Under the pieces are notes generated by a model. The model was not told where the DNA came from. It ran no database searches and saw nothing but the letters and a program-made list of their open reading frames with translations. DNA of 64,000 bases from NCBI GenBank assembly GCA_964342185.1, contig CAYFER010000012.1, positions 1,329 to 65,328 of the forward strand, given 5' to 3'. Of the stretch, positions 1 to 64,000 are shown piece by piece. Each line of letters begins with the position of its first letter. The first letter of the stretch is position 1. The translations under genes and the position numbers were made by a program. This stretch comes from an uncultured Vicinamibacteraceae bacterium. Its GTDB lineage: Bacteria > Acidobacteriota > Vicinamibacteria > Vicinamibacterales > UBA8438.

Positions 1-2
1 AC

Positions 3-1961
3 GGTTTTGGGAATGTCATCGAACTCGATCTGAATTTGGTTGTTCCTGACGCGACAAAGTCGATCAATCAAAATGCTATCGAGCCGTGGAGTAAGCCGCA
101 TTATCAGTCTTACCTTGCTGGGCTAAAGAAGGCAGCTCGAGCAAATAAAATCAGAGTGAATATTCCATGGAATGAACTGACTGACGATGAGCGTGATTTC
201 GTTGTTTCAGGCAATGGAACGGACTACCGAGGCATAAAGGGATTTTTCCAATCGTTAGAACGTAAGAAGTACAAGGTTCATGTACGGGTGTTCTTGAGTA
301 GGTATCGGGGCTATCTTGTCTGTCCGGAATGTCAAGGCACCCGCTTGCGCCGAGAAGCCCGAGACGTCCTAGTAGGGGAGCGAACGATCGATACGTTGTG
401 CACCCTAACAGTTGCGCAGGCTAAGTGCTTCTTTGGTGATTTAATTCTCACAGAGAAAGAAACGGTAATTGCGGAACGAATCGTCCGAGAGATTCGACAA
501 CGATTGATGTTTTTGAGCGACGTTGGTTTGGATTATTTGACGTTGGACCGGCTATCGTCCACGCTGTCTGGTGGAGAAGCGCAGCGAATTAATCTTGCGA
601 CTTCATTAGGGGCGGCGTTGGTTGGCACGCTGTATGTACTGGACGAACCTTCAATTGGTTTACATCCACGCGACACTGAGAGACTGATGAAGATTCTTCG
701 TAAGCTTCGCGATCAAGGTAATACCGTCGTCGTGGTTGAACACGACGAAAATATTATTAGGGAAGGTGATTACGTCGTTGACCTTGGGTTAGGTGCTGGC
801 GTCAGGGGTGGCAAGGTGGTCTATGCAGGCACCTTTAAGGGATTAAAAGGCGAGCAGACGTCGTTGACAGCAAAGTATCTCCGTGGCGAATTGGCCATTC
901 CGATTCCTGCGGTGCGCCGAAAGCGTCTTCCACAGTCGCAGGCGTTGTGTCTGGTCGGGGCCAGTGAGCACAACTTAAAATCGGTCGATGTGGAAATTCC
1001 CATGAACATGTTGACCTGTGTGACCGGCGTGAGTGGGTCAGGGAAATCGACGTTGGTCCATGATGTCCTCTATGCGGCGATAAAGAGATCGAAAGGTGAA
1101 TGGGATAAGCGTGTAGGTGACCATGAGAGGTTGGATGGCGTGGAATTGGTCAGTAATGTCGTTTTGGTTGATCAAGCTCCAATTGGACGAACACCTCGTT
1201 CTAACCCAGTCACTTATTTAAAGGCGTTTGATCCAATTCGCGAGTTATTTGCTTCGACAAAGGATGCTCGGACGAAGGCGTTCAAGGCTGGTCATTTCTC
1301 GTTCAACGTGCCAGGGGGGCGCTGTGACGCGTGTGAAGGCGAAGGAGAAGTAAAGGTTGAGATGCAGTTTTTGTCAGATGTATTTTTGCCATGTGAGCAC
1401 TGCGACGGGAGACGATTTAAGCCGGATGTGCTCTCTGTGAAGTATGAAGGATGCAGCATTGACGAGGTGCTTGAACTCACCGTCCGTGAGGCGATTTCAT
1501 TTTTTAGTAGCTCCCCTAAAGTGGTGAGACGTTTACGGGTATTGGACGAAATTGGACTGGGCTATTTGAGACTAGGTCAGCCAGCAACCACGCTGTCGGG
1601 TGGAGAGGCACAGAGAATCAAGATTGCCTTTCATCTCTCATCTCGTACTAAGGAACGCACGGTCTACATATTGGATGAACCCACGACAGGCCTGCATTTC
1701 GACGATATTGCAAAGTTATTAACGGCTTTCGGCAAGTTGCTCAAAGCTGGACACACTCTACTGGTGATCGAACACAACTTGGATGTGATTAAGACGGCAG
1801 ATTGGATCATTGACCTCGGTCCTGAAGGTGGTGTCGACGGTGGGCATGTAGTGGTTACCGGCCCTCCGGAGGTGGTCGCGGAACACAAGGACTCTCGGAC
1901 TGGTCAGTTTCTGCAGACTGTACTTGCGGAGGGGCGTCACCATGCTTATGCGGATTCATAG
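3..1961 (+). CDS. uvrA: Excinuclease ABC subunit A, C-terminal part (runs off the 5' edge of the window)
   Basis: Frame is open from base 3 (GFGNVIELDLNLVVPD). Two ABC signatures (LSGGEAQRINLA, LSGGEAQRIKIA), Walker A GVSGSGKS, Walker B LDEPS/LDEPT, and Zn fingers CPECQG and CDACEG...CEHCDG. Confidence 0.95.
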   Translation, partial: GFGNVIELDLNLVVPDATKSINQNAIEPWSKPHYQSYLAGLKKAARANKIRVNIPWNELTDDERDFVVSGNGTDYRGIKGFFQSLERKKYKVHVRVFLSRYRGYLVCPECQGTRLRREARDVLVGERTIDTLCTLTVAQAKCFFGDLILTEKETVIAERIVREIRQRLMFLSDVGLDYLTLDRLSSTLSGGEAQRINLATSLGAALVGTLYVLDEPSIGLHPRDTERLMKILRKLRDQGNTVVVVEHDENIIREGDYVVDLGLGAGVRGGKVVYAGTFKGLKGEQTSLTAKYLRGELAIPIPAVRRKRLPQSQALCLVGASEHNLKSVDVEIPMNMLTCVTGVSGSGKSTLVHDVLYAAIKRSKGEWDKRVGDHERLDGVELVSNVVLVDQAPIGRTPRSNPVTYLKAFDPIRELFASTKDARTKAFKAGHFSFNVPGGRCDACEGEGEVKVEMQFLSDVFLPCEHCDGRRFKPDVLSVKYEGCSIDEVLELTVREAISFFSSSPKVVRRLRVLDEIGLGYLRLGQPATTLSGGEAQRIKIAFHLSSRTKERTVYILDEPTTGLHFDDIAKLLTAFGKLLKAGHTLLVIEHNLDVIKTADWIIDLGPEGGVDGGHVVVTGPPEVVAEHKDSRTGQFLQTVLAEGRHHAYADS

Positions 1962-1996
1962 CGTGTTTGTTGAAAGCTTGTGAAGCCGCTCTTCCA

Positions 1997-2590
1997 ATGC
2001 TTAGATTGATTCACTCTCTCCCAAGGTCGTTTTATGCAAGGCCGACCCTTCACGTAGCCCGTGAACTTATCGGGAAAGTCTTAGTACACGAATCTTTATC
2101 AGGACATACGGCTGGAATTGTTGTTGAGGTTGAGGCTTATATAGGTGAAAACGACCCAGCATGCCACGCATCGACTGGGTTCACTCGCAGGAATGCACCG
2201 CTGTACGGTCCCCCCGGACGAGCGTACGTGTATTTAAACTACGGCGTGCATCATTTGGTCAATGTTGTGACAGAGGCAGAAGGCTATCCAGCGGCTGTAT
2301 TGTTACGTGCGGTTGAACCGTTACACGGTTTCGATCTGATGCGACGGCGTCGTAATGATTCAGTCGGTTCCATAAATGATCTATGTCGTGGGCCTGGAAA
2401 ACTTTCACAAGCATTTGGGATTGCCCATTCCAAGAATAGGCAAGATTTTACGGGGCAACGACTCTATATTGCGGATTACGGCGTGACTCGCCAGGTTATA
2501 TGGACGTCCAGAATCGGTATTCGAGTAGGAGTCAATCGCCGATGGAGGTGCTATGCGTCAGATAGTTTGGCGGTTTCTGGCCATTATTGA
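1997..2590 (+). CDS. mpg: DNA-3-methyladenine glycosylase (MPG/AAG family)
   Basis: Motifs IVEVEAY, DPACHA, YVYLNYGVH, AVLLRA, CRGPGKL and RIGI. ATG at 1997 chosen over the upstream TTG at 1967. Confidence 0.92.
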   Translation: MLRLIHSLPRSFYARPTLHVARELIGKVLVHESLSGHTAGIVVEVEAYIGENDPACHASTGFTRRNAPLYGPPGRAYVYLNYGVHHLVNVVTEAEGYPAAVLLRAVEPLHGFDLMRRRRNDSVGSINDLCRGPGKLSQAFGIAHSKNRQDFTGQRLYIADYGVTRQVIWTSRIGIRVGVNRRWRCYASDSLAVSGHY

Positions 2591-3765
2591 GGGCGCGCTT
2601 GTGACACTTCTACCTCAAAGGAGATTTGGTCTCCACCTCGGATAACTCCCAAAGTTACCGTTTCGCCTATCGGGGCATCGGATAGCAAGCGAGCGTAATC
2701 AGATGGATCTTCAATCGGGTTGTTGTTAAACGTCACAATGACATCACCAGGCTCCATGCCTGCCATCGCAGCAGCCGACGCTTGATGAATTCGCCAGATG
2801 ACTACACCTCGAGTGTCTGGAGCACCTAATTCAAGGGCTAGTTGTGGGGACAGTCGACGCACCTCTACGTAGCCAAACGAACCTCGTCGAACCCCGCCGT
2901 ATTCGATCAAGTCCTGCATGACACGACTGGCGAGATTACTAGGTACGGCAAAACCGATACCTTGATACCCGCCGTCTTCACTAAAAATTGCCGTATTAAT
3001 CCCGACAAGCTCGCCTTGAGCGTTCACTAGTGCTCCTCCAGAATTACCTGGGTTGATTGCAGCGTCGGTCTGGATGAAATCTTCGTAGTTCGCTACGCCT
3101 AGATTATCTCTGCCCACAGCACTGACGATGCCTAGTGTTACTGTCTGATTTAACTGGAACGGATTGCCAACTGCTAAGACCCATTCGGCGATTCGCAATG
3201 AAGACGAGTCGCCCCAAGGAATTGTAGGTAAGTCGTCCGCGTCGATTTTGAGGAGGGCAATGTCCGTGGATTCGTCACGCCCGACAAGATCAGCTTGAAA
3301 CTCGCGGTTGTCCGCTAACGTTACTGTAATGCCAGCGGTTTGACTGCCTACGACATGAGCGTTTGTCAAAATGTATCCGTCTTCGCGAACGATTACACCT
3401 GACCCGAGACTGGGACGTTCTTGATAGCCTGAGAAACCACGACCGTCTCCGAAAAAATATTGAAAGAACGGATCATTGTTAAAAACAGATCGGCGCTGAA
3501 CGACTTGACGAGACGAAATGTTCGTTACGGCGGCAACCGTTGATTCAGCAACCTCGGTAAAGGCAGATGTTCCAGCGACTGAAGGAATGCTTGGGTTTGT
3601 TCTGGATTGGAGGTTTGCGGTTCCCGTTTCTTCGGTCATCGGAACGGCCGAAGCGAGGCTTTCGGTCTGAGTCTGGAGTCGACCCGTCAGGACGATACCG
3701 CCTACCAAACCGGACAAGAACAGGACAGAACCGAGAATGATCGAGTTGGTACGCATTAATGGCAC
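2584..3765 (-). CDS. HtrA/DegP-family trypsin-like serine protease with N-terminal membrane/signal segment and one PDZ domain
   Basis: Catalytic triad motifs TNAHVV, DIALL and NPGNSGG; IQTDAAIN; C-terminal PDZ (GMEPGDVI). Confidence 0.93.
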   Translation of the reverse strand: MPLMRTNSIILGSVLFLSGLVGGIVLTGRLQTQTESLASAVPMTEETGTANLQSRTNPSIPSVAGTSAFTEVAESTVAAVTNISSRQVVQRRSVFNNDPFFQYFFGDGRGFSGYQERPSLGSGVIVREDGYILTNAHVVGSQTAGITVTLADNREFQADLVGRDESTDIALLKIDADDLPTIPWGDSSSLRIAEWVLAVGNPFQLNQTVTLGIVSAVGRDNLGVANYEDFIQTDAAINPGNSGGALVNAQGELVGINTAIFSEDGGYQGIGFAVPSNLASRVMQDLIEYGGVRRGSFGYVEVRRLSPQLALELGAPDTRGVVIWRIHQASAAAMAGMEPGDVIVTFNNNPIEDPSDYARLLSDAPIGETVTLGVIRGGDQISFEVEVSQARPQ

Positions 3766-3849
3766 TCCACAATTAGTGTGCGCGGCTAATAACCTGTTCC
3801 CATTCTAACGCTATTGGGTAGTACACCTATGGTACGATTACCGGCCAAC

Positions 3850-4413
3850 ATGGCCTCAATTCAAGCTACTCGACTAAGGAAAGGCAATTTGATCAAAATG
3901 AACACGGATTTACTTCGTGTTCTTGATGTTAATCATCTTACCCCTGGAAAGGGGCACGGATTCGTTCAAGCCAGATTTAGAAATATTCGCACTGGCGCCC
4001 TCAATGACCATAAATTTCGGTCTGAAGATAGTGTGGAGCGGGCAATGCTCGAGACCCGTAAAATGCAGTTCCTCTATGCTGACGGCGATACTCATCATTT
4101 TATGGACACTGAGTCTTATGAGCAGACACATCTGACTGCGGAGACTCTTGGTGACGCAGTTAATTATCTGTTGCCAGATTCGGTGATCACAGTACAGCTG
4201 TTTGAATCTGACCCAGTTGGGATAGATTTGCCGCTAACGGTTGAGCTTGTGGTGCGGGAAACCACTCCGGCTATTAAGGGCGCGACTGCGAGTGCCCAAC
4301 TTAAGCCGGCTACACTCGAGACCGGCTTAGTAGTCCAAGTTCCACCATTTGTCTCGGTTGGAGATGTCATTCGAGTAAATACGGAGTCCGGAGAGTATCA
4401 AGGTCGTGCGTGA
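3850..4413 (+). CDS. efp: Elongation factor P
   Basis: PGKG loop, KPATLETGLVVQVPPFV and VNTESGEY. ATG at 3850 gives MASIQATRLRKG. Confidence 0.97.
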   Translation: MASIQATRLRKGNLIKMNTDLLRVLDVNHLTPGKGHGFVQARFRNIRTGALNDHKFRSEDSVERAMLETRKMQFLYADGDTHHFMDTESYEQTHLTAETLGDAVNYLLPDSVITVQLFESDPVGIDLPLTVELVVRETTPAIKGATASAQLKPATLETGLVVQVPPFVSVGDVIRVNTESGEYQGRA

Positions 4414-4431
4414 AACAAAGTAGGCCCACGA

Positions 4432-5001
4432 TTGGATGAGATCAATATTTCGGATGTACTCGATGTTGCGTTAGCGGGTCTCGGTGTTGGTTTTTGCTTG
4501 GCCAACAGTTGGATTGCTGTTCAATTTCTTCAGTTTTTCAAGCGCCGGTCCACAGCTCTGTTGACTTGGCCCGGGCGTAAACCCCCGTACTATCGAGTTT
4601 TTCTACCGTTCGGTGTCGTATTCGGCATCCTGCTCTTCGTAAAATTGGTTGTGCAGCGTCAGGGAATCGAAAGTGGATTCGCCGAAGCGATGATGCTTTT
4701 GTACTACGCCTATTTGTTACCGATGAGTTTTCGAATTAAGCGAGGGCTATACCAAGAGGGAATTTGGACTGAATCACGATTTGTACCTTATTCACAGATT
4801 GGTGGTTTGAGCTGGAGAGAAGGGCGCGAGATTAAGCTTGTAATAATTTACCGGCTTCGCCAACTAGCGCGTCAACTCAATGTTCCTCACGAGCACTACG
4901 GAGAGGTTCGTCGGCTGTTACGTGACAAGATTGCCAGCGATGATCTGCATTTCGCAATGAAAACATTTGATCTGGGTGCCGATGAACGGGAAGTGGTTTA
5001 G
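4432..5001 (+). CDS. Hypothetical membrane protein (about 3 TM helices plus a soluble C-terminal domain)
   Basis: 189-aa ORF co-oriented with efp and filling the gap. Hydrophobic segments at about aa 10-35, 55-75 and 82-100. No motif recognised. Confidence 0.7.
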   Translation: MDEINISDVLDVALAGLGVGFCLANSWIAVQFLQFFKRRSTALLTWPGRKPPYYRVFLPFGVVFGILLFVKLVVQRQGIESGFAEAMMLLYYAYLLPMSFRIKRGLYQEGIWTESRFVPYSQIGGLSWREGREIKLVIIYRLRQLARQLNVPHEHYGEVRRLLRDKIASDDLHFAMKTFDLGADEREVV

Positions 5002-5013
5002 GGGCGAGTGTTT

Positions 5014-5826
5014 TTACGAACCAAGGTTTCGCAAGAGTCCGATTAGTCCAGCGCCTTGCGCTGTAGGGTCGGCCAACCATCCTGGCGGTGTGATCCAGAC
5101 AAACGCCAGGATGGCTATCACCATCAGGTCATATTGCCATGTCGCGCGATCGAACGTCCAAAATAACGCATGCCAAACCGCTAACGCAGGTAGTGCCACC
5201 GCTCGTTTTAATGTCATTTGGACTTCAGGATGGAGTTCCGTGGGACCGGTGCGGAGTTCGCGCCAAGTGAAGTAGATTCGATCCACAACAGTCACGACAG
5301 ACAAAACGAGTATCACCCACAAAACTGCAGCCATACGGTTAGTGAAGGCGCCAATCATGAAGAGGACGATTCGTTCTGGACGCTCCATGAATCCAACCTT
5401 GCATTTTTCGATTAGCGATTCAGCTCGAGCTCTGGTGTAGCTTGTCATTACAGAGAACATTAGTGCTAGAGCTGTTATCAGTACGTAATCGGGTCGACCT
5501 TGCTCGGTGTAGAGATAGAGCAAGCCTATGAAAAGAAGAATGTCAGAGAATCGGTCCATCACCGAATCCCAAAAACCTCCAAACTCCGAAGCCAGGTTGG
5601 TGCGCTCCGCTACTTTACCGTCTATAAAATCGAAGATATTGGCAACGATCATGACAAAGCCGGCCGTGAGAAAATGACCAGTAGCTAGAGCCCAGGCGGA
5701 TATTGCGTTGACGATGACACCGGTGAACGTCAACGCATTCGGATGAATTCGGAGACGAACACACGTTTCGATGATGAGGCGGAGCGGATACATACACGCC
5801 GCGCCGATGGCTCCAGTAAATGTCAT
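5014..5826 (-). CDS. CDP-alcohol phosphatidyltransferase with an extra C-terminal membrane domain
   Basis: Family motif DFIDGKVAERTNLASEFGGFWDSVMDR and HPNALT; about 65-aa tail beyond the normal end of the fold. Confidence 0.9.
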   Translation of the reverse strand: MTFTGAIGAACMYPLRLIIETCVRLRIHPNALTFTGVIVNAISAWALATGHFLTAGFVMIVANIFDFIDGKVAERTNLASEFGGFWDSVMDRFSDILLFIGLLYLYTEQGRPDYVLITALALMFSVMTSYTRARAESLIEKCKVGFMERPERIVLFMIGAFTNRMAAVLWVILVLSVVTVVDRIYFTWRELRTGPTELHPEVQMTLKRAVALPALAVWHALFWTFDRATWQYDLMVIAILAFVWITPPGWLADPTAQGAGLIGLLRNLGS

Positions 5827-5922
5827 GGATGTGACGGTTGCACCCTCTCTTAATCGAAAGTTGAGCGATACTATCTTAGGGGGGGGCGCGAATCTGAAAT
5901 AGCGACCTCAGCAGTGTAACTC

Positions 5923-7758
5923 ATGGCCATTTGGGATCTCAAACACCTGATTGCACGATTGCCAGAACAACCAGGAGTGTACATTTACTTTAATGGCTCC
6001 GGCGAAACAATCTATGTTGGTCGGGCTCGGGTGCTTCGACAGCGAGTCAAGACGTATTTGTCCGCGCAGGGGACGAGTCCTAAGACTGACGCCCTCCTTA
6101 AAGACGTTACACGCCTTGAAGTGATCGTGACCGACTCACTTGTCGAGGCCTTGGTGCTTGAGAACAATCTAATCAAAGAACGAATCCCACGCTTCAATAT
6201 TCTACTGCGGGACGACAAGAACTACCCTTATTTACAGGTGACGACTACCGAGGCTTTTCCTAGAGTTCTCGTCGCTCGGCGTGTTTCCCGTGACGGAAAT
6301 GTCTACGCCGGGCCCTTTTTACCTGCAGCCTTAGCCCGCAAGACGATGTCACTGACACACCGGTTATTTGGGATTAGGTCGTGTAACGAAGTTATTAATG
6401 GCAAACGAGGGAGAGCCTGCTTGGAATACGACATAAAAAGGTGTTTGGCTCCATGTGTCGAATCCATCTGCAGCCAGGCCGAGTATTTAGAGGCGGTGCA
6501 ACGTACTCAAATGTTTCTTGACGGTCGAAACGAAGAACTCCTAACCGACCTTGATTCCCAGATGCGTAGTGCGTCGAGTGAAGAACACTACGAAGTAGCT
6601 GCCCAATGTAGAGATACGATTCGGACGATCGAAACGCTACGGGATCGTCAACAAAAGATGGCTAGTCCGCGTCTTGGCGAGCGTGATGTCTTTGGCATTA
6701 AAGTGGGTTCATCGGGTGGGTTAATCCAGATTTTTCAAGTTCGTGGTGGTCGTGTGATTGAGAGAATTGAGCTTGTCGCCGATGAAATCGAAGAGTGTAT
6801 GACCCAGGACGCGGAATTGCTGCGGGCTGGGTTGCAGCAATTCTATGAGGCGCGTAGGGCACCGGCTGAAGTTCATTTGCCCTTGAAACTCGATGACCAA
6901 CAGGAGATCGAGATATGGTTGTCTGGGCGTTCTGAACATAGGGTTCGCATCTATGTACCTAAACGAGGTGACAAGCGAGGGTTAGTTGAGTTGGCGACTC
7001 GCAACGCCAAGGTTTCATATGATTCTCGATTCGGTGCGGATGCACGTCGTTTCGGCGCCGCTCTTGAAGAGTTGAGAGATTGTCTGGCTCTCAAGATGAG
7101 GCCGCGGCGACTCGAATGCTTTGACATTTCGACCTTTCATGGCGCCGAGACTGTTGGTGCGCTTGTTGTCAATGAAGACGGTCGGATGCTCCGCCGGGAT
7201 TATCGAAAATTTCGGATTCGAGGCGAGAAGAGAAAATCATTGGTTGGCTCTGATGACTTCGCATCAATCGAGGAGGTTGTGTTTCGCCGATACCGGCGTT
7301 TACTTGAACAAGGCGGGCCGTTTCCCGACCTCGTGATTGTGGATGGAGGAGTTGGTCAACTGTCAGCAGCGTACAAGGCCTTCGAGCAACTCGGTCTTTC
7401 TAATCTGGTCGCGATAGGGATTGCAAAGAAAGATGAACTCTTGGTCACGCGAGACCAACGTTTGCCAATAGCACTACCTCGAGACAGCGCGGCTCTGCAG
7501 TTGGTGCAGCGCATTCGAGACGAAGCCCATCGCTTTGCAGTAACGTTTCATCGTCGGTCTCGGCACACCCGTGACTTCAGTTCTGAGCTGGATTTAGTAG
7601 CAGGTGTTGGCCCGAAAAGGCGCCGGGCCTTACTTGAACGTTTTGGTAGTGTGAGGAATATTGGTCGTGCTACCAATGAAGAGCTTGTTCCCATAGTAGG
7701 CGCGAAAGTGGCTCGTTTGGTTATTGATTATTTTTCGGAACGAACGAAGAATAGATGA
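5923..7758 (+). CDS. uvrC: Excinuclease ABC subunit C
   Basis: GIY-YIG start (PEQPGVYIY...IYVGRA), RFNILLRDDKNYPY, RNase H-like ECFDIS and VDGG, RIRDEAHRFA, HhH GVGPKRR. Confidence 0.97.
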   Translation: MAIWDLKHLIARLPEQPGVYIYFNGSGETIYVGRARVLRQRVKTYLSAQGTSPKTDALLKDVTRLEVIVTDSLVEALVLENNLIKERIPRFNILLRDDKNYPYLQVTTTEAFPRVLVARRVSRDGNVYAGPFLPAALARKTMSLTHRLFGIRSCNEVINGKRGRACLEYDIKRCLAPCVESICSQAEYLEAVQRTQMFLDGRNEELLTDLDSQMRSASSEEHYEVAAQCRDTIRTIETLRDRQQKMASPRLGERDVFGIKVGSSGGLIQIFQVRGGRVIERIELVADEIEECMTQDAELLRAGLQQFYEARRAPAEVHLPLKLDDQQEIEIWLSGRSEHRVRIYVPKRGDKRGLVELATRNAKVSYDSRFGADARRFGAALEELRDCLALKMRPRRLECFDISTFHGAETVGALVVNEDGRMLRRDYRKFRIRGEKRKSLVGSDDFASIEEVVFRRYRRLLEQGGPFPDLVIVDGGVGQLSAAYKAFEQLGLSNLVAIGIAKKDELLVTRDQRLPIALPRDSAALQLVQRIRDEAHRFAVTFHRRSRHTRDFSSELDLVAGVGPKRRRALLERFGSVRNIGRATNEELVPIVGAKVARLVIDYFSERTKNR

Positions 7759-8048
7759 GAGAGCGTGAGGGTGTTGACAAGTAATACAGCCGATGATTAT
7801 TGCGAGCCGGGTTCCTATTTTTGGTAAATAGTCCAGATGCAATCTCAAGAATTCAGAGGTCCCCGTATTTTTTGTTTCCGTCATTTGGCTAGTCAAGGTG
7901 CTGAGACTTGAGTTTTTGACAGGCTTCAAGAGTTAAGGTTGTTTTGTAGACTAACGGACGCCGCCGGTCTTACGTGTCGGCACTCTGTTAAGCTTTGCTA
8001 CTGATTGTCTGCTTAATACTTTACTAACCGGCTATATTCATCTCTATC

Positions 8049-9062
8049 GTGAGTGTTGAATCAGTAAAACAACGCGTGGTTTCAGGGATGCGTCCCACAG
8101 GAAAGTTACACCTGGGACATCTAGTTGGAGCTTTAAGAAAGTACAGCGCTCTGCAAGCCGAGTATGACTGCATGTACTTTGTGGCTGATTGGCATGCTCT
8201 AACCAGTGAGTACGGTGATACAGCCGAACTTTCGGGCTACGCCTATGACAATATAACTGATTGGATTGCAGCAGGGGTGGACCCTGAACAGAGCATTTTG
8301 TTCATCCAATCGCAGGTCCCTGAGCATGCAGAGCTTTATCTACTCCTTTCAATGGTAGTGCCCATACCGTGGCTTGAGCGTGTACCAACCTACAAAGAGC
8401 AGATCGATGAGTTGTCCGACCGAGATCTTTCAACACTAGGTTTTCTGGGATATCCCCTTCTGCAGGGGGCGGATGTACTTTTGTATCATGCGAAATTTGT
8501 TCCCGTCGGTGAGGATCAGATTCCACATCTTGAATTGACGCGGGAAGTTGTCAGGCGTTTTCAGGGTTTTTTTGGCGAGCTTTTTCCAGAACCCCAGCCA
8601 CTGCTCACACGGTTCCCACGGTTGCCAGGATTGGATAATCGCAAGATGAGCAAGAGTTACGGAAATACTATTGATCTGTCCGATGACGCCGTCACCGTTA
8701 GAAAGAAGATTATGCGAATGTACACGGATCCAAAACGGATTCGGGCAGATATTCCAGGTACAGTTGAGGGCAATCCTGTGTTTATTTATCACGACGCTTT
8801 CAATTCGAACGAAACGGAAGTGAACGAATTAAAGGCACGCTATGAAGCTGGTAAAGTTGGAGACGTCGAGGTCAAGGATTGTTTGGCGCGCGCTGTGAAT
8901 GAGGTGCTGGATCCGATTCGGGAACGTCGTGCGGAGATAGCAGCGAAACCGAACCAAATTCAAGAAATAGTTATGGATGGATCGAATCAGGCTCGGGCGA
9001 TTGCTCAGGAGACAATGAAAGATGTACGCGAGGCGGTCAGGTTAAAGTATGGAGACACCTAA
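8049..9062 (+). CDS. trpS: Tryptophan--tRNA ligase
   Basis: SGMRPTGKLHLGH (HIGH-like), GYPLLQGADVL, VPVGEDQ, KMSKS. Confidence 0.97.
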   Translation: MSVESVKQRVVSGMRPTGKLHLGHLVGALRKYSALQAEYDCMYFVADWHALTSEYGDTAELSGYAYDNITDWIAAGVDPEQSILFIQSQVPEHAELYLLLSMVVPIPWLERVPTYKEQIDELSDRDLSTLGFLGYPLLQGADVLLYHAKFVPVGEDQIPHLELTREVVRRFQGFFGELFPEPQPLLTRFPRLPGLDNRKMSKSYGNTIDLSDDAVTVRKKIMRMYTDPKRIRADIPGTVEGNPVFIYHDAFNSNETEVNELKARYEAGKVGDVEVKDCLARAVNEVLDPIRERRAEIAAKPNQIQEIVMDGSNQARAIAQETMKDVREAVRLKYGDT

Positions 9063-9846
9063 CGATTTCGAGTCCATTCTTCCTGGTTACCCGGTTAAAC
9101 TCTCCAACTTTGAGGGGCCGCTCGATCTTCTGTTGCATTTGATCAAGATGAATAAGGTGGATGTCTACGACATCCCGATTGTACTTATAACTGAACAATA
9201 TCTTGATTACCTTGACCTGATGCAGGAACTTGATCTGGATGTGGCTGGTGAATTTTTAGTCATGGCGTCAACCCTCATTCATGTCAAATCTCGCATGCTG
9301 ATTCCCCGTATGGAGGATGAGACTGACATTGAAGAGGAAGAGGACCCACGGGAGGCGTTGGTTCGTCAATTACTGGAGCACCAAAAGTTCAAGGCCGCTG
9401 CTGAGATGCTCCATGAACGAGAGATCATTAGAAGCGCGCAATGGACTCGGCCCGATAGCCGTGTTGAGCATATTGCTGGTGAGCCTTTTGAACGCGAATT
9501 AGAGGTTGACATTTTTAGCCTCATTCAGGCCTTTCGATCGGTCATCGCCCGTTCACAAGACCGACCAACTGTGGCGCTGCCGGCTGAAGTAGTACCGATC
9601 GAAACACGAATCGATCAGTTGCTGGAGATTTTATCTTTGACAGATGCACGTGCATTTGAAGAACTGTTCACCAATTCAGCCTCTCGCAGAGAACTAATCA
9701 CGACATTCCTCGCTATCCTCGAAATGATTCGACTGAAGCTTATCCGTGTTGTGCAAAGCAATACGTTTGGACCTATCAGGGTGTATAAGAGAAGCTCCTC
9801 TCAAACTCACGGACAGGACCAAGAAGGGAAGGCGAATGACCGATGA
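9049..9846 (+). CDS. scpA: Segregation and condensation protein A (kleisin)
   Basis: FEGPLDLLLHLI, AGEFLVMASTLIHVKSRML and TFLAILEM; lies directly upstream of scpB. Confidence 0.95.
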   Translation: METPNDFESILPGYPVKLSNFEGPLDLLLHLIKMNKVDVYDIPIVLITEQYLDYLDLMQELDLDVAGEFLVMASTLIHVKSRMLIPRMEDETDIEEEEDPREALVRQLLEHQKFKAAAEMLHEREIIRSAQWTRPDSRVEHIAGEPFERELEVDIFSLIQAFRSVIARSQDRPTVALPAEVVPIETRIDQLLEILSLTDARAFEELFTNSASRRELITTFLAILEMIRLKLIRVVQSNTFGPIRVYKRSSSQTHGQDQEGKANDR

Positions 9847-10471
9847 TCTAAGTGAGCTTAAATCAGCGATTGAAGCGCTGATCTTTGCCTCACCCGAGCC
9901 GGTCACTTTGACCACCTTGGCGAAGGTTCTGGAAGGGGAACCTCCGGAGCATATCAAGGAGGCACTTGAGGCGCTTACTTTGGAGTGGAACCGTGGTGGA
10001 GGGCTTGAGTTGGTTGAGGTGGCTGGTGGCTATCAGATTGTCACACGTCCTGAATTTAGTGAGTGGGTTCGGCGGTTATTTCACGAACATTCAAGTCAGC
10101 GACTTTCTGTTCAGGCACTTGAGACTCTGGCGGTCGTAGCATATCGGCAACCTGTCACGGCACCGGAGATCGCCGAGATTCGAGGGGTGAATACATCGGG
10201 AGTGTTAGGGACACTCCTCGAACGTAGATTAATCAAGATCACCGGAAGAAAATCGGTCGTCGGGCGACCATTTCTTTACGCAACCACCCGCGAATTCTTG
10301 GATAGATTCGGTTTGAAGAACTTGGCTGATCTGCCAAAAGTGGAGGATATGGCCGAGGCGTTGGGACTGGATGTTCCGGAGGGCTTAGCTGATTCTCCGC
10401 CAATTGACGAAGTATTACCATTTGATTCATCTTCTTCCAATTTGAAAAATTCTAAAGAACAGGTGCATTAG
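9836..10471 (+). CDS. scpB: Segregation and condensation protein B
   Basis: AIEALIFAS, LSVQALETLAVVAYRQPVT, GRPFLYATT and FGLKNLADLP. ATG at 9836 overlaps the end of scpA. Confidence 0.95.
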   Translation: MTDDLSELKSAIEALIFASPEPVTLTTLAKVLEGEPPEHIKEALEALTLEWNRGGGLELVEVAGGYQIVTRPEFSEWVRRLFHEHSSQRLSVQALETLAVVAYRQPVTAPEIAEIRGVNTSGVLGTLLERRLIKITGRKSVVGRPFLYATTREFLDRFGLKNLADLPKVEDMAEALGLDVPEGLADSPPIDEVLPFDSSSSNLKNSKEQVH

Positions 10472-10472
10472 T

Positions 10473-11249
10473 TTGACTGGAACGGCTTCCATTGTGCGCC
10501 TTCAAAAGATTCTGTCAGCGGCAGGTAGCGCGTCGCGTCGTGGCGCCGAGACGATGATTGCAGCAGGTAGAGTTTCGGTTAATGGCGTGGTAGTCACGAA
10601 TTTAGGGAGTAAAGCGAATCCACAGAGCGACGATATACGTCTAGACGGTCGTCGTGTTGGCCTTGCGCAAAGGCGACGATACATTCTAATGAACAAACCG
10701 TCTGGCTATTTGACAACACGCCATGATCCACAGAGGCGTAAAACAGTGCTTGAGTTGCTCCCACGAGTTCGCGAGTACGTTTATCCAGTCGGCCGTCTGG
10801 ATTATGACTCCGAAGGCTTACTACTTATGACAAATGATGGAGACCTTGCCGCGCAATTGACTCATCCACGCTACGGTCTGGAGCGAGTTTATGAAGTGGT
10901 GATTCGCGGCGTTCCAAGTTTGCGAGCTATGCAGAAAGTGGCCTCGGGTATTGTTGTTGCCGGTCGCCGCACGGCAACGACTCAAGTGCGGTTGTTGGGC
11001 GGGCATGAAAAAAGGCGAATTAACCAAGCTCGAGTACGCGTGACACTTAGGGAGGGACGGAATCGCCAGGTTCGGCGGATGTTTCAGGCCGTTGGGTATC
11101 CAGTCGTCCGACTACGGAGGGTGAGGTTTGGTCCTTTGACAGCAAGAGGGCTTAAGCTCGGTATGACTCGAGAGCTTTCAGCCGAGGAAGTTATCGCTTT
11201 ACGACGAGCCGTTGCCGCTGGGCATGATGTGAGGATGGTAGGGCTGTGA
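10473..11249 (+). CDS. rluB: 23S rRNA pseudouridine synthase, RsuA/RluB family with S4 domain
   Basis: RLQKILS S4 start, catalytic GRLDYDSEG, EGRNRQVRRMF; canonical position after scpAB. Confidence 0.88.
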   Translation: MTGTASIVRLQKILSAAGSASRRGAETMIAAGRVSVNGVVVTNLGSKANPQSDDIRLDGRRVGLAQRRRYILMNKPSGYLTTRHDPQRRKTVLELLPRVREYVYPVGRLDYDSEGLLLMTNDGDLAAQLTHPRYGLERVYEVVIRGVPSLRAMQKVASGIVVAGRRTATTQVRLLGGHEKRRINQARVRVTLREGRNRQVRRMFQAVGYPVVRLRRVRFGPLTARGLKLGMTRELSAEEVIALRRAVAAGHDVRMVGL

Positions 11250-11914
11250 CGAAAGTCTTGGCTATTGACGGACCGTCAGGGGCCGGCAAAGGAACCGTCT
11301 CTCGAGCTGTTGCTAAGGAATTAGAGTGGTCTTACGTAGATACCGGTGCGATGTATCGAGCGATTGCTTGGCGGGCCCTTGAGCAGACAAAGTCGTTAGC
11401 GGACGAAGAGGTTGTTGTCACTCTTGCGAGAGACACAGTTTTTGACCTCGATTTCACTCGTGTTGTGATCGATGGCGAGGACATCACGAGCCATATTAGG
11501 ACACCAGAAATCGATGTGGCAGCTTCAACCGTAGCCCGTATGGCGAGGGTGCGAAGTGTGCTTGTTGCTCGTCAACGTGAATTTGCTGCAGCAGGTCCGG
11601 TGGTGATGGAAGGACGAGATATCGGGACTGTGGTGTTTCCGGATGCAATCTTAAAGTTGTATCTTGATGCAACTCCTGAGGAGCGAGCAAAACGTCGGGC
11701 TAGTGACCCAGTTCATGCATTGTCGCAAGCCACTGAAATCGGGGTTGTGGCATCAGCTTTAGAGAATCGGGACCGACTTGACCGGACTCGACAAACATCA
11801 CCATTGACCCGTGCGGCAGACGCGATTCTTATAGAGACCACCGGTGTTCCAGTTAACGATGTGGTTGCCAGGGTTCTTAGTATCGTTAGAAATCGTCTCG
11901 ATCAGGAAACGTGA
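11246..11914 (+). CDS. cmk: Cytidylate kinase
   Basis: AIDGPSGAGKGT, DTGAMYRA, VMEGRDIGTVVFPDA. Confidence 0.97.
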   Translation: MTKVLAIDGPSGAGKGTVSRAVAKELEWSYVDTGAMYRAIAWRALEQTKSLADEEVVVTLARDTVFDLDFTRVVIDGEDITSHIRTPEIDVAASTVARMARVRSVLVARQREFAAAGPVVMEGRDIGTVVFPDAILKLYLDATPEERAKRRASDPVHALSQATEIGVVASALENRDRLDRTRQTSPLTRAADAILIETTGVPVNDVVARVLSIVRNRLDQET

Positions 11915-12018
11915 TTAAGAAATTGGAAGGGTAAACAGTTGGCGAAGAGCCATGGTGGGCTGCGCTTTCTTGGTGTTTTGTGCTTTTAGTATCGCGTTAT
12001 TAAACCTTCTTCTCAGAG

Positions 12019-12048
12019 TTGACGATTTGCCGCTAAGTGTCGTACAGT
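12019..12048 (+). promoter_or_regulatory. Candidate sigma70 promoter for rpsA
   Basis: TTGACG (12019-24), 18-nt spacer, TACAGT (12043-48), about 105 nt upstream of the rpsA ATG. Confidence 0.4.
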
Positions 12049-12153
12049 CCTGTGCTTATCTCACTTCTGAGACAGTGTGCCTGCCTCTCAGATTTATCGG
12101 TAACGGCAGTTTATTTAAGAGGATGTACCAAGAATGGTGAGGACTCCTAGCGC

Positions 12154-13959
12154 ATGAGTAATGTAGATGACGTGGCCAAGGTAGATCCAGATGAGGGTTC
12201 GGAGGCAGCAGTCTCAATCGAGTCGATCCAGAACCCAGCTAAGAGTACGGCTTCCCTGATCCCGCTAGTACAACCGCAAGATAATGACGCAATTGATCCA
12301 GCCGAGTACCAGCGTCTGCTTGATATGTATGAGAGTAGCTTCAGAAATCTTTCTGAAGGAGAAGTTATTAAGGGTTCGGTTCTTAAAGTATCGTCTTCTG
12401 AGGTCATAGTTGATGTTGGCTACAAGTCCGAAGGCATCATTGCGCGCTCCGAGTTCTTAGACGAGAACGGTGAAGTTACTGTACAAGCTGGAGACACCGT
12501 TGATGTGCTGCTTGAAAGAACGGAAGATCGAGAAGGCCATGTCGTCCTCTCCCGCGAAAAAGCGGAGAAGATGAAGGTTTGGGACGATGTTGAAAAAGCC
12601 TATTTAGACAAGCGAGTGGTCATTGGTCGTGTAGTCGAGCGCATTAAAGGGGGTTTGCAGGTCGATATAGGCGTACGTGCGTTTCTTCCTGGATCCCAGA
12701 TCGATGTGCGGCCAGTCCGTAACTTGGACTCACTACGAGGCCAAGAGCTTCGCATGCTTGTCATCAAGGTAAACAAGAAGCGAGGCAACATCGTTTTATC
12801 TAGAAAGGTTTTACTTGAGGAAGAAAACTCAGAGAAGAAGAAAGAAACCTTAGCCAACCTGGTCGAAGGCAAGGTAATGCGTGGCGTTGTCAAGAATATT
12901 ACTGACTACGGTGCGTTTGTTGACTTGGGTGGTATCGATGGTCTCCTGCACGTTACAGATATGTCGTGGGGGCGTTCTCAGCATCCGTCGGAACTGTTCA
13001 ACGTTAACGATGAGATTGACGTCACGGTGCTGAAGTTCGATGCAGAGTCCGAACGTGTTTCACTCGGACATAAACAACTTCAGGATGATCCGTGGATTCT
13101 CGCACCTGAGCGCTATCCGGTTGGCCAACGTCTGTCGGGGAAAGTCGTGAGTTTGACGGATTACGGGGCATTTGTGGAGCTGGAACCTGGTGTAGAAGGC
13201 TTGATTCATGTTTCCGAGATGTCATGGAGTAAACGGGTGCAGCACCCGTCGAAGTTGATGAATGTAGGGGATAGCGTGGAGTCGATGGTACTGGGAGTTG
13301 ATCGAGAGGCCCGTAGAATTTCTTTGGGGCTCAAACAGATTGAGACAAATCCGTGGCAGGCACTGGCCGAGAAATACCCCGTCGGCTCACAGCTAGTTGG
13401 CAAGGTGCGAAATCTAACGGAATTCGGTGCTTTTGTGGAGGTTGAAGAAGGAATCGACGGATTGATCCATATTTCTGACATGTCGTGGAGTAAACGTCTT
13501 CAACACCCGTCAGAGGTGTTAAAAAAGGGTGATGAGGTTGAAGCCATGGTTCTGAGTCTTGAACCTGAAAATCAACGTCTATCACTGGGACTTAAGCAAC
13601 TGGCGACGGATATTTGGGACGATTTTTTTGCTCAGAATAAAGTTGGCGACATCGTCGAGGGCAAGGTCGTGCGGGCCACTAACTTCGGTGCTTTTGTAGA
13701 GTTGGCCGAAGGGATAGAAGGGCTCATCCACGTTTCCGAGTTCGAGGAGCAGTCGGGTGAACAGAAAGAAGAACTGAAGGTCGACGAGGTTATTAAGATT
13801 CGTATTATTAAGCTAAGTCCTGAAGATAGGAAGATTGGTCTGAGTATCCGTGCTCTTAAGACAGAAGATTATGAGGCGGACTGGCAGAACTACGCAACGA
13901 GTGAGTCGCCAGAGGTAACCTTGGGCGATCACTTCAAGCACAGTCAGTCATCAGAGTGA
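12154..13959 (+). CDS. rpsA: 30S ribosomal protein S1 (six S1 repeats)
   Basis: Repeated S1 motifs (TDYGAFVDLGGIDGLLHV, TDYGAFVELEPGVEGLIHVSEMSW, etc.); cmk-rpsA-ihfB order. Confidence 0.98.
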   Translation: MSNVDDVAKVDPDEGSEAAVSIESIQNPAKSTASLIPLVQPQDNDAIDPAEYQRLLDMYESSFRNLSEGEVIKGSVLKVSSSEVIVDVGYKSEGIIARSEFLDENGEVTVQAGDTVDVLLERTEDREGHVVLSREKAEKMKVWDDVEKAYLDKRVVIGRVVERIKGGLQVDIGVRAFLPGSQIDVRPVRNLDSLRGQELRMLVIKVNKKRGNIVLSRKVLLEEENSEKKKETLANLVEGKVMRGVVKNITDYGAFVDLGGIDGLLHVTDMSWGRSQHPSELFNVNDEIDVTVLKFDAESERVSLGHKQLQDDPWILAPERYPVGQRLSGKVVSLTDYGAFVELEPGVEGLIHVSEMSWSKRVQHPSKLMNVGDSVESMVLGVDREARRISLGLKQIETNPWQALAEKYPVGSQLVGKVRNLTEFGAFVEVEEGIDGLIHISDMSWSKRLQHPSEVLKKGDEVEAMVLSLEPENQRLSLGLKQLATDIWDDFFAQNKVGDIVEGKVVRATNFGAFVELAEGIEGLIHVSEFEEQSGEQKEELKVDEVIKIRIIKLSPEDRKIGLSIRALKTEDYEADWQNYATSESPEVTLGDHFKHSQSSE

Positions 13960-14363
13960 TGAACGATTCCGACGCACTTGAGGTGGGAACACCCACTGGT
14001 AGCGCTAGTATGACGAAAGCCGATCTTGTCGAAGAAGTTGCGCGGGTGGCTGAGTTGACGAAGAAACACTCCGAAGTCATAGTCGAGACAGTGTTTAATA
14101 GCATTATTGAAGCTCTACATAGGGGTGAGAAAATTGAACTTAGGGGTTTTGGCAGCTTTAGGCTCAGGAGACGTGAACCGCGTAAAGGACGTAATCCTAA
14201 GACAGGTGACCGAGTTGAGGTGCCTTCCAAACGTGTTCCGTATTTTAAACCTGGCAAGGAACTAAAGGAACTTATTAACCTGGAGTCGGAACCGAAGCAG
14301 ACATCCTCGTCTGTAGTGACGGGGCCTTCAGTACGGTCTGGCCACGGGATTGCACGTTATTAA
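13956..14363 (+). CDS. ihfB: Integration host factor beta / HU-family DNA-binding protein
   Basis: MTKADLV...IELRGFGSF...GRNPKTG...PYFKPGKEL. Start may be 13959 (coupled to the rpsA stop) or 14010. Confidence 0.85.
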   Translation: MMNDSDALEVGTPTGSASMTKADLVEEVARVAELTKKHSEVIVETVFNSIIEALHRGEKIELRGFGSFRLRRREPRKGRNPKTGDRVEVPSKRVPYFKPGKELKELINLESEPKQTSSSVVTGPSVRSGHGIARY

Positions 14364-14395
14364 CGTCGATATCGCCCGACGTATTTTCAACCTTT

Positions 14396-14890
14396 TTGAT
14401 GGACTATTTGTGGGCTCCTTGGAGACTGTCCTACGTGACTAATGCGGACAGGTCAGCGGCGCAGTCATGCGTCTTTTGTTCTGAGCTCGACTCTTCAGAA
14501 TCGGTATCTCTTAAATTGTATGAAGGCGACCAATGCTTTGTGATCCTCAATAAATATCCGTACAACAACGGTCACTTGATGGTTGTGCCGAAGCGCCACT
14601 TAGCTAAACTGTCGGAGGCACTTCCTTCTGAGTTATCCGAACTGATGAGGTTGACTGGAGCGGCCGAGAAGGTACTCAGTGACGCTTATGATCCGGATGG
14701 ACTTAATATCGGGATTAATATTGGCCGTTCTGCTGGAGCAGGGGTTCCCGGGCACTTACACATCCATGTTGTACCTCGATGGGATGGCGACACGAATTTC
14801 ATGACCGTGACAGCCGAGACAAGAGTTATGCCAGAAGAACCACGGCAGACGGTTGAGCGATTGAAGCCTTTGTTTCTGAGAATTTTGTAA
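14396..14890 (+). CDS. HIT-family hydrolase (Ap4A hydrolase-like)
   Basis: LWAPWR, CVFC, NKYPYNNGHLMVVP and the histidine triad HLHIH followed by VVPRW.GDTNFM. Confidence 0.92.
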   Translation: MMDYLWAPWRLSYVTNADRSAAQSCVFCSELDSSESVSLKLYEGDQCFVILNKYPYNNGHLMVVPKRHLAKLSEALPSELSELMRLTGAAEKVLSDAYDPDGLNIGINIGRSAGAGVPGHLHIHVVPRWDGDTNFMTVTAETRVMPEEPRQTVERLKPLFLRIL

Positions 14891-14981
14891 TCAAGAGGTA
14901 CTCGCCGATAGAGTTTTGAGGCGCACGGCGCTGGTGTGCCGGTGGTATCATTGGTGAAGGCCTTCCAGAAACTAGGCACCA

Positions 14982-17105
14982 ATGTTGAGCCTTCTTTCGA
15001 CACTTTTACCGCGCCCGCTGGGATTGTTAGCGCTATTGCTCGTCTTGGTCGCCCCGGTTCAGGTTCAGCAACCGGCATCGACATCCGACGACAATCAAAG
15101 CGATACGGTAGCTCCCCAAGATCAAGCTGCTCAAGACGAGCAGATTGAGCCAGATGCAGCACTGAGTCCAGTCTTCCGATCGGGCATTAATTTCATTCGT
15201 GTTGACGCTGTTGTGACTGACAACGATGGTAATCACGTGACCGACCTCGATGTATCTGATTTTGAGGTTTATGAAGACGGCGAACTGCAAACCATCGAGA
15301 CGTTTGAGCGCGTGGCGATTGGTGCTGTTCCAGAGTCGGATGCGAGGCCTGCCACTAGCATTAGCAACCGCAATGATGAGGAGCGGGAGGCTGACAGAAG
15401 AGACGTTCGCGTGTTTGTGATCTTTTTCGATGACTACCATGTTCGGTTCGAAAATGGTCAGCGAGCCAGTCTTCAACTAACCGAGTTTCTGCGAAACAAT
15501 CTATTGCCAACCGATCTTGTGGCCGTTATGTATCCGTTAACACCTGTGAGCGACGTTCGATTTTCAAGAAATCACGAGGCAGTGATCGCTCAAGTTGAAG
15601 AATTCTATGGCCGTAAGTACAGATACGAACCAGAAAATTTATTTGAACAAGAGTATTGGAACTATCCACCACAAGTGGTTGAGCAAATACGGAACCAGGT
15701 GTCGTTGTCAGCGCTAAATGGATTAATGGTTCGTCTTGGTGGACTGAGGGAAGGTCGAAAGAGTGTGTTGTTGGTTAGTGAGGGTTACACGAATTACGTG
15801 CCGCCACAGCTGAGAGAGTCAATGGACGGGTCATTTAACCCGGCTCGACTTGACCCGAACGCGGCTGAGTCACCCATAGAGGAAACTCATCAACTGTTTA
15901 GTGATTCTAGTTTAATTTTGCGGTTGCGAGAGTTGTTTCAGGTCGCAAATCGATTTAACACTTCAGTCTATTCGTTGGACCCTCGCGGGTTCACTGTAGG
16001 TGAATACGATCTCAGCCAGCCAGATATTTCGTATCGAACGAATCGTCGAGTGTTGCGGACGACGCAAGACACCTTGTATCTACTGTCAGAGCAGACTGAC
16101 GGCCGCGCAATAGTGAATCGTAACGACATCGTTCCTGGTCTAAGGCAGATGATGCGTGATTCCAGTGCTTACTATTTGTTGGGCTACACCTCTTCTCAGT
16201 CGCCGCTTGACGGAAAGTTTCATGAGATTGACGTTCAGCTAAAGCGAGACGACTTGCAGGTTCGAAGTCGACGCGGTTATTGGGCACTGACTGAGCGAGA
16301 TGTAGAGAGAGCTCTGTCGCCTGAGGCTGTGGCGCCACCGAGGGCGGTTGATGTGGCGCTGTCCGCTTTGGCCGAACCTCGCCGCGGGCATACGATTCGT
16401 ACGTGGGTTGGGACGGCTCGTGGAGAGAACGGCCGGACATTAGTCAGATTTGCTTGGGAGCCTGTGCGAGATTTTGGCGGCAGCGAAGGACCCGCGCGTG
16501 TGCTCTTGACTGCGATGGGTGATGCCGGTGGAGCGTTTTTCCGCGGGCGTATTCCAGAGCAGTCAAGGTCGGCCGGACGTGGATTAGCTTCTCCGCCGAG
16601 TGGGATGGTGAATGCAGCCATGATGGCAAGCTTTGAGGCTGATCCGGGAGAGATGCAAATTAATGTTTCGGTTGAAGGTGCAAATGGTGAGGTTTTAGAC
16701 CGTGACCGCGAAAGGATTGACGTCCCAGACTTCACCGGTGCCAATTTAATACTCAGTACGCCTTCATTCGTGCGTGCACGGAACACAATGATGTGGAGGG
16801 AACTAGTCGATGATTGGGATGCGGTACCAGCCGTGTCTCGAGAGTTTCGCCGGACTGAACGTCTATTACTGCGGTTTGAGACATATGCACCAGGTGCAAC
16901 GGTCCCATCGGTCGAGGCATGGTTACTCAATCGTCGCGGGGATCGGATGTTCCCTTTAATTGTGCAGCCGGCCGACGATGGCCGTCGGTATCAGGTTGAC
17001 ATTCAACCTGCGAGTCTTGCTCCAGGAGAATACGTTGTTGAGCTTAGTGCTACGACACCAAGTGATGAACTAACTGAGCTTGTCGCCTTTCGCTTGGGCT
17101 CCTGA
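14982..17105 (+). CDS. Secreted acidobacterial-type VWA-domain protein
   Basis: Signal peptide, PVFRSGINFIRVDAVVTD, DFEVYEDG, GRKSVLLVSEG, LSEQTDG and YYLLGY...FHEIDV...VRSRRGY, typical of VWFA-related acidobacterial proteins. Confidence 0.85.
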   Translation: MLSLLSTLLPRPLGLLALLLVLVAPVQVQQPASTSDDNQSDTVAPQDQAAQDEQIEPDAALSPVFRSGINFIRVDAVVTDNDGNHVTDLDVSDFEVYEDGELQTIETFERVAIGAVPESDARPATSISNRNDEEREADRRDVRVFVIFFDDYHVRFENGQRASLQLTEFLRNNLLPTDLVAVMYPLTPVSDVRFSRNHEAVIAQVEEFYGRKYRYEPENLFEQEYWNYPPQVVEQIRNQVSLSALNGLMVRLGGLREGRKSVLLVSEGYTNYVPPQLRESMDGSFNPARLDPNAAESPIEETHQLFSDSSLILRLRELFQVANRFNTSVYSLDPRGFTVGEYDLSQPDISYRTNRRVLRTTQDTLYLLSEQTDGRAIVNRNDIVPGLRQMMRDSSAYYLLGYTSSQSPLDGKFHEIDVQLKRDDLQVRSRRGYWALTERDVERALSPEAVAPPRAVDVALSALAEPRRGHTIRTWVGTARGENGRTLVRFAWEPVRDFGGSEGPARVLLTAMGDAGGAFFRGRIPEQSRSAGRGLASPPSGMVNAAMMASFEADPGEMQINVSVEGANGEVLDRDRERIDVPDFTGANLILSTPSFVRARNTMMWRELVDDWDAVPAVSREFRRTERLLLRFETYAPGATVPSVEAWLLNRRGDRMFPLIVQPADDGRRYQVDIQPASLAPGEYVVELSATTPSDELTELVAFRLGS

Positions 17106-17226
17106 CCAGACAACTCTCCCGGAGCCCCATATAATTACTTTGCCGTGGTACAGGCACACAGGCAGGCTTTTCGACTCGGCCTCAGAGAAAACCATTGCTT
17201 TTGGTCTGAAAGGTGCGTTCTAGCCG

Positions 17227-17637
17227 ATGCGTAAGATTCGAGTGGTTATAGCAAAGCCAGGTCTGGATGGACATGATCGCGGTGCCAAGGTCATAGCTAG
17301 GGCGCTTCGGGATGTTGGCATGGAGGTAATCTACACTGGTCTACGTCAGACTCCGGAACAGATCGTAGAGACTGCACTGCAGGAAGATGCGGATGTTATA
17401 GGGATTTCGATTCTTTCTGGAGCTCACAATTACGTCTGCCCTCGACTGACCGAGCTTTTAAGCGAGAATGGGCTTAACGATGTTCTGGTGGTAGTTGGGG
17501 GGATTATTCCAGATGCCGACGTGGAAAATCTGAAGGGCTTGGGTATTGCAGCGGTTTTTCAGCCTGGTACCCCTATGCGGTCTATCATCGACTTTATCGA
17601 GAACAACGTGCGACCTGAACCAACTACTTCTACATAG
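17227..17637 (+). CDS. Stand-alone cobalamin-binding subunit of an acyl-CoA mutase (methylmalonyl-CoA mutase C-terminal domain)
   Basis: B12 motif [29 protein letters not shown] and VGGIIP. Confidence 0.93.
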
Positions 17638-17645
17638 GACAGTAA

Positions 17646-18293
17646 ATGCGACAGACAGTTCTCATTGCCGATGACAGTCCCACCATACAGCGTGTTGTTG
17701 CACTCGCATTGTCGGATGAAAATGTCGACATCGCTGTAGCAGAAACTGGAAAAGACGCTATCAAGCAAATTAAGGCAAATCAGCCATCGTTGGTGCTAGC
17801 TGATACGCGAATGCCGGATGGTACGGGCTACGAAGTGGCTGAATTTGTTGCGTCGATCTCGGTTGGCAAGCGAATACCTATTGTTCTGATGAGCGGAGCT
17901 TTTGAGACGCTCGATGAGGAACGGGCAAAGGCTGCCGGTTGTGTGGCTGTTTTGGTGAAGCCGTTCGAACCCAAGACACTGGTTCGAACGGTGCACGAAT
18001 TGTTAGGAAACACGCATCAAACAGTGGCGGCGTCATCTGACCAAACGAAGGAAAACGTTAATGAAGAGAGAGTTCACGCGCCGTCTCCTGATGCGACATC
18101 CGCGATTTCAAACAAGCAATCAGTTGTCCTTACTGATGAGACGCTTGACCAAATTGTCTCGCATGTATTTGAAAAAATGTCTGATCGTGTAATTCGTGAG
18201 ACCGTTGGCAAGATTGTGTCGCGAGTTGCCGAACAGATGGTTCGAGATGAGCTTGAGCGACTCAAAGACAAACTGCGATCGGACGATGCCTGA
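17646..18293 (+). CDS. Response regulator, RomR-like (receiver domain plus helical C-terminal domain)
   Basis: Receiver residues ADDS, LADTRMP (phosphoacceptor Asp) and VKPFE; no DNA-binding domain; C-terminal VAEQMVRDELERLK helix. Confidence 0.8.
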   Translation: MRQTVLIADDSPTIQRVVALALSDENVDIAVAETGKDAIKQIKANQPSLVLADTRMPDGTGYEVAEFVASISVGKRIPIVLMSGAFETLDEERAKAAGCVAVLVKPFEPKTLVRTVHELLGNTHQTVAASSDQTKENVNEERVHAPSPDATSAISNKQSVVLTDETLDQIVSHVFEKMSDRVIRETVGKIVSRVAEQMVRDELERLKDKLRSDDA

Positions 18294-20952
18294 ATTAACG
18301 AAAGTGTTTGAGCATGCGGCGGTGGATCCTAAGTGGTACGCCTATTGGGAGGATATAGGTGCGTTTCGAGCTGACCCGGAATCTTCCCGTCAACCATTTA
18401 GCATGGTACTGCCTCCTCCGAACGTAACTGGTTGGTTGCACATAGGGCATGCTCTGAATCAGACCTTGCCGGATATTGTCGCGAGATGGAAACGGATGCA
18501 AGGGTATGACGTTCTCTGGCTTCCCGGAACCGATCACGCAGGTATAGCCACTCAGAATGTGGTTGAAAAGCAACTGGCCAATGAGGGGCAAACACGGCAT
18601 GACCTCGGTCGCGAGGCCTTTGAAAATAGGGTTTGGGAGTGGGTGAAGCAGAGTCACGGAACAATCACTAGTCAAATGCGGCAACTGGGGTCGTCGGTCG
18701 ATTGGTCGCGCGAACGGTTCACATTAGACGAGAGTCTCTCTCGTGCCGTCAGACGAGTATTCGTTTCGTTGTATCAGGACGGACTGATTTACCGGGGAAA
18801 GTATCTTGTCAGTTGGTGTCCTCGATGTCGTACGGCCCTATCTGATCTAGAAGCGGTTCATAAGGACACAAGAGGTGGTTTGTATCGAATTCGATATCCG
18901 TTTACGGATGGTGACGGGTTCGTGGTCGTTGCGACGACCCGGCCGGAAACACTATTGGGAGACACAGCGATTGCGGTTCATCCTGCCGATACGCGTTACG
19001 AGTCGGTTCGGACGCGAACCGTTCGCCTCCCGATCATGGGGCGAGAAGTTTCGTTTGTGCAAGATGATTTCGTCGACCCAGAATTTGGTACCGGTGTGGT
19101 TAAGGTCACACCGGCACATGACCCAAATGACTTTGAAATGGCCAAGAGGCACGACCTTCCTCAGATTTCGGTTATTGATGAAGATGGTCGTATGACCGCC
19201 GCCGCCGGACCTTATAAGGGACGTGATAGGTTTGAGACGAGAGATGCGATTGTCGAGCGGCTAGAACTCGATGGTTTGCTTGTGGGTGTCGAAGACCACG
19301 TCCACGCTGTGGCGCACTGCCAACGCTGTGGGACAGTGATTGAGCCTCTGCTTTCAACACAGTGGTTTGTCAAGATTGAACCGATGGCTGAATCGGCACT
19401 CAACGCTGTCGCAACTGAAAAGACGACTTTTGTTCCTGACAATTGGACCAAGATTTATAACGACTGGATGACGAATATTCACGACTGGTGTATTTCTCGA
19501 CAGTTATGGTGGGGACACCGTATTCCGGCTTGGTATTGCAATGACTGTGATGAAGTTCTCGTTTCTGAAGAGACACCGGAACTTTGCAAATGTGGTGGCT
19601 CGCTCCGGCAAGACACCGACGTTCTTGACACGTGGTTTAGCTCTGGGCTGTGGCCTTTTAGCACCATGGGGTGGCCAGATCCAACCGCTGACTTGGCAAG
19701 GTATTACCCAACCACGCTGTTGATAACAGCGCACGACATTATTTTTTTCTGGGTCGCTCGAATGATGATGTTAGGTTTGAAGTTCGCTGATTCTGCGCCG
19801 TTTCAGCAGGTATACATAACGTCCTTGGTGCGCGACGCGCATGGTCAGAAGATGAGTAAGTCGAAGGGCAACGTGGTCGACCCGCTGAAATTGATAGACG
19901 AGGTTGGAGCAGACGCGTTTCGATTTACTCTCGCTGCATTGGCGTCTCCGGGGATGGATATCTCTTTGTCTGATGGAAGACTAAAAGGTTACCGCCAATT
20001 CATTAACAAGATTTGGAATGTATCGCGGTTTGTTTTAATGAATTTACCGGCAGATGTGACGGTGCGTCCAGATATGCCGAAGCTAGACTCGCTAAACTTG
20101 GCCCATCGCTGGATTTTGCACCGCTTGAGAGAGGTGACGTTCGAGGTGGACCAGGCGTTGAATGAATTTAGGTTTGATGTAGCGGCCGATCGTCTCTATC
20201 ACTTTGTTTGGCATGAATATGCAGACTGGTATATCGAGTTAACTAAAGCACCGTTACAAGCGCGGGGTCGCGAGCGGGACCAGGCAGTTGCCGTGCTGTT
20301 GGAAGTTCATGACCAGATTCTGCGACTTTTACACCCCTTCATCCCGTTTGTCACTGAAGAGATTTGGCAGTCCCTGCCGCAGCGACCAGGAGATGGCACT
20401 CGCGCCGACGAAAATAAGGCGACGATTACGTTAGCGGCGTTTCCACGTCCGAGATCGGAGTGGCGGGATACCACGGCGGCTTCGACAATGGCACTCTTAC
20501 AGGAGGTTGTCACGTCTATACGCACGCTGCGTTCGGAGTGGGGAGTGCCAACGTCCCGAAAGGTCTGTGCCATTATCGAGTCGGCCTCTAAGGACGACGA
20601 AGGTTTGTTAAAAGCATCTCGGGAACAAATGTCGCGTCTTGCGGGTTTAGAGACGCTCGAATTTTCTGATAATGTTCGACCCGATCCTGACACAGTCAAG
20701 CGTGTTGTACGTAATTTTCGGATTCACGTGCCGCTGGCAGGTGTCGTCGATCGGGGCAAAGAAATCGAACGTGTGAAACGTGATTTGAAGAAGCTATCCA
20801 AGCAACGAACCCTATTACAATCGCGACTAGCGAACTCAAAGTTTGTCGAACGTGCTGCTCCGGAAGTTGTCGCTGACGCGAAAACTCAAGAGGAGACGAT
20901 TGGTCAGCGCCAAGCTCAACTTGAACAGATCTTGGTGGAGTTGGGCGGATGA
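18286..20952 (+). CDS. valS: Valine--tRNA ligase
   Basis: PPPNVTGWLHIGHAL, PGTDHAGIATQ, DWCISRQLWWGHRIP, KMSKSKGN and a C-terminal coiled coil. ATG at 18286. Confidence 0.98.
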   Translation: MPELTKVFEHAAVDPKWYAYWEDIGAFRADPESSRQPFSMVLPPPNVTGWLHIGHALNQTLPDIVARWKRMQGYDVLWLPGTDHAGIATQNVVEKQLANEGQTRHDLGREAFENRVWEWVKQSHGTITSQMRQLGSSVDWSRERFTLDESLSRAVRRVFVSLYQDGLIYRGKYLVSWCPRCRTALSDLEAVHKDTRGGLYRIRYPFTDGDGFVVVATTRPETLLGDTAIAVHPADTRYESVRTRTVRLPIMGREVSFVQDDFVDPEFGTGVVKVTPAHDPNDFEMAKRHDLPQISVIDEDGRMTAAAGPYKGRDRFETRDAIVERLELDGLLVGVEDHVHAVAHCQRCGTVIEPLLSTQWFVKIEPMAESALNAVATEKTTFVPDNWTKIYNDWMTNIHDWCISRQLWWGHRIPAWYCNDCDEVLVSEETPELCKCGGSLRQDTDVLDTWFSSGLWPFSTMGWPDPTADLARYYPTTLLITAHDIIFFWVARMMMLGLKFADSAPFQQVYITSLVRDAHGQKMSKSKGNVVDPLKLIDEVGADAFRFTLAALASPGMDISLSDGRLKGYRQFINKIWNVSRFVLMNLPADVTVRPDMPKLDSLNLAHRWILHRLREVTFEVDQALNEFRFDVAADRLYHFVWHEYADWYIELTKAPLQARGRERDQAVAVLLEVHDQILRLLHPFIPFVTEEIWQSLPQRPGDGTRADENKATITLAAFPRPRSEWRDTTAASTMALLQEVVTSIRTLRSEWGVPTSRKVCAIIESASKDDEGLLKASREQMSRLAGLETLEFSDNVRPDPDTVKRVVRNFRIHVPLAGVVDRGKEIERVKRDLKKLSKQRTLLQSRLANSKFVERAAPEVVADAKTQEETIGQRQAQLEQILVELGG

Positions 20953-21815
20953 AGGGCGAGGGGCTTCTGCCTTTAGAACCTTCCCTCTATCGAGAGACGG
21001 TACGTCGTGCCCTGGCTGAAGACATAAGGTCAGGTGATGTGACGACCGTTGCTACGGTTCCTCCTGACCTACGAGCTGTCGGTGAGGTTGTGTGTGGGGC
21101 ACCATGTGTTTTAGCTGGCTTGGAGGTGGCGGTCGAGACGTTCTCGCAGCTGGATCCGACTGTTCACGTTTCTCGGTTGCATCGGGACGGCGACAAATGT
21201 GGTGCTGGGGATGAAGTTGTTCGTGTCGCCGGATCAGGTAGAGCACTGCTCACTGCTGAGAGGACTGCACTGAATTTCCTTCAACGAATGTCCGGCGTGG
21301 CAACGTTGACCCATCAATGTGTTACTACGGTGAAGGGACGAACTATAGTCCTGGATACCCGAAAAACGATGCCGACTCTCCGTGCTCTCGATAAGTATGC
21401 GGTGCGAGCCGGCGGTGGAGTGAATCACAGGGTGGCGCTTGACGATGCGATCTTAATCAAGGACAACCATATTGCTCTCGCGGGTTCGATTTCAGAGGCG
21501 GTGGCCCGCGTTAAACGGGCAGGTCATACGGGCTTGGTCACGGTGGAGGTGCAGAACCGTTCGGATGTAGCACAAGCTGTTGAGTCAGGAGCTGATGTTC
21601 TGCTAGCCGACAATATGGATCGAATAGAAATTGAGGAGACGATTCGGCTAACACGTGGCGTCGCAAAAGTTGAGGTGTCTGGAGGACTTACGATGGATCG
21701 ACTCGAAGAGGTCGCGGTTGTCGGTCCTGAATATGTGTCGATTGGTGCGATGACACACTCGGCGCAAGCCGTTGATTTTAGCTTCGACCTGAACGTTGAT
21801 ACTGCCTTGAAATGA
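20949..21815 (+). CDS. nadC: Nicotinate-nucleotide diphosphorylase (carboxylating)
   Basis: ALAEDI...GDVTT, ERTALNFLQRMSG, DTRKT, LIKDNH, VEVSGG, SIGAMTHS. Confidence 0.96.
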   Translation: MKGEGLLPLEPSLYRETVRRALAEDIRSGDVTTVATVPPDLRAVGEVVCGAPCVLAGLEVAVETFSQLDPTVHVSRLHRDGDKCGAGDEVVRVAGSGRALLTAERTALNFLQRMSGVATLTHQCVTTVKGRTIVLDTRKTMPTLRALDKYAVRAGGGVNHRVALDDAILIKDNHIALAGSISEAVARVKRAGHTGLVTVEVQNRSDVAQAVESGADVLLADNMDRIEIEETIRLTRGVAKVEVSGGLTMDRLEEVAVVGPEYVSIGAMTHSAQAVDFSFDLNVDTALK

Positions 21816-22663
21816 CAGATGTTCTGCCGAAGGATTTCGTCCGAGCATTGGGCGAACGGGCTGTTGCGACCCGTCTTTTACGTTTCACACAGCGTCTAGC
21901 TTATTTTGACGTTGTCGAGTCGACCAACGACGTAGCTATGGGCTTGCTGGAGTCAGGCGCGCCAGACGGCACGACTGTTCTTGCCTCAGCGCAGACTTCG
22001 GGCCGTGGCCGGCGTGGAAGAAACTGGTTTTCACCTGAGGGAGCAGGTCTTTATCTCTCCGTTGTAATTCGAGATTTGCAGGCTTTACCAATTACTCTGC
22101 TAGCGGGGGTGGTGGCTGCCGAGGGTATTCGTGTGGCGACCGACGTCGCCGTCGACCTTGAATGGCCGAATGATCTGGTTGTTGAATCCGATGAATCGAG
22201 TCCCATGTGGCCACGACGGAAGAAAGTTGGAGGTATCTTGGCAGAAGGAGTGTCTGGCGGAACAGATCACGGTGCCGTAGTCGTTGGCATCGGCGTTAAC
22301 GTTAACTCAATGGGATATCCCCCCGATATAGCCGACAGGGCGTCATCGCTTGAAGCGATATCTGGACGGAAGATAGACCGCGGAGTCGTAATGTCCAGCA
22401 TACTTTTGTCTTTGGCAGCATGGAGTGACAAATGTAGGGCCGCTGGTGGAGCAACGATGTTGCAGCGGTGGCGAGAACTGTCTCCTTCGAGTCATGGGGC
22501 GAGAGTCTCGTGGGCGTCTACTGAGGGTGATCGTAGTGGTATTACCGAGGGGATCGATTCTGATGGTGCGCTTCGTGTTCGGTTCGGTGAACAAAGTGAG
22601 CGAGTGTTGGGTGGGACGCTAGTGTGGCTTCCGGAGCCAAGCCTAGATTCCCTGGAGGGCTGA
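21812..22663 (+). CDS. birA: Biotin--[acetyl-CoA-carboxylase] ligase (no N-terminal HTH)
   Basis: STND, QTSGRGRRGRNWFSP, WPNDL, KKVGGILAE, GIDSDGAL. Confidence 0.93.
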   Translation: MTDVLPKDFVRALGERAVATRLLRFTQRLAYFDVVESTNDVAMGLLESGAPDGTTVLASAQTSGRGRRGRNWFSPEGAGLYLSVVIRDLQALPITLLAGVVAAEGIRVATDVAVDLEWPNDLVVESDESSPMWPRRKKVGGILAEGVSGGTDHGAVVVGIGVNVNSMGYPPDIADRASSLEAISGRKIDRGVVMSSILLSLAAWSDKCRAAGGATMLQRWRELSPSSHGARVSWASTEGDRSGITEGIDSDGALRVRFGEQSERVLGGTLVWLPEPSLDSLEG

Positions 22664-22664
22664 G

Positions 22665-23447
22665 ATGCTCTTGGCAATTGATGTTGGCAATACGAATATT
22701 GCGATAGGAATCTTTACTGGCGACGAACTGACGGTCAGTTGGAGACTGGCTTCAACGGCGGAACGCACAGCAGATGAGTTATGGGTAATTGTCAGTAGAC
22801 TTTTTTCGGAACGACGGGTTGATCCCGGGAAAATTACCGGTGTGATCCTGTCTTCGGTAGTGCCAACAGTCACGAAGAGTGTCACGAAAATGGTTGCACA
22901 GGGATTTGGGCAACAGGTGTTGCATGTTGATTCAAATAATTCGGGCCTTCCGATTTTGTATGAACATCCGGAAGAAGTCGGTGCTGACCGGCTAGTCAAC
23001 AGTGTTGCTGCACGAGCATTCTACGGAGAGAGTGGCCACCCGATAATCGTAGTGGATTTCGGAACTGCTACTACTTTTGATGTCATATCGCCGGCAGGCG
23101 AGTATCTGGGTGGCATCATTTGTCCCGGTGTTGAAATTTCGGCAGATGCTTTGTTTGATCGCGCCGCCCGCCTACCAAGAGTGGATATTCAGCGACCAGC
23201 AGCGCTAATTGGTCGGACAACTGTTGGAGCGATACAGTCAGGATTGTTTTACGGGTATGTCGCCATGATCGAGGGGATTCTCGAACGCGTGAATGATTCG
23301 CTGCCGGAAGCGAAATCTTCCATATGTGTGGCTACAGGGGGACTTGCTGAAAAGATGGCAACTGAGGTTCGCTTTATTGACCACACCCATCTCGATCTAA
23401 CTTTGATTGGTCTCAGACTGATCTGGGAAAGGAACGCTGGGGGCTAG
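22665..23447 (+). CDS. coaX: Type III pantothenate kinase
   Basis: MLLAIDVGNTN, GADR, VVDFGTATTFD, GGIICPG, ATGG. Confidence 0.96.
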   Translation: MLLAIDVGNTNIAIGIFTGDELTVSWRLASTAERTADELWVIVSRLFSERRVDPGKITGVILSSVVPTVTKSVTKMVAQGFGQQVLHVDSNNSGLPILYEHPEEVGADRLVNSVAARAFYGESGHPIIVVDFGTATTFDVISPAGEYLGGIICPGVEISADALFDRAARLPRVDIQRPAALIGRTTVGAIQSGLFYGYVAMIEGILERVNDSLPEAKSSICVATGGLAEKMATEVRFIDHTHLDLTLIGLRLIWERNAGG

Positions 23448-23475
23448 GAGTAGAGTCACTGTCTTCTGTAGATCT

Positions 23476-24168
23476 ATGGATCTTGGCTTTTATTGTCGTG
23501 AAGTCGAATCGTATCTTTGCAATAAGAACAGCGGTCATCTTGTACGAATTGTTGGTCCTGGATTTGATTTGGTGTGTGACTGGGCAGAGAGGCGGATTCC
23601 ATTGCACGTCGTTTTTCGTTCGATTGACCGAACATTTGAGCGCCATTACCGGAAAGGACGAACACGGCGTCCGATCAGAATCGAGTTCTGCGAAGCAGAC
23701 GTTAGGGAATTGTTTGATGAGTGGTGCCGTGCCGTAGGGCCCGGTGCTTTGTCGGAAACTCCATCTGGGTCTCAGGTTAAGCAGTCTCCAGTGGAGGCTC
23801 ACATTAAACGGACTATCTCTCGGTTGACAACCTGTCGCGATGCTGATGGACAGTTGCCTGCGATGCTGGAAGTAATTACCAGATCAATTGCTGATCTTAA
23901 TCTAGTTCATGAGAGGATTCGGATTACCCAGGGTGCTGCACGACAGGAAGTCGTTGAACGTCTTCGACAAATTGAAATCGAATTGACGGCGGTGTTATAT
24001 GAAGTCGTTGATTCCGGGACTTTTGAGTCGATGCAGTCAGAAATGGCAATTGAACTTGAGTCGTTTCGAGAGAGGATGCCTCCCGATGCGTTCGCGGCGG
24101 CCAAACGTGTAGGTATAGACCGCCTACTATATGACCACTTTAAACTTCCGAAGATTTCTTTCGAATAA
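23476..24168 (+). CDS. Hypothetical protein, helical; N-terminus loosely DnaD/DnaB_2-like
   Basis: 230-aa ORF in operon orientation with no confident family match; see findings. Confidence 0.7.
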   Translation: MDLGFYCREVESYLCNKNSGHLVRIVGPGFDLVCDWAERRIPLHVVFRSIDRTFERHYRKGRTRRPIRIEFCEADVRELFDEWCRAVGPGALSETPSGSQVKQSPVEAHIKRTISRLTTCRDADGQLPAMLEVITRSIADLNLVHERIRITQGAARQEVVERLRQIEIELTAVLYEVVDSGTFESMQSEMAIELESFRERMPPDAFAAAKRVGIDRLLYDHFKLPKISFE

Positions 24169-24227
24169 TCTTTTGATTCCGTATTTCTCTGGGAGGAAAA
24201 CGTTCAGACTACCGAGTTGGTCAAGTT

Positions 24228-25502
24228 ATGAAATCTCTTCTTGACCTTCGCGTTGAGCGGCCTGTTGCCGGCGGAGTCATGCTTGCTTACCATTGTGGCC
24301 GAGTTGTTCTCGTATCTGGCGCGATTCCTGGAGAACGAGTACGAGCCGGAGTTGTTCGAGAAAGTAGAGATGTAATTCATGCCGCGGTGGTCGATGTTGT
24401 GGAACCCGATCCTGATCGCCGTGCAATAAATGTCGACCCCACTTGTGGGGGACAGGTTTATTTGCATATCAATTATGACCGCCAGCTACGGTTGAAGGCA
24501 GAGGTAATCCATGATGCACTGCGGCGGATTGCTCGTGCTAACGACCTAGGTCGGGTAACTGTTGCCCCGTCCCCTGAGCACGGGTATCGGATGCGAGGTC
24601 GATTACATGTTGGGGCATCCGGTCTTGGTTTTCTTCGGGAAGGTACGCATCAGCTGTGTAATCCCGCTGATACAGGTCAGCTACTCTCGGCGACGAACCA
24701 TACTCTCGCGATGGTGGGACGAAGGCTAGCCGGTACGAATTACCGGTCGGTTCTACATATAGACTTTGCGGAAGATATTGCAGCTGAAACGCGGGTCATT
24801 AACTTTCATCTCAAGAATCCTGCCTTATCTAAAGCAATTTCTGGCTGGGCTTCGGGTTGTTCGCTTTCAGGACTGACGTGGTCTCGACCGGGAAGTTCTG
24901 TAATAGAGACTGTGGCAGGAAAATCTAACGTTGTCGACTCTGTGGCTACGCTTTTGCCTGAATCACCATCGATCGAAGGGACGATTGGTAGAAATGCACG
25001 CTCGTTCTTTCAGGCCAACCGTTACCTACTACCGTCATTAGTTAATGCGGTCTGTAACTATGTCAAAAGCGGGCCGATTCTGGACCTCTATGCTGGCGTG
25101 GGGCTCTTTGCGGTAACGTTGGCAAGTTTGGGCGGTGAGGAAATTACTGCAGTCGAGCGAGATGTTATCGCTCGTGAGGATTTGACGCAGAATGCCAAGA
25201 GGGCGCAGCGCAGAATTCAAGTCGTTGGAACTTCAGTTGAGCGGTTTCTGACGGGAAGTTCTCAACGTATTCCAGGGACGGTCATCGTCGATCCTCCAAG
25301 GGCGGGATTGTCCAAGACAGTTCTGGAACGTCTAGTACAGAGAGGGGCAGCCTCAATTGTCTACGTGTCGTGTGATGTGGCTACTTTCGCACGCGATATC
25401 GGCAGGTTCCGCCAAGCTGGTTACGCTATTGAAAGAATACAGGCTTTTGACATGTTTCCGAATTCGGCTCACATTGAATTACTCGCCAAGCTCGAAAGTT
25501 AA
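24228..25502 (+). CDS. rlmD: RNA (uracil-5)-methyltransferase, RlmD/TrmA family with TRAM domain
   Basis: GAIPGERV, SFFQANR, LDLYAGVG, DPPRAG, YVSCD and DMFPNSAHIE. Confidence 0.85.
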   Translation: MKSLLDLRVERPVAGGVMLAYHCGRVVLVSGAIPGERVRAGVVRESRDVIHAAVVDVVEPDPDRRAINVDPTCGGQVYLHINYDRQLRLKAEVIHDALRRIARANDLGRVTVAPSPEHGYRMRGRLHVGASGLGFLREGTHQLCNPADTGQLLSATNHTLAMVGRRLAGTNYRSVLHIDFAEDIAAETRVINFHLKNPALSKAISGWASGCSLSGLTWSRPGSSVIETVAGKSNVVDSVATLLPESPSIEGTIGRNARSFFQANRYLLPSLVNAVCNYVKSGPILDLYAGVGLFAVTLASLGGEEITAVERDVIAREDLTQNAKRAQRRIQVVGTSVERFLTGSSQRIPGTVIVDPPRAGLSKTVLERLVQRGAASIVYVSCDVATFARDIGRFRQAGYAIERIQAFDMFPNSAHIELLAKLES

Positions 25503-25548
25503 GTTTTGCTGTTGCGGCAAAAGTTAATACCTAGGGCCGCGCAAATCG

Positions 25549-27531
25549 TCACATCCGGGTAGGGACTTCACACCCCATTAATTCCAGAGCCCTGCTTAAT
25601 TGATCCCGAACGTAGACAACAACTGCTGCTCGCCACAGACGAACATCCGGGTCTGATTCATTGAGTACTGGATATTGGTGGTAGAACCCGTTAAAAGATT
25701 GCGCCAAAGTGAAGACGTATTTGGCTAGCGATGAGAGTTCCAATGTGCGAATTGCCTGTTCGGCGACTTCTTCTAAACGTGATGCTTCGAGCACTAGGTC
25801 CCAAAGGTCCGTTCCATGCGGATCATCAAGAGAAGAAAGCGAAAGCGAGGGAAGGCGTTGGATTATATGGAGACGGTCGATATTGTTATTGGCTTTCAGT
25901 TTTCTAAGAATATTCCCGGCACGCACAGCTGCGTACTGAATGTATGGGCCACTTTCTCCTTCGAAACTCAGCGCTTCGTCAATGTCAAAGGCGATGACCT
26001 TGCCGCGTGAATACTTGATCATGAAGTAGCGGACAGCTGCGATTCCAATAGTCGTGGCAATGGTATGAACTTCGGTGTCGTCTAATTCCTTGTTACGTGC
26101 ACGCACCTCACCGTCGGCGGCTTTGGTTACAAGGTTCAAGAGGTCATCGGCTTTAACGCCCAACCCTTTCCGTCCAGACACTTCGACGAAGGGACGGTTG
26201 GTCGAGTCCCGGTTTCCATAACCTAGTTTTTTGGCTGTACTATGAGACAAAGCCACCATTTCGTACGAAAAGTGTACAGACCCTTCTGCTTCTTTATTGT
26301 GGCCTGCTGCGACCAATGCCTGTTGAAGGAGTTTTTGAAGATAGGCTTGACGGGTGTCGATTACGTTAAACACTGCTGAGGCGTGACCAAAACGTGGAGA
26401 TGCTTGCTGGTCTTCGCTTCCCTCAGTAGCTGTCGTCCAGAGCGGCCGTCCAGACCGTTGAGTCAGATATGGGCGAAATCTAAAGGTTTTACCTATTAGT
26501 CCAAATTTCCAGAACTGGTACGCAATGTCTTTGCCAACATACGTGACGGTTCCGTCAGATCTCACAACAACCTTGAACCGTGGGTCAGTACTATCGTTGG
26601 GGTGATCCTCTCTAATTTCCATGACCCAACATCCGGCTTGAGGGCCAGTTGTTTGAAGGAACAGGACACCGGCTTCCTTTAAAAGATCAAAGGCCGTTTC
26701 CCAGAAGTCGAGTCTGAGTATGTCTCCTTCCCAGCTTAAGAGGTCGTACTCGACGTTTAGTCGGTCCATTGTTGCGAGGTGGCATCTAACGATTCGATCT
26801 GCAATCAAGTTTGCTAATTCTGCTGATGGATTGCCGCCTCGTTCTAGGTCTTGCAGAGTGTTCTTACGGATTTCCAATCGTGATTGATCGGCATCGTACC
26901 ATTCGGTAACTTTCGCATAGAGGTCCCAGCAGTAGTAGTCGAAGCCTGGTGAATCACAGAGCAACTGAACGTCTTTTAGGGATTTTGATTCCAGTCGTTC
27001 AAATCCGATAACGACGTCTGCGACTTGTACTCCGGTATCATCGATGTAGTTCTGAATTTCAACCGCTTGGCCCGAAAATCGAAGAAGTCGGACTAACGTG
27101 TCACCTAAGGCAGCGTTACGAAGATGTCCAACATGGGCTGCTTTGTTTGGGTTAATCGCTGTGTGTTCAACAATGATCTTGGGAGCTTCGATATTTTCGT
27201 TTAGAAGAGAGCTGTGTTGGGAATTTAGTACTGACCGGAGGTAATGTGCTCGATCAAGATAGATATTGACGTATCCGTTCTTTGTGGCCTCAGCTTTGGC
27301 GACTCCCTCGATATGCCCTAATGCTTCAACGATTTCTTCGGCGATCGCCTGCGGTGACTTGCGAAGTGTTTTAGCCAGTTCAAAAGCGACAGTGATAGCA
27401 AGGTCGCCTAGCTGGCGAGTAGGCGGGTATTGAATCGTAATATTCGGACACACTTCTGGTGACAGGTCGTAAAGTGTCTTTAGTACTGACCTGAATCGGT
27501 CATGTACTCTTTGATGGAGTAGCAGGATCAT
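25549..27531 (-). CDS. argS: Arginine--tRNA ligase (long acidobacterial/archaeal-like type)
   Basis: EHTAINPNKAAHVGHLRNA, YIDDTGVQ, TYVGKDIAY, SGRKG, FEGESGPYIQYA. Confidence 0.95.
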   Translation of the reverse strand: MILLLHQRVHDRFRSVLKTLYDLSPEVCPNITIQYPPTRQLGDLAITVAFELAKTLRKSPQAIAEEIVEALGHIEGVAKAEATKNGYVNIYLDRAHYLRSVLNSQHSSLLNENIEAPKIIVEHTAINPNKAAHVGHLRNAALGDTLVRLLRFSGQAVEIQNYIDDTGVQVADVVIGFERLESKSLKDVQLLCDSPGFDYYCWDLYAKVTEWYDADQSRLEIRKNTLQDLERGGNPSAELANLIADRIVRCHLATMDRLNVEYDLLSWEGDILRLDFWETAFDLLKEAGVLFLQTTGPQAGCWVMEIREDHPNDSTDPRFKVVVRSDGTVTYVGKDIAYQFWKFGLIGKTFRFRPYLTQRSGRPLWTTATEGSEDQQASPRFGHASAVFNVIDTRQAYLQKLLQQALVAAGHNKEAEGSVHFSYEMVALSHSTAKKLGYGNRDSTNRPFVEVSGRKGLGVKADDLLNLVTKAADGEVRARNKELDDTEVHTIATTIGIAAVRYFMIKYSRGKVIAFDIDEALSFEGESGPYIQYAAVRAGNILRKLKANNNIDRLHIIQRLPSLSLSSLDDPHGTDLWDLVLEASRLEEVAEQAIRTLELSSLAKYVFTLAQSFNGFYHQYPVLNESDPDVRLWRAAVVVYVRDQLSRALELMGCEVPTRM

Positions 27532-28139
27532 AGCGCTGAGCTAGGTCTACGAGTTTTTGGGTAGAGTTTTAAGGCGGTTTCGTAGTCGTTGGGTGAATTG
27601 ATATTGAAAAAAAGTGTGCCAGTCGGATCAAAAGACGCTGTTTCAGTTGGTCCAAGTTCTCGAACTGTTACGGTAGGCAGGAAATCTGTCACTTTATTGG
27701 TTCGTGTATCGAGATGTTTTTGAATGACCTTGATGCATCGTTGATTGTATGCTGCGCATAAAGGTTGATATCCCTCGGTGGTACGAGGAATTGCTACATC
27801 AACATCACGTCCAGAGTCGGCTAAATACTGGAGAAATCGCACTGTCACAAATGGCATGTCACCGGCGAGTACAAGCGTGATGGGAGTCGTGGCATGAACT
27901 AGTGCTGTAAGAATTCCTCCCAAGGGGCCACAACTTGGTCTGATGTCTGGCCAAATTGGAACGCCGAGTGACTTGTAGAGTGTATGGTCGTTGGCCACGA
28001 TTGCTACGTGATCGGCAATCTCCCGTACGGTCATCAACTGACGGTCTATGATTCGCGAACCGCCGATCGGAAGCAGGGCTTTGGGCTGACCACCCATTCG
28101 ACGAGCTTGACCACCGGCAAGAATTGCCGCCGTGTACAT
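27528..28139 (-). CDS. mobA: Molybdenum cofactor guanylyltransferase
   Basis: MYTAAILAGGQARRMGG.PK, GPLGGI, DMPF, PLCAAY and FFNINSP. True start is ATG 28139; the ORF-track extension upstream overlaps nfeD. Confidence 0.9.
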   Translation of the reverse strand: MYTAAILAGGQARRMGGQPKALLPIGGSRIIDRQLMTVREIADHVAIVANDHTLYKSLGVPIWPDIRPSCGPLGGILTALVHATTPITLVLAGDMPFVTVRFLQYLADSGRDVDVAIPRTTEGYQPLCAAYNQRCIKVIQKHLDTRTNKVTDFLPTVTVRELGPTETASFDPTGTLFFNINSPNDYETALKLYPKTRRPSSAL

Positions 28140-28258
28140 TCCGCGTAACCTTACCAGATTCGTCGGTGGGCGGGGGAGTAGCGGTTTGTTCGTTGACAGC
28201 TGAACGCAGCTCGTTTTACCGTTGGTATCTAATTCAAAATGAAATTGGGCGCCCATTA

Positions 28259-29617
28259 ATGAAACGAATTCGACGATTCCGGGTCGGGTTGGTGGTGTGT
28301 TGGGTAGTGGTGTCTTTATCTGTGTCGCTGATAACGGCTCTGCAGGATTCCCGGCCAGGTTCCATTCAGCCTGTCGTGTACTCAGCTGTGGTTGATGCAC
28401 TGATCCATCCGGTATCTGCTGAGTTTATTCAACAAACGATTGCTCGTGCTGATGCCGATGGCGCCGAACTGGTAGTTTTTACTCTGCGAACACCGGGTGG
28501 GTTGGTGGACTCAACACGTGCGATCAACACCAGCATAATCGATGCGAATACGCCAGTTGTGGTCTACGTGGGACCGAGTGGAACCCGTGCGGCGTCTGCC
28601 GGTTTTTTAATAACAATTGCAGCCGATGTCTCAGCGATGGCTCCGGGAACTCATATTGGTGCTGCACATCCAGTCTCTGGTACGGGTGCTTCGATGGATG
28701 ATGTCGCGGCAGAGAAGGCGGCGTCTGATGTTGCGGCATACGCGAGATCGATTGCGAGTCAGCGAGGTCGTAACGTCGATTTGTCAGAAAAGGCCGTGAC
28801 AGAAAGTCTTTCCTTCACTGAGGAAGAGGCGATTGACGCCGATCCCCCACTTGTTGACCTGATCGCTAACGACTTTGATGACCTTTTACAGCAGTTGGAT
28901 GGTCTGGAGGTAAAGCGATGGAATGGTGAAACCACGGTGTTGGAAACGGCTTCAGCACGCGTGCAGACTGTGGAGATGAATTGGCGACAGGAGTTGTTGA
29001 GCGCAATAGCACATCCGCAGGTGGCAGTGCTTTTATTCAGTCTTGGAACACTCGGTTTAACGATCGAGCTCTGGAACCCCGGTGGGATTGTTCCCGGTAT
29101 CGTAGGAGGACTCTGCCTTTTATTGGCATTCTTCGCTTTTCAAATTCTACCGATTAATTATGTTGGTTTGTTGTTGATTTCGTTTGGCCTGTTCCTTCTT
29201 GCTGCCGAAATGATGACGGCTACGTATGGACTTCTCGCCGCTGGCGGCATCGTGGGGATGGTGCTCGGCGCGTTGATGTTGGTTGATTCTCCGGCGCCTG
29301 AGCTGCAGTTGGGATGGCCATTTATCATAGGTTCGATGTTTGCACTTGGGACAATCACTGCATTGTTGGTTCGCCTTGGGCTTCGGGCACAAATGGCGGC
29401 ACCTGTCAGTGGTCGTGCCGGTATGATTGAAGGAGTCGGTAAGGCTCTGAGTCCTATCGGACCTGGAGTTCAAGGCCGCGTTGAAACACATGGAGAGATT
29501 TGGGGGGCGATATCAGACGAGTCCATCGACGCAGGTGACTGGGTTCAGGTTGTTTCTGTTGATGGTTTAAAACTCAATGTGCGGCGTCTCAAGGCAAAGA
29601 TGACCGGAGGAACATAA
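28259..29617 (+). CDS. NfeD-family membrane-bound ClpP-class serine protease (long form)
   Basis: [14 protein letters not shown] (catalytic Ser), [15 protein letters not shown] block and C-terminal OB fold (GEIWGA); adjacent to a stomatin gene. Confidence 0.92.
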
Positions 29618-29619
29618 TT

Positions 29620-30372
29620 ATGGGACCGTCTCTAATTATTGCGTTCATTATAGGTGCCTATCTGGTTAATTCGATCAAGATCCTGAACGAGTATGAACGT
29701 GGTGTTATTTTCCGCCTCGGGAAACTATTTCCGCGACCTAAAGGACCAGGTGTAATTCTGGTTTTCGCTCCGATTGATCGAATTGTGCGCGTTAGTCTTA
29801 GGACGATTGTTATGGACGTGCCACCTCAGGACGTAATTACGAAGGACAATGTGTCGGTGAAGGTTAATGCTGTTGTTTACTTTCGTGTGATGGATCCTTT
29901 GCGCGCGATTGTTGAAGTCGAGAATTTTCACTACGCTACTTCACAGTTGGCGCAGACGACATTACGAAGTGTTTTAGGTCAAGTGGAACTGGATGGCTTA
30001 TTGTCAGAGCGTGAACAACTGAACCAAGAGTTACAGCAAATTCTAGATACACAGACTGATCCATGGGGTGTGAAAGTGTCTGCAGTTGAGGTGAAGCACG
30101 TCGATTTGCCACCAGACATGCAGCGTGCAATGGCCAGACAGGCTGAAGCCGAGCGAGAGAAGCGTGCTAAAATTATTCACGCTGATGGTGAGTATAAAGC
30201 CTCTGAAAAGCTTGCTCAGGCCGCAGAGGTTATTGCGAAACAACCACTTGCGGTCACCCTTCGGTATTTGCAGACAGCCACTGAGATTGCTGGTGAGAAG
30301 AATTCCACACTTGTCTTTCCACTACCGATGGATTTGCTTAGTACGCTAATGAATAAGTTTGAAAAGAAGTAG
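29620..30372 (+). CDS. Stomatin/slipin (SPFH, band 7) protein
   Basis: [49 protein letters not shown]. Confidence 0.95.
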
Positions 30373-30414
30373 AGATTCACCTCACACTATCGACGGCGCA
30401 CGCGTAATCTTATT

Positions 30415-31122
30415 ATGGCGAGGGAAGGCTCCAGCGACACTGCACCTAGTGCTAAGCACTACGTTTTTCTATTGATGGCTGGGACGGTTGTTGCCGTTGT
30501 GGTGTTTGTGGTTGGCGTATTGGTTGGTCAAGATTCTCGTGGTGGGAATACCACTGACAGCGGGCCATCTATCACTGAAATATCCATGCAATTGCCACCT
30601 GCTGGAATGGGTTCCCCGGGTTCGCGAAGGTCACAACAGTCAGCAGGAGCGCGGGAGCGTTCTAGGTTGACCTATGTCGAGACACTGACGGGCACCAAAC
30701 CAAGAGAGGTCCTCCAGCCGCCAATGGAGGCGTCTGAACAGCCGAATACACCAGGTCATGGATTATCTGAGAATGAAACTGGGCAACCAACGTTATCTTC
30801 AAGAGCGTCAACAGGATTCATTGCTGGAGCTATTCCAGGCTCGGCACAGACCTTTGAATTCGTAGAACCTGGCTTAAGGTCAACGATGCCTCAAGGTTTT
30901 GCTGTGCAAGTAGGGGCACTTCGGTCAGAACAACCAGCCCAAGAAATCGCGACACAACTTAGAGCGAAGAACTATCCAGCCACGGTGAGTTTGCCAGATT
31001 CGAATGCGCCTATTCCTTGGTTCAGAGTGCGAGTCGGACCATATCCTGATAGAGCAGAGGCCGAGCGTGTGAGGCAGCGCTTGATAGACGAGGAACAGTT
31101 CGACGCGTTCGTTACCCGATGA
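30415..31122 (+). CDS. Membrane-anchored SPOR-domain protein (FtsN/DedD-like)
   Basis: N-terminal TM, low-complexity linker and C-terminal SPOR (FAVQVGAL...WFRVRVGPY). Confidence 0.85.
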   Translation: MAREGSSDTAPSAKHYVFLLMAGTVVAVVVFVVGVLVGQDSRGGNTTDSGPSITEISMQLPPAGMGSPGSRRSQQSAGARERSRLTYVETLTGTKPREVLQPPMEASEQPNTPGHGLSENETGQPTLSSRASTGFIAGAIPGSAQTFEFVEPGLRSTMPQGFAVQVGALRSEQPAQEIATQLRAKNYPATVSLPDSNAPIPWFRVRVGPYPDRAEAERVRQRLIDEEQFDAFVTR

Positions 31123-32627
31123 TGCCCGCTCTTCTCTCGGGCGTTTTGCTCTTTCTTAGTTTTCCTAGTTTTGGGCATCCGGCCTTTGCGTGGATCGCCT
31201 TGGTTCCGCTATTACTGACAACGCTGGCCGCGCGGTCGTGGCAGTTGGCCCTGTTTCGAGGTCTCACAACTGGCGCTATTCATTTTGTCGGCACCATTTA
31301 TTGGATTCCTAGGGTTGTTGAAGATTTTGGTGGGCTTTCGTTTGTGGCTTCATGGAGCGTGTCTTTACTCCTAGTCGGCTATTTGGCGCTCTTTCCAGGT
31401 TTCTTTGCTTTAGCGTTGTGGTTGTTGCATAGAGATTTCGGGACAGTTGCGGTGTTTTGTGCGCCAATTCTTTGGGTAACCACTGAATTAGGCAGAATTT
31501 ATCTTTTTACGGGTTTTCCGTGGGAACTCCTAGGCTACAGTCAGGCTTCTGTCCTTCCGGTGGCGCAACTTGCGAGCGTTGTGGGAGTCCTCGGTGTATC
31601 TGTGCTCGTGGTTTTGGTGAACGCATCGTTCGCGTTCATTGTGCGGACCGGTCGCGCTAGATCGATTGGCGTAATGTTAGCCACGGCCGGTTTGATGGCC
31701 GCGGTTTTTCTGTTCGGGACCGTGCGGCTGCGGTCAGGAACATTGATCGATCTGGGTGTGCCGTTACGCGTTGCTGCTGTGCAGGGCAATATCGCACAAG
31801 TGGACAAGTGGAATCCTGAATTGAGTGATGCCATCCTCGACAAGTATCTGAAATTGACGGACCGCGCTGCTGACGCGGGGGCAGACCTTGTGGTGTGGCC
31901 AGAGGCTGCAACCCCATTTGCATTCCAAGTTGACCCACGTTCAGAAATGATTCGTCGTTTGGCTCGGGAGAGGAACGTTCATCTTCTGCTAGGGACGACC
32001 GATGTTACCTGGGAAGACGCACCCAAGTACTACAATGCCGCCATTTTGGTAGATCCTCGAGGCGAAACGGCTGGGATATATCACAAGCAGCATTTGGTGC
32101 CGTTTGGCGAGTATGTTCCGCTTCGGAGGCTTCTTTCATTTGTGTCACCGCTCGTGGAATCTGTTGGGGTGTTTTCTGCGGGCGAAGAGCCTGTGATGTT
32201 GATGATGGATGGTCAACCGATAGGTGCAATAGTTTGCTACGAAATGATCTACCCAGGGCTAGTTAGACAATTTGTAAGAAATGGAAGTCGTTTACTGACG
32301 ACTGTCACGAACGACGCATGGTACGGCCGGACGGCTGCGCCTCATCAACATTTTCAGCAGGCCACGATGCGTGCAATTGAACATGGTCGCTACGTTGTCC
32401 GCGCGGCCAACACTGGAATCAGTGGAGTAATCGACCCGTACGGGCGGGTTGTTTCTGAGACCAATCTGTTTGAGGATGACGTGTTGACTAGCGAGGTGAA
32501 GTTGATTCAAGAGTTAACGCCCTATGCGAGATATGGTGACCTGTTGGCGTTTGGCTGCGGAATTTTCACACTGGTTCTGCTGAGCATGGCGGTCGCATCT
32601 AATATGCGGGCGGCGCGAAGTCAGTAA
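31119..32627 (+). CDS. lnt: Apolipoprotein N-acyltransferase
   Basis: GFPW, VQGNI and nitrilase triad WPEAA, YHKQHLVPFGEY, VCYE; NDAWYG; RAANTGISG. Confidence 0.96.
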   Translation: MMPALLSGVLLFLSFPSFGHPAFAWIALVPLLLTTLAARSWQLALFRGLTTGAIHFVGTIYWIPRVVEDFGGLSFVASWSVSLLLVGYLALFPGFFALALWLLHRDFGTVAVFCAPILWVTTELGRIYLFTGFPWELLGYSQASVLPVAQLASVVGVLGVSVLVVLVNASFAFIVRTGRARSIGVMLATAGLMAAVFLFGTVRLRSGTLIDLGVPLRVAAVQGNIAQVDKWNPELSDAILDKYLKLTDRAADAGADLVVWPEAATPFAFQVDPRSEMIRRLARERNVHLLLGTTDVTWEDAPKYYNAAILVDPRGETAGIYHKQHLVPFGEYVPLRRLLSFVSPLVESVGVFSAGEEPVMLMMDGQPIGAIVCYEMIYPGLVRQFVRNGSRLLTTVTNDAWYGRTAAPHQHFQQATMRAIEHGRYVVRAANTGISGVIDPYGRVVSETNLFEDDVLTSEVKLIQELTPYARYGDLLAFGCGIFTLVLLSMAVASNMRAARSQ

Positions 32628-32659
32628 GAATTGGTTAGAGGGCTGATACGGAGGTATAT

Positions 32660-33836
32660 GTGACTATTGAAGTTGATGAACAAATTCGACGCTATCAGGA
32701 CCTCTTGAAACGCGCTGAGGATTTGCGGAGGTATCTTTGACGCAGCCAGTCTTTTAGAGGAAGTCTCTAAGTTAGATAGACAGGCAGCTGCACCCGATTT
32801 CTGGGATGATCCGGATAATGCCCAGCGTGTCATGCAACGCCGTCAACGCCTCCAGGAGGATCGAGAGTTGTCGATTTCTCTTCAGGCTAGGAGTAGCGAT
32901 CTAGAAGTGTTGGTCGAATGGGCAAGCCAGGGTGAATCGGTAGTCGAAGAGCTTGTGGCGGGGTTGGATGGCTTTGCCGCAGAAGTTGAAACTGCCGAAA
33001 CGAAGAAAATGCTTGGTGGCGAGCATGACAGGTGTAATGCCATTGTTACTATTCACCCTGGTGCTGGCGGAACGGAATCTCAAGACTGGGCTGAGATGTT
33101 ATTGCGCATGTATCTTCGGTGGGCCGAACGACGAGGTTTTTCGAGAAACATAATCGATTTTCAACCCGGGGACGAGGCTGGGATTAAGGCTTCAACCATA
33201 ACAGTTAAGGGTGACTATTCGTACGGGTTGCTACTCGCCGAAGCTGGGATTCACCGTCTTGTTCGTATTTCTCCGTTCGACCAAGCTGCCCGCCGGCATA
33301 CCTCGTTTGCATCGGTTTTCGTCTGGCCGGAACTTTCTGATGATATCGAGATCCAGATCGAGGAGAAAGATTTACGTATCGACACCTATCGTTCTAGTGG
33401 CGCCGGTGGACAACATGTTAACGTTACGGATTCGGCCGTGCGTATAACGCACCTTCCGACGGGGATAGTGGTGTCGTGCCAGAATGAGCGGTCGCAGCAT
33501 CGTAACCGTGACGCGGCAATGAGCGTGCTGAGGGCGCGGCTATACGACGTTAAACAGCAGGAACAACGAGATAAGCTTGAGAGGATAGGTGGCGAAAAAA
33601 AGGAAATTGCGTTTGGAAGTCAGATTAGAAGCTACGTGCTTCATCCGTACCGGTTAGTAAAGGACCATCGTACAAAAATGGATGTTGGTAATGTCGATCG
33701 GATACTTGATGGCGACTTGGACGACTTTATTAAGTGCTATCTAATGAGTCGTGCAACTGGAACATTGGGAGTAGAGGGTGAAGCAGAGAATGAATCTGGG
33801 CAGCCTGCAAATAATAGGGCGGGTGATGAGGCCTAA
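32660..33836 (+). CDS. prfB: Peptide chain release factor 2, translated through a programmed +1 frameshift
   Basis: GTG 32660 reads VTIEVDEQIRRYQDLLKRAEDLRRYL then TGA. The +1 frame continues DAASLLEE...FWDDP and joins the ORF with SPF and GGQ motifs. Confidence 0.96.
32727..32741 (+). other. RF2 programmed +1 frameshift signal
   Basis: GGAGGTAT CTT TGA C: internal Shine-Dalgarno-like sequence followed by the canonical CUU-UGA-C slippery stop (CTT 32735-37, TGA 32738-40). Confidence 0.95.
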
Positions 33837-33864
33837 GTTGATGTGTCCCCTTGTGTCATATTGT

Positions 33865-36258
33865 TTATCTGAAGATTCCACCACTTGGTTCAGTTCCAAT
33901 AATAAAGGCTTCTTCTATCGCTCCATCGGACCATGGCTCAGTCAGCTGGCCCGTCATCTCGTGCACTGACCTGAATACTATGTTGTCAGGCGCCACGAAA
34001 CCTTCAGGAGTCTCCCTTCCGTCTGTATAAGCTTGAAGGAAGTCTGTCCAGATCGGCAATGCGACCCTTGCTCCCTCTTCACCGTCACCGAGCGTCTTTT
34101 TTTCGTCGTACCCGACCCAGACGCCAACCGTGATATCTGGACCAAATCCGACGAACCATGCGTCTGTATAGTCATCCATCGTGCCAGTTTTTCCACCGAG
34201 AGGCCACCCTAGTCGTGATGCTCGAATACCGGTACCCCGTTGGACTACACCACGCATCAGGCTCACCATAATGTAGGCGGTATCGGGTCGGAGCGCATCT
34301 TGTGGTACGGGTCTTCCAGTTTCTAGGATATCTCCTGCTCGATCCACGATACGTTCAATCCGATATGGCACCATCCGTGTGCCTCGATTAGGGAACGCCG
34401 AGTACGCACTCGTTACCTCCATTAAAGTCGCCTCGGAAGATCCTAAGGCCACGGATAAGAACGGTGGTATTGGCGACGTAAATCCAAGACGCCGCGCGAA
34501 GTCGACCACCGCATCCGGTCCGATCTCGTTCATCATCCAAACGGCAGGTACGTTACGCGATTTTTCAAGCGCTCGGCGGAGAGTAATCTGGCCTTCGTAG
34601 GCATTATCGTAGTTTGTCGGTTCGTACCGGTCCTGTTCTGGGCCCACGTCGTAACTTACGGGATCGTCCACCACAATTGAATTGGCTGTATATCCTTGAT
34701 CTACTGCGGCTGCGTATAGCACCCCTTTAAAAAGGGAGCCTAGTTGACGATAAGCTTGAGTTGCTCGATTGAACTTACTGCGTTCAAAATTGTAACCACC
34801 AACCATTGCCAGAATTCGACCTGTTCGATTATCCAGTGCTAGCAGGGCACCTTCTGCGAGAGGTTCCTGGTCTAGTTCCGCTTCGATAAGAGTTGGCTTA
34901 AGCGGATTTCCATCACCATCCATCGTTTCGAATGCCGTGATCTTGACTTCAATCAGGTCGCCCTGGCGAACCAGTTGGTCTGCCGGGGTACGGCCAATTC
35001 CTCGAAACCCTTCAGTTTCTCCGGTCGGCAACAATCGTAGGCCCTTGGGGATTACGGTTGCGGAGTAGGAACCAAAACGAACACCGATTGCTTTGTGGTC
35101 CACATCTGTAACGACAGCTGGGATGATATCGCCAGGGTTTATGTTGAACACCCAGCGGCTGTGTTCGAAAGATTGGAGGATATCGAGTGCTTCGTCAGAA
35201 TCAGCATCAGTATCGGCTTCGTCAAGAATGTTACGGCTTGGTTTTCGGAAGCCTTGACGCTTGTCATGTACGCGTAGCCCAGTCTCGATCGCCTTGTTAG
35301 CGGCGATTTGTAATCGAGAATCCAACGTGGTATGAACGCTCAATCCTTCCTCGTAGAGTTTGGCGACACCGTATTCTTTCTCGAGATGCTGACGGACTTC
35401 TTCGATGAAATACGGTGCGATTGAGTTGCTTCGTACTGTTCGTTCGGCGAGGGTGATGGGTAGTAGTTTTGCTTCGTCCGCGGATTCTTGGGTTATGTAC
35501 TCTTCGGCGGCCATTCGCTGAAGCGCGTAGTTACGGCGATCCACCGCTAAGTCCATATTGACTAACGGACTCTGGCGTGCCGGCGATTGAATAATGCCTG
35601 CGATTAAGGCCGCTTCCTCTAATTTGAGTTCCTTGACGGATTTTCCGAAATAGAGCCTTGAGGCCGCTTCAACCCCGTGTGCGCTGTGAATGGCTGTGCC
35701 AAGCCACATTTGGTTGACATAGAGGGTCAGAATTTCACGTTTTGTATATCGTTTTTCAATGTGAAACGTGTAGTACATTTCACGGATTTTTCGCTGCCAA
35801 GTTTTTTCCAGGCCCAATCGTTCTCCGCCTAAGGTGATGTTACGAGCAAGCTGCATGGTGATTGTGCTTGCACCCGCTGCGGTAAGGTCGCCACTCAAAA
35901 CATTACTTACGGCGGTTGCGAGGATTCGTCGGAGGTTGAAACCTACATGATTAAAGAACGCGCCATCTTCGGCTGAAATGATGGCATGTCGAAGATTAGG
36001 AGGAATATCTTCGTAGCCGATAATCAGGCGGCGTTCAGTAGCGAACTCTCCGATCAAGATGTTGTTGCGGTCGTACAGCCGCGTGATAGTCCCTGGCGTA
36101 TAGCTATCGAGCTCAGAAATTTCAGGAAGATCAGGGGAGTAGGCGAACAGGACACCGCTAATTGCACCTAATAAAGCTGCGACACCAAAACTACCTAAAA
36201 TAAGAGCTCGGCGAAGTAGCGGGCCTCTTTTTTTTGTCTTGTCTAACAGCATATCCAT
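33865..36258 (-). CDS. Class A penicillin-binding protein (PBP1A family)
   Basis: Transglycosylase motifs SAEDGAF..HVG, GASTITMQLARN and RKIRE; transpeptidase motifs GSLFK (SxxK), SRN and KTG. Confidence 0.94.
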   Translation of the reverse strand: MDMLLDKTKKRGPLLRRALILGSFGVAALLGAISGVLFAYSPDLPEISELDSYTPGTITRLYDRNNILIGEFATERRLIIGYEDIPPNLRHAIISAEDGAFFNHVGFNLRRILATAVSNVLSGDLTAAGASTITMQLARNITLGGERLGLEKTWQRKIREMYYTFHIEKRYTKREILTLYVNQMWLGTAIHSAHGVEAASRLYFGKSVKELKLEEAALIAGIIQSPARQSPLVNMDLAVDRRNYALQRMAAEEYITQESADEAKLLPITLAERTVRSNSIAPYFIEEVRQHLEKEYGVAKLYEEGLSVHTTLDSRLQIAANKAIETGLRVHDKRQGFRKPSRNILDEADTDADSDEALDILQSFEHSRWVFNINPGDIIPAVVTDVDHKAIGVRFGSYSATVIPKGLRLLPTGETEGFRGIGRTPADQLVRQGDLIEVKITAFETMDGDGNPLKPTLIEAELDQEPLAEGALLALDNRTGRILAMVGGYNFERSKFNRATQAYRQLGSLFKGVLYAAAVDQGYTANSIVVDDPVSYDVGPEQDRYEPTNYDNAYEGQITLRRALEKSRNVPAVWMMNEIGPDAVVDFARRLGFTSPIPPFLSVALGSSEATLMEVTSAYSAFPNRGTRMVPYRIERIVDRAGDILETGRPVPQDALRPDTAYIMVSLMRGVVQRGTGIRASRLGWPLGGKTGTMDDYTDAWFVGFGPDITVGVWVGYDEKKTLGDGEEGARVALPIWTDFLQAYTDGRETPEGFVAPDNIVFRSVHEMTGQLTEPWSDGAIEEAFIIGTEPSGGIFR

Positions 36259-36388
36259 ATAAGTCTAAATTGAGTCTAGGCGCTTGCGAGACTTGATTAT
36301 TGTACACGTGTGAGTAGCCTGACAAATCGGGTTGGCTCTTCGATGGAGGACATTTTTATGAGTGATCATTACGTATTACTGGGATATA

Positions 36389-36418
36389 TTTGATTCTTAT
36401 AGACTCATATAATATGGT
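36389..36418 (+). promoter_or_regulatory. dnaK sigma70 promoter overlapped by a HAIR-like (HspR) operator
   Basis: TTGATT (36390-95)-N17-TATGGT (36413-18). The same TTGATT plus N7 plus ACTCAT (36403-08) matches the HAIR core TTGAGT-N7-ACTCAA at 10/12 positions, and hspR is in the operon. Confidence 0.65.
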
Positions 36419-36487
36419 ATATAGACATTCAATATGTAAATTTATGGTTTATTTCGCAGTTAATTAGGTTATTGGGGAAGTAAGACG

Positions 36488-38410
36488 ATGAGCAAGATTA
36501 TTGGGATTGATTTAGGTACGACGAATTCGGTTGTTGCCGTGATGGAGGGAACGGAGCCCACGGTGGTTACGAATCCTGAAGGAAATCGACTGACGCCGTC
36601 GGTAGTGGCATTTGCGAAGGGAGACGAGCGATTAGTGGGGCAAGTGGCGAAACGTCAAGCTGTCACGAATCCGGAAAACACGATTTTTTCCATTAAGCGA
36701 TTTATGGGGCGTCGGTTTGATGAGGTTTCCGAGGAAATGAAGATGGTGCCTTACGAAACTGTTAAGGCTTCAAATGGAGACGCTCGTGTTCATGCTGGCG
36801 GAGACGAATATTCTCCACCTCAAATCTCTGCAATGGTTTTGCAGAAACTCAAGCAATCTGCTGAAGAATATTTGGGACAGACCGTCGACAAGGCAGTCAT
36901 TACCGTTCCAGCATATTTCAATGATGCACAGCGCCAGGCGACGAAGGATGCTGGTCAAATAGCTGGCCTTGAAGTTATGCGGATTGTCAATGAACCAACT
37001 GCGGCCGCACTGGCATATGGGCTTGACAAGAAAAAGGACGAAACAATTGCAGTGTACGACTTCGGGGGGGGGACGTTTGATATATCGATCCTGGAGGTTG
37101 GAGAAGGCGTTGTAGAGGTTAAAGCTACTAATGGAGATACACACCTTGGTGGCGACAATCTCGATCAGCGCATTATCGATTGGATTGTCGACGGATTTAA
37201 AGCTGATGCTGGCATCGACCTTAGTCAAGACAAGATGGCTTTGCAGCGTATGAGGGAGGCTGCAGAAAAGGCCAAGATGGAATTGTCGACGGTAGTGGAG
37301 ACGGAGATCAACTTGCCTTTTATTACGGCTGATCAGTCGGGACCGAAGCATCTGCAAATGAAGCTGACTCGTGCAAAATTTGAGCAACTAGTCGACGACC
37401 TGCTGCAGCGGACAATTGAGCCGGTTAAGCGGGCGTTGTCAGACGCGGGCTTGAAGCCATCTGAAATCGATGAGGTGGTCATGGTGGGTGGTTCTACGCG
37501 AGTGCCCAAGGTGCAGGAACTTGTTAAGTCAGTTTTTGAGCGGGAACCGCATCGAGGTGTTAATCCGGATGAAGTGGTGGCAATTGGAGCAGCCGTCCAA
37601 GCTGGTGTGTTATCAGGTGAGGTCAAGGACCTTCTATTGTTAGACGTAACCCCTCTTTCTCTTGGAATTGAGACATTGGGAGGGGTAATGACGACTCTCT
37701 TGCCTCGAAATACCACGATTCCTACTCGAAAGGGAGAAATATTTTCGACCGCTGCGGATAGCCAGACCAGTGTTGAAGTACATGTGTTACAGGGCGAACG
37801 TCCAATGGCTCAAGGTAACCGTACATTAGGTAAATTTCATTTGGTTGGTATTCCTGCAGCACCTAGGGGAGTACCACAAATTGAAGTCACTTTTGATATT
37901 GATGCAAACGGGATTGTAAATGTGTCAGCAAAGGATCTTGGTACCGGTAAGGAGCAGAAAATTACGATTACGGCTTCCAGTGGATTAAGTAAAGACGAAG
38001 TTGACCAGATGATGAAGGAAGCCGAGACGCACGCTGATGAGGATAAATCTCGGAAGGATGAGGTTGAAACTCGAAATAGCGCCGACCAAGCTGTTTACGC
38101 AGCAGAGCGGATGATGAGTGACTCCGGAGAGAAGTTAACGTCCGAAGCACGTCAGCCTATTGATGAGGCCATTGAAGCTGTTAAAAAAGCTCTCGAAGGG
38201 ACCGACGTAGACGCAATCAATAGTACAGTTGAGCAATTGACCGCTGCCCAGCATAAGGCAGCAGAGCAACTCTATCAACAGGCTGCTACGGAAGCGCCTA
38301 GTCCTGACAGTGCTAACGATGAATCGACTGGTTCCGCTGCGGATGGGACTACTTCGAGCGGGGATGCGGATGTAATTGATGCAGAAGTAGTCGAAGATGA
38401 AAAGAAATAA
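36488..38410 (+). CDS. dnaK: Chaperone DnaK (Hsp70)
   Basis: [50 protein letters not shown]; C-terminal DAEVVED. Confidence 0.99.
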
Positions 38411-38424
38411 CGACACAGGTTACG

Positions 38425-39513
38425 ATGGATTTCTATGTGATCCTAGGTGTTGACCGTGGAGCAACTCTACGGGAGGTAAAGCGAGCCTATACGCGGCTTG
38501 CTCGACGATATCATCCCGATATTAATCCTGGCGATCGTGAAGCCGAGGCTTTTTATCGTAGCGCGACTGAAGCTTACGAAACGCTGTGCGACCCAGAGCG
38601 TCGTGCTGCGTACGATACGCATGGCGAGCGGCAATCTGAACCGAGACCTGCATCGATTGAATTTCACGGATTTGACTTCTCTGTTCCGGTGACAGGCACT
38701 TCGGCAACGTTTGCGGAATTGTTTTCGGAAGTTCTTAGGGAAACTCCTGATGAGTCAATAATTAATGCAGAGAAGGGCAGTGACCTGTACGCTGATATGA
38801 CCCTGAGTTTTGAGGAAGCGCTCATGGGTACAGAACGACGTCTGCGCGTGACAAAGTTGGAGGCTTGCGTTAGGTGCAGTGGAACGGGTTTTCGCCGGTC
38901 GAACGAAATGACATGTGCAGATTGCAATGGTGCTGGCACTGCGCAGTGGCGGCGTGGGCATATGGTTTTTACAAAAGCCTGCGGGTCGTGTAATGGAACT
39001 GGTCGTCAGCGGCGGCAACCGTGTGGGTTGTGCCGATCAGAAGGAGTTTTTTCGCAGACGGAAGAAATAACGGTTCAGATTCCTGCCGGTGTGGCTAACG
39101 GATCCAGTATGCGAGTAGCTAATAAAGGGCATGTTGGCAGAGGTGGCGGACCTGTGGGAGATTTATATATTACGGCAACAGTTGAGCCTCATCGTGTCTT
39201 TGCTCGCGATGGTGACGACCTACATTTGGAAGCTCCGATTAGCGTTAATGAAGCAGTCCTTGGCGCTACATTTGAAGTTCCGACTGTCGATGGGAAAACC
39301 ACTTTAACGATTCCCCCTGGCACTTCATCGGGACAAAGGTTTTGTATTAGGGGGCAAGGCGCGCCGTCTCCAAAGACTGGAGACAGAGGGGATCTGGTTG
39401 TAACTGTAGCCCTCTCGTTGCCAAAAATAAGGGATGAACGGTCAAGGGAATTGCTTCGTGAGTTTGGCCGGCTGAATTCAACTAACGTGAGAAACGGTCT
39501 ATTTACTGAGTGA
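38425..39513 (+). CDS. dnaJ: Chaperone DnaJ
   Basis: J domain with HPD; four CxxCxGxG repeats (the last degenerate, CGLCRSEG); C-terminal GDLY...H.VF.RDGDDL. Confidence 0.93.
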   Translation: MDFYVILGVDRGATLREVKRAYTRLARRYHPDINPGDREAEAFYRSATEAYETLCDPERRAAYDTHGERQSEPRPASIEFHGFDFSVPVTGTSATFAELFSEVLRETPDESIINAEKGSDLYADMTLSFEEALMGTERRLRVTKLEACVRCSGTGFRRSNEMTCADCNGAGTAQWRRGHMVFTKACGSCNGTGRQRRQPCGLCRSEGVFSQTEEITVQIPAGVANGSSMRVANKGHVGRGGGPVGDLYITATVEPHRVFARDGDDLHLEAPISVNEAVLGATFEVPTVDGKTTLTIPPGTSSGQRFCIRGQGAPSPKTGDRGDLVVTVALSLPKIRDERSRELLREFGRLNSTNVRNGLFTE

Positions 39514-39519
39514 CAGGCA

Positions 39520-39975
39520 ATGGCTTCAAAACAGACTGGCGAAGCATATTTCATGATTAGCGCTGTGTCGCAGCGTTACGATATTCATCCTCAAACATTG
39601 CGACTCTATGAGCGAGAGGGTCTTCTGAAGCCGTCTCGCACGGACGGCAATACACGACTCTACTCAAGTGAAGATCTCAAGCAACTTGAGACTATCCTGA
39701 CGCTTACACGCAACCTTGGTGTCAATCTTGCGGGAGTTGAGATTATTCTCAACATGCGTCGCAAGATGGACCAAATGCAGCGAGAGGTGAACGAGTTTAT
39801 GTCGTATGTGAAACGAGAAATGACGCCGGGGTTGGATGGCTGGGAGGAACGTCTTGGAACGGCGTTGGTTAAGACAACTCCATCGAGTCTTGTTCGTGCT
39901 ACACCGCAGACGACCGAAGACCCGAACATCTCGAAAAAGACCGTTCGGCGAAAGCGCTCACTAAAAAAAAGTTAA
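39520..39975 (+). CDS. hspR: MerR-family heat-shock repressor HspR
   Basis: MISAVSQRYDIHPQTLRLYEREGLLKPSRTDGNTRLYS...LGVNLAGVEIILNM, located after dnaK-dnaJ. Confidence 0.9.
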   Translation: MASKQTGEAYFMISAVSQRYDIHPQTLRLYEREGLLKPSRTDGNTRLYSSEDLKQLETILTLTRNLGVNLAGVEIILNMRRKMDQMQREVNEFMSYVKREMTPGLDGWEERLGTALVKTTPSSLVRATPQTTEDPNISKKTVRRKRSLKKS

Positions 39976-40012
39976 TCAGCGATCACAAAATCCTTACTTC
40001 TAATTCGTAGTT

Positions 40013-40021
40013 TTATGCACA
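40013..40021 (+). promoter_or_regulatory. Single DnaA-box consensus match
   Basis: TTATGCACA fits TT(A/T)TNCACA. It lies between the TCGTAG/CTACGA inverted-repeat arms, 59 nt upstream of the DnaC-like gene. Confidence 0.35.
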
Positions 40022-40079
40022 AGCTACGAGCAGTATCCTTTACAATCTTATCGGGCTTCAAAAATCGTTAAGAGCGTCA

Positions 40080-40922
40080 ATGAACTGTACCGTCTGTAAT
40101 AACACCGGCTGGTGTTCCAGCGATGTTAATGGTGTCGAGCGTGTCGAGCGATGCGAATGCTGGCATCGGCAGGTGGCGATGGATCTTCTTAAAGAAGCCA
40201 ATATTCCTGCGCGTTATCAAAAATGTGATTTCTCGACGTTTGTTACGTATCCGAACGAGCAGCTACTTCGTGCGGTCAAGAGGGCGGAGGAGTTTTCAGT
40301 TTCGTTTCCGATGGTTCAAAAAGGATTGTTGCTAATTGGTCCTCCAGGTATTGGGAAAACTCACCTAGCTATTTCTGTACTTCGCAACGTCATTATTGAG
40401 AAGAATATTCGGGGTTTGTACTACGATACGAGGTCGCTGTTAAGTACGATTCGGAGTACTTATAACCCCGTAACACGTACCTCTGAAGCTGACATCCTTG
40501 AACGGGTTATGCAGGCTGAATTACTGGTTTTGGATGATTTAGGAGCAGAACGTCTTACAGAGTGGGTCGAAGAGACAATGCATTTAATTGTCAACACTCG
40601 TTATAACGACCGGAAGCCAACTATATTTACGTCAAATTATGAGGATGAACCTGATGATCCGGACTCTTTGAAATCTAGGGTAGGGTTCCGTATGCATTCG
40701 CGCTTACGCGAGATGTGTGAGTTTCTAGAATATTCTGGACCGGATTACCGAGATTTTGAGTTTAAGCCAGATTCCGACGATATCTTCGGGAAATGGAAGG
40801 CTGAAAAATCTCAACCAAAACGCCGGTTGCCTCGGCGCACTTCAGCTCGGGCGCGTGCCCAGCTCAAAGAGAAAGACGGTCAGTTAGAGCTCGGCTGGTT
40901 AGGCGGCAAGGCTAGTAGCTAG
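40080..40922 (+). CDS. DnaC/DnaI/IstB-family AAA+ ATPase with N-terminal Cys cluster
   Basis: CTVC...CEC, ANIPARY, Walker A GPPGIGKT, Walker B LVLDDLG, TIFTSNY, RMHSRL; no adjacent IstA transposase. Confidence 0.88.
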   Translation: MNCTVCNNTGWCSSDVNGVERVERCECWHRQVAMDLLKEANIPARYQKCDFSTFVTYPNEQLLRAVKRAEEFSVSFPMVQKGLLLIGPPGIGKTHLAISVLRNVIIEKNIRGLYYDTRSLLSTIRSTYNPVTRTSEADILERVMQAELLVLDDLGAERLTEWVEETMHLIVNTRYNDRKPTIFTSNYEDEPDDPDSLKSRVGFRMHSRLREMCEFLEYSGPDYRDFEFKPDSDDIFGKWKAEKSQPKRRLPRRTSARARAQLKEKDGQLELGWLGGKASS

Positions 40923-40948
40923 TGGTTTCTGCATTACATGAGGAAGCA

Positions 40949-42067
40949 GTGCTTGGCCTATATCTGCACATCCCTTTCTGCGAATCGATCTGCAATTATT
41001 GCAATTTCAACCGTGGGTTATTCGATGCCGGTGTTAAAAACCGTTATGTGGATGCTCTCGTGCTGGAGGTTGTTGGAATTGGTGATGGTGAGGCTGTCGA
41101 CACGGTTTATTTTGGCGGAGGCACACCTTCTTTATTGGAGCCTGCGGAAGTGGACCGATTGCTTGGGGCGTGTCGGGAAGCTTTTTCTTTTAGCTCGTCT
41201 GCAGAAGTCACTTTGGAGGTAAATCCTGAATCGGCGAGTTCGCGGCGGTTGTCCGGCTGGCGGGAAGCTGGTGTGAATCGACTGAGTTTCGGCGTTCAGT
41301 CATTCAGTGACGTCGAGCTCAAAAGTTTGGATCGCAGACATTCCGCGAAGCGAGCTCGAGATGCGGTCGGTACTGCGCGTGCCGAGGGCTATGACGCTAT
41401 TAGTCTTGACTTGATGTTGTGGCTTCCAGGTCAGACAAGCATTCATTGTCGGCACTCAGTCAAATCATTACTGGAATTGGAACCTGATCATGCGTCTTTT
41501 TATCTTCTTGAGCTCTATCCCAATGCACCTCTGCGAGAGAATATGGCGCGGTCGGAGGTGTCACTCGCACCTGAGGAAGATGCGGTGCAGATGTATCTCG
41601 AAACTCTTGAGATGACCGATGTCGCGGGTTATGAGCAGTATGAAATCTCCAATGTGTCAAAACCAGGGCAAAGATGTCGACACAATTTAAAGTATTGGAC
41701 CGACGGTGAATGGTTGGGTTTTGGGTGTGGAGCTCACTCGACACGGGGAGGTTCTAGGTGGTCGAACATCTCTGAGACAGATCGCTACATCGAAAATGTC
41801 ACTTCTGGTCAGGAGGTGGTTTTGTCGCAGCGTGGTTTGAGCGACGATGAACGGCTTGGTGACGCGCTTTTTATGGGACTTCGGTTAACCGAGGGCCTTG
41901 ACCTTAGATTAGTTGAACAACGGTACGGAATTTCGGTGATGGAGAAGTACGGGGCAGCACTGGCACCGTTTATTGAAAAAAAACGACTCCTCTGGGAATC
42001 TGGGCGACTTCGGTTAACCCGAGAGGGTATGCTCATAGCCAACGACATAATGGAGGCTTTCGTCTAG
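40949..42067 (+). CDS. hemW: Radical-SAM heme chaperone HemW (HemN-like)
   Basis: LYLHIPFCESICNYCNF (HxPFC plus CxxxCxxC), YFGGGTPS, NRLSFGVQSF, YEISN, HNLKYW. GTG 40949 has an SD; the ORF extends to 40922. Confidence 0.92.
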   Translation: MLGLYLHIPFCESICNYCNFNRGLFDAGVKNRYVDALVLEVVGIGDGEAVDTVYFGGGTPSLLEPAEVDRLLGACREAFSFSSSAEVTLEVNPESASSRRLSGWREAGVNRLSFGVQSFSDVELKSLDRRHSAKRARDAVGTARAEGYDAISLDLMLWLPGQTSIHCRHSVKSLLELEPDHASFYLLELYPNAPLRENMARSEVSLAPEEDAVQMYLETLEMTDVAGYEQYEISNVSKPGQRCRHNLKYWTDGEWLGFGCGAHSTRGGSRWSNISETDRYIENVTSGQEVVLSQRGLSDDERLGDALFMGLRLTEGLDLRLVEQRYGISVMEKYGAALAPFIEKKRLLWESGRLRLTREGMLIANDIMEAFV

Positions 42068-42130
42068 GTGGCACCGTACGGTATGGTATCCGGTCAAATT
42101 TTTACACTGAGGTTCAAGGAGGTCAGAAAC

Positions 42131-42613
42131 ATGCTTTCGTTATTGATGCGTCGAGTGATGCGCCGAGACTACGCGATTGGTTTTGCGGTGGTGGCGGCGT
42201 TGGCTGTTGGTGTCGTAGTGGGGACGGTAGTCACCACGAATAATGCAGAGGCCCAAGGTCGGACTTTTAGTGCCGGAGCGGGCATGATGCTCAACTATGT
42301 TAACGCTGCGAATGAAAGTGATTTCGAAGGAGTTATGCAGAAGTTAGCTGACGGACTGCGGGCTAGTGAAAATGCAGACCGGAATGCCCAAGCTGAGGGT
42401 TGGAAGGTTTATAAGGCACGTGAGGCAGGACCAGGTGGAGCGACGTTGTATGTGTGGTTCATCGATCCGGCCGTGTCTGGTGCTGATTATGCAGTCGCCC
42501 AAATCTTGAATGAGGCATTTCCTGCTGAAGTACAATCTCTCTACGAAACTTTTAATGGTTCGTTTGCGGGTGGACAATCAATGGTGAATCTGGATCTCGT
42601 TCTCGACTTCTAA
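42131..42613 (+). CDS. Hypothetical secreted protein
   Basis: Strong SD AAGGAGG 8 nt before ATG 42131; signal peptide ending AEA-Q; no family recognised. Confidence 0.8.
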   Translation: MLSLLMRRVMRRDYAIGFAVVAALAVGVVVGTVVTTNNAEAQGRTFSAGAGMMLNYVNAANESDFEGVMQKLADGLRASENADRNAQAEGWKVYKAREAGPGGATLYVWFIDPAVSGADYAVAQILNEAFPAEVQSLYETFNGSFAGGQSMVNLDLVLDF

Positions 42614-42621
42614 CCTGACTC

Positions 42622-42690
42622 AGTGGGATGATTCGAGCAGGATGGCGAGTTGGCCAGCGGTGAATTCGTCATCTTGTTTCCTATCCTACT
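42622..42690 (+). terminator. Long imperfect RNA hairpin between convergent genes (terminator or stability element)
   Basis: 42635-51 pairs with 42663-79 (12 Watson-Crick plus 5 G-U). Outer stem 42622-30 pairs with 42682-90. GCGTTTTAAT follows. Confidence 0.6.
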
Positions 42691-42734
42691 AGCGTTTTAA
42701 TCGAAAGCCGATGTTGATGTTGGGTCTAATTGTT

Positions 42735-43217
42735 TTAGAAGTCGAGAGTGAGGCCAGCGTAAAATCTTTGAATCGCTCGTCGTTTCGAAGATTTACCAAG
42801 GCGCAAAGAGCGATAGTCAAATCGTAGCCGGAAAGGTTCCATCAGCGAAACCTTGACCCCGGCACCCATGTTGTTTCCGAGGCCGGTGTATCTACTTCGA
42901 CCAAGTCTTTCACGATAGAGTCCCACTCCGATTGTTCCGTAGAACTGAAGTCGGGAAATAGGGAACGGGGATTGTAGGAGCACGTTAAGCATGCTCGATT
43001 TCAGTTCGGTCTTGTCCTGAAGGTTGTCGATAGACGAGTTTGAATATTCGAACTCAAAACCGATAATTGCGAGTGATAAGCCGACCGCCACGCCCGTTGC
43101 GTTGCGATTTGACAGAGATTGAGTAGAGCCAACGAAAGCTGTGAGGTCTGCAGCGGCTGGTTTCGCTACACCAATCACTATGATCAATAGACCAAAGAAT
43201 GACAACGTCCGAGACAA
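42735..43217 (-). CDS. Small outer-membrane beta-barrel protein (OmpW/OmpA-TM-like)
   Basis: TTG start with GGAGG SD, signal peptide ending AAA, alternating amphipathic strands, C-terminal YAGLTLDF. Confidence 0.75.
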   Translation of the reverse strand: MSRTLSFFGLLIIVIGVAKPAAADLTAFVGSTQSLSNRNATGVAVGLSLAIIGFEFEYSNSSIDNLQDKTELKSSMLNVLLQSPFPISRLQFYGTIGVGLYRERLGRSRYTGLGNNMGAGVKVSLMEPFRLRFDYRSLRLGKSSKRRAIQRFYAGLTLDF

Positions 43218-43351
43218 TATGACCTCCCTTCAAGTTTGATGGTGGAGTGTTGTTGACCCAGTGTCAACCGGTCGGGCGGAGAACAGACCGGATAATGAGA
43301 CGAGTAGGTTGGTGTGATAGAGTCACAGCCGCCCAGGACATTTAGAAAACC

Positions 43352-44290
43352 GTGACCACTCAGAGCCTCGCGGAAAAAGTCAAAGCTTTCGACCCGAGAG
43401 CTGTGGCACGCGCAATTTCATTGATTGAAAGCCGCTCATCGGATGGTCAGATCCTAATTTCGCAATTATTCAGTTTTGGTGGTCACGCTACCGTTGTTGG
43501 AATAACGGGTGCTCCAGGCGTTGGGAAGAGCACGTTAGTTGATTGTCTAACGATCGAATTACGCCGTCGGGACGCCAAGGTGGGTATTCTTGCCATCGAC
43601 CCGACGAGTCCGTTTAGCGGTGGTGCCATCCTTGGCGATCGTATTCGCATGCAATCCCATACTGGAGACGCTGGAGTGTTTGTCCGGAGCATGGCTTCTC
43701 GGGGCCACCTCGGAGGATTGTCTCAGGCAACGAATGATGCCACTGTCATTTTGGATGCCGCAGGTCTCGACGTCGTATTGATCGAGACAGTCGGGGTTGG
43801 TCAAGGTGAGGTGGATATCATCCGAACTGCGGATATTTCAATTGTCGTAATGGCTCCAGGCAGCGGTGATGATGTTCAAGCTCTCAAAGCTGGCATTATG
43901 GAAATCGCTGATGTCTTTGTAGTAAATAAGTCGGACCGAGACGGCGTGGATCGCACGGTTACGGATATCGAAGCAGCGCTTATGCTTAAAGACCATTCAG
44001 CTGAGGGTAGGCGTGTACCGGTACTCAAGACTGAGGCGACCAGTAATATCGGAATTGCTGATGTGATCGATGCAGTCGAGCAATTTCAAGAGAGTTCAAC
44101 CCAGAAGAACAGACGACTTCAACATAGAGCGGGAGTTCGGCTGCGGGAAACATTGAGTCGAGAATTTATGCAGCGATTGGAAGGACGTGATGACATTAAG
44201 CAAGCTCTCGACAAGGCAGTTGATCGGATTAGTAAAAGAGAAGTTGATCCGTACACGGCGGCAGTTGAGATTATGGAGCGTGCCCAATGA
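43352..44290 (+). CDS. meaB: Methylmalonyl-CoA mutase-associated GTPase
   Basis: GITGAPGVGKST, AIDPTSPFSGGAILGDRIRM, ETVGVGQ, QALKAGIMEIAD, NKSD. Confidence 0.95.
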   Translation: MTTQSLAEKVKAFDPRAVARAISLIESRSSDGQILISQLFSFGGHATVVGITGAPGVGKSTLVDCLTIELRRRDAKVGILAIDPTSPFSGGAILGDRIRMQSHTGDAGVFVRSMASRGHLGGLSQATNDATVILDAAGLDVVLIETVGVGQGEVDIIRTADISIVVMAPGSGDDVQALKAGIMEIADVFVVNKSDRDGVDRTVTDIEAALMLKDHSAEGRRVPVLKTEATSNIGIADVIDAVEQFQESSTQKNRRLQHRAGVRLRETLSREFMQRLEGRDDIKQALDKAVDRISKREVDPYTAAVEIMERAQ

Positions 44291-44685
44291 AGGTTGAGCT
44301 AGATCACATCGGCATTGCTGTGTCTCAACTTGACGAGTCGTTGAAGTTTTTTCGTGACGTGCTTGGTCTTGAAATATCTACGTGTGAGGAAGTTCCGTCG
44401 CAAAGGGTGAAGGCACAGTTCGTATCGGTTGGCACTGCGACGCTCGAATTATTGGAAGCGACTGCAGACGATTCGGCGATTGCGCGTTTTATAAAACGAA
44501 AAGGCCCAGGGCTACATCACATCACACTGAGGGTTGAAAATTTAAGTCTGGTCTTAAACCAACTTAGAGATCAGGGAGTTCAACTAATCGACGAAGTGCC
44601 TCGCCCTGGAGCAGAGGGGGCCCGGGTAGCGTTCATTCATCCGTCCAGTGCGCACGGTGTGTTGGTGGAACTGAAGGAAATATGA
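44287..44685 (+). CDS. mce: Methylmalonyl-CoA epimerase
   Basis: LDHIGIAV, LELLE, GPGLHHI, FIHPSSAHGVLVEL; follows meaB. Confidence 0.93.
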   Translation: MKVELDHIGIAVSQLDESLKFFRDVLGLEISTCEEVPSQRVKAQFVSVGTATLELLEATADDSAIARFIKRKGPGLHHITLRVENLSLVLNQLRDQGVQLIDEVPRPGAEGARVAFIHPSSAHGVLVELKEI

Positions 44686-44729
44686 CTGATGATCCACGGG
44701 TGTTGCTACCGAGTCAAAATCTTTGACCT

Positions 44730-45632
44730 ATGGATATCGAAGGAGTGCCAGTGGTTGACATAGAGCCTGCCGGTATTGGTGTGATTGGTGGAAGCGGATT
44801 GTATGTTATGGAGGATTTGACTGACAGAAAGGAAGTCAACCTCACAACTCCATTCGGTAATCCTTCGGCCGCCTACGTGATAGGTAACCTGGACGGCAAG
44901 AGGGTTGCATTTCTTGCTCGACATGGTGTCGGCCACCATTTACAACCCTCTGAACTAAATTATCGTGCGAACATTTTTGGTTTCAAGATGTTGGGTGTCG
45001 AATGGCTGGTCTCGGCCAGCGCTGTCGGAAGTTTGCAGGAGAGATATCGACCGCTGGACATTGTGGTGCCAGATCAGTTTTTCGATCGCACTCGAGGCCG
45101 GGTTAGCACGTTCTTTGGAAGAGGTGTCGTCGCTCACATTACATTCGCGCATCCGATTTGTAACACACTGAGTCAAATAGCTTCAGACTCGGTCGAATCA
45201 GTGGATAAGAAGGTGCATCGGGGCGGCACTTACGTCTGTATTGAAGGACCACAGTTTTCAACCTTGGCGGAGTCACGTCTTTATCGAAATTGGCAGATGG
45301 ACGTCATTGGAATGACTAATCTTCAAGAAGCGAAACTCGCTCGGGAAGCCGAGATCTGTTACGCGACGTTGGCTTTAGTAACGGACTATGATTGCTGGCA
45401 TCCTGACCACGAGCAGGTTACTGTCGAAATGATCGTTCAGAATTTACAGGAGAACGCGGAAACGGCGAAGAAAGTTATTCGCCAAGTGGTTTCCGAGCTT
45501 CCTGTTGATAGAACGTGCGACTGTGCCTCGGCGCTGTCGGCAGCCATCATTACTCGCAAGGAAGCGATCCCAAGGCAGGTTCGTGTAGATCTAGCTCCAA
45601 TCCTTGGGAAGTATCTAGAAGTGACAGAATAG
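44730..45632 (+). CDS. mtnP: S-methyl-5'-thioadenosine phosphorylase
   Basis: GVIGGSG, TPFGNPS, LARHG.GH, EGPQFSTLAES, GMTN, EAKLAREAE and VTDYDCW (adenine-specific DYD). Confidence 0.92.
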   Translation: MDIEGVPVVDIEPAGIGVIGGSGLYVMEDLTDRKEVNLTTPFGNPSAAYVIGNLDGKRVAFLARHGVGHHLQPSELNYRANIFGFKMLGVEWLVSASAVGSLQERYRPLDIVVPDQFFDRTRGRVSTFFGRGVVAHITFAHPICNTLSQIASDSVESVDKKVHRGGTYVCIEGPQFSTLAESRLYRNWQMDVIGMTNLQEAKLAREAEICYATLALVTDYDCWHPDHEQVTVEMIVQNLQENAETAKKVIRQVVSELPVDRTCDCASALSAAIITRKEAIPRQVRVDLAPILGKYLEVTE

Positions 45633-45642
45633 TTCTGAAACG

Positions 45643-46554
45643 ATGAAATCGATTCTGACTGTTGGTTCCGTTGCGTTTGATTCAGTTAAGACACCCTTTG
45701 GGGAAGTTTCTCGGGTAGTGGCAGGTGCGGCAACTTATTTCAGTATTGCGGCATCCTTCTTCACTGACGTACGACTTGTCGGAGTTGTTGGCGATGATTT
45801 CTTGGATGACCATCTTTCGGTATTTACTGATCGTCGTGTTGATTTGGATGGGCTTCAGCGGGTTGCGGGAGAAACCTTTCGATGGCGCGGTGAATATAGT
45901 TCTGATTTGAATGCCCGTGAAACGATTTATACGCACTTGAATGTGTTCGAAGATTTTAGTCCGAGGATTCCCGACCGGTTTCAGACCACGCCGTTTGTAT
46001 TTCTAGCTAACATACATCCAGCACTTCAATTGGAGGTGCTTGAGCAGGTTAAGCAACCTGAGCTTGTTGCGCTCGATACAATGAATTATTGGATCGAAGG
46101 AACTCCGGCGGAGCTCCAGAAAGTGCTTGGTCGAGTCAATGTGCTGGTGATCAATGATTCGGAAGCGCGGCAACTTAGTGGAGAAGCTAACCTGGTTAAG
46201 GCGGCACGAATTATTCAGGGTATGGGGCCAGAGCGGGTTGTGATTAAACGGGGCGAGTACGGAGTATTGATGACTAAGCCCGACGGATTTTTCGCTGTTC
46301 CAGGCCTTCCACTTGATCGGGTTTGTGATCCGACAGGTGCGGGTGACACGTTTGCCGGTGGCTTTGTTGGATTTCTTGCAGCGGCCACACAAATTACTGA
46401 CCAGGCTGTCAATCAAGCGGTCATTGCGGGAAGCGTCATGGCATCATTCGCTGTCGAAGAGTTTGGACTCGATCGTTTATTGACACTAACGGACATGGAG
46501 ATCAAACAGAGGTTCGGGGCGTTTAAGAGATTGACTCATTTTGATGAGTTGTGA
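45643..46554 (+). CDS. PfkB/ribokinase-family sugar or nucleoside kinase
   Basis: GSVAFDSV, DTMNYWI, INDSE, KRGEYG and the PfkB signature DPTGAGDTFAGG. Confidence 0.9.
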   Translation: MKSILTVGSVAFDSVKTPFGEVSRVVAGAATYFSIAASFFTDVRLVGVVGDDFLDDHLSVFTDRRVDLDGLQRVAGETFRWRGEYSSDLNARETIYTHLNVFEDFSPRIPDRFQTTPFVFLANIHPALQLEVLEQVKQPELVALDTMNYWIEGTPAELQKVLGRVNVLVINDSEARQLSGEANLVKAARIIQGMGPERVVIKRGEYGVLMTKPDGFFAVPGLPLDRVCDPTGAGDTFAGGFVGFLAAATQITDQAVNQAVIAGSVMASFAVEEFGLDRLLTLTDMEIKQRFGAFKRLTHFDEL

Positions 46555-47019
46555 GTGTATTCTGTTTCGGTCATTAAACCAGGCACGCGCAGCCACGTTG
46601 GTTCAGGGCGCCTAGGTTTGGATTCATTAGTGCAACGAAAATCAATTATCCCCGGTGGAATGGCGGGAATATTGGTCTGCGTTATCGCGTGGGCCTTCCC
46701 TGGTGCGGGGCACTTATGGCTGGGACGGGTTCAGAAAGGCACGGTGTTCTTTATTGTCTTACCGTTAATGTACTTGATTGGATTGTGGCTTGAAGGGCAA
46801 ATATTTTCGTTCGACCTGTCACAGCCTCTTGTGGCGCTTGCTGCGTTAGCTGATCTGGGAATTGGGGTGCCGTATTTAATGACACGCTTTCTTGGCGCCG
46901 GGGAAGGTCGGGTCGTTGCAGTGACATATGAGTACGGCAATACTTTTCTTGTAGCCGCTGGTCTTCTTAACTTCTTGGTTGTTTTGGACGCCTACGACAT
47001 AGCATTGGGACGAAAGTAA
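46555..47019 (+). CDS. Conserved membrane protein (DUF6677-like)
   Basis: AW.FPGAGHLWLG, YEYGNTFLVAAGLLNFLVVLDAYDIA.GRK; start position uncertain. Confidence 0.75.
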   Translation: MYSVSVIKPGTRSHVGSGRLGLDSLVQRKSIIPGGMAGILVCVIAWAFPGAGHLWLGRVQKGTVFFIVLPLMYLIGLWLEGQIFSFDLSQPLVALAALADLGIGVPYLMTRFLGAGEGRVVAVTYEYGNTFLVAAGLLNFLVVLDAYDIALGRK

Positions 47020-47030
47020 GGGCGATACTA

Positions 47031-47204
47031 ATGTCTAGCCACGTGGGGTTGATGCTTGTATTTAGCGCTTTCGTATCAGTTGTTTTTGCTGTTCTGACGA
47101 CGGATGACGTTGATGCCCAGTTGCGCACCGGTGCGATTCTATTCGCCGGTTTCGGTGGTGCGTGCATTTTGTTGGGATGGTTAATGTTTCCTTTTCCGCT
47201 GTGA
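47031..47204 (+). CDS. 57-aa two-helix membrane protein (absent from the ORF track)
   Basis: Manual translation gives MSSHVGLMLVFSAFVSVVFAVLTTDDVDAQLRTGAILFAGFGGACILLGWLMFPFPL*, which fills the gap between co-oriented genes exactly. Confidence 0.75.
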   Translation: MSSHVGLMLVFSAFVSVVFAVLTTDDVDAQLRTGAILFAGFGGACILLGWLMFPFPL

Positions 47205-47226
47205 TTGAAACCTCAGGTGGGATGTT

Positions 47227-47619
47227 GTGAGATCGGCAACTCACGTTGTTTGGGTCTGGGGTCCTGCTGTTTGTTTGATGATTGCGATCTTCGTATTTTC
47301 ATCATTTTCTCGATTGCCCGTGTCCATAGGAGGATCGTCTGACCTTGCGATACACGGGCTTGTCTATGGGCTACTTGGAATGTTGATGGTTCGTGCACTT
47401 GCCAATGGTTCTTGGCGAGGCGTCAACATAAACACACTTGTCACAGCGGTTCTGTTGACCGTCTTTTATGGTTGCACTGATGAATATCACCAGTCTTTTG
47501 TGCCTGGTAGGGTCGCTGACATTCGAGATGTCATTGCCGATGCCGTCGGAGCGTGCAGCGGTGCAGTAGCTGTGTGGCTGTGGGGTATAGTCTTTTTGGG
47601 TAAGAGAGAAGAGATGTAG
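47227..47619 (+). CDS. VanZ-family membrane protein
   Basis: IFVFSS...HGLVYGLLG...YGCTDEYHQSFVPGR...DVIAD. Confidence 0.88.
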   Translation: MRSATHVVWVWGPAVCLMIAIFVFSSFSRLPVSIGGSSDLAIHGLVYGLLGMLMVRALANGSWRGVNINTLVTAVLLTVFYGCTDEYHQSFVPGRVADIRDVIADAVGACSGAVAVWLWGIVFLGKREEM

Positions 47620-47620
47620 G

Positions 47621-48403
47621 ATGACATTCGAAACTTTACGTGTAGAGCAAAGTAATGGAGTCGCCACGGTTACCGTCAATCGTGAGCAGGTACTAAATGC
47701 CATAAACAGGGCTACGCTCCAAGACCTGGGCGACTGTTTTGCCAATCTCGAGTCTGACATTTCTGTCCGAGTCGTTGTACTAACGGGTGCCGGCAACCGT
47801 GCCTTTATCGCTGGCGCCGACATTTCAGAGCTGGCCGAGATGACGCCGACTTCTGGTCATGCAATCGCTAGACGAGGACAGGAACTTTGCGAGAGGATCG
47901 AACGATCCAGGGTGCCATTCATCGCCGCGGTGAACGGGTTTGCTTTGGGGGGTGGACTCGAGTTGGCCATGGCATGCACTTTCCGTGTAGCGGTTGATAC
48001 GGCTACATTTGGCCAACCGGAAGTGAATCTCGGTCTCATTCCTGGGTTTGGAGGGACACAGCGATTGCCAAGATTAATTGGTCCAGGGCGGGCTCTCGAA
48101 ATGTTGCTGACGGGAAAGTCAATTGATGCTGGTGATGCGGGACGACTTGGGTTGGTGAATAAAGTTGTTCCGGCTGAAAAGTTCGTAAATGAAGTGGAGG
48201 ACTTTGCACGGCTTTTAGCAGACAAACCGCCGATGGCTGTGAAATACATCTTGGAAGCGGTTCGTACCGGTATCCAGATTCCATTGCCGGATGCCTGTGA
48301 ACTGGAGGCAACCTTATTCGGACTTGTGGCGGCAACAGAAGATATGCGAGAGGGAACCCAGGCGTTTCTCGAGAAGCGCGCTGCTGTGTTCAAAGGCCAG
48401 TGA
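47621..48403 (+). CDS. Enoyl-CoA hydratase (crotonase family)
   Basis: AFIAGADI, VNGFALGGGLELAMAC, FGQPEVNLGLIPGFGGTQRLPRLIG (both catalytic Glu residues present). Confidence 0.93.
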   Translation: MTFETLRVEQSNGVATVTVNREQVLNAINRATLQDLGDCFANLESDISVRVVVLTGAGNRAFIAGADISELAEMTPTSGHAIARRGQELCERIERSRVPFIAAVNGFALGGGLELAMACTFRVAVDTATFGQPEVNLGLIPGFGGTQRLPRLIGPGRALEMLLTGKSIDAGDAGRLGLVNKVVPAEKFVNEVEDFARLLADKPPMAVKYILEAVRTGIQIPLPDACELEATLFGLVAATEDMREGTQAFLEKRAAVFKGQ

Positions 48404-48888
48404 AAGATACTGTAACGATTGATGGAGCTGGAGATGCCACTGGGCTGAGAGTTGGCATAGTGATGTCTGTTTATCACGAATCCGTGACCGAGTCATTGAG
48501 ACAGGGGGCAATCGATGCGCTAGTTAGCGCCGGAGCGGGCAGCGATGAAATTGTCGTTATTCGCGTTCCCGGTGCATTTGAGGTGCCTCTGGCTGCTCGA
48601 AGGGCTGCTGAAAGTGGAAAGTTCGATGCGCTTGTTTGTGTCGGTTGCATTATTCGTGGAGAAACTCCACATTTTGATTATCTCGCGTCGGCTGTGGCTA
48701 ACGGGATCAGCTTGGCTGCTCAAGAAACCGGCGTGCCAATTGCTTTTGGAGTTTTGACCACTAATTCGCATGAAGAAGCTGTTGAACGGGCAGGCGTTGG
48801 GAACGACAACAAAGGCTGGGAAGCGGCGATGGCGGCGGTGCAACTGGCCAATGTGCTCCAAGGATTGACGCGAGACAATGGTCACTGA
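48400..48888 (+). CDS. ribH: 6,7-dimethyl-8-ribityllumazine synthase
   Basis: VPGAFEVP, GCIIRGETPHFDY, FGVLT, NKGWEAA. Confidence 0.96.
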   Translation: MKDTVTIDGAGDATGLRVGIVMSVYHESVTESLRQGAIDALVSAGAGSDEIVVIRVPGAFEVPLAARRAAESGKFDALVCVGCIIRGETPHFDYLASAVANGISLAAQETGVPIAFGVLTTNSHEEAVERAGVGNDNKGWEAAMAAVQLANVLQGLTRDNGH

Positions 48889-49330
48889 CCCGAGTTGGGT
48901 CGAACGTCATCGAGGGCGCGAGGCGGCATTGCAGCTGTTGTACCAGTGGGAGGTTGGGGGCCTTGACCAGACTGGATTAAATGAGTCGATTGAATATTAT
49001 TGGTTGGTTCATCCGGCTCCTGAGCCGCGCCGAAAGTTCGCAGAGAGTTTAGTAGCCGGCACAACTACTCACGTCGACGAAATTGACCCGTTCCTCGAAG
49101 GAAATACGGACAATTGGCGGCTTTCACGATTGGCTGTCGTGGACCGTCTTATCATGCGTATGGCTGTGTATGAACTAGTCTATTCTGGGACACCAGCACC
49201 GGTAGTGATCGACGAGGCTATCGAATTGGCGAGAACTTACGGAGGAGAACAAGCAGTGCCATTCGTTAATGGCGTTTTGGATAGTATCAATCGGAGTCTT
49301 AAAGATCAGCGTAACGTGAGCGAAAAATGA
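48878..49330 (+). CDS. nusB: Transcription antitermination factor NusB
   Basis: REAALQLLYQ, NWRLSRL..VDR, VVIDEAIELARTYG, FVNGVLD; ribH-nusB order. Confidence 0.96.
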   Translation: MVTDPSWVERHRGREAALQLLYQWEVGGLDQTGLNESIEYYWLVHPAPEPRRKFAESLVAGTTTHVDEIDPFLEGNTDNWRLSRLAVVDRLIMRMAVYELVYSGTPAPVVIDEAIELARTYGGEQAVPFVNGVLDSINRSLKDQRNVSEK

Positions 49331-50865
49331 GTGACGACCGCGAGACAGACCAATTACGGCAGCGGCGCGAGAACCTTAGAGAGTTACGTCGGTTGGGTGT
49401 CGATGTTTACCCAAGGTCTTTTGACGCGACCGCGACGGTTTCTGAGCTTATTGAGCAACATGCTGACACCGATAAGGACACTCTGGAGCTTGATGAAATA
49501 CAAACAGCAGTGGCAGGTCGGATTGTGGCGATTCGAAGTTTCGGGAAAGCTAATTTCTTGGTTATTTCAGATGGGCGCTCTCGTATTCAGATTTATATCC
49601 GACAAGACTCGATATCAGAACGGGACTTCTCAGTATTTGAATTACTTGATTTTGGTGACATTGTCGGTGTTACGGGACGACTCTTCAGGACCCGAACCAA
49701 CGAGTTGACAGTTTGGGCGAACACGGTTGTTTTTCTCTCTAAATGTTTAGTTCCTTTGCCTGAGAAATGGCATGGTTTGACGGATGTCGAGACACGCTAC
49801 CGACAACGTTACCTCGATCTAATTGTAAGTCCTGAAACTAGGAGAGTGTTTGAGATTCGCAGTCATATTCTGAGTGCCATTCGTGGTTTTCTTGATGGAC
49901 GCGGTTATCTGGAAGTAGAAACGCCGATGATGCAGTCGTTGGCTGGAGGGGCAGTGGCTAGGCCATTTGTGACTCATCACAATGCTCATGACATGAAAAT
50001 GTATTTGAGGATTGCCCCTGAACTGTATCTAAAGCGGCTCGTAGTCGGTGGCATTGAACGTGTGTACGAAATCAATCGAAACTTTAGGAATGAAGGTATT
50101 TCGACACAGCACAATCCTGAATTTACCATGGTGGAGTTTTACGAGTCCTATAGTGACTACAAGGCTCTGATGTGTCGTACCGAAGAACTGTTGACCAATG
50201 TTATTCGAGAAGTTATTGGCGACGGTAAGCATGAGTGTGCTTTTGGTGAGTTTAAGATTTCTTTTTCTGTGCCGTTTGCCCGTTTGTCTTTGAGAGAGGC
50301 TGTGTGTTCAGTGGCGACTGATCGTTTAGGGGAAGTCGTGTCTGAGGGCGATCTTAGAGTTCTCGATTCTGTTCGGGAGATTGCCCGTCGACTTGAGGTT
50401 GAGGTATCAGGAACCGCTGGTGCTGGCAAGATAACCATGGAGTTGTTTGAATCATTATGTGAGGAACAACTTATTCAACCTACGTTTGTTTATGATTTTC
50501 CGACAGAAGTGTCTCCGCTCTCTAAGCAGCGACCCGATGATCGTGAGACTGTTGAGCGGTTTGAACTCTATATTGGCGGAATGGAAATTGCGAATGCTTT
50601 CAGCGAGCTTAACGATCCTACCGAACAACGTCGTAGGTTCGAAATCCAGCAGGAAGCACGTCGGCAGGGGAACCTTGAGGCCCATGCTATCGATGAAGAG
50701 TATTTACGGGCACTAGAATATGGGTTACCACCAGTCGCTGGAGAAGGAATTGGAGTAGATCGGCTGGTGATGCTCTTGACCGACAGTCCTTCGATAAGAG
50801 ATGTGATTCTCTTTCCCCTGATGCGTCCAGTCGGAGACGCACCAAGCGAAATCGTAGACGACTGA
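49327..50865 (+). CDS. lysS: Lysine--tRNA ligase (class II)
   Basis: RYRQRYLDL, LEVETPM, LRIAPELYLKRL, FRNEG, HNPEFT, EIANAFSELND, GIGVDRLVM. Confidence 0.98.
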   Translation: MSDDRETDQLRQRRENLRELRRLGVDVYPRSFDATATVSELIEQHADTDKDTLELDEIQTAVAGRIVAIRSFGKANFLVISDGRSRIQIYIRQDSISERDFSVFELLDFGDIVGVTGRLFRTRTNELTVWANTVVFLSKCLVPLPEKWHGLTDVETRYRQRYLDLIVSPETRRVFEIRSHILSAIRGFLDGRGYLEVETPMMQSLAGGAVARPFVTHHNAHDMKMYLRIAPELYLKRLVVGGIERVYEINRNFRNEGISTQHNPEFTMVEFYESYSDYKALMCRTEELLTNVIREVIGDGKHECAFGEFKISFSVPFARLSLREAVCSVATDRLGEVVSEGDLRVLDSVREIARRLEVEVSGTAGAGKITMELFESLCEEQLIQPTFVYDFPTEVSPLSKQRPDDRETVERFELYIGGMEIANAFSELNDPTEQRRRFEIQQEARRQGNLEAHAIDEEYLRALEYGLPPVAGEGIGVDRLVMLLTDSPSIRDVILFPLMRPVGDAPSEIVDD

Positions 50866-50879
50866 AACTTTGGACTAAG

Positions 50880-52115
50880 ATGTTTGTATCGTTTGAGGTC
50901 TACGTCGCTACGCGCTACCTGATCGCTCGCAGAAAACAAGCCTTTATCTCTCTTATTTCAGTTATTTCGACCCTTGGTGTCACATTGGGTGTCTTAGCAC
51001 TTGTGGTGGCGGTAGCGTTAATGACTGGTCTACAGAGAGAACTTCGTGATCGAATTGTCGGGTCAGCTGCGCATGTTTACGTTTGGAAGGTGGCCGAGGG
51101 AGGGTATCAGGATTACCGCGCGGAGGCAGCGCTGATGAGTACAGTGCCACACGTGGTCTCGTCTGCGCCGTCCATAATCGGTAAAGCATTGGCTAGAACT
51201 CGGAGTGGAGAAGCTTTCATAACCGTCAAAGGAGTCGATCCGGAATTAGAGAAAGAAGTTACTGAGGTCGCTCAAGCGGTTTACGAAGGCAGTTTTTTTG
51301 ACCGGAACATTATCGATGACCCTCTGCTAGATGGAGTGGTGATTGGTGAGGGTGTTGCCGAGAATTTGGGAGTTTCTGTGGGAGGGGAAATCACTCTTGT
51401 GACACCGAATGGCACACTGTCGCCGATGGGAATGATTTCGAGACCACGCCGACTTCAAGTAATTGGAATATTTAGTTTAGGGCTTTACGAGTATGACAAT
51501 GCTTATGGATTTGTGACCTTGGACTCAGCAAAGCGACTTCTAGCTAAGGATCAAGTCCAGATGATGGAGCTTCGTGTCGACGATATCTATATGTCACGAC
51601 AGGTGGCGGCCGCAGTCGAAGACAATTTGGGAGATTCATACCTGACGTTGGACTGGTCTGAGATGAACGAGTCGCTGTTTTCGGCCCTCTGGCTCGAAAA
51701 GATAGCCATTTCTATCACTATTGGACTCATTGTTATGGTGGCAGCTTTGAATATAGTTGCTTCTCTCGTTTTACTCGTAATGGAGAAGAGTCGAGATATT
51801 GCTATTTTGAAGACTATGGGAGCTGGACGCAGCAGCATTATGAAAATTTTTATGCTGCAAGGTTTGATTATCGGTTCGGTGGGTACGACTATCGGCGCTG
51901 TAGCGGGTTACGTGCTCTCAACTATACTGGACCGCTATCGTCTGATTCGCCTTGATATGGAGGTTTACCAGATTCCATACCTGCCGTTTACAATCGAGTT
52001 AACTGACTTTTTTTTGATCATCGTGGCGGCTCTCCTAATCTGTTTTCTTGCGACGATATATCCATCTCAGCAGGCTTCAAAGTTAGATCCGGCCGAGGCA
52101 TTGAGATATCAATGA
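50880..52115 (+). CDS. Lipoprotein-releasing ABC transporter permease (LolC/E family)
   Basis: FISLIS..GVTLGV.ALVV, MTGLQ, VAALNIVASL, EKSRDIAILKTMGA, IYPSQQASKLDPAEALRY. Confidence 0.93.
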   Translation: MFVSFEVYVATRYLIARRKQAFISLISVISTLGVTLGVLALVVAVALMTGLQRELRDRIVGSAAHVYVWKVAEGGYQDYRAEAALMSTVPHVVSSAPSIIGKALARTRSGEAFITVKGVDPELEKEVTEVAQAVYEGSFFDRNIIDDPLLDGVVIGEGVAENLGVSVGGEITLVTPNGTLSPMGMISRPRRLQVIGIFSLGLYEYDNAYGFVTLDSAKRLLAKDQVQMMELRVDDIYMSRQVAAAVEDNLGDSYLTLDWSEMNESLFSALWLEKIAISITIGLIVMVAALNIVASLVLLVMEKSRDIAILKTMGAGRSSIMKIFMLQGLIIGSVGTTIGAVAGYVLSTILDRYRLIRLDMEVYQIPYLPFTIELTDFFLIIVAALLICFLATIYPSQQASKLDPAEALRYQ

Positions 52116-52121
52116 TTACCC

Positions 52122-52796
52122 ATGCCTTTTCTTGAAGTTACTGGTCTTCGAAAATCTTATGAAGTTCGCGACGAGTCTCTTGTGGTGCTTCGGGATGTTA
52201 ATTTGTCAGTTAATCTCGGGGAAATGGTGGCCGTTATGGGGGCTTCGGGAGTTGGAAAAAGCACCCTACTGCATGTGATTGGTGGTCTTGACAGGATTGA
52301 CAACGGCCGCATCATTTTCGGTGACACCGAGGTTAGTAGTTTGGCTGATTCAAACTTGGTCGCTTTTAGAAATCGCCATGTTGGATTTGTATTTCAGTTT
52401 CACCATCTCTTGCCAGAATTTAGTGCACTGGAGAATGTTGAGATGCCCCTGCGTATCGGTAGGTTGCCTATAGCCGACGGGAATCTTCGAGCACGGGAAT
52501 TGCTTGAACGGGTTGGTTTGGGTGCACGTATGTCGCATCGCCCAGGGATGTTATCGGGGGGTGAGCAACAACGTGTTGCAGTAGCTCGTGCCCTGATCAT
52601 GCAGCCGTCCTTATTACTAGCGGATGAACCGACTGGTGACCTTGATGAAAAGACAGCGGAGTCACTTAACGTCTTAATTCACGACATGCATCGAGAATAC
52701 GGATTAACGTCGCTGATCGCGACACATAATCCAAAGCTCGCCGAATCGTGCGACCGTGTGTTACGGCTGGAAGAGGGCATGCTGAAGGCGGAATGA
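52122..52796 (+). CDS. lolD: Lipoprotein-releasing ABC transporter ATP-binding protein
   Basis: [44 protein letters not shown]. Confidence 0.92.
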
Positions 52797-52857
52797 GCAT
52801 GTTAGAGTTCGAACCTGAAAAGCTTCTAACTTATTGACCAGTGGCGGGAAGCAGGTT

Positions 52858-52885
52858 TTGCCTGGCTATCCGTTTCCCATATAAT
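52858..52885 (+). promoter_or_regulatory. Candidate sigma70 promoter for clpC
   Basis: TTGCCT (52858-63), 16-nt spacer, perfect TATAAT (52880-85), about 50 nt before the ATG. Confidence 0.55.
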
Positions 52886-52935
52886 CCGATTGGTCGCTTG
52901 ATCTATCGTTTCGAGGCGGAGACGGGTGGTGGGCA

Positions 52936-55371
52936 ATGTTTGAACGATACACGGAGAGGGCCAGGCGTGTATTGTTTTTCGCGCGTTACGAGGCCAGTCA
53001 ACTTGGTAGCATCTCAATTGAGACTGAACACTTACTGCTGGGATTAATTCGAGAAGGCAAGGGTCTAACCAGTAGGCTTTTCTCTCGGTCGCATATCTCT
53101 CTCGAAAGTATTCGGAAGGAAATTGAAGGGCGAACCATCTTTCGAGAAAAGGTTTCGACGTCAGTGGAAATTCCTTTCAGTACTGAGACAAAACGGGTTC
53201 TTCAGCAGGCGTCTGAAGAGGCTGATCGCCTTTTACACAATTACATCGGAACTGAACATCTTTTGTTGGGGTTACTGCGTGAGGAGCGTTCGGTCGCGTC
53301 GTCTATTCTCTCGGAGAAAGGGATGAGGCTCAATTCAGTTAGGGAGGACATTGTCCAACTACTGAACGAGAAGACTACGCTGTCTCGGGTTAAAGAGACT
53401 CCCCTTCTTGCCGAATTTAGTAGAGATCTGAGTGATTCGGCAATGAAGAATAAACTCGACCCACTTGTTGGTCGCACCGTCGAGTTAGAACGGGTGCAGC
53501 AGGTGTTATGCCGACGAACGAAGAACAACGCCGTGCTGATAGGTGAACCTGGTGTTGGCAAGACTGCGATCGTTGAGGGGTTGGCACAGCGTGTAGCCTG
53601 CGGAGACGTTCCTCACTTTCTTGCGGATAAAAGAATTTTGGCGTTAGACATTTCTTTAATCGTTGCTGGCACGAAGTATCGTGGCCAATTTGAGGAACGA
53701 TTGAAGGCGATAATGAAGGAGTTGGCCGAAAGTCCAAACATAATTGTTTTTATTGATGAACTGCACACTCTAGTGGGTGCAGGTTCCGCGGAAGGTTCGC
53801 TCGATGCCGCGAATATTTTAAAGCCAGCTCTTTCGAGAGGAGAGATTCGTTGTATCGGCGCAACAACCCCAGCGGAATATCGTAAGTACATCGAAAAGGA
53901 CCGCTCTTTGGAGCGACGCTTTCAAGCAGTCGCGGTGGAGCCGCCAACTGAATCTGAAACATTACAGATTCTCGATGGGGTCAAGGACAAGTATGAGACA
54001 TTTCACCATGTGAAGTACACGGCCGAAGCGATGCACGCTGCTGTGTTTCAGTCGAGCCGCTACATTACTGATCGTTTTTTACCAGACAAAGCGATTGATT
54101 TAGTTGATGAAGCCGGGGCGAGAGCCAAACTTCGAGAGGCAGGATGTAGCGAAGAGTTTAGTGAAATCAATAAGAGTATTCGTGTTGCTGTTGAACAAAT
54201 GGAAAATGCCACAGCTCAGAAGGATTACGAGCGGGCCCAATTTTTTCGAGAGCAAGAGGCGCTTGCGCGGGAGAATTTACAGTTTGTAAGAGAAAAATTT
54301 GACGTTAGTTCTGGGATTCACAATGTCGAGGTCGAGAAATCTGACATTGATGAAGTCGTTTCAAAGTGGACGGGCGTTCCAGCGACGTCTCTGAATCAAG
54401 ACGAGAGCATTAAGCTGTTAAATATGGAGACAGAGCTACATGCTCGAGTAATTAGTCAAGACAAGGCGGTCTCAGCATTGGCGCGAGCGATTCGACGTTC
54501 TCGCTCAGGGATTAAATCACCGGATAGGCCCGTTGGAAGTTTTGTGTTTCTTGGTCCGACCGGTGTCGGGAAGACGGAACTCGCGCGGGCGTTGACGACT
54601 TTTCTCTTCGGAAGTGACAAGGCATTGATACGTTTTGACATGTCCGAATATATGGAAAAGCATTCGGTTTCGAAATTGATAGGTTCGCCACCGGGATATG
54701 TTGGACATGAAGAAGGTGGTCAATTAACCGAAAAGGTAAAACGTCACCCATATTCGGTCGTATTGCTTGATGAGGTCGAAAAGGCTCATCCTGATCTATT
54801 TAATATCCTGCTACAAGTGTTCGAAGACGGTCATTTGACCGATGGATTAGGTAACAGGATTAATTTTAAGAACACGATAGTTATTATGACCTCGAACATT
54901 GGCGCTCGATATATTGAAAAAAAGGCGGGTATGGGCTTTCAATCGAGGGATATTCAGGATGTTCAACGGAGTGTTTCGGAGATGGTGTTGGGGGAAGTGA
55001 AGCGAACGTTCAATCCCGAGTTCATAAATCGAGTAGACGAAATTATCGTTTTTGAGGCATTGTCAGATGAGGATCTTCGTAAGATTACAAGGACTTTGGT
55101 TGTGCAACTTAACGAAAACTTGTCGAATCGAGGGATTCGGATATCGGTAGTCGAGGAAGTTGTCGATTGGATTGTGGGAGTGACATGCCAAGATCGTTCC
55201 TATGGAGCGCGTCCGTTGCGTCGGGCTATTCAACGTTATGTTGAGGATCCCTTGTCAGACGAGCTTATCCGTGGCAATCTCGAAAGTGGCGATATTGAGA
55301 TTTATCTCGAAAATGGGACAATCGCTTATCGGATGGTCGGAGAGACCGTTGAGGGGCATAAACTGGCTTGA
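52936..55371 (+). CDS. clpC: ATP-dependent Clp protease ATP-binding subunit, ClpC type
   Basis: Double Clp-N repeat, two AAA+ modules ([16 protein letters not shown]), short UVR coiled coil and ClpP-binding MGF loop. Confidence 0.93.
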
Positions 55372-55431
55372 GACGGCCAAGATTTCGTAGACTGCAATAT
55401 TACGATGCTACTAAATGGAATTGACTAAAGT

Positions 55432-58107
55432 ATGAGGCTCAAAAATTTTATCGGCTTTTGTTTGGTTGCGCTGACGGCGACGTCTGGATTACCAGCGTTT
55501 GCTGAAGAGTCGTCAGCTAACGAACCACTGGTAGAGACGGCTGAGCTAGGGCAGTCGGCCAATTTGCCACCTGATGATTCCGGCCCCTTGGTTCGAACCG
55601 TTGAGCTCAACTTTGACTCGCAGGGAGGAGCATCCAGCGTTGACCTTGAGACTTACCTCTACTACATGGAGATCACCAATCACATAAGTGCTCCAAGCCA
55701 AGGTAGATGGGTGCCGTATACAAATGAAGTTGAGCAGGTCTTAATTGATGATTTTAGAAGGCTTTGGGATACCGGTTTTCTCGACGACCTGTCGATTGAT
55801 GTCTTTGATGAGCCCTATAGTAACGGTGTTGTTGGGAAACACATTACTTTTCGTTTTGAGGAGCGCGCCCGCGTCAAACTCTATACGTTTGAAGGATCTG
55901 AGGAGCTGGATCGAACTGATATCGATACGGCTATGACGGACAATGGATTGTCTATTCGCCTGGACGCGTTTCTTGATCAGAGAATGATTCAGCAAATTGA
56001 GGCGCTCCTGCGTACCATGTTCTCTGCCGAAGGTTATCCCTTCGCTGAAGTGAGCCACGAATTGAGTGACCTTCCAGGTGGCCCTAAGGTGGTTCAACTC
56101 ACCTTTAACATGAGTGAAGGCGCCAAGGTACATATTGAGGAAATTGACTTTGTTGGAAATGAAGATGTGAGTGACGGTGAGTTAAAGAGTCAGATGGAAC
56201 AGATTAAGGAGCGCTGGTGGCTTTCCTGGATGACCGGGCGTGGTACGTATAAAGAAGCGTTATTTGAAGAGGATGCTGATCGCATCGTAGCTCACTATCT
56301 GGAACGCGGTTACATTGACGCGAGGGTGGGTTCGCCCCAGACGGATTATCTGGAGCTATCTGAAGACGGTAAATCCCGTGGTATGCGCCTTCGAATTCCG
56401 GTCAACGAAGGTGAGCGGTATCGCATTGGCGACCTGCGCTTTGATGGAAACGAGCTTCTGACTGACTTTGGCGTCAACCAGATCTTCGAGGAGGTAGAAG
56501 AGGGAGATTACTACAGCCAGAGAGAGGTCGTCGAAGCGATCGAGGCGGCGCGGGAAGCGTACGGGAGTCGAGGCTATACAGAATTCACAGCATTTCCGGA
56601 CTTGCAACGACGGACATCGACGGAATATGCGGTGGGAGCTGATGTGGAGACCGTGCCGTCTGATTCGGGAGAAGAAAGTGAGGCTGGCCAGACGCCACCA
56701 GAGGATCCGTACGCGCATCTGCAGCGACCAACTCATTTGGATGGAGATCCGATTGTCGATGTGACGATGCGGATGGAGGAGGGAGAGCAGCAGTTCGTTA
56801 ATCGCATTACATTTGTTGGTAATGAGAGCACTCATGATGAGGTGATTCGTCGTGAGGTTCAGTTGCTGGAGAATGGCGTCTTTAATACGTCGGCGCTCCA
56901 GAATAGTATCCGTCGCTTGAATCAGTTGGGATACTTTGAGCCAGTAGACGAATCAGCTGTAGAAATCGTCAACGTAGAAGGAGAGGAAAACGAGGTCGAT
57001 CTAAACGTACAGCTTATCGAGACCAATTTAAATCAACTGACTTTTGGTGCCGGCGTCTCACAGTTTGATGGTCTGTTTGCCCAATTGTCGTTTGCTACGA
57101 CCAACTTTCTTGGTCGAGGTGAGACGCTGTCGGTTGGGTTTCAGAATGGGTCACGGCTGCGCAACATCAATCTTGGGTACAGCAAACCGTACATGTTTGG
57201 CAAGAACATATCTGCTGGTGCCAACGTATTCTCCCGCAAAGTGGAATGGATTGGGGCGTATGCCGAGGATTCGTATGGGGGCAGTGTCACCTTCGGGCGG
57301 CCCCTCGCAATTTTCACTCGGGGCTTTCTGACGTATAGCTACGAAGCCACTTCGGTTGGGGACGTGAATCCAGCACTAATGAAGGACCCAAACATTTGGG
57401 CGATGAACCCGTTTTTTGCGGATAGTTTAATGTTGAGCACGCAGGGACGGCGCATAGTGAGCAAGATTGCGCCATCACTCCGTCATAACACTGTGGATCA
57501 TCCGATTTTTCCATTTTCTGGAAACAGTTACACCGCGACAATGGAGTTCGCAGGGCTTGGTGGCAGCACGTCGTTCTATAAGCCGATTCTGGAAGGGGTT
57601 TGGTATCTCCCGCAATCGTCACGTACGATTATCGGGATTCGTACCCAATATCAGCATATCGTTTCAGGTGAACCGGATACGATTCCTATTTTTGAGCGGC
57701 TCTGGCTTGGTGGAGAGTTCTCCATGCGCGGCTTCGACATCAGGCGTGTCGGACCTACAGTGGCTGATATAGATCCTAGTGTTGACCCAGACAGCTATCA
57801 GGGCAAGATGATTATGGGGGGCAATAAGAGTCTATTGTTTAATGGTGAATTCCAGATCGTGGTTGCGCAACCGGTTAGGATTGTGTTTTTCTACGATGCG
57901 GGCCAAGTCCAAGATTTTGGTCAGAGTTTTGCGGTGGATCAATTTAAAACCTCAACAGGAGCAGAACTCCGTTTCTTTATGCCGGTACTTAATGTTCCAT
58001 TTCGATTGATTTATGCATGGAATCCACAGCGAGAAGGAATTTATAACGATCGATTCGAGATTCAAGAAGAATCTGTATTCCGTTTTGCGATAGGGACTAC
58101 GTTTTAG
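55432..58107 (+). CDS. bamA: Outer-membrane protein assembly factor BamA
   Basis: Signal peptide, five POTRA-like repeats, NFLGRGE, GGEFSMRGF (VRGF-like), terminal FAIGTTF. Confidence 0.95.
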   Translation: MRLKNFIGFCLVALTATSGLPAFAEESSANEPLVETAELGQSANLPPDDSGPLVRTVELNFDSQGGASSVDLETYLYYMEITNHISAPSQGRWVPYTNEVEQVLIDDFRRLWDTGFLDDLSIDVFDEPYSNGVVGKHITFRFEERARVKLYTFEGSEELDRTDIDTAMTDNGLSIRLDAFLDQRMIQQIEALLRTMFSAEGYPFAEVSHELSDLPGGPKVVQLTFNMSEGAKVHIEEIDFVGNEDVSDGELKSQMEQIKERWWLSWMTGRGTYKEALFEEDADRIVAHYLERGYIDARVGSPQTDYLELSEDGKSRGMRLRIPVNEGERYRIGDLRFDGNELLTDFGVNQIFEEVEEGDYYSQREVVEAIEAAREAYGSRGYTEFTAFPDLQRRTSTEYAVGADVETVPSDSGEESEAGQTPPEDPYAHLQRPTHLDGDPIVDVTMRMEEGEQQFVNRITFVGNESTHDEVIRREVQLLENGVFNTSALQNSIRRLNQLGYFEPVDESAVEIVNVEGEENEVDLNVQLIETNLNQLTFGAGVSQFDGLFAQLSFATTNFLGRGETLSVGFQNGSRLRNINLGYSKPYMFGKNISAGANVFSRKVEWIGAYAEDSYGGSVTFGRPLAIFTRGFLTYSYEATSVGDVNPALMKDPNIWAMNPFFADSLMLSTQGRRIVSKIAPSLRHNTVDHPIFPFSGNSYTATMEFAGLGGSTSFYKPILEGVWYLPQSSRTIIGIRTQYQHIVSGEPDTIPIFERLWLGGEFSMRGFDIRRVGPTVADIDPSVDPDSYQGKMIMGGNKSLLFNGEFQIVVAQPVRIVFFYDAGQVQDFGQSFAVDQFKTSTGAELRFFMPVLNVPFRLIYAWNPQREGIYNDRFEIQEESVFRFAIGTTF

Positions 58108-58181
58108 TGGGTAAACAGAGAAACATTGACAATCTAGGAAAGCTTGAAGAGTTTAAACGACAAACGAAGAGGTTGGCGCTC

Positions 58182-58784
58182 ATGAGATTTGTAATAACCG
58201 CCACAATCGTAGGACTTGTGGCAGTGACTGGTGGCGTGGCTTTCGAGGCGGAAGCTGGACAGGTGGGAGATAGGCAGTTTGCCTTTATTGATGTTCAGCG
58301 TGTTGCTTCTGAGTCCAATGAGGGACAGGCAGCAAATACTAAAGTTGATGAATTGAGTCAGCAGAAACTGGGTGAGATTGAAGCTGTGAACGCGGAAGGA
58401 CAGGCTGAGATAGACACGCTCAATCAGGATCTACTGGAGGCACAACAGAAACTGCAGCAGGGTCAAAGTGTGATTAGCCAAGAGGCAGCCGCTACACTCC
58501 AGCGTCAGATTGCGCGATTACAGCGAGATGTTGAGCGCACAGGCGCTGATCTGCAGGCTGAAATTCAAAGGATGAGCCAGGATGCTGAGGTGGAAGTGCA
58601 GGAATTGCAACAGCAACTTCAAATGGACTTCGAGAGACGTCTTCTTCCAGCTATTGACCAGATCGCTACGGAAAAAGGGCTTGCTTTTATTTTAAGTGCC
58701 CAGCAGGGATTAGTATGGGCGGACCCGTCGTTGGATCTTTCCCAGGAACTGATTGACCTATTGAATGCTCCAGAAACTCCTTAA
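58182..58784 (+). CDS. skp: Periplasmic chaperone Skp/OmpH
   Basis: Signal peptide from ATG 58182, AFIDVQRV, long Gln/Glu-rich coiled coil, IDQIATEKGLAFIL...DLSQELI; follows bamA. Confidence 0.88.
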   Translation: MRFVITATIVGLVAVTGGVAFEAEAGQVGDRQFAFIDVQRVASESNEGQAANTKVDELSQQKLGEIEAVNAEGQAEIDTLNQDLLEAQQKLQQGQSVISQEAAATLQRQIARLQRDVERTGADLQAEIQRMSQDAEVEVQELQQQLQMDFERRLLPAIDQIATEKGLAFILSAQQGLVWADPSLDLSQELIDLLNAPETP

Positions 58785-58870
58785 AACCTGTCGTGAATCT
58801 AGGTGGCATCTTTAGATTTGCGCAGCTTTTTTGGAGCCCACAGATATATTGAAGCTAGATAGTTGGAACG

Positions 58871-60223
58871 ATGGCGACTCAAAATCATTTACGCAAGTCG
58901 GATAGGGTTGAGTCGGAAGGCGGTCCGGCCGGGTCGAATGTATCGCCGGCATCGCTGAGTCCAGGGTTTCTCGACATTCCCGTTTTACTCGACCGTCTTT
59001 CCTATCGCTATCCCTCATTGCTTGTCGATGCGGTAACGGAGCATGAACCAGGTTCTAGGATGGTTGCTGTTAAGAACGTAACTGTCAATGAAGAGTACTT
59101 TCAAGGGCACTTCCCTGGGACTCCTCTCATGCCTGGTGTCATGATGATTGAAAGTCTGGCGCAAGTGGCAACGTTGCTGTTGTTGTCGGACGATAGTCAC
59201 GACGGTGCTAGGAATGCTCGTGCGGTTCTCCGTCGCGTCGACAACGCAAAGTTTCGCCGGCAGGTTTTGCCAGGTGATCAACTGAATCTTGAAGTCGTTA
59301 TTCGTAAGCGGTCGAATGACGAGGCCGTTGTTTATGGCGTTGCCAAGACAAGTGAATTTGTTGTGGCTCAGACTGATCTTTTGATCGGGTTTGAGTATGA
59401 CCCGGCGGAAGTTCATGACACAGCAATCGTTCACCCAGCAGCCGTAATAGGTCAAGGTAGTGTGGTTGGACCTCATGCTGTGATTGGTCAAGGAGTTCGG
59501 TTGGGGGAACGATGTCGGGTCGGTGCCTCAGCAGTTCTTGATGGTGACACGGAGATAGGGGATGGTTGTGAGTTTTTTCCATTTACATCAGTTGGTTTGA
59601 TTCCTCAAGATCTCAAGTTTCAGGGTGAACAGACACGGTTGGTGATTGGTCACAGAAATGTATTCCGAGAGGGTGTGACCGTTCATCGCGGTACTCGTGG
59701 CGGCGGTGGGCTGACCTTGATTGGGGACGACAATGTGTTCATGGCCTACGCACATGTCGCCCATGACTGCATTATTGGCGACCGCAACATTTTTGGAAAC
59801 GGAGCAACTCTTGGTGGCCATGTGGTGGTGGAAGACGAAGCAGCCGTTAGTGCCTATTCAGGTGTGCACCAGTTTTGTCGTGTAGGACGGCAAGCATTTG
59901 TTGGTGGTTATTCAGTGATAACGAAAGACGCTGTTCCATATGGCAAAACTGTCGGAAATCGAGCCCGTATATATGGTTTAAATACAATTGGGCTCGTTCG
60001 ACGTGAGTGTTCTCCGGAGACAGTAGTCAAACTTAAGAAGGCCTATCGATATTTACTGCAGTCAAAGCTGAATACCACACATGCACTCTTACGCATTGAA
60101 AGCGATCCGGAGTTAAAGTGCCCGGAAGTCGACTATTTACTTGCGTTTATTCGCACGTCGAAACGTGGAGTCAATCTGCGCCGCCCGTCGCGACGGATGG
60201 AGCAAGTCGCAGTCGACGAATAG
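58871..60223 (+). CDS. lpxA: FabZ-LpxA fusion: 3-hydroxyacyl-ACP dehydratase plus UDP-GlcNAc acyltransferase
   Basis: FabZ motifs RYP.LLVD, KNVTVNEEYFQGHFP and MPGVMMIESLAQ, then hexapeptide repeats with PQDLKF, TVHRGT, AHVAHDC, LGGHV and VHQF in one frame. Confidence 0.93.
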   Translation: MATQNHLRKSDRVESEGGPAGSNVSPASLSPGFLDIPVLLDRLSYRYPSLLVDAVTEHEPGSRMVAVKNVTVNEEYFQGHFPGTPLMPGVMMIESLAQVATLLLLSDDSHDGARNARAVLRRVDNAKFRRQVLPGDQLNLEVVIRKRSNDEAVVYGVAKTSEFVVAQTDLLIGFEYDPAEVHDTAIVHPAAVIGQGSVVGPHAVIGQGVRLGERCRVGASAVLDGDTEIGDGCEFFPFTSVGLIPQDLKFQGEQTRLVIGHRNVFREGVTVHRGTRGGGGLTLIGDDNVFMAYAHVAHDCIIGDRNIFGNGATLGGHVVVEDEAAVSAYSGVHQFCRVGRQAFVGGYSVITKDAVPYGKTVGNRARIYGLNTIGLVRRECSPETVVKLKKAYRYLLQSKLNTTHALLRIESDPELKCPEVDYLLAFIRTSKRGVNLRRPSRRMEQVAVDE

Positions 60224-60271
60224 ACCTACCTCAGAGAAGAAATATCAGCGAGAACGGTGCGTGAAACCACT

Positions 60272-61102
60272 ATGCGGATTGGTCTAATCGCTGGCAATGG
60301 ACGGTTCCCGTTTCTCGTGATAGATGCTGCCCACAGCCTCGGTCATGAGGTCACGGTCATTGCGATTCGTGAGGAGGTTGACGCCGCCATCGAATCGTTT
60401 GCTGACGGCCGTGCGGGATTTGTAACTCATTGGATATCACTTGGTCAGTTGGGGCGTTGTATCGCGATCCTCAAAGAGGCTGGTGTGTCGCGTGTAATGA
60501 TGGCTGGGCAGGTCAAACACACAAAGTTGTTTTCTAAGGTTGTGCCCGACCTGACTTTTTTCTCTGTGTTGAAGCGACTTCGGAATCGGAACACGGATTC
60601 TGTAATCTCTGCTGTGGCTGAGGTCCTCAGTGAGAATGGTATTGAATTGTTGGATTCAACTTCATTCCTGAAACCACTGTTGGCAAGTGCGGGAGAATTG
60701 TCAAAGAGAAGTCCTTCGGAAGCCGAAGCATCAGATCTCGCATTCGGTTACGAAATGGCTGATACCATTGCTGCCCTCGACATCGGACAGACGATTGTTG
60801 TCAAAGACCGTGCTGTGGTGGCTGTTGAGGCAATGGAAGGAACAGACGACGTAATCATTAGGGCCGGTCGATTGGCTGGTGCGGGAGCGTGTGTCATAAA
60901 GGTGGCAAAACCTGAACAAGATATGCGTTTCGATGTTCCTGTGGTAGGTGTGGCAACTATTCGTAGTATGCAGGAAGCCGGAGCGACAGTCCTCTCGGTG
61001 GATGAAGGACGAGCTCTAATGCTAGATGGTGAGGCAGTAATCAGGAGTGCTGACGAAGCGCATATTGCGATTGTTGGTCGCTCGCGAGGATCTAAAGAAT
61101 GA
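60272..61102 (+). CDS. lpxI: UDP-2,3-diacylglucosamine diphosphatase LpxI
   Basis: [45 protein letters not shown]; directly after lpxA. Confidence 0.93.
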
Positions 61103-62115
61103 AGCACTCGGGGCGGTTACGGGTAGGTGTGATAGGAGTCGGTTATGTCGGACGCCACCATGCGAGGATTTTGAGCAACATTGAAGATGTGGAACTCGTG
61201 GCGGTAGCTGATATTGATCACGATCAGGCAAAACTGGTTGGATCGGAGAACGGGTGTGGTTTTACAAAGAACCACCATCGACTGATATATGGTGGTAGCG
61301 GTGACTGGGATGATCCAAAACGAGAGAAAGGTGTTGACGCGGTAACAGTCGCAGTCCCGACCGAAGATCATGCGAGTGTGGCGATCCCTATCCTGAATTC
61401 AGGAATTCCTGTTTTGGTGGAGAAGCCGATTGCGGCTTCTTTGGCGGAATCGGACAAGATGATTCAGGCTGCCAGCGACGGCGGAACTCTTCTCGCAGTC
61501 GGTCATTCAGAACGCTATAATCCGGCGGTTACGACGGCTATGCCTCTTGTGAATGAGCCAAGATTTATTGAGGTGCATCGGTTGTCGGCATTTCAAGGAA
61601 GGGGTTTAGACGTTGATGTGATTTTCGATCTCATGATCCATGATCTTGACTTACTTCTCTCTATCGTAGGAGCAGAAGTTGAATCGGTTGAAGCTGTTGG
61701 CGTCCCGGTGCTTACCGACCGGCATGATATAGCAAACGTCAGACTTCGTTTTACCAATGGGTGTATTGCGAACCTCACGGCGAGTCGAATTAGTCGAGAT
61801 CGAGTTAGGAAATTAAGGTTCTTTCAACACTATTCATTGGTTACGGTAGATTGTGCTGCCAAAGCAGTGGAAGCGTTTCAAGTAATTCGCGACACTAAAG
61901 GCGAGGCGACGATTAAGGGCGGCCCGATAGAGGTTCCGGCTGGAGAACCGCTTGAATTGGAACTTCGTGGATTCGTGGACGCTGTAAAGGCCAATCGCGG
62001 CCCGTTGGTCGATGGTGCGGCTGGACGACGCGCCTTGGAACTGGCCGAAAGGATTGCAGTGTCTATGGACTCTAGACATAGTGGAGAAAGTTCTCCCGTT
62101 TCTGGGGCACTGTGA
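61099..62115 (+). CDS. Gfo/Idh/MocA oxidoreductase, GnnA-like (UDP-GlcNAc 3-dehydrogenase candidate)
   Basis: [48 protein letters not shown]; located in the lipid A cluster. Confidence 0.85.
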
Positions 62116-62981
62116 TTGCTATGGCGGCGACACGAGGTCACCTCACTGGTAATGATTTCGAAGGAATAAGAGAATATGACCTGATTCAACTGGGAATCGC
62201 TGCGGACGAGCGGCTCCGAGCCCGGCGTGGGCAGCGCGTGACTTATGTGAGGGTTCAAGAAATATCTTCTTTTATGGGCCCTGCCGATGTTGAGGTTCTG
62301 CCTGGTGCCGGTGAACTTCGGATCGTGGTAGAGCCAGAGACCCAGGACGAAGCGCTGTCATTAACACGTGCTGTTTCCAGTGTTTCAGGCAAAGTTCCGT
62401 TAACGGGTTTTCGCCTCGACCAACTAGCGGAATTGTGCAATAACGAAGGTCGGGCGTTGGGGCGTTTGCTTACAGATCTTCGCAAGGCTGGACTCAAAAT
62501 GGTGTCGGCGTTGTCGGCAGAGACGACACTTGCACGTAAGTGGCTAGATGTGAGTAGCGATGTTGGCATCGATGTGGCAAGGTTAACCGTTGAGCGACCT
62601 GAGGGTGATCGTGGTGTTGATTTAATGACGAAGATTTCAGAATGGGGTCGGTCTACAAAGCATGTTCATGCTTTTGCGCCACTGGCTGGTAGGATGGACG
62701 ATGGGGTCACAACAGGTTATGGTGATATGCGGATAATTGCGCAAGCGCGTCTGTTGGTTGACAATATCGATTCTATTCAGGTTGACTGGTCTCGCTTAGG
62801 CGCCAAGCTTGCCCAAGTTTCTTTGACGTTCGGCGCGGACGATATTGACTCCGTGTCGTCGAGTGACTCACGTGAGCGCGGGCCGAGGCGAATGCCCGTG
62901 GAGGAACTTAAGCAGAACATCTTGGCGGCAGACCGAGTCCCGGTTGAGCGTGATGGGTGTTTTGAGACGTCTGCTTTATGA
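62112..62981 (+). CDS. Degenerate MqnE/CofH-like radical-SAM-fold protein lacking CxxxCxxC
   Basis: N-terminal DLIQLGIAADERLRARRGQRVTYV and C-terminal TGYGDMRIIAQARLLVDNI...LGAKLAQVSLTFGADDID...VPVERD match MqnE/MqnC-type proteins, but only 2 isolated Cys are present. Confidence 0.75.
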   Translation: MIAMAATRGHLTGNDFEGIREYDLIQLGIAADERLRARRGQRVTYVRVQEISSFMGPADVEVLPGAGELRIVVEPETQDEALSLTRAVSSVSGKVPLTGFRLDQLAELCNNEGRALGRLLTDLRKAGLKMVSALSAETTLARKWLDVSSDVGIDVARLTVERPEGDRGVDLMTKISEWGRSTKHVHAFAPLAGRMDDGVTTGYGDMRIIAQARLLVDNIDSIQVDWSRLGAKLAQVSLTFGADDIDSVSSSDSRERGPRRMPVEELKQNILAADRVPVERDGCFETSAL

Positions 62982-63775
62982 GTAACATACGTTTAAGTGC
63001 CGTGGAGTACCTCAACGCCAGGCCACTCGTTTATGGCCTGGATGCGAGGCAGGATCTTTTCGACTGTCGTTATGACGTTCCGGCGAAATGCGCTGCGATG
63101 CTTCACGATAAGTCAGTCGATCTCAGTTTAATTCCTTCGATTGAATATTTTGGACACCCTGACTATCGCATTGTTCCAGACATTGGCGTGATGTCCACAG
63201 GACCGGTGGCATCTGTGGCTTTATTTACGGATCGACCTGCCACCGCGCTACGATCGGTCGCGGTCGATGTAAGTTCTCGAACGGCTGTTGCGCTATTACG
63301 CGTTTTGTGCGCCCAGTGGTTCGATATTGAACCGACATTTGTCACTCTTCGCCCAGACCTTCCAACTATGCTTAAGCGCTGCGATGCAGCACTTCTGATA
63401 GGCGATGCCGCGTTATATCAAGAGCACGAAACTAATGGTCTCGATAAGATTGATCTAGGTTATGAATGGACCGCAATGACTGGATTGCCTTTTGTGTGGT
63501 CGTTTTGGGTTGGTCGCACCGGTTGTATTGACACAAATCATATCAACGCACTCAGAACCGCGCGAGATACTGGCGTTCAGCAGCTTGATCAAATTGCAGA
63601 ACAGTACGCATCTTCTGAAGAAGAAGATGCGCTTGCTATAGCTAAGGAATATCTCCACGACAACGTATCGTACACTCTGGACGATCAGGCTCGCACAGGC
63701 ATGAAAAAGTTTTTTAGTGCAGCTGCAGATTTACAGATTGTTCCCTCTGGTGGGAAGCTCCGCTACTTTGAGTAG
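62978..63775 (+). CDS. mqnA: Chorismate dehydratase (futalosine pathway)
   Basis: VEYLNARPL, GPVASV, SSRTAVAL, LLIGDAAL, DLGYEWTAMTGLPFVWSFW. Confidence 0.92.
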   Translation: MSNIRLSAVEYLNARPLVYGLDARQDLFDCRYDVPAKCAAMLHDKSVDLSLIPSIEYFGHPDYRIVPDIGVMSTGPVASVALFTDRPATALRSVAVDVSSRTAVALLRVLCAQWFDIEPTFVTLRPDLPTMLKRCDAALLIGDAALYQEHETNGLDKIDLGYEWTAMTGLPFVWSFWVGRTGCIDTNHINALRTARDTGVQQLDQIAEQYASSEEEDALAIAKEYLHDNVSYTLDDQARTGMKKFFSAAADLQIVPSGGKLRYFE

Positions 63776-63780
63776 GGTCA

Positions 63781-64000
63781 GTGTCTACCGATCAGATTTC
63801 CCACAAAATAGAGAATGGCGGACGCTTAACAAAGGCGGAAGCGTTTGAGCTTTATACGACTGCGTCGACGTTTCAACTGGGGCGTTTAGCTGATGCTGTA
63901 CGAGCGCAAAAACATAGGAACAGGATTGTCACTTACATAATCGATCGTAATGTGAATTACACCAACGTGTGTGTAGCACGATGTAACTTTTGTGCGTTTT
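63781..64000 (+). CDS. mqnC: Cyclic dehypoxanthinyl futalosine synthase, N-terminal part (runs off the window; not in the ORF track)
   Basis: Manual translation from GTG 63781: ...LGRLADAVRAQKHRNRIVTYIIDRNVNYTNVCVARCNFCAF, with an intact CxxxCxxC and the MqnC-type IDRN(V/I)NYTNVC. Confidence 0.85.
   Translation, partial: MSTDQISHKIENGGRLTKAEAFELYTTASTFQLGRLADAVRAQKHRNRIVTYIIDRNVNYTNVCVARCNFCAF

Follow-up and report, generated by a model that had tools for sequence, protein, structure and literature searches.

A FabZ-LpxA fusion gene in Vicinamibacteria that keeps the catalytic residues of both enzymes

Described arrangements of FabZ and LpxA

How much phospholipid is made relative to lipopolysaccharide depends on the balance between FabZ and LpxA, and in E. 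coli this balance is controlled through LapB, FtsH and the turnover of LpxC. The two enzymes are competitors for R-3-hydroxymyristoyl-ACP, and fabZ alleles can suppress defects in lpxA and lpxC (PMC12444477). In E. coli, LapB has been found to scaffold LpxA, LpxC, LpxD and FabZ (PMC13477621). This hub resembles the gene product described here in that it unites both competitors for R-3-hydroxyacyl-ACP in one complex. However, the hub is a non-covalent and regulated arrangement that relies on a third protein as scaffold, whereas a fusion is a permanent covalent link at a 1:1 ratio.

In E. coli, Neisseria, most other Gram-negative bacteria and the other classes of Acidobacteriota, FabZ and LpxA are made from separate, adjacent genes, typified by the order lpxD-fabZ-lpxA-lpxB. 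The locus that we describe matches this arrangement in its enzymes, in their order, in the accompanying bamA and skp genes, and in the catalytic residues. In the other Acidobacteriota classes, the separate fabZ and lpxA genes even share a reading frame and are parted by a 3-nucleotide spacer. The differences are that the fabZ stop codon is absent in the fusion, so that one chain is made, and that lpxD lies outside the cluster.

For this pathway, LpxC/FabZ is the sole fusion that we found described. It occurs in Bacteroidetes, Chlorobi and Verrucomicrobia (Opiyo et al. 2010; PMC3087551) and is covered by the models NF009667 and PRK13188. It likewise ties a lipid A enzyme covalently to FabZ where the fatty acid and lipid A routes diverge, is distributed clade-wide, and is also derived from neighboring genes. 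However, FabZ forms the C-terminal domain of that protein and is joined to the deacetylase LpxC, whereas here FabZ is N-terminal and the partner is LpxA. Unlike LpxC, LpxA is the direct competitor of FabZ for the same acyl-ACP. When compared with NF009667, the protein reported here matches positions 319-456 only (125.6 bits versus a cut-off of 465) and has no N-terminal LpxC domain.

A literature search returned no description of a natural FabZ-LpxA fusion, and the matches obtained concern operons or plasmid constructs. Similarly, no model of a FabZ/LpxA architecture was matched when the fusion protein was scanned against NCBIfam. The original prediction was to be given up if the fusion proved both widespread and already characterized. 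The first part holds, since the fusion is class-wide and recurs elsewhere, but we found no description that would bear out the second. The FabZ-LpxA fusion is real, conserved and apparently undescribed. It combines two well-known enzymes in a new architectural variant, analogous to LpxC/FabZ, and is not a new kind of system.

The fused gene and its two domains

The gene belongs to a marine acidobacterium. It lies in a window of 64,000 nucleotides, which is the whole stretch of DNA that was analyzed, and consists of one ORF of 450 codons plus a stop that begins with ATG and has no internal stops (Table 1). All of the motif strings quoted in the original prediction were located within it. They include GFEYDPAEVHDT, which is found in the window sequence at the junction between the FabZ and LpxA portions.

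Table 1. Features of the fused gene and of its neighbors, with positions in the window.
Feature	Position	Strand	Basis or remark
fabZ::lpxA fused gene	58871..60223	+	ORF; domain profiles; single-frame orthologs in 40 of 41 relatives
N-terminal extension, residues 1-34, genus-restricted, probably disordered	58871..58972	+	ortholog lengths; AF2
FabZ hot-dog dehydratase domain, residues 35-172	58973..59386	+	NF000582; Foldseek; dN/dS
SYRYPS motif	59000-59017		window sequence
His80 codon, in GHFP	59108-59110
Glu94 codon, in MIESLAQ	59150-59152
Junction/linker, about residues 173-178 (EYDPAE)	59387..59404	+	old fabZ stop, spacer codon and lpxA start
LpxA left-handed beta-helix, residues 179-352	59405..59926	+	NF003657; E. 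coli LpxA alignment
His295, in AHVAHDC	within 59753-59764
His298 codon, in AHVAHDC	59762-59764
Asp299 codon	59765-59767
Gly346 codon, in VGGYS	59906-59908
LpxA C-terminal helical domain, residues 353-434	59927..60172	+	PF13720, 3.9e-20; AF2 helices 382-429
bamA	55432-58107	+	Pfam Omp85/POTRA; upstream of fusion
skp/ompH	58107-58784	+	Pfam OmpH; upstream of fusion
lpxI	60257-61102	+	Pfam LpxI_N/LpxI_C; downstream of fusion
GnnA-like Gfo/Idh/MocA oxidoreductase	61099-62115	+	Pfam GFO_IDH_MocA; downstream of lpxI

Both halves of the protein are recognized by profile searches. The Pfam matches are FabA-like (PF07977) at residues 47-161 (6.7e-28; 97.5 bits versus a cut-off of 23), Hexapep (PF00132), and Acetyltransf_11 (PF13720) in the C-terminal domain. 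The LpxA equivalog region spans residues 179-434 and exceeds the cut-offs of two models, with 316.9 bits against 226 for NF003657, where profile positions 4-258 of 264 are covered, and 292.1 bits against 231.05 for TIGR01852. Residues 39-171 exceed the cut-off of the FabZ equivalog NF000582 (136.5 bits versus 113), and the FabZ model TIGR01750 gives 138 bits, which is under its cut-off of 155.15.

The protein begins with a short extension for which AF2 gives a pLDDT of ~30 over residues 1-32. Most orthologs are 416-421 amino acids long and start near the sequence SLDIP, and thus are without this extension. Between position 58871 and the FabZ domain, the window sequence offers no ATG, GTG or TTG codon.

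A sequence search of the PDB aligned fusion residues 33-169 with E. coli FabZ (6n3p) and residues 179-433 with E. coli LpxA residues 6-259. Sequence and fold searches of the PDB matched FabZ-only or LpxA-only chains, and no chain covering both proteins together was found. The HMMER alignment to E. coli LpxA (1lxa/2jf2) is gap-free through residue 384, with query numbers equal to the E. coli residue plus 173. In this alignment, Lys249 corresponds to K76, His298 to His125, Asp299 to Asp126, His317 to H144, His333 to H160, and Gly346 to G173. His298 and Asp299 are thus the equivalents of the catalytic pair His125/Asp126, Gly346 is that of the ruler residue Gly173, and residues that bind the UDP-sugar are conserved as well, the roles of the LpxA residues being those reported by Williams and Raetz (2007).

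Glu94 of the FabZ domain sits 14 residues after His80, which is the distance between His54 and Glu68 in E. coli, and both residues are aligned with their counterparts in canonical FabZ. Among 61 fused orthologs there is no variation in the GHFPGxPxMPGV...E block, His80 and Glu94 included, or in the LpxA residues His295, His298, Asp299, Lys249, His317 and Gly345/346, and the set aligned with E. coli LpxA, which also takes in His333, is invariant or nearly so. Comparison with the nearest relative yields dN/dS values of 0.097 (FabZ part) and 0.052 (LpxA part). The catalytic residues are therefore retained in both domains, and purifying selection acts on each of them. The ORF, the Pfam and NCBIfam matches, the PDB alignment and the ortholog alignment all agree with the original view of a single-polypeptide FabZ-LpxA fusion that carries both catalytic signatures, and we infer that the fused chain would catalyze dehydration as well as acyl transfer on (R)-3-hydroxyacyl-ACP.

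An AF2 monomer model is moderate overall (pLDDT 66, pTM 0.44) and was used for secondary structure and for the length of the junction, with domain packing and oligomeric state outside its scope. The FabZ part is modeled at a pLDDT of ~90 as a hot-dog fold, and Foldseek gives target-length TM-scores (TMt) of 0.83-0.89 to 6n3p, 4h4g and 1zhg. The LpxA part shows regular short strands over residues 180-350 followed by helices. The linker appears to be very short, because the last strand of the hot-dog fold (164-176) continues with hardly any gap into the opening coil of the beta-helix at residue 180.

Distribution and origin of the fused frame

The source genome is a draft of 105 contigs, which would allow the fusion to be read as a sequencing or assembly error that deleted a stop codon, or as the pseudogene-like read-through of one assembly. 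However, an uninterrupted fused frame, counted as a match from about residue 30 to ~450 that is stop-free after the start of the FabZ domain, is present in 40 of the 41 nearest genomes of the order. These genomes represent 17 families, share 56-95% identity in the fused protein, and include several single-contig assemblies, and the lone genome without a fused match is an 88%-complete draft. A collection of 5.8 billion proteins points the same way. Among its best 120 clusters, which come from independent projects, 119 carry PF07977, PF00132 and PF13720 together, and the exception (P0065) is a 318-amino-acid piece from a 1-kb contig. Named records of Luteitalea sp. and of Vicinamibacteraceae and Vicinamibacterales MAGs are also single-ORF fusions. 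Because the frame is kept without interruption in 40 of 41 related genomes, an artefact is very unlikely to be the cause of the fusion, and we give an error or read-through confined to one assembly next to no weight.

The limits of the distribution are evident from a sample of 300 Acidobacteriota genomes, each at least 90% complete. All matches from the order are fused, as are those in both genomes (2/2) of the sister order in the same class. No fused frame occurs in other classes among the matches listed for this sample, where the two-domain matches all contain a stop and the remaining matches are LpxA alone. Eight LpxA matches from other classes lie within suspiciously long frames, and FabZ and LpxA proved to be separate in all eight. 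Of 80 contig loci that span query residues ~34-434, six are single ORFs, all from Vicinamibacterales or Luteitalea, and the others are adjacent genes. The named relatives that carry the fusion thus belong to Luteitalea, Vicinamibacteraceae and Vicinamibacterales, which indicates that the organism is a member of the Vicinamibacteria (Acidobacteriota).

Vicinamibacterales genomes share the syntenic gene order clpC-bamA-skp-fabZ::lpxA-lpxI-(GnnA-like)-mqn. A large part of this cluster is kept at loci from other Acidobacteriota, represented by a Pyrinomonadaceae MAG, two Thermoanaerobaculia MAGs and one unclassified MAG, with fabZ and lpxA as two genes. Six unfused loci, picked for having matches that the search merged over a stop, all (6/6) read MVDRE-stop-RM, meaning that the fabZ stop is followed by one codon and then by the lpxA ATG in the same frame. 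The length of the linker in the fused protein is exactly that of the stop, spacer codon and start of these unfused relatives. Because the unfused genes are in frame with a 3-nucleotide spacer and the linker length is equal, the loss of one stop codon would be sufficient to create the fusion. In this scenario, fabZ and lpxA would have been in-frame neighbors, parted by a stop and one spacer codon, in the ancestor of the class Vicinamibacteria, and the fabZ stop would have been lost there to merge the two.

A separate LpxA made by internal initiation was considered and rejected, since the junction lacks a conserved in-frame start. In 15 fused loci, none of the codons ATG, GTG and TTG is conserved nearby, and two of the 15 lack any such codon in the 22 surrounding codons. 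Together with the stop-free ORF, this bears out the earlier remark that the junction has neither a stop nor a usable internal start. The two halves may still be separated by proteolysis after translation. Taking these data together, we consider it probable that the locus is a genuine bifunctional FabZ-LpxA gene that has been inherited throughout the class Vicinamibacteria and that arose by loss of a stop codon.

Fusions of this type are not restricted to Acidobacteriota. A search of 1.84 billion representatives listed about 20 further two-domain clusters with 33-48% identity to the Vicinamibacteria protein. Pfam identified a FabA-like domain plus hexapeptide repeats in ten of these clusters, nine of which carry PF13720 as well. 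Examples are MFA5097302.1 from Candidatus Margulisiibacteriota and MEK9657845.1 from a MAG labeled 'bacterium', both of which are named only as LpxA. The domain order and the short linker are as in Vicinamibacteria, whereas the identity is low, the sequence LPHRYPF is mostly kept, and some members have a dead or doubled FabZ domain. Specifically, cluster P0124 is organized as FabZ-FabZ-LpxA, and the hot-dog domains of P0143 and P0205 lack the catalytic His. Because P0143 and P0205 have lost this residue, catalysis by the hot-dog domain is not obligatory for the architecture.

In a rough tree of LpxA domains (FastTree), a single clade with 98% local support unites the Vicinamibacterales fusions, a figure that does not take in the sister order. 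The fusions from outside Vicinamibacteria are scattered among unfused LpxA sequences, with at least 14 changes between the fused and unfused states, which indicates that they have independent origins. An entire class of Acidobacteriota that is abundant in soil and the sea thus fuses both competitors for one substrate, and other lineages have done so independently. The fusion therefore constitutes a natural experiment on hard-wired 1:1 stoichiometry, and provides ready-made material for asking whether the two enzymes act as one particle. It brings no new chemistry but is an attractive structural and biochemical target. The named public records mention LpxA only, and so the apparent lack of a canonical fabZ in Vicinamibacteria is a naming artefact.

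The FabZ half, its paralog and possible assemblies

The FabZ domain of the fusion carries LSYRYPSLLVD instead of LPHRYPFLLVD, with R-Y-P and the downstream D kept. The change from PHRYPF to SYRYPS that the original prediction pointed out is therefore real. Across groups, the motif reads [SC][YH]RYPS in the order Vicinamibacterales, P[ST]QYPF in the sister order and PHRYPF in the unfused FabZ proteins of other classes. Most of the independent fusions examined from other phyla have kept LPHRYPF. The sister order and the independent fusions thus argue that the change belongs to the lineage of the order and is not a consequence of fusion. Our literature search found no published statement of the function of the PHRYPF motif.

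The source genome is 95.5% complete and has two PF07977 matches in total. A separate fabZ had been proposed as something to look for, and the only second copy is a protein of 159 amino acids encoded on contig C28. It scores above the cut-off of NF000582 (134 bits) and retains LPHRYPFLLVD and the Glu residue, with Arg in place of the catalytic His (ARRHDERPALPP). Its orthologs read NHSSGGQP, SHRPGARP or ARSQGEAP in this region, so that no His is conserved at the catalytic position or beside it. This leaves the fused domain as the only FabA/FabZ-family protein with a catalytic His in the genome, and no second LpxA was found there.

These observations bear on the earlier suggestion that dehydratase activity may be changed. 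The motif is indeed altered, but a dN/dS of ~0.1 and the status of the domain as the sole His-bearing FabZ favor a housekeeping role. The fused FabZ domain is most likely the housekeeping dehydratase, because it is the only family member with the catalytic His and is under strong purifying selection. A loss of FabZ activity seems unlikely for the reason that the genome has no other catalytic FabZ. Given the altered motif and the score below the TIGR01750 cut-off, properties such as oligomer contacts or specificity may nevertheless have been modified.

The product comprises a complete FabZ hot-dog dehydratase, a linker of ~6 residues and a complete LpxA acyltransferase. One half would dehydrate (R)-3-hydroxyacyl-ACP toward fatty acids and phospholipid, and the other would transfer the (R)-3-hydroxyacyl group to a UDP-sugar toward lipid A. 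As parts of one chain, these competing enzymes would be synthesized, located and turned over at a fixed ratio of 1:1.

The same alterations could be taken as signs that FabZ is retained in the fusion as a module without catalysis or with a new purpose, one that binds acyl-ACP as a sensor, gate or oligomerization scaffold, with housekeeping dehydration performed by another protein. The altered LPHRYPF and the low TIGR01750 score fit such a role, the fusions in clusters P0143 and P0205 retain a hot-dog domain that lacks the catalytic His, and a second FabZ-like gene is present in the genome. However, the invariance of His80, Glu94 and the surrounding GHFPGxPxMPGV...E block and the low dN/dS value of 0.1 are difficult to reconcile with re-purposing. 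Moreover, the only other gene of the FabA/FabZ family lacks the His both here and in relatives, and no alternative canonical dehydratase was found. We consider a re-purposed FabZ half to be quite improbable.

The His-less paralog could also participate directly. Active sites of hot-dog enzymes are formed across the dimer interface, and the mycobacterial dehydratases HadAB and HadBC are heterodimers. By analogy, the fused FabZ domain might pair with the free paralog, such that an LpxA trimer would carry three heterodimers with a single active site each and no FabZ homo-hexamer would form. The losses in the two copies are complementary, since the fused copy has His and Glu without PHRYPF and the free copy has PHRYPF and Glu without His. 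In addition, the paralog is found in essentially all genomes of the fusion clade, whereas only 3 of ~110 genomes of other classes have a second FabZ copy at E <= 1e-22. A strict tie between the paralog and the fusion is nevertheless weakened by a similar His-less copy outside the class, in a single family whose fabZ and lpxA are unfused. The gene for the paralog is also unlinked to the lpx cluster, and the case for pairing is purely inferential. We therefore regard this heterodimer as highly improbable.

LpxA forms trimers, and FabZ dimers normally assemble in threes. Given these states and the very short, near-rigid linker, the likeliest of the simple closed assemblies would be a D3 particle, LpxA3-FabZ6-LpxA3, in which three FabZ dimers are capped by two LpxA trimers. 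This would match the idea in the original prediction that one FabZ hexamer could carry two LpxA trimers. A bolder proposal, which we rate as unlikely, is that the protein forms an obligate symmetric branch-point machine, built either as LpxA3-FabZ6-LpxA3 or as an LpxA trimer with three heterodimers of FabZ and the His-less paralog. If this were true, docked (R)-3-hydroxyacyl-ACP would be split between lipid A and phospholipid by geometry and not by regulated proteolysis, and the machine would stand in for the LapB/FtsH-type control that E. coli is known to use. A division of labor would then have left its footprint in the complementary motif losses of the two FabZ copies.

At this locus, lpxD is absent between skp and the fusion. 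LpxD is encoded on contig C8 next to a heptosyltransferase gene, and LpxC is encoded by a separate frame of 310 codons on contig C1. Since both are encoded elsewhere in the genome, the lipid A pathway exists in this organism. The GnnA-like protein scores 186.6 bits with the NCBIfam model for UDP-GlcNAc 3-dehydrogenase, which is under the cut-off of 450. Because the gene for this dehydrogenase-like protein comes after lpxI, it is possible that the LpxA half uses a diamino-sugar acceptor (UDP-GlcNAc3N).

A stand-alone FabZ paralogue and variant fusions

The source genome carries, on contig C28, a stand-alone FabZ paralogue that passes the FabZ equivalog model NF000582 at 134 bits. This protein retains the LPHRYPFLLVD motif and the catalytic Glu but lacks the catalytic His, and it may serve as a non-catalytic hot-dog partner subunit. 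Its orthologues are found throughout the order Vicinamibacterales at 69-80% identity, and the sister order has one match at 53%. One family of another Acidobacteriota class also has a similar His-less copy.

Fusions from other lineages, recovered as protein clusters with both FabZ and LpxA domains, vary in architecture. Cluster P0124 has a FabZ-FabZ-LpxA arrangement of 586 aa, and the fusions of P0143 and P0205 keep a hot-dog domain without the catalytic His. Cluster P0125 is a Vicinamibacteria-like fusion of 424 aa with the motif FYRYPS, whose middle part is Arg/His/Pro-rich nonsense before LpxA sequence resumes, and this stretch probably reflects a double frameshift in the assembly.

N-terminal extension of the fusion protein

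Most orthologues of the FabZ-LpxA fusion begin with M/V-SLDIP and lack the additional N-terminal residues seen in this genus. The extension is predicted from its pLDDT to be disordered. In the window, the stretch from 58871 to the FabZ domain contains no alternative start codon for the fusion gene.

Neighbouring genes and lpxD

The usual place of lpxD is between skp and fabZ, and the corresponding interval (window 58107-58870) does not contain it; the gene lies elsewhere in the genome.

Features of the fusion locus and of related loci in the source genome
Feature	Location	Strand	Remarks
N-terminal extension of fusion protein, 34 residues	window 58871-58972		pLDDT ~30
Gfo/Idh/MocA oxidoreductase	window 61099-62115		4-nt overlap with lpxI end
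ORF adjoining mqnA	window 62112-62981		weak CofH/MqnC C-terminal match, PF19288, 1.4e-07
Stand-alone FabZ paralogue, 159 aa	C28:1599-2075 (locus L002 1450-1929)	+	NF000582 match
lpxD	C8:76242-77297 (locus L123 943-1998)		directly 3' of heptosyltransferase-like gene, different contig

The top NCBIfam match of the oxidoreductase downstream of lpxI is UDP-GlcNAc 3-dehydrogenase (186.6 bits, under the cut-off), which hints that UDP-GlcNAc3N might be a substrate of the LpxA half. If so, the product would be a diamino-sugar lipid A. The PF19288 match is the only one obtained for the ORF adjoining mqnA.
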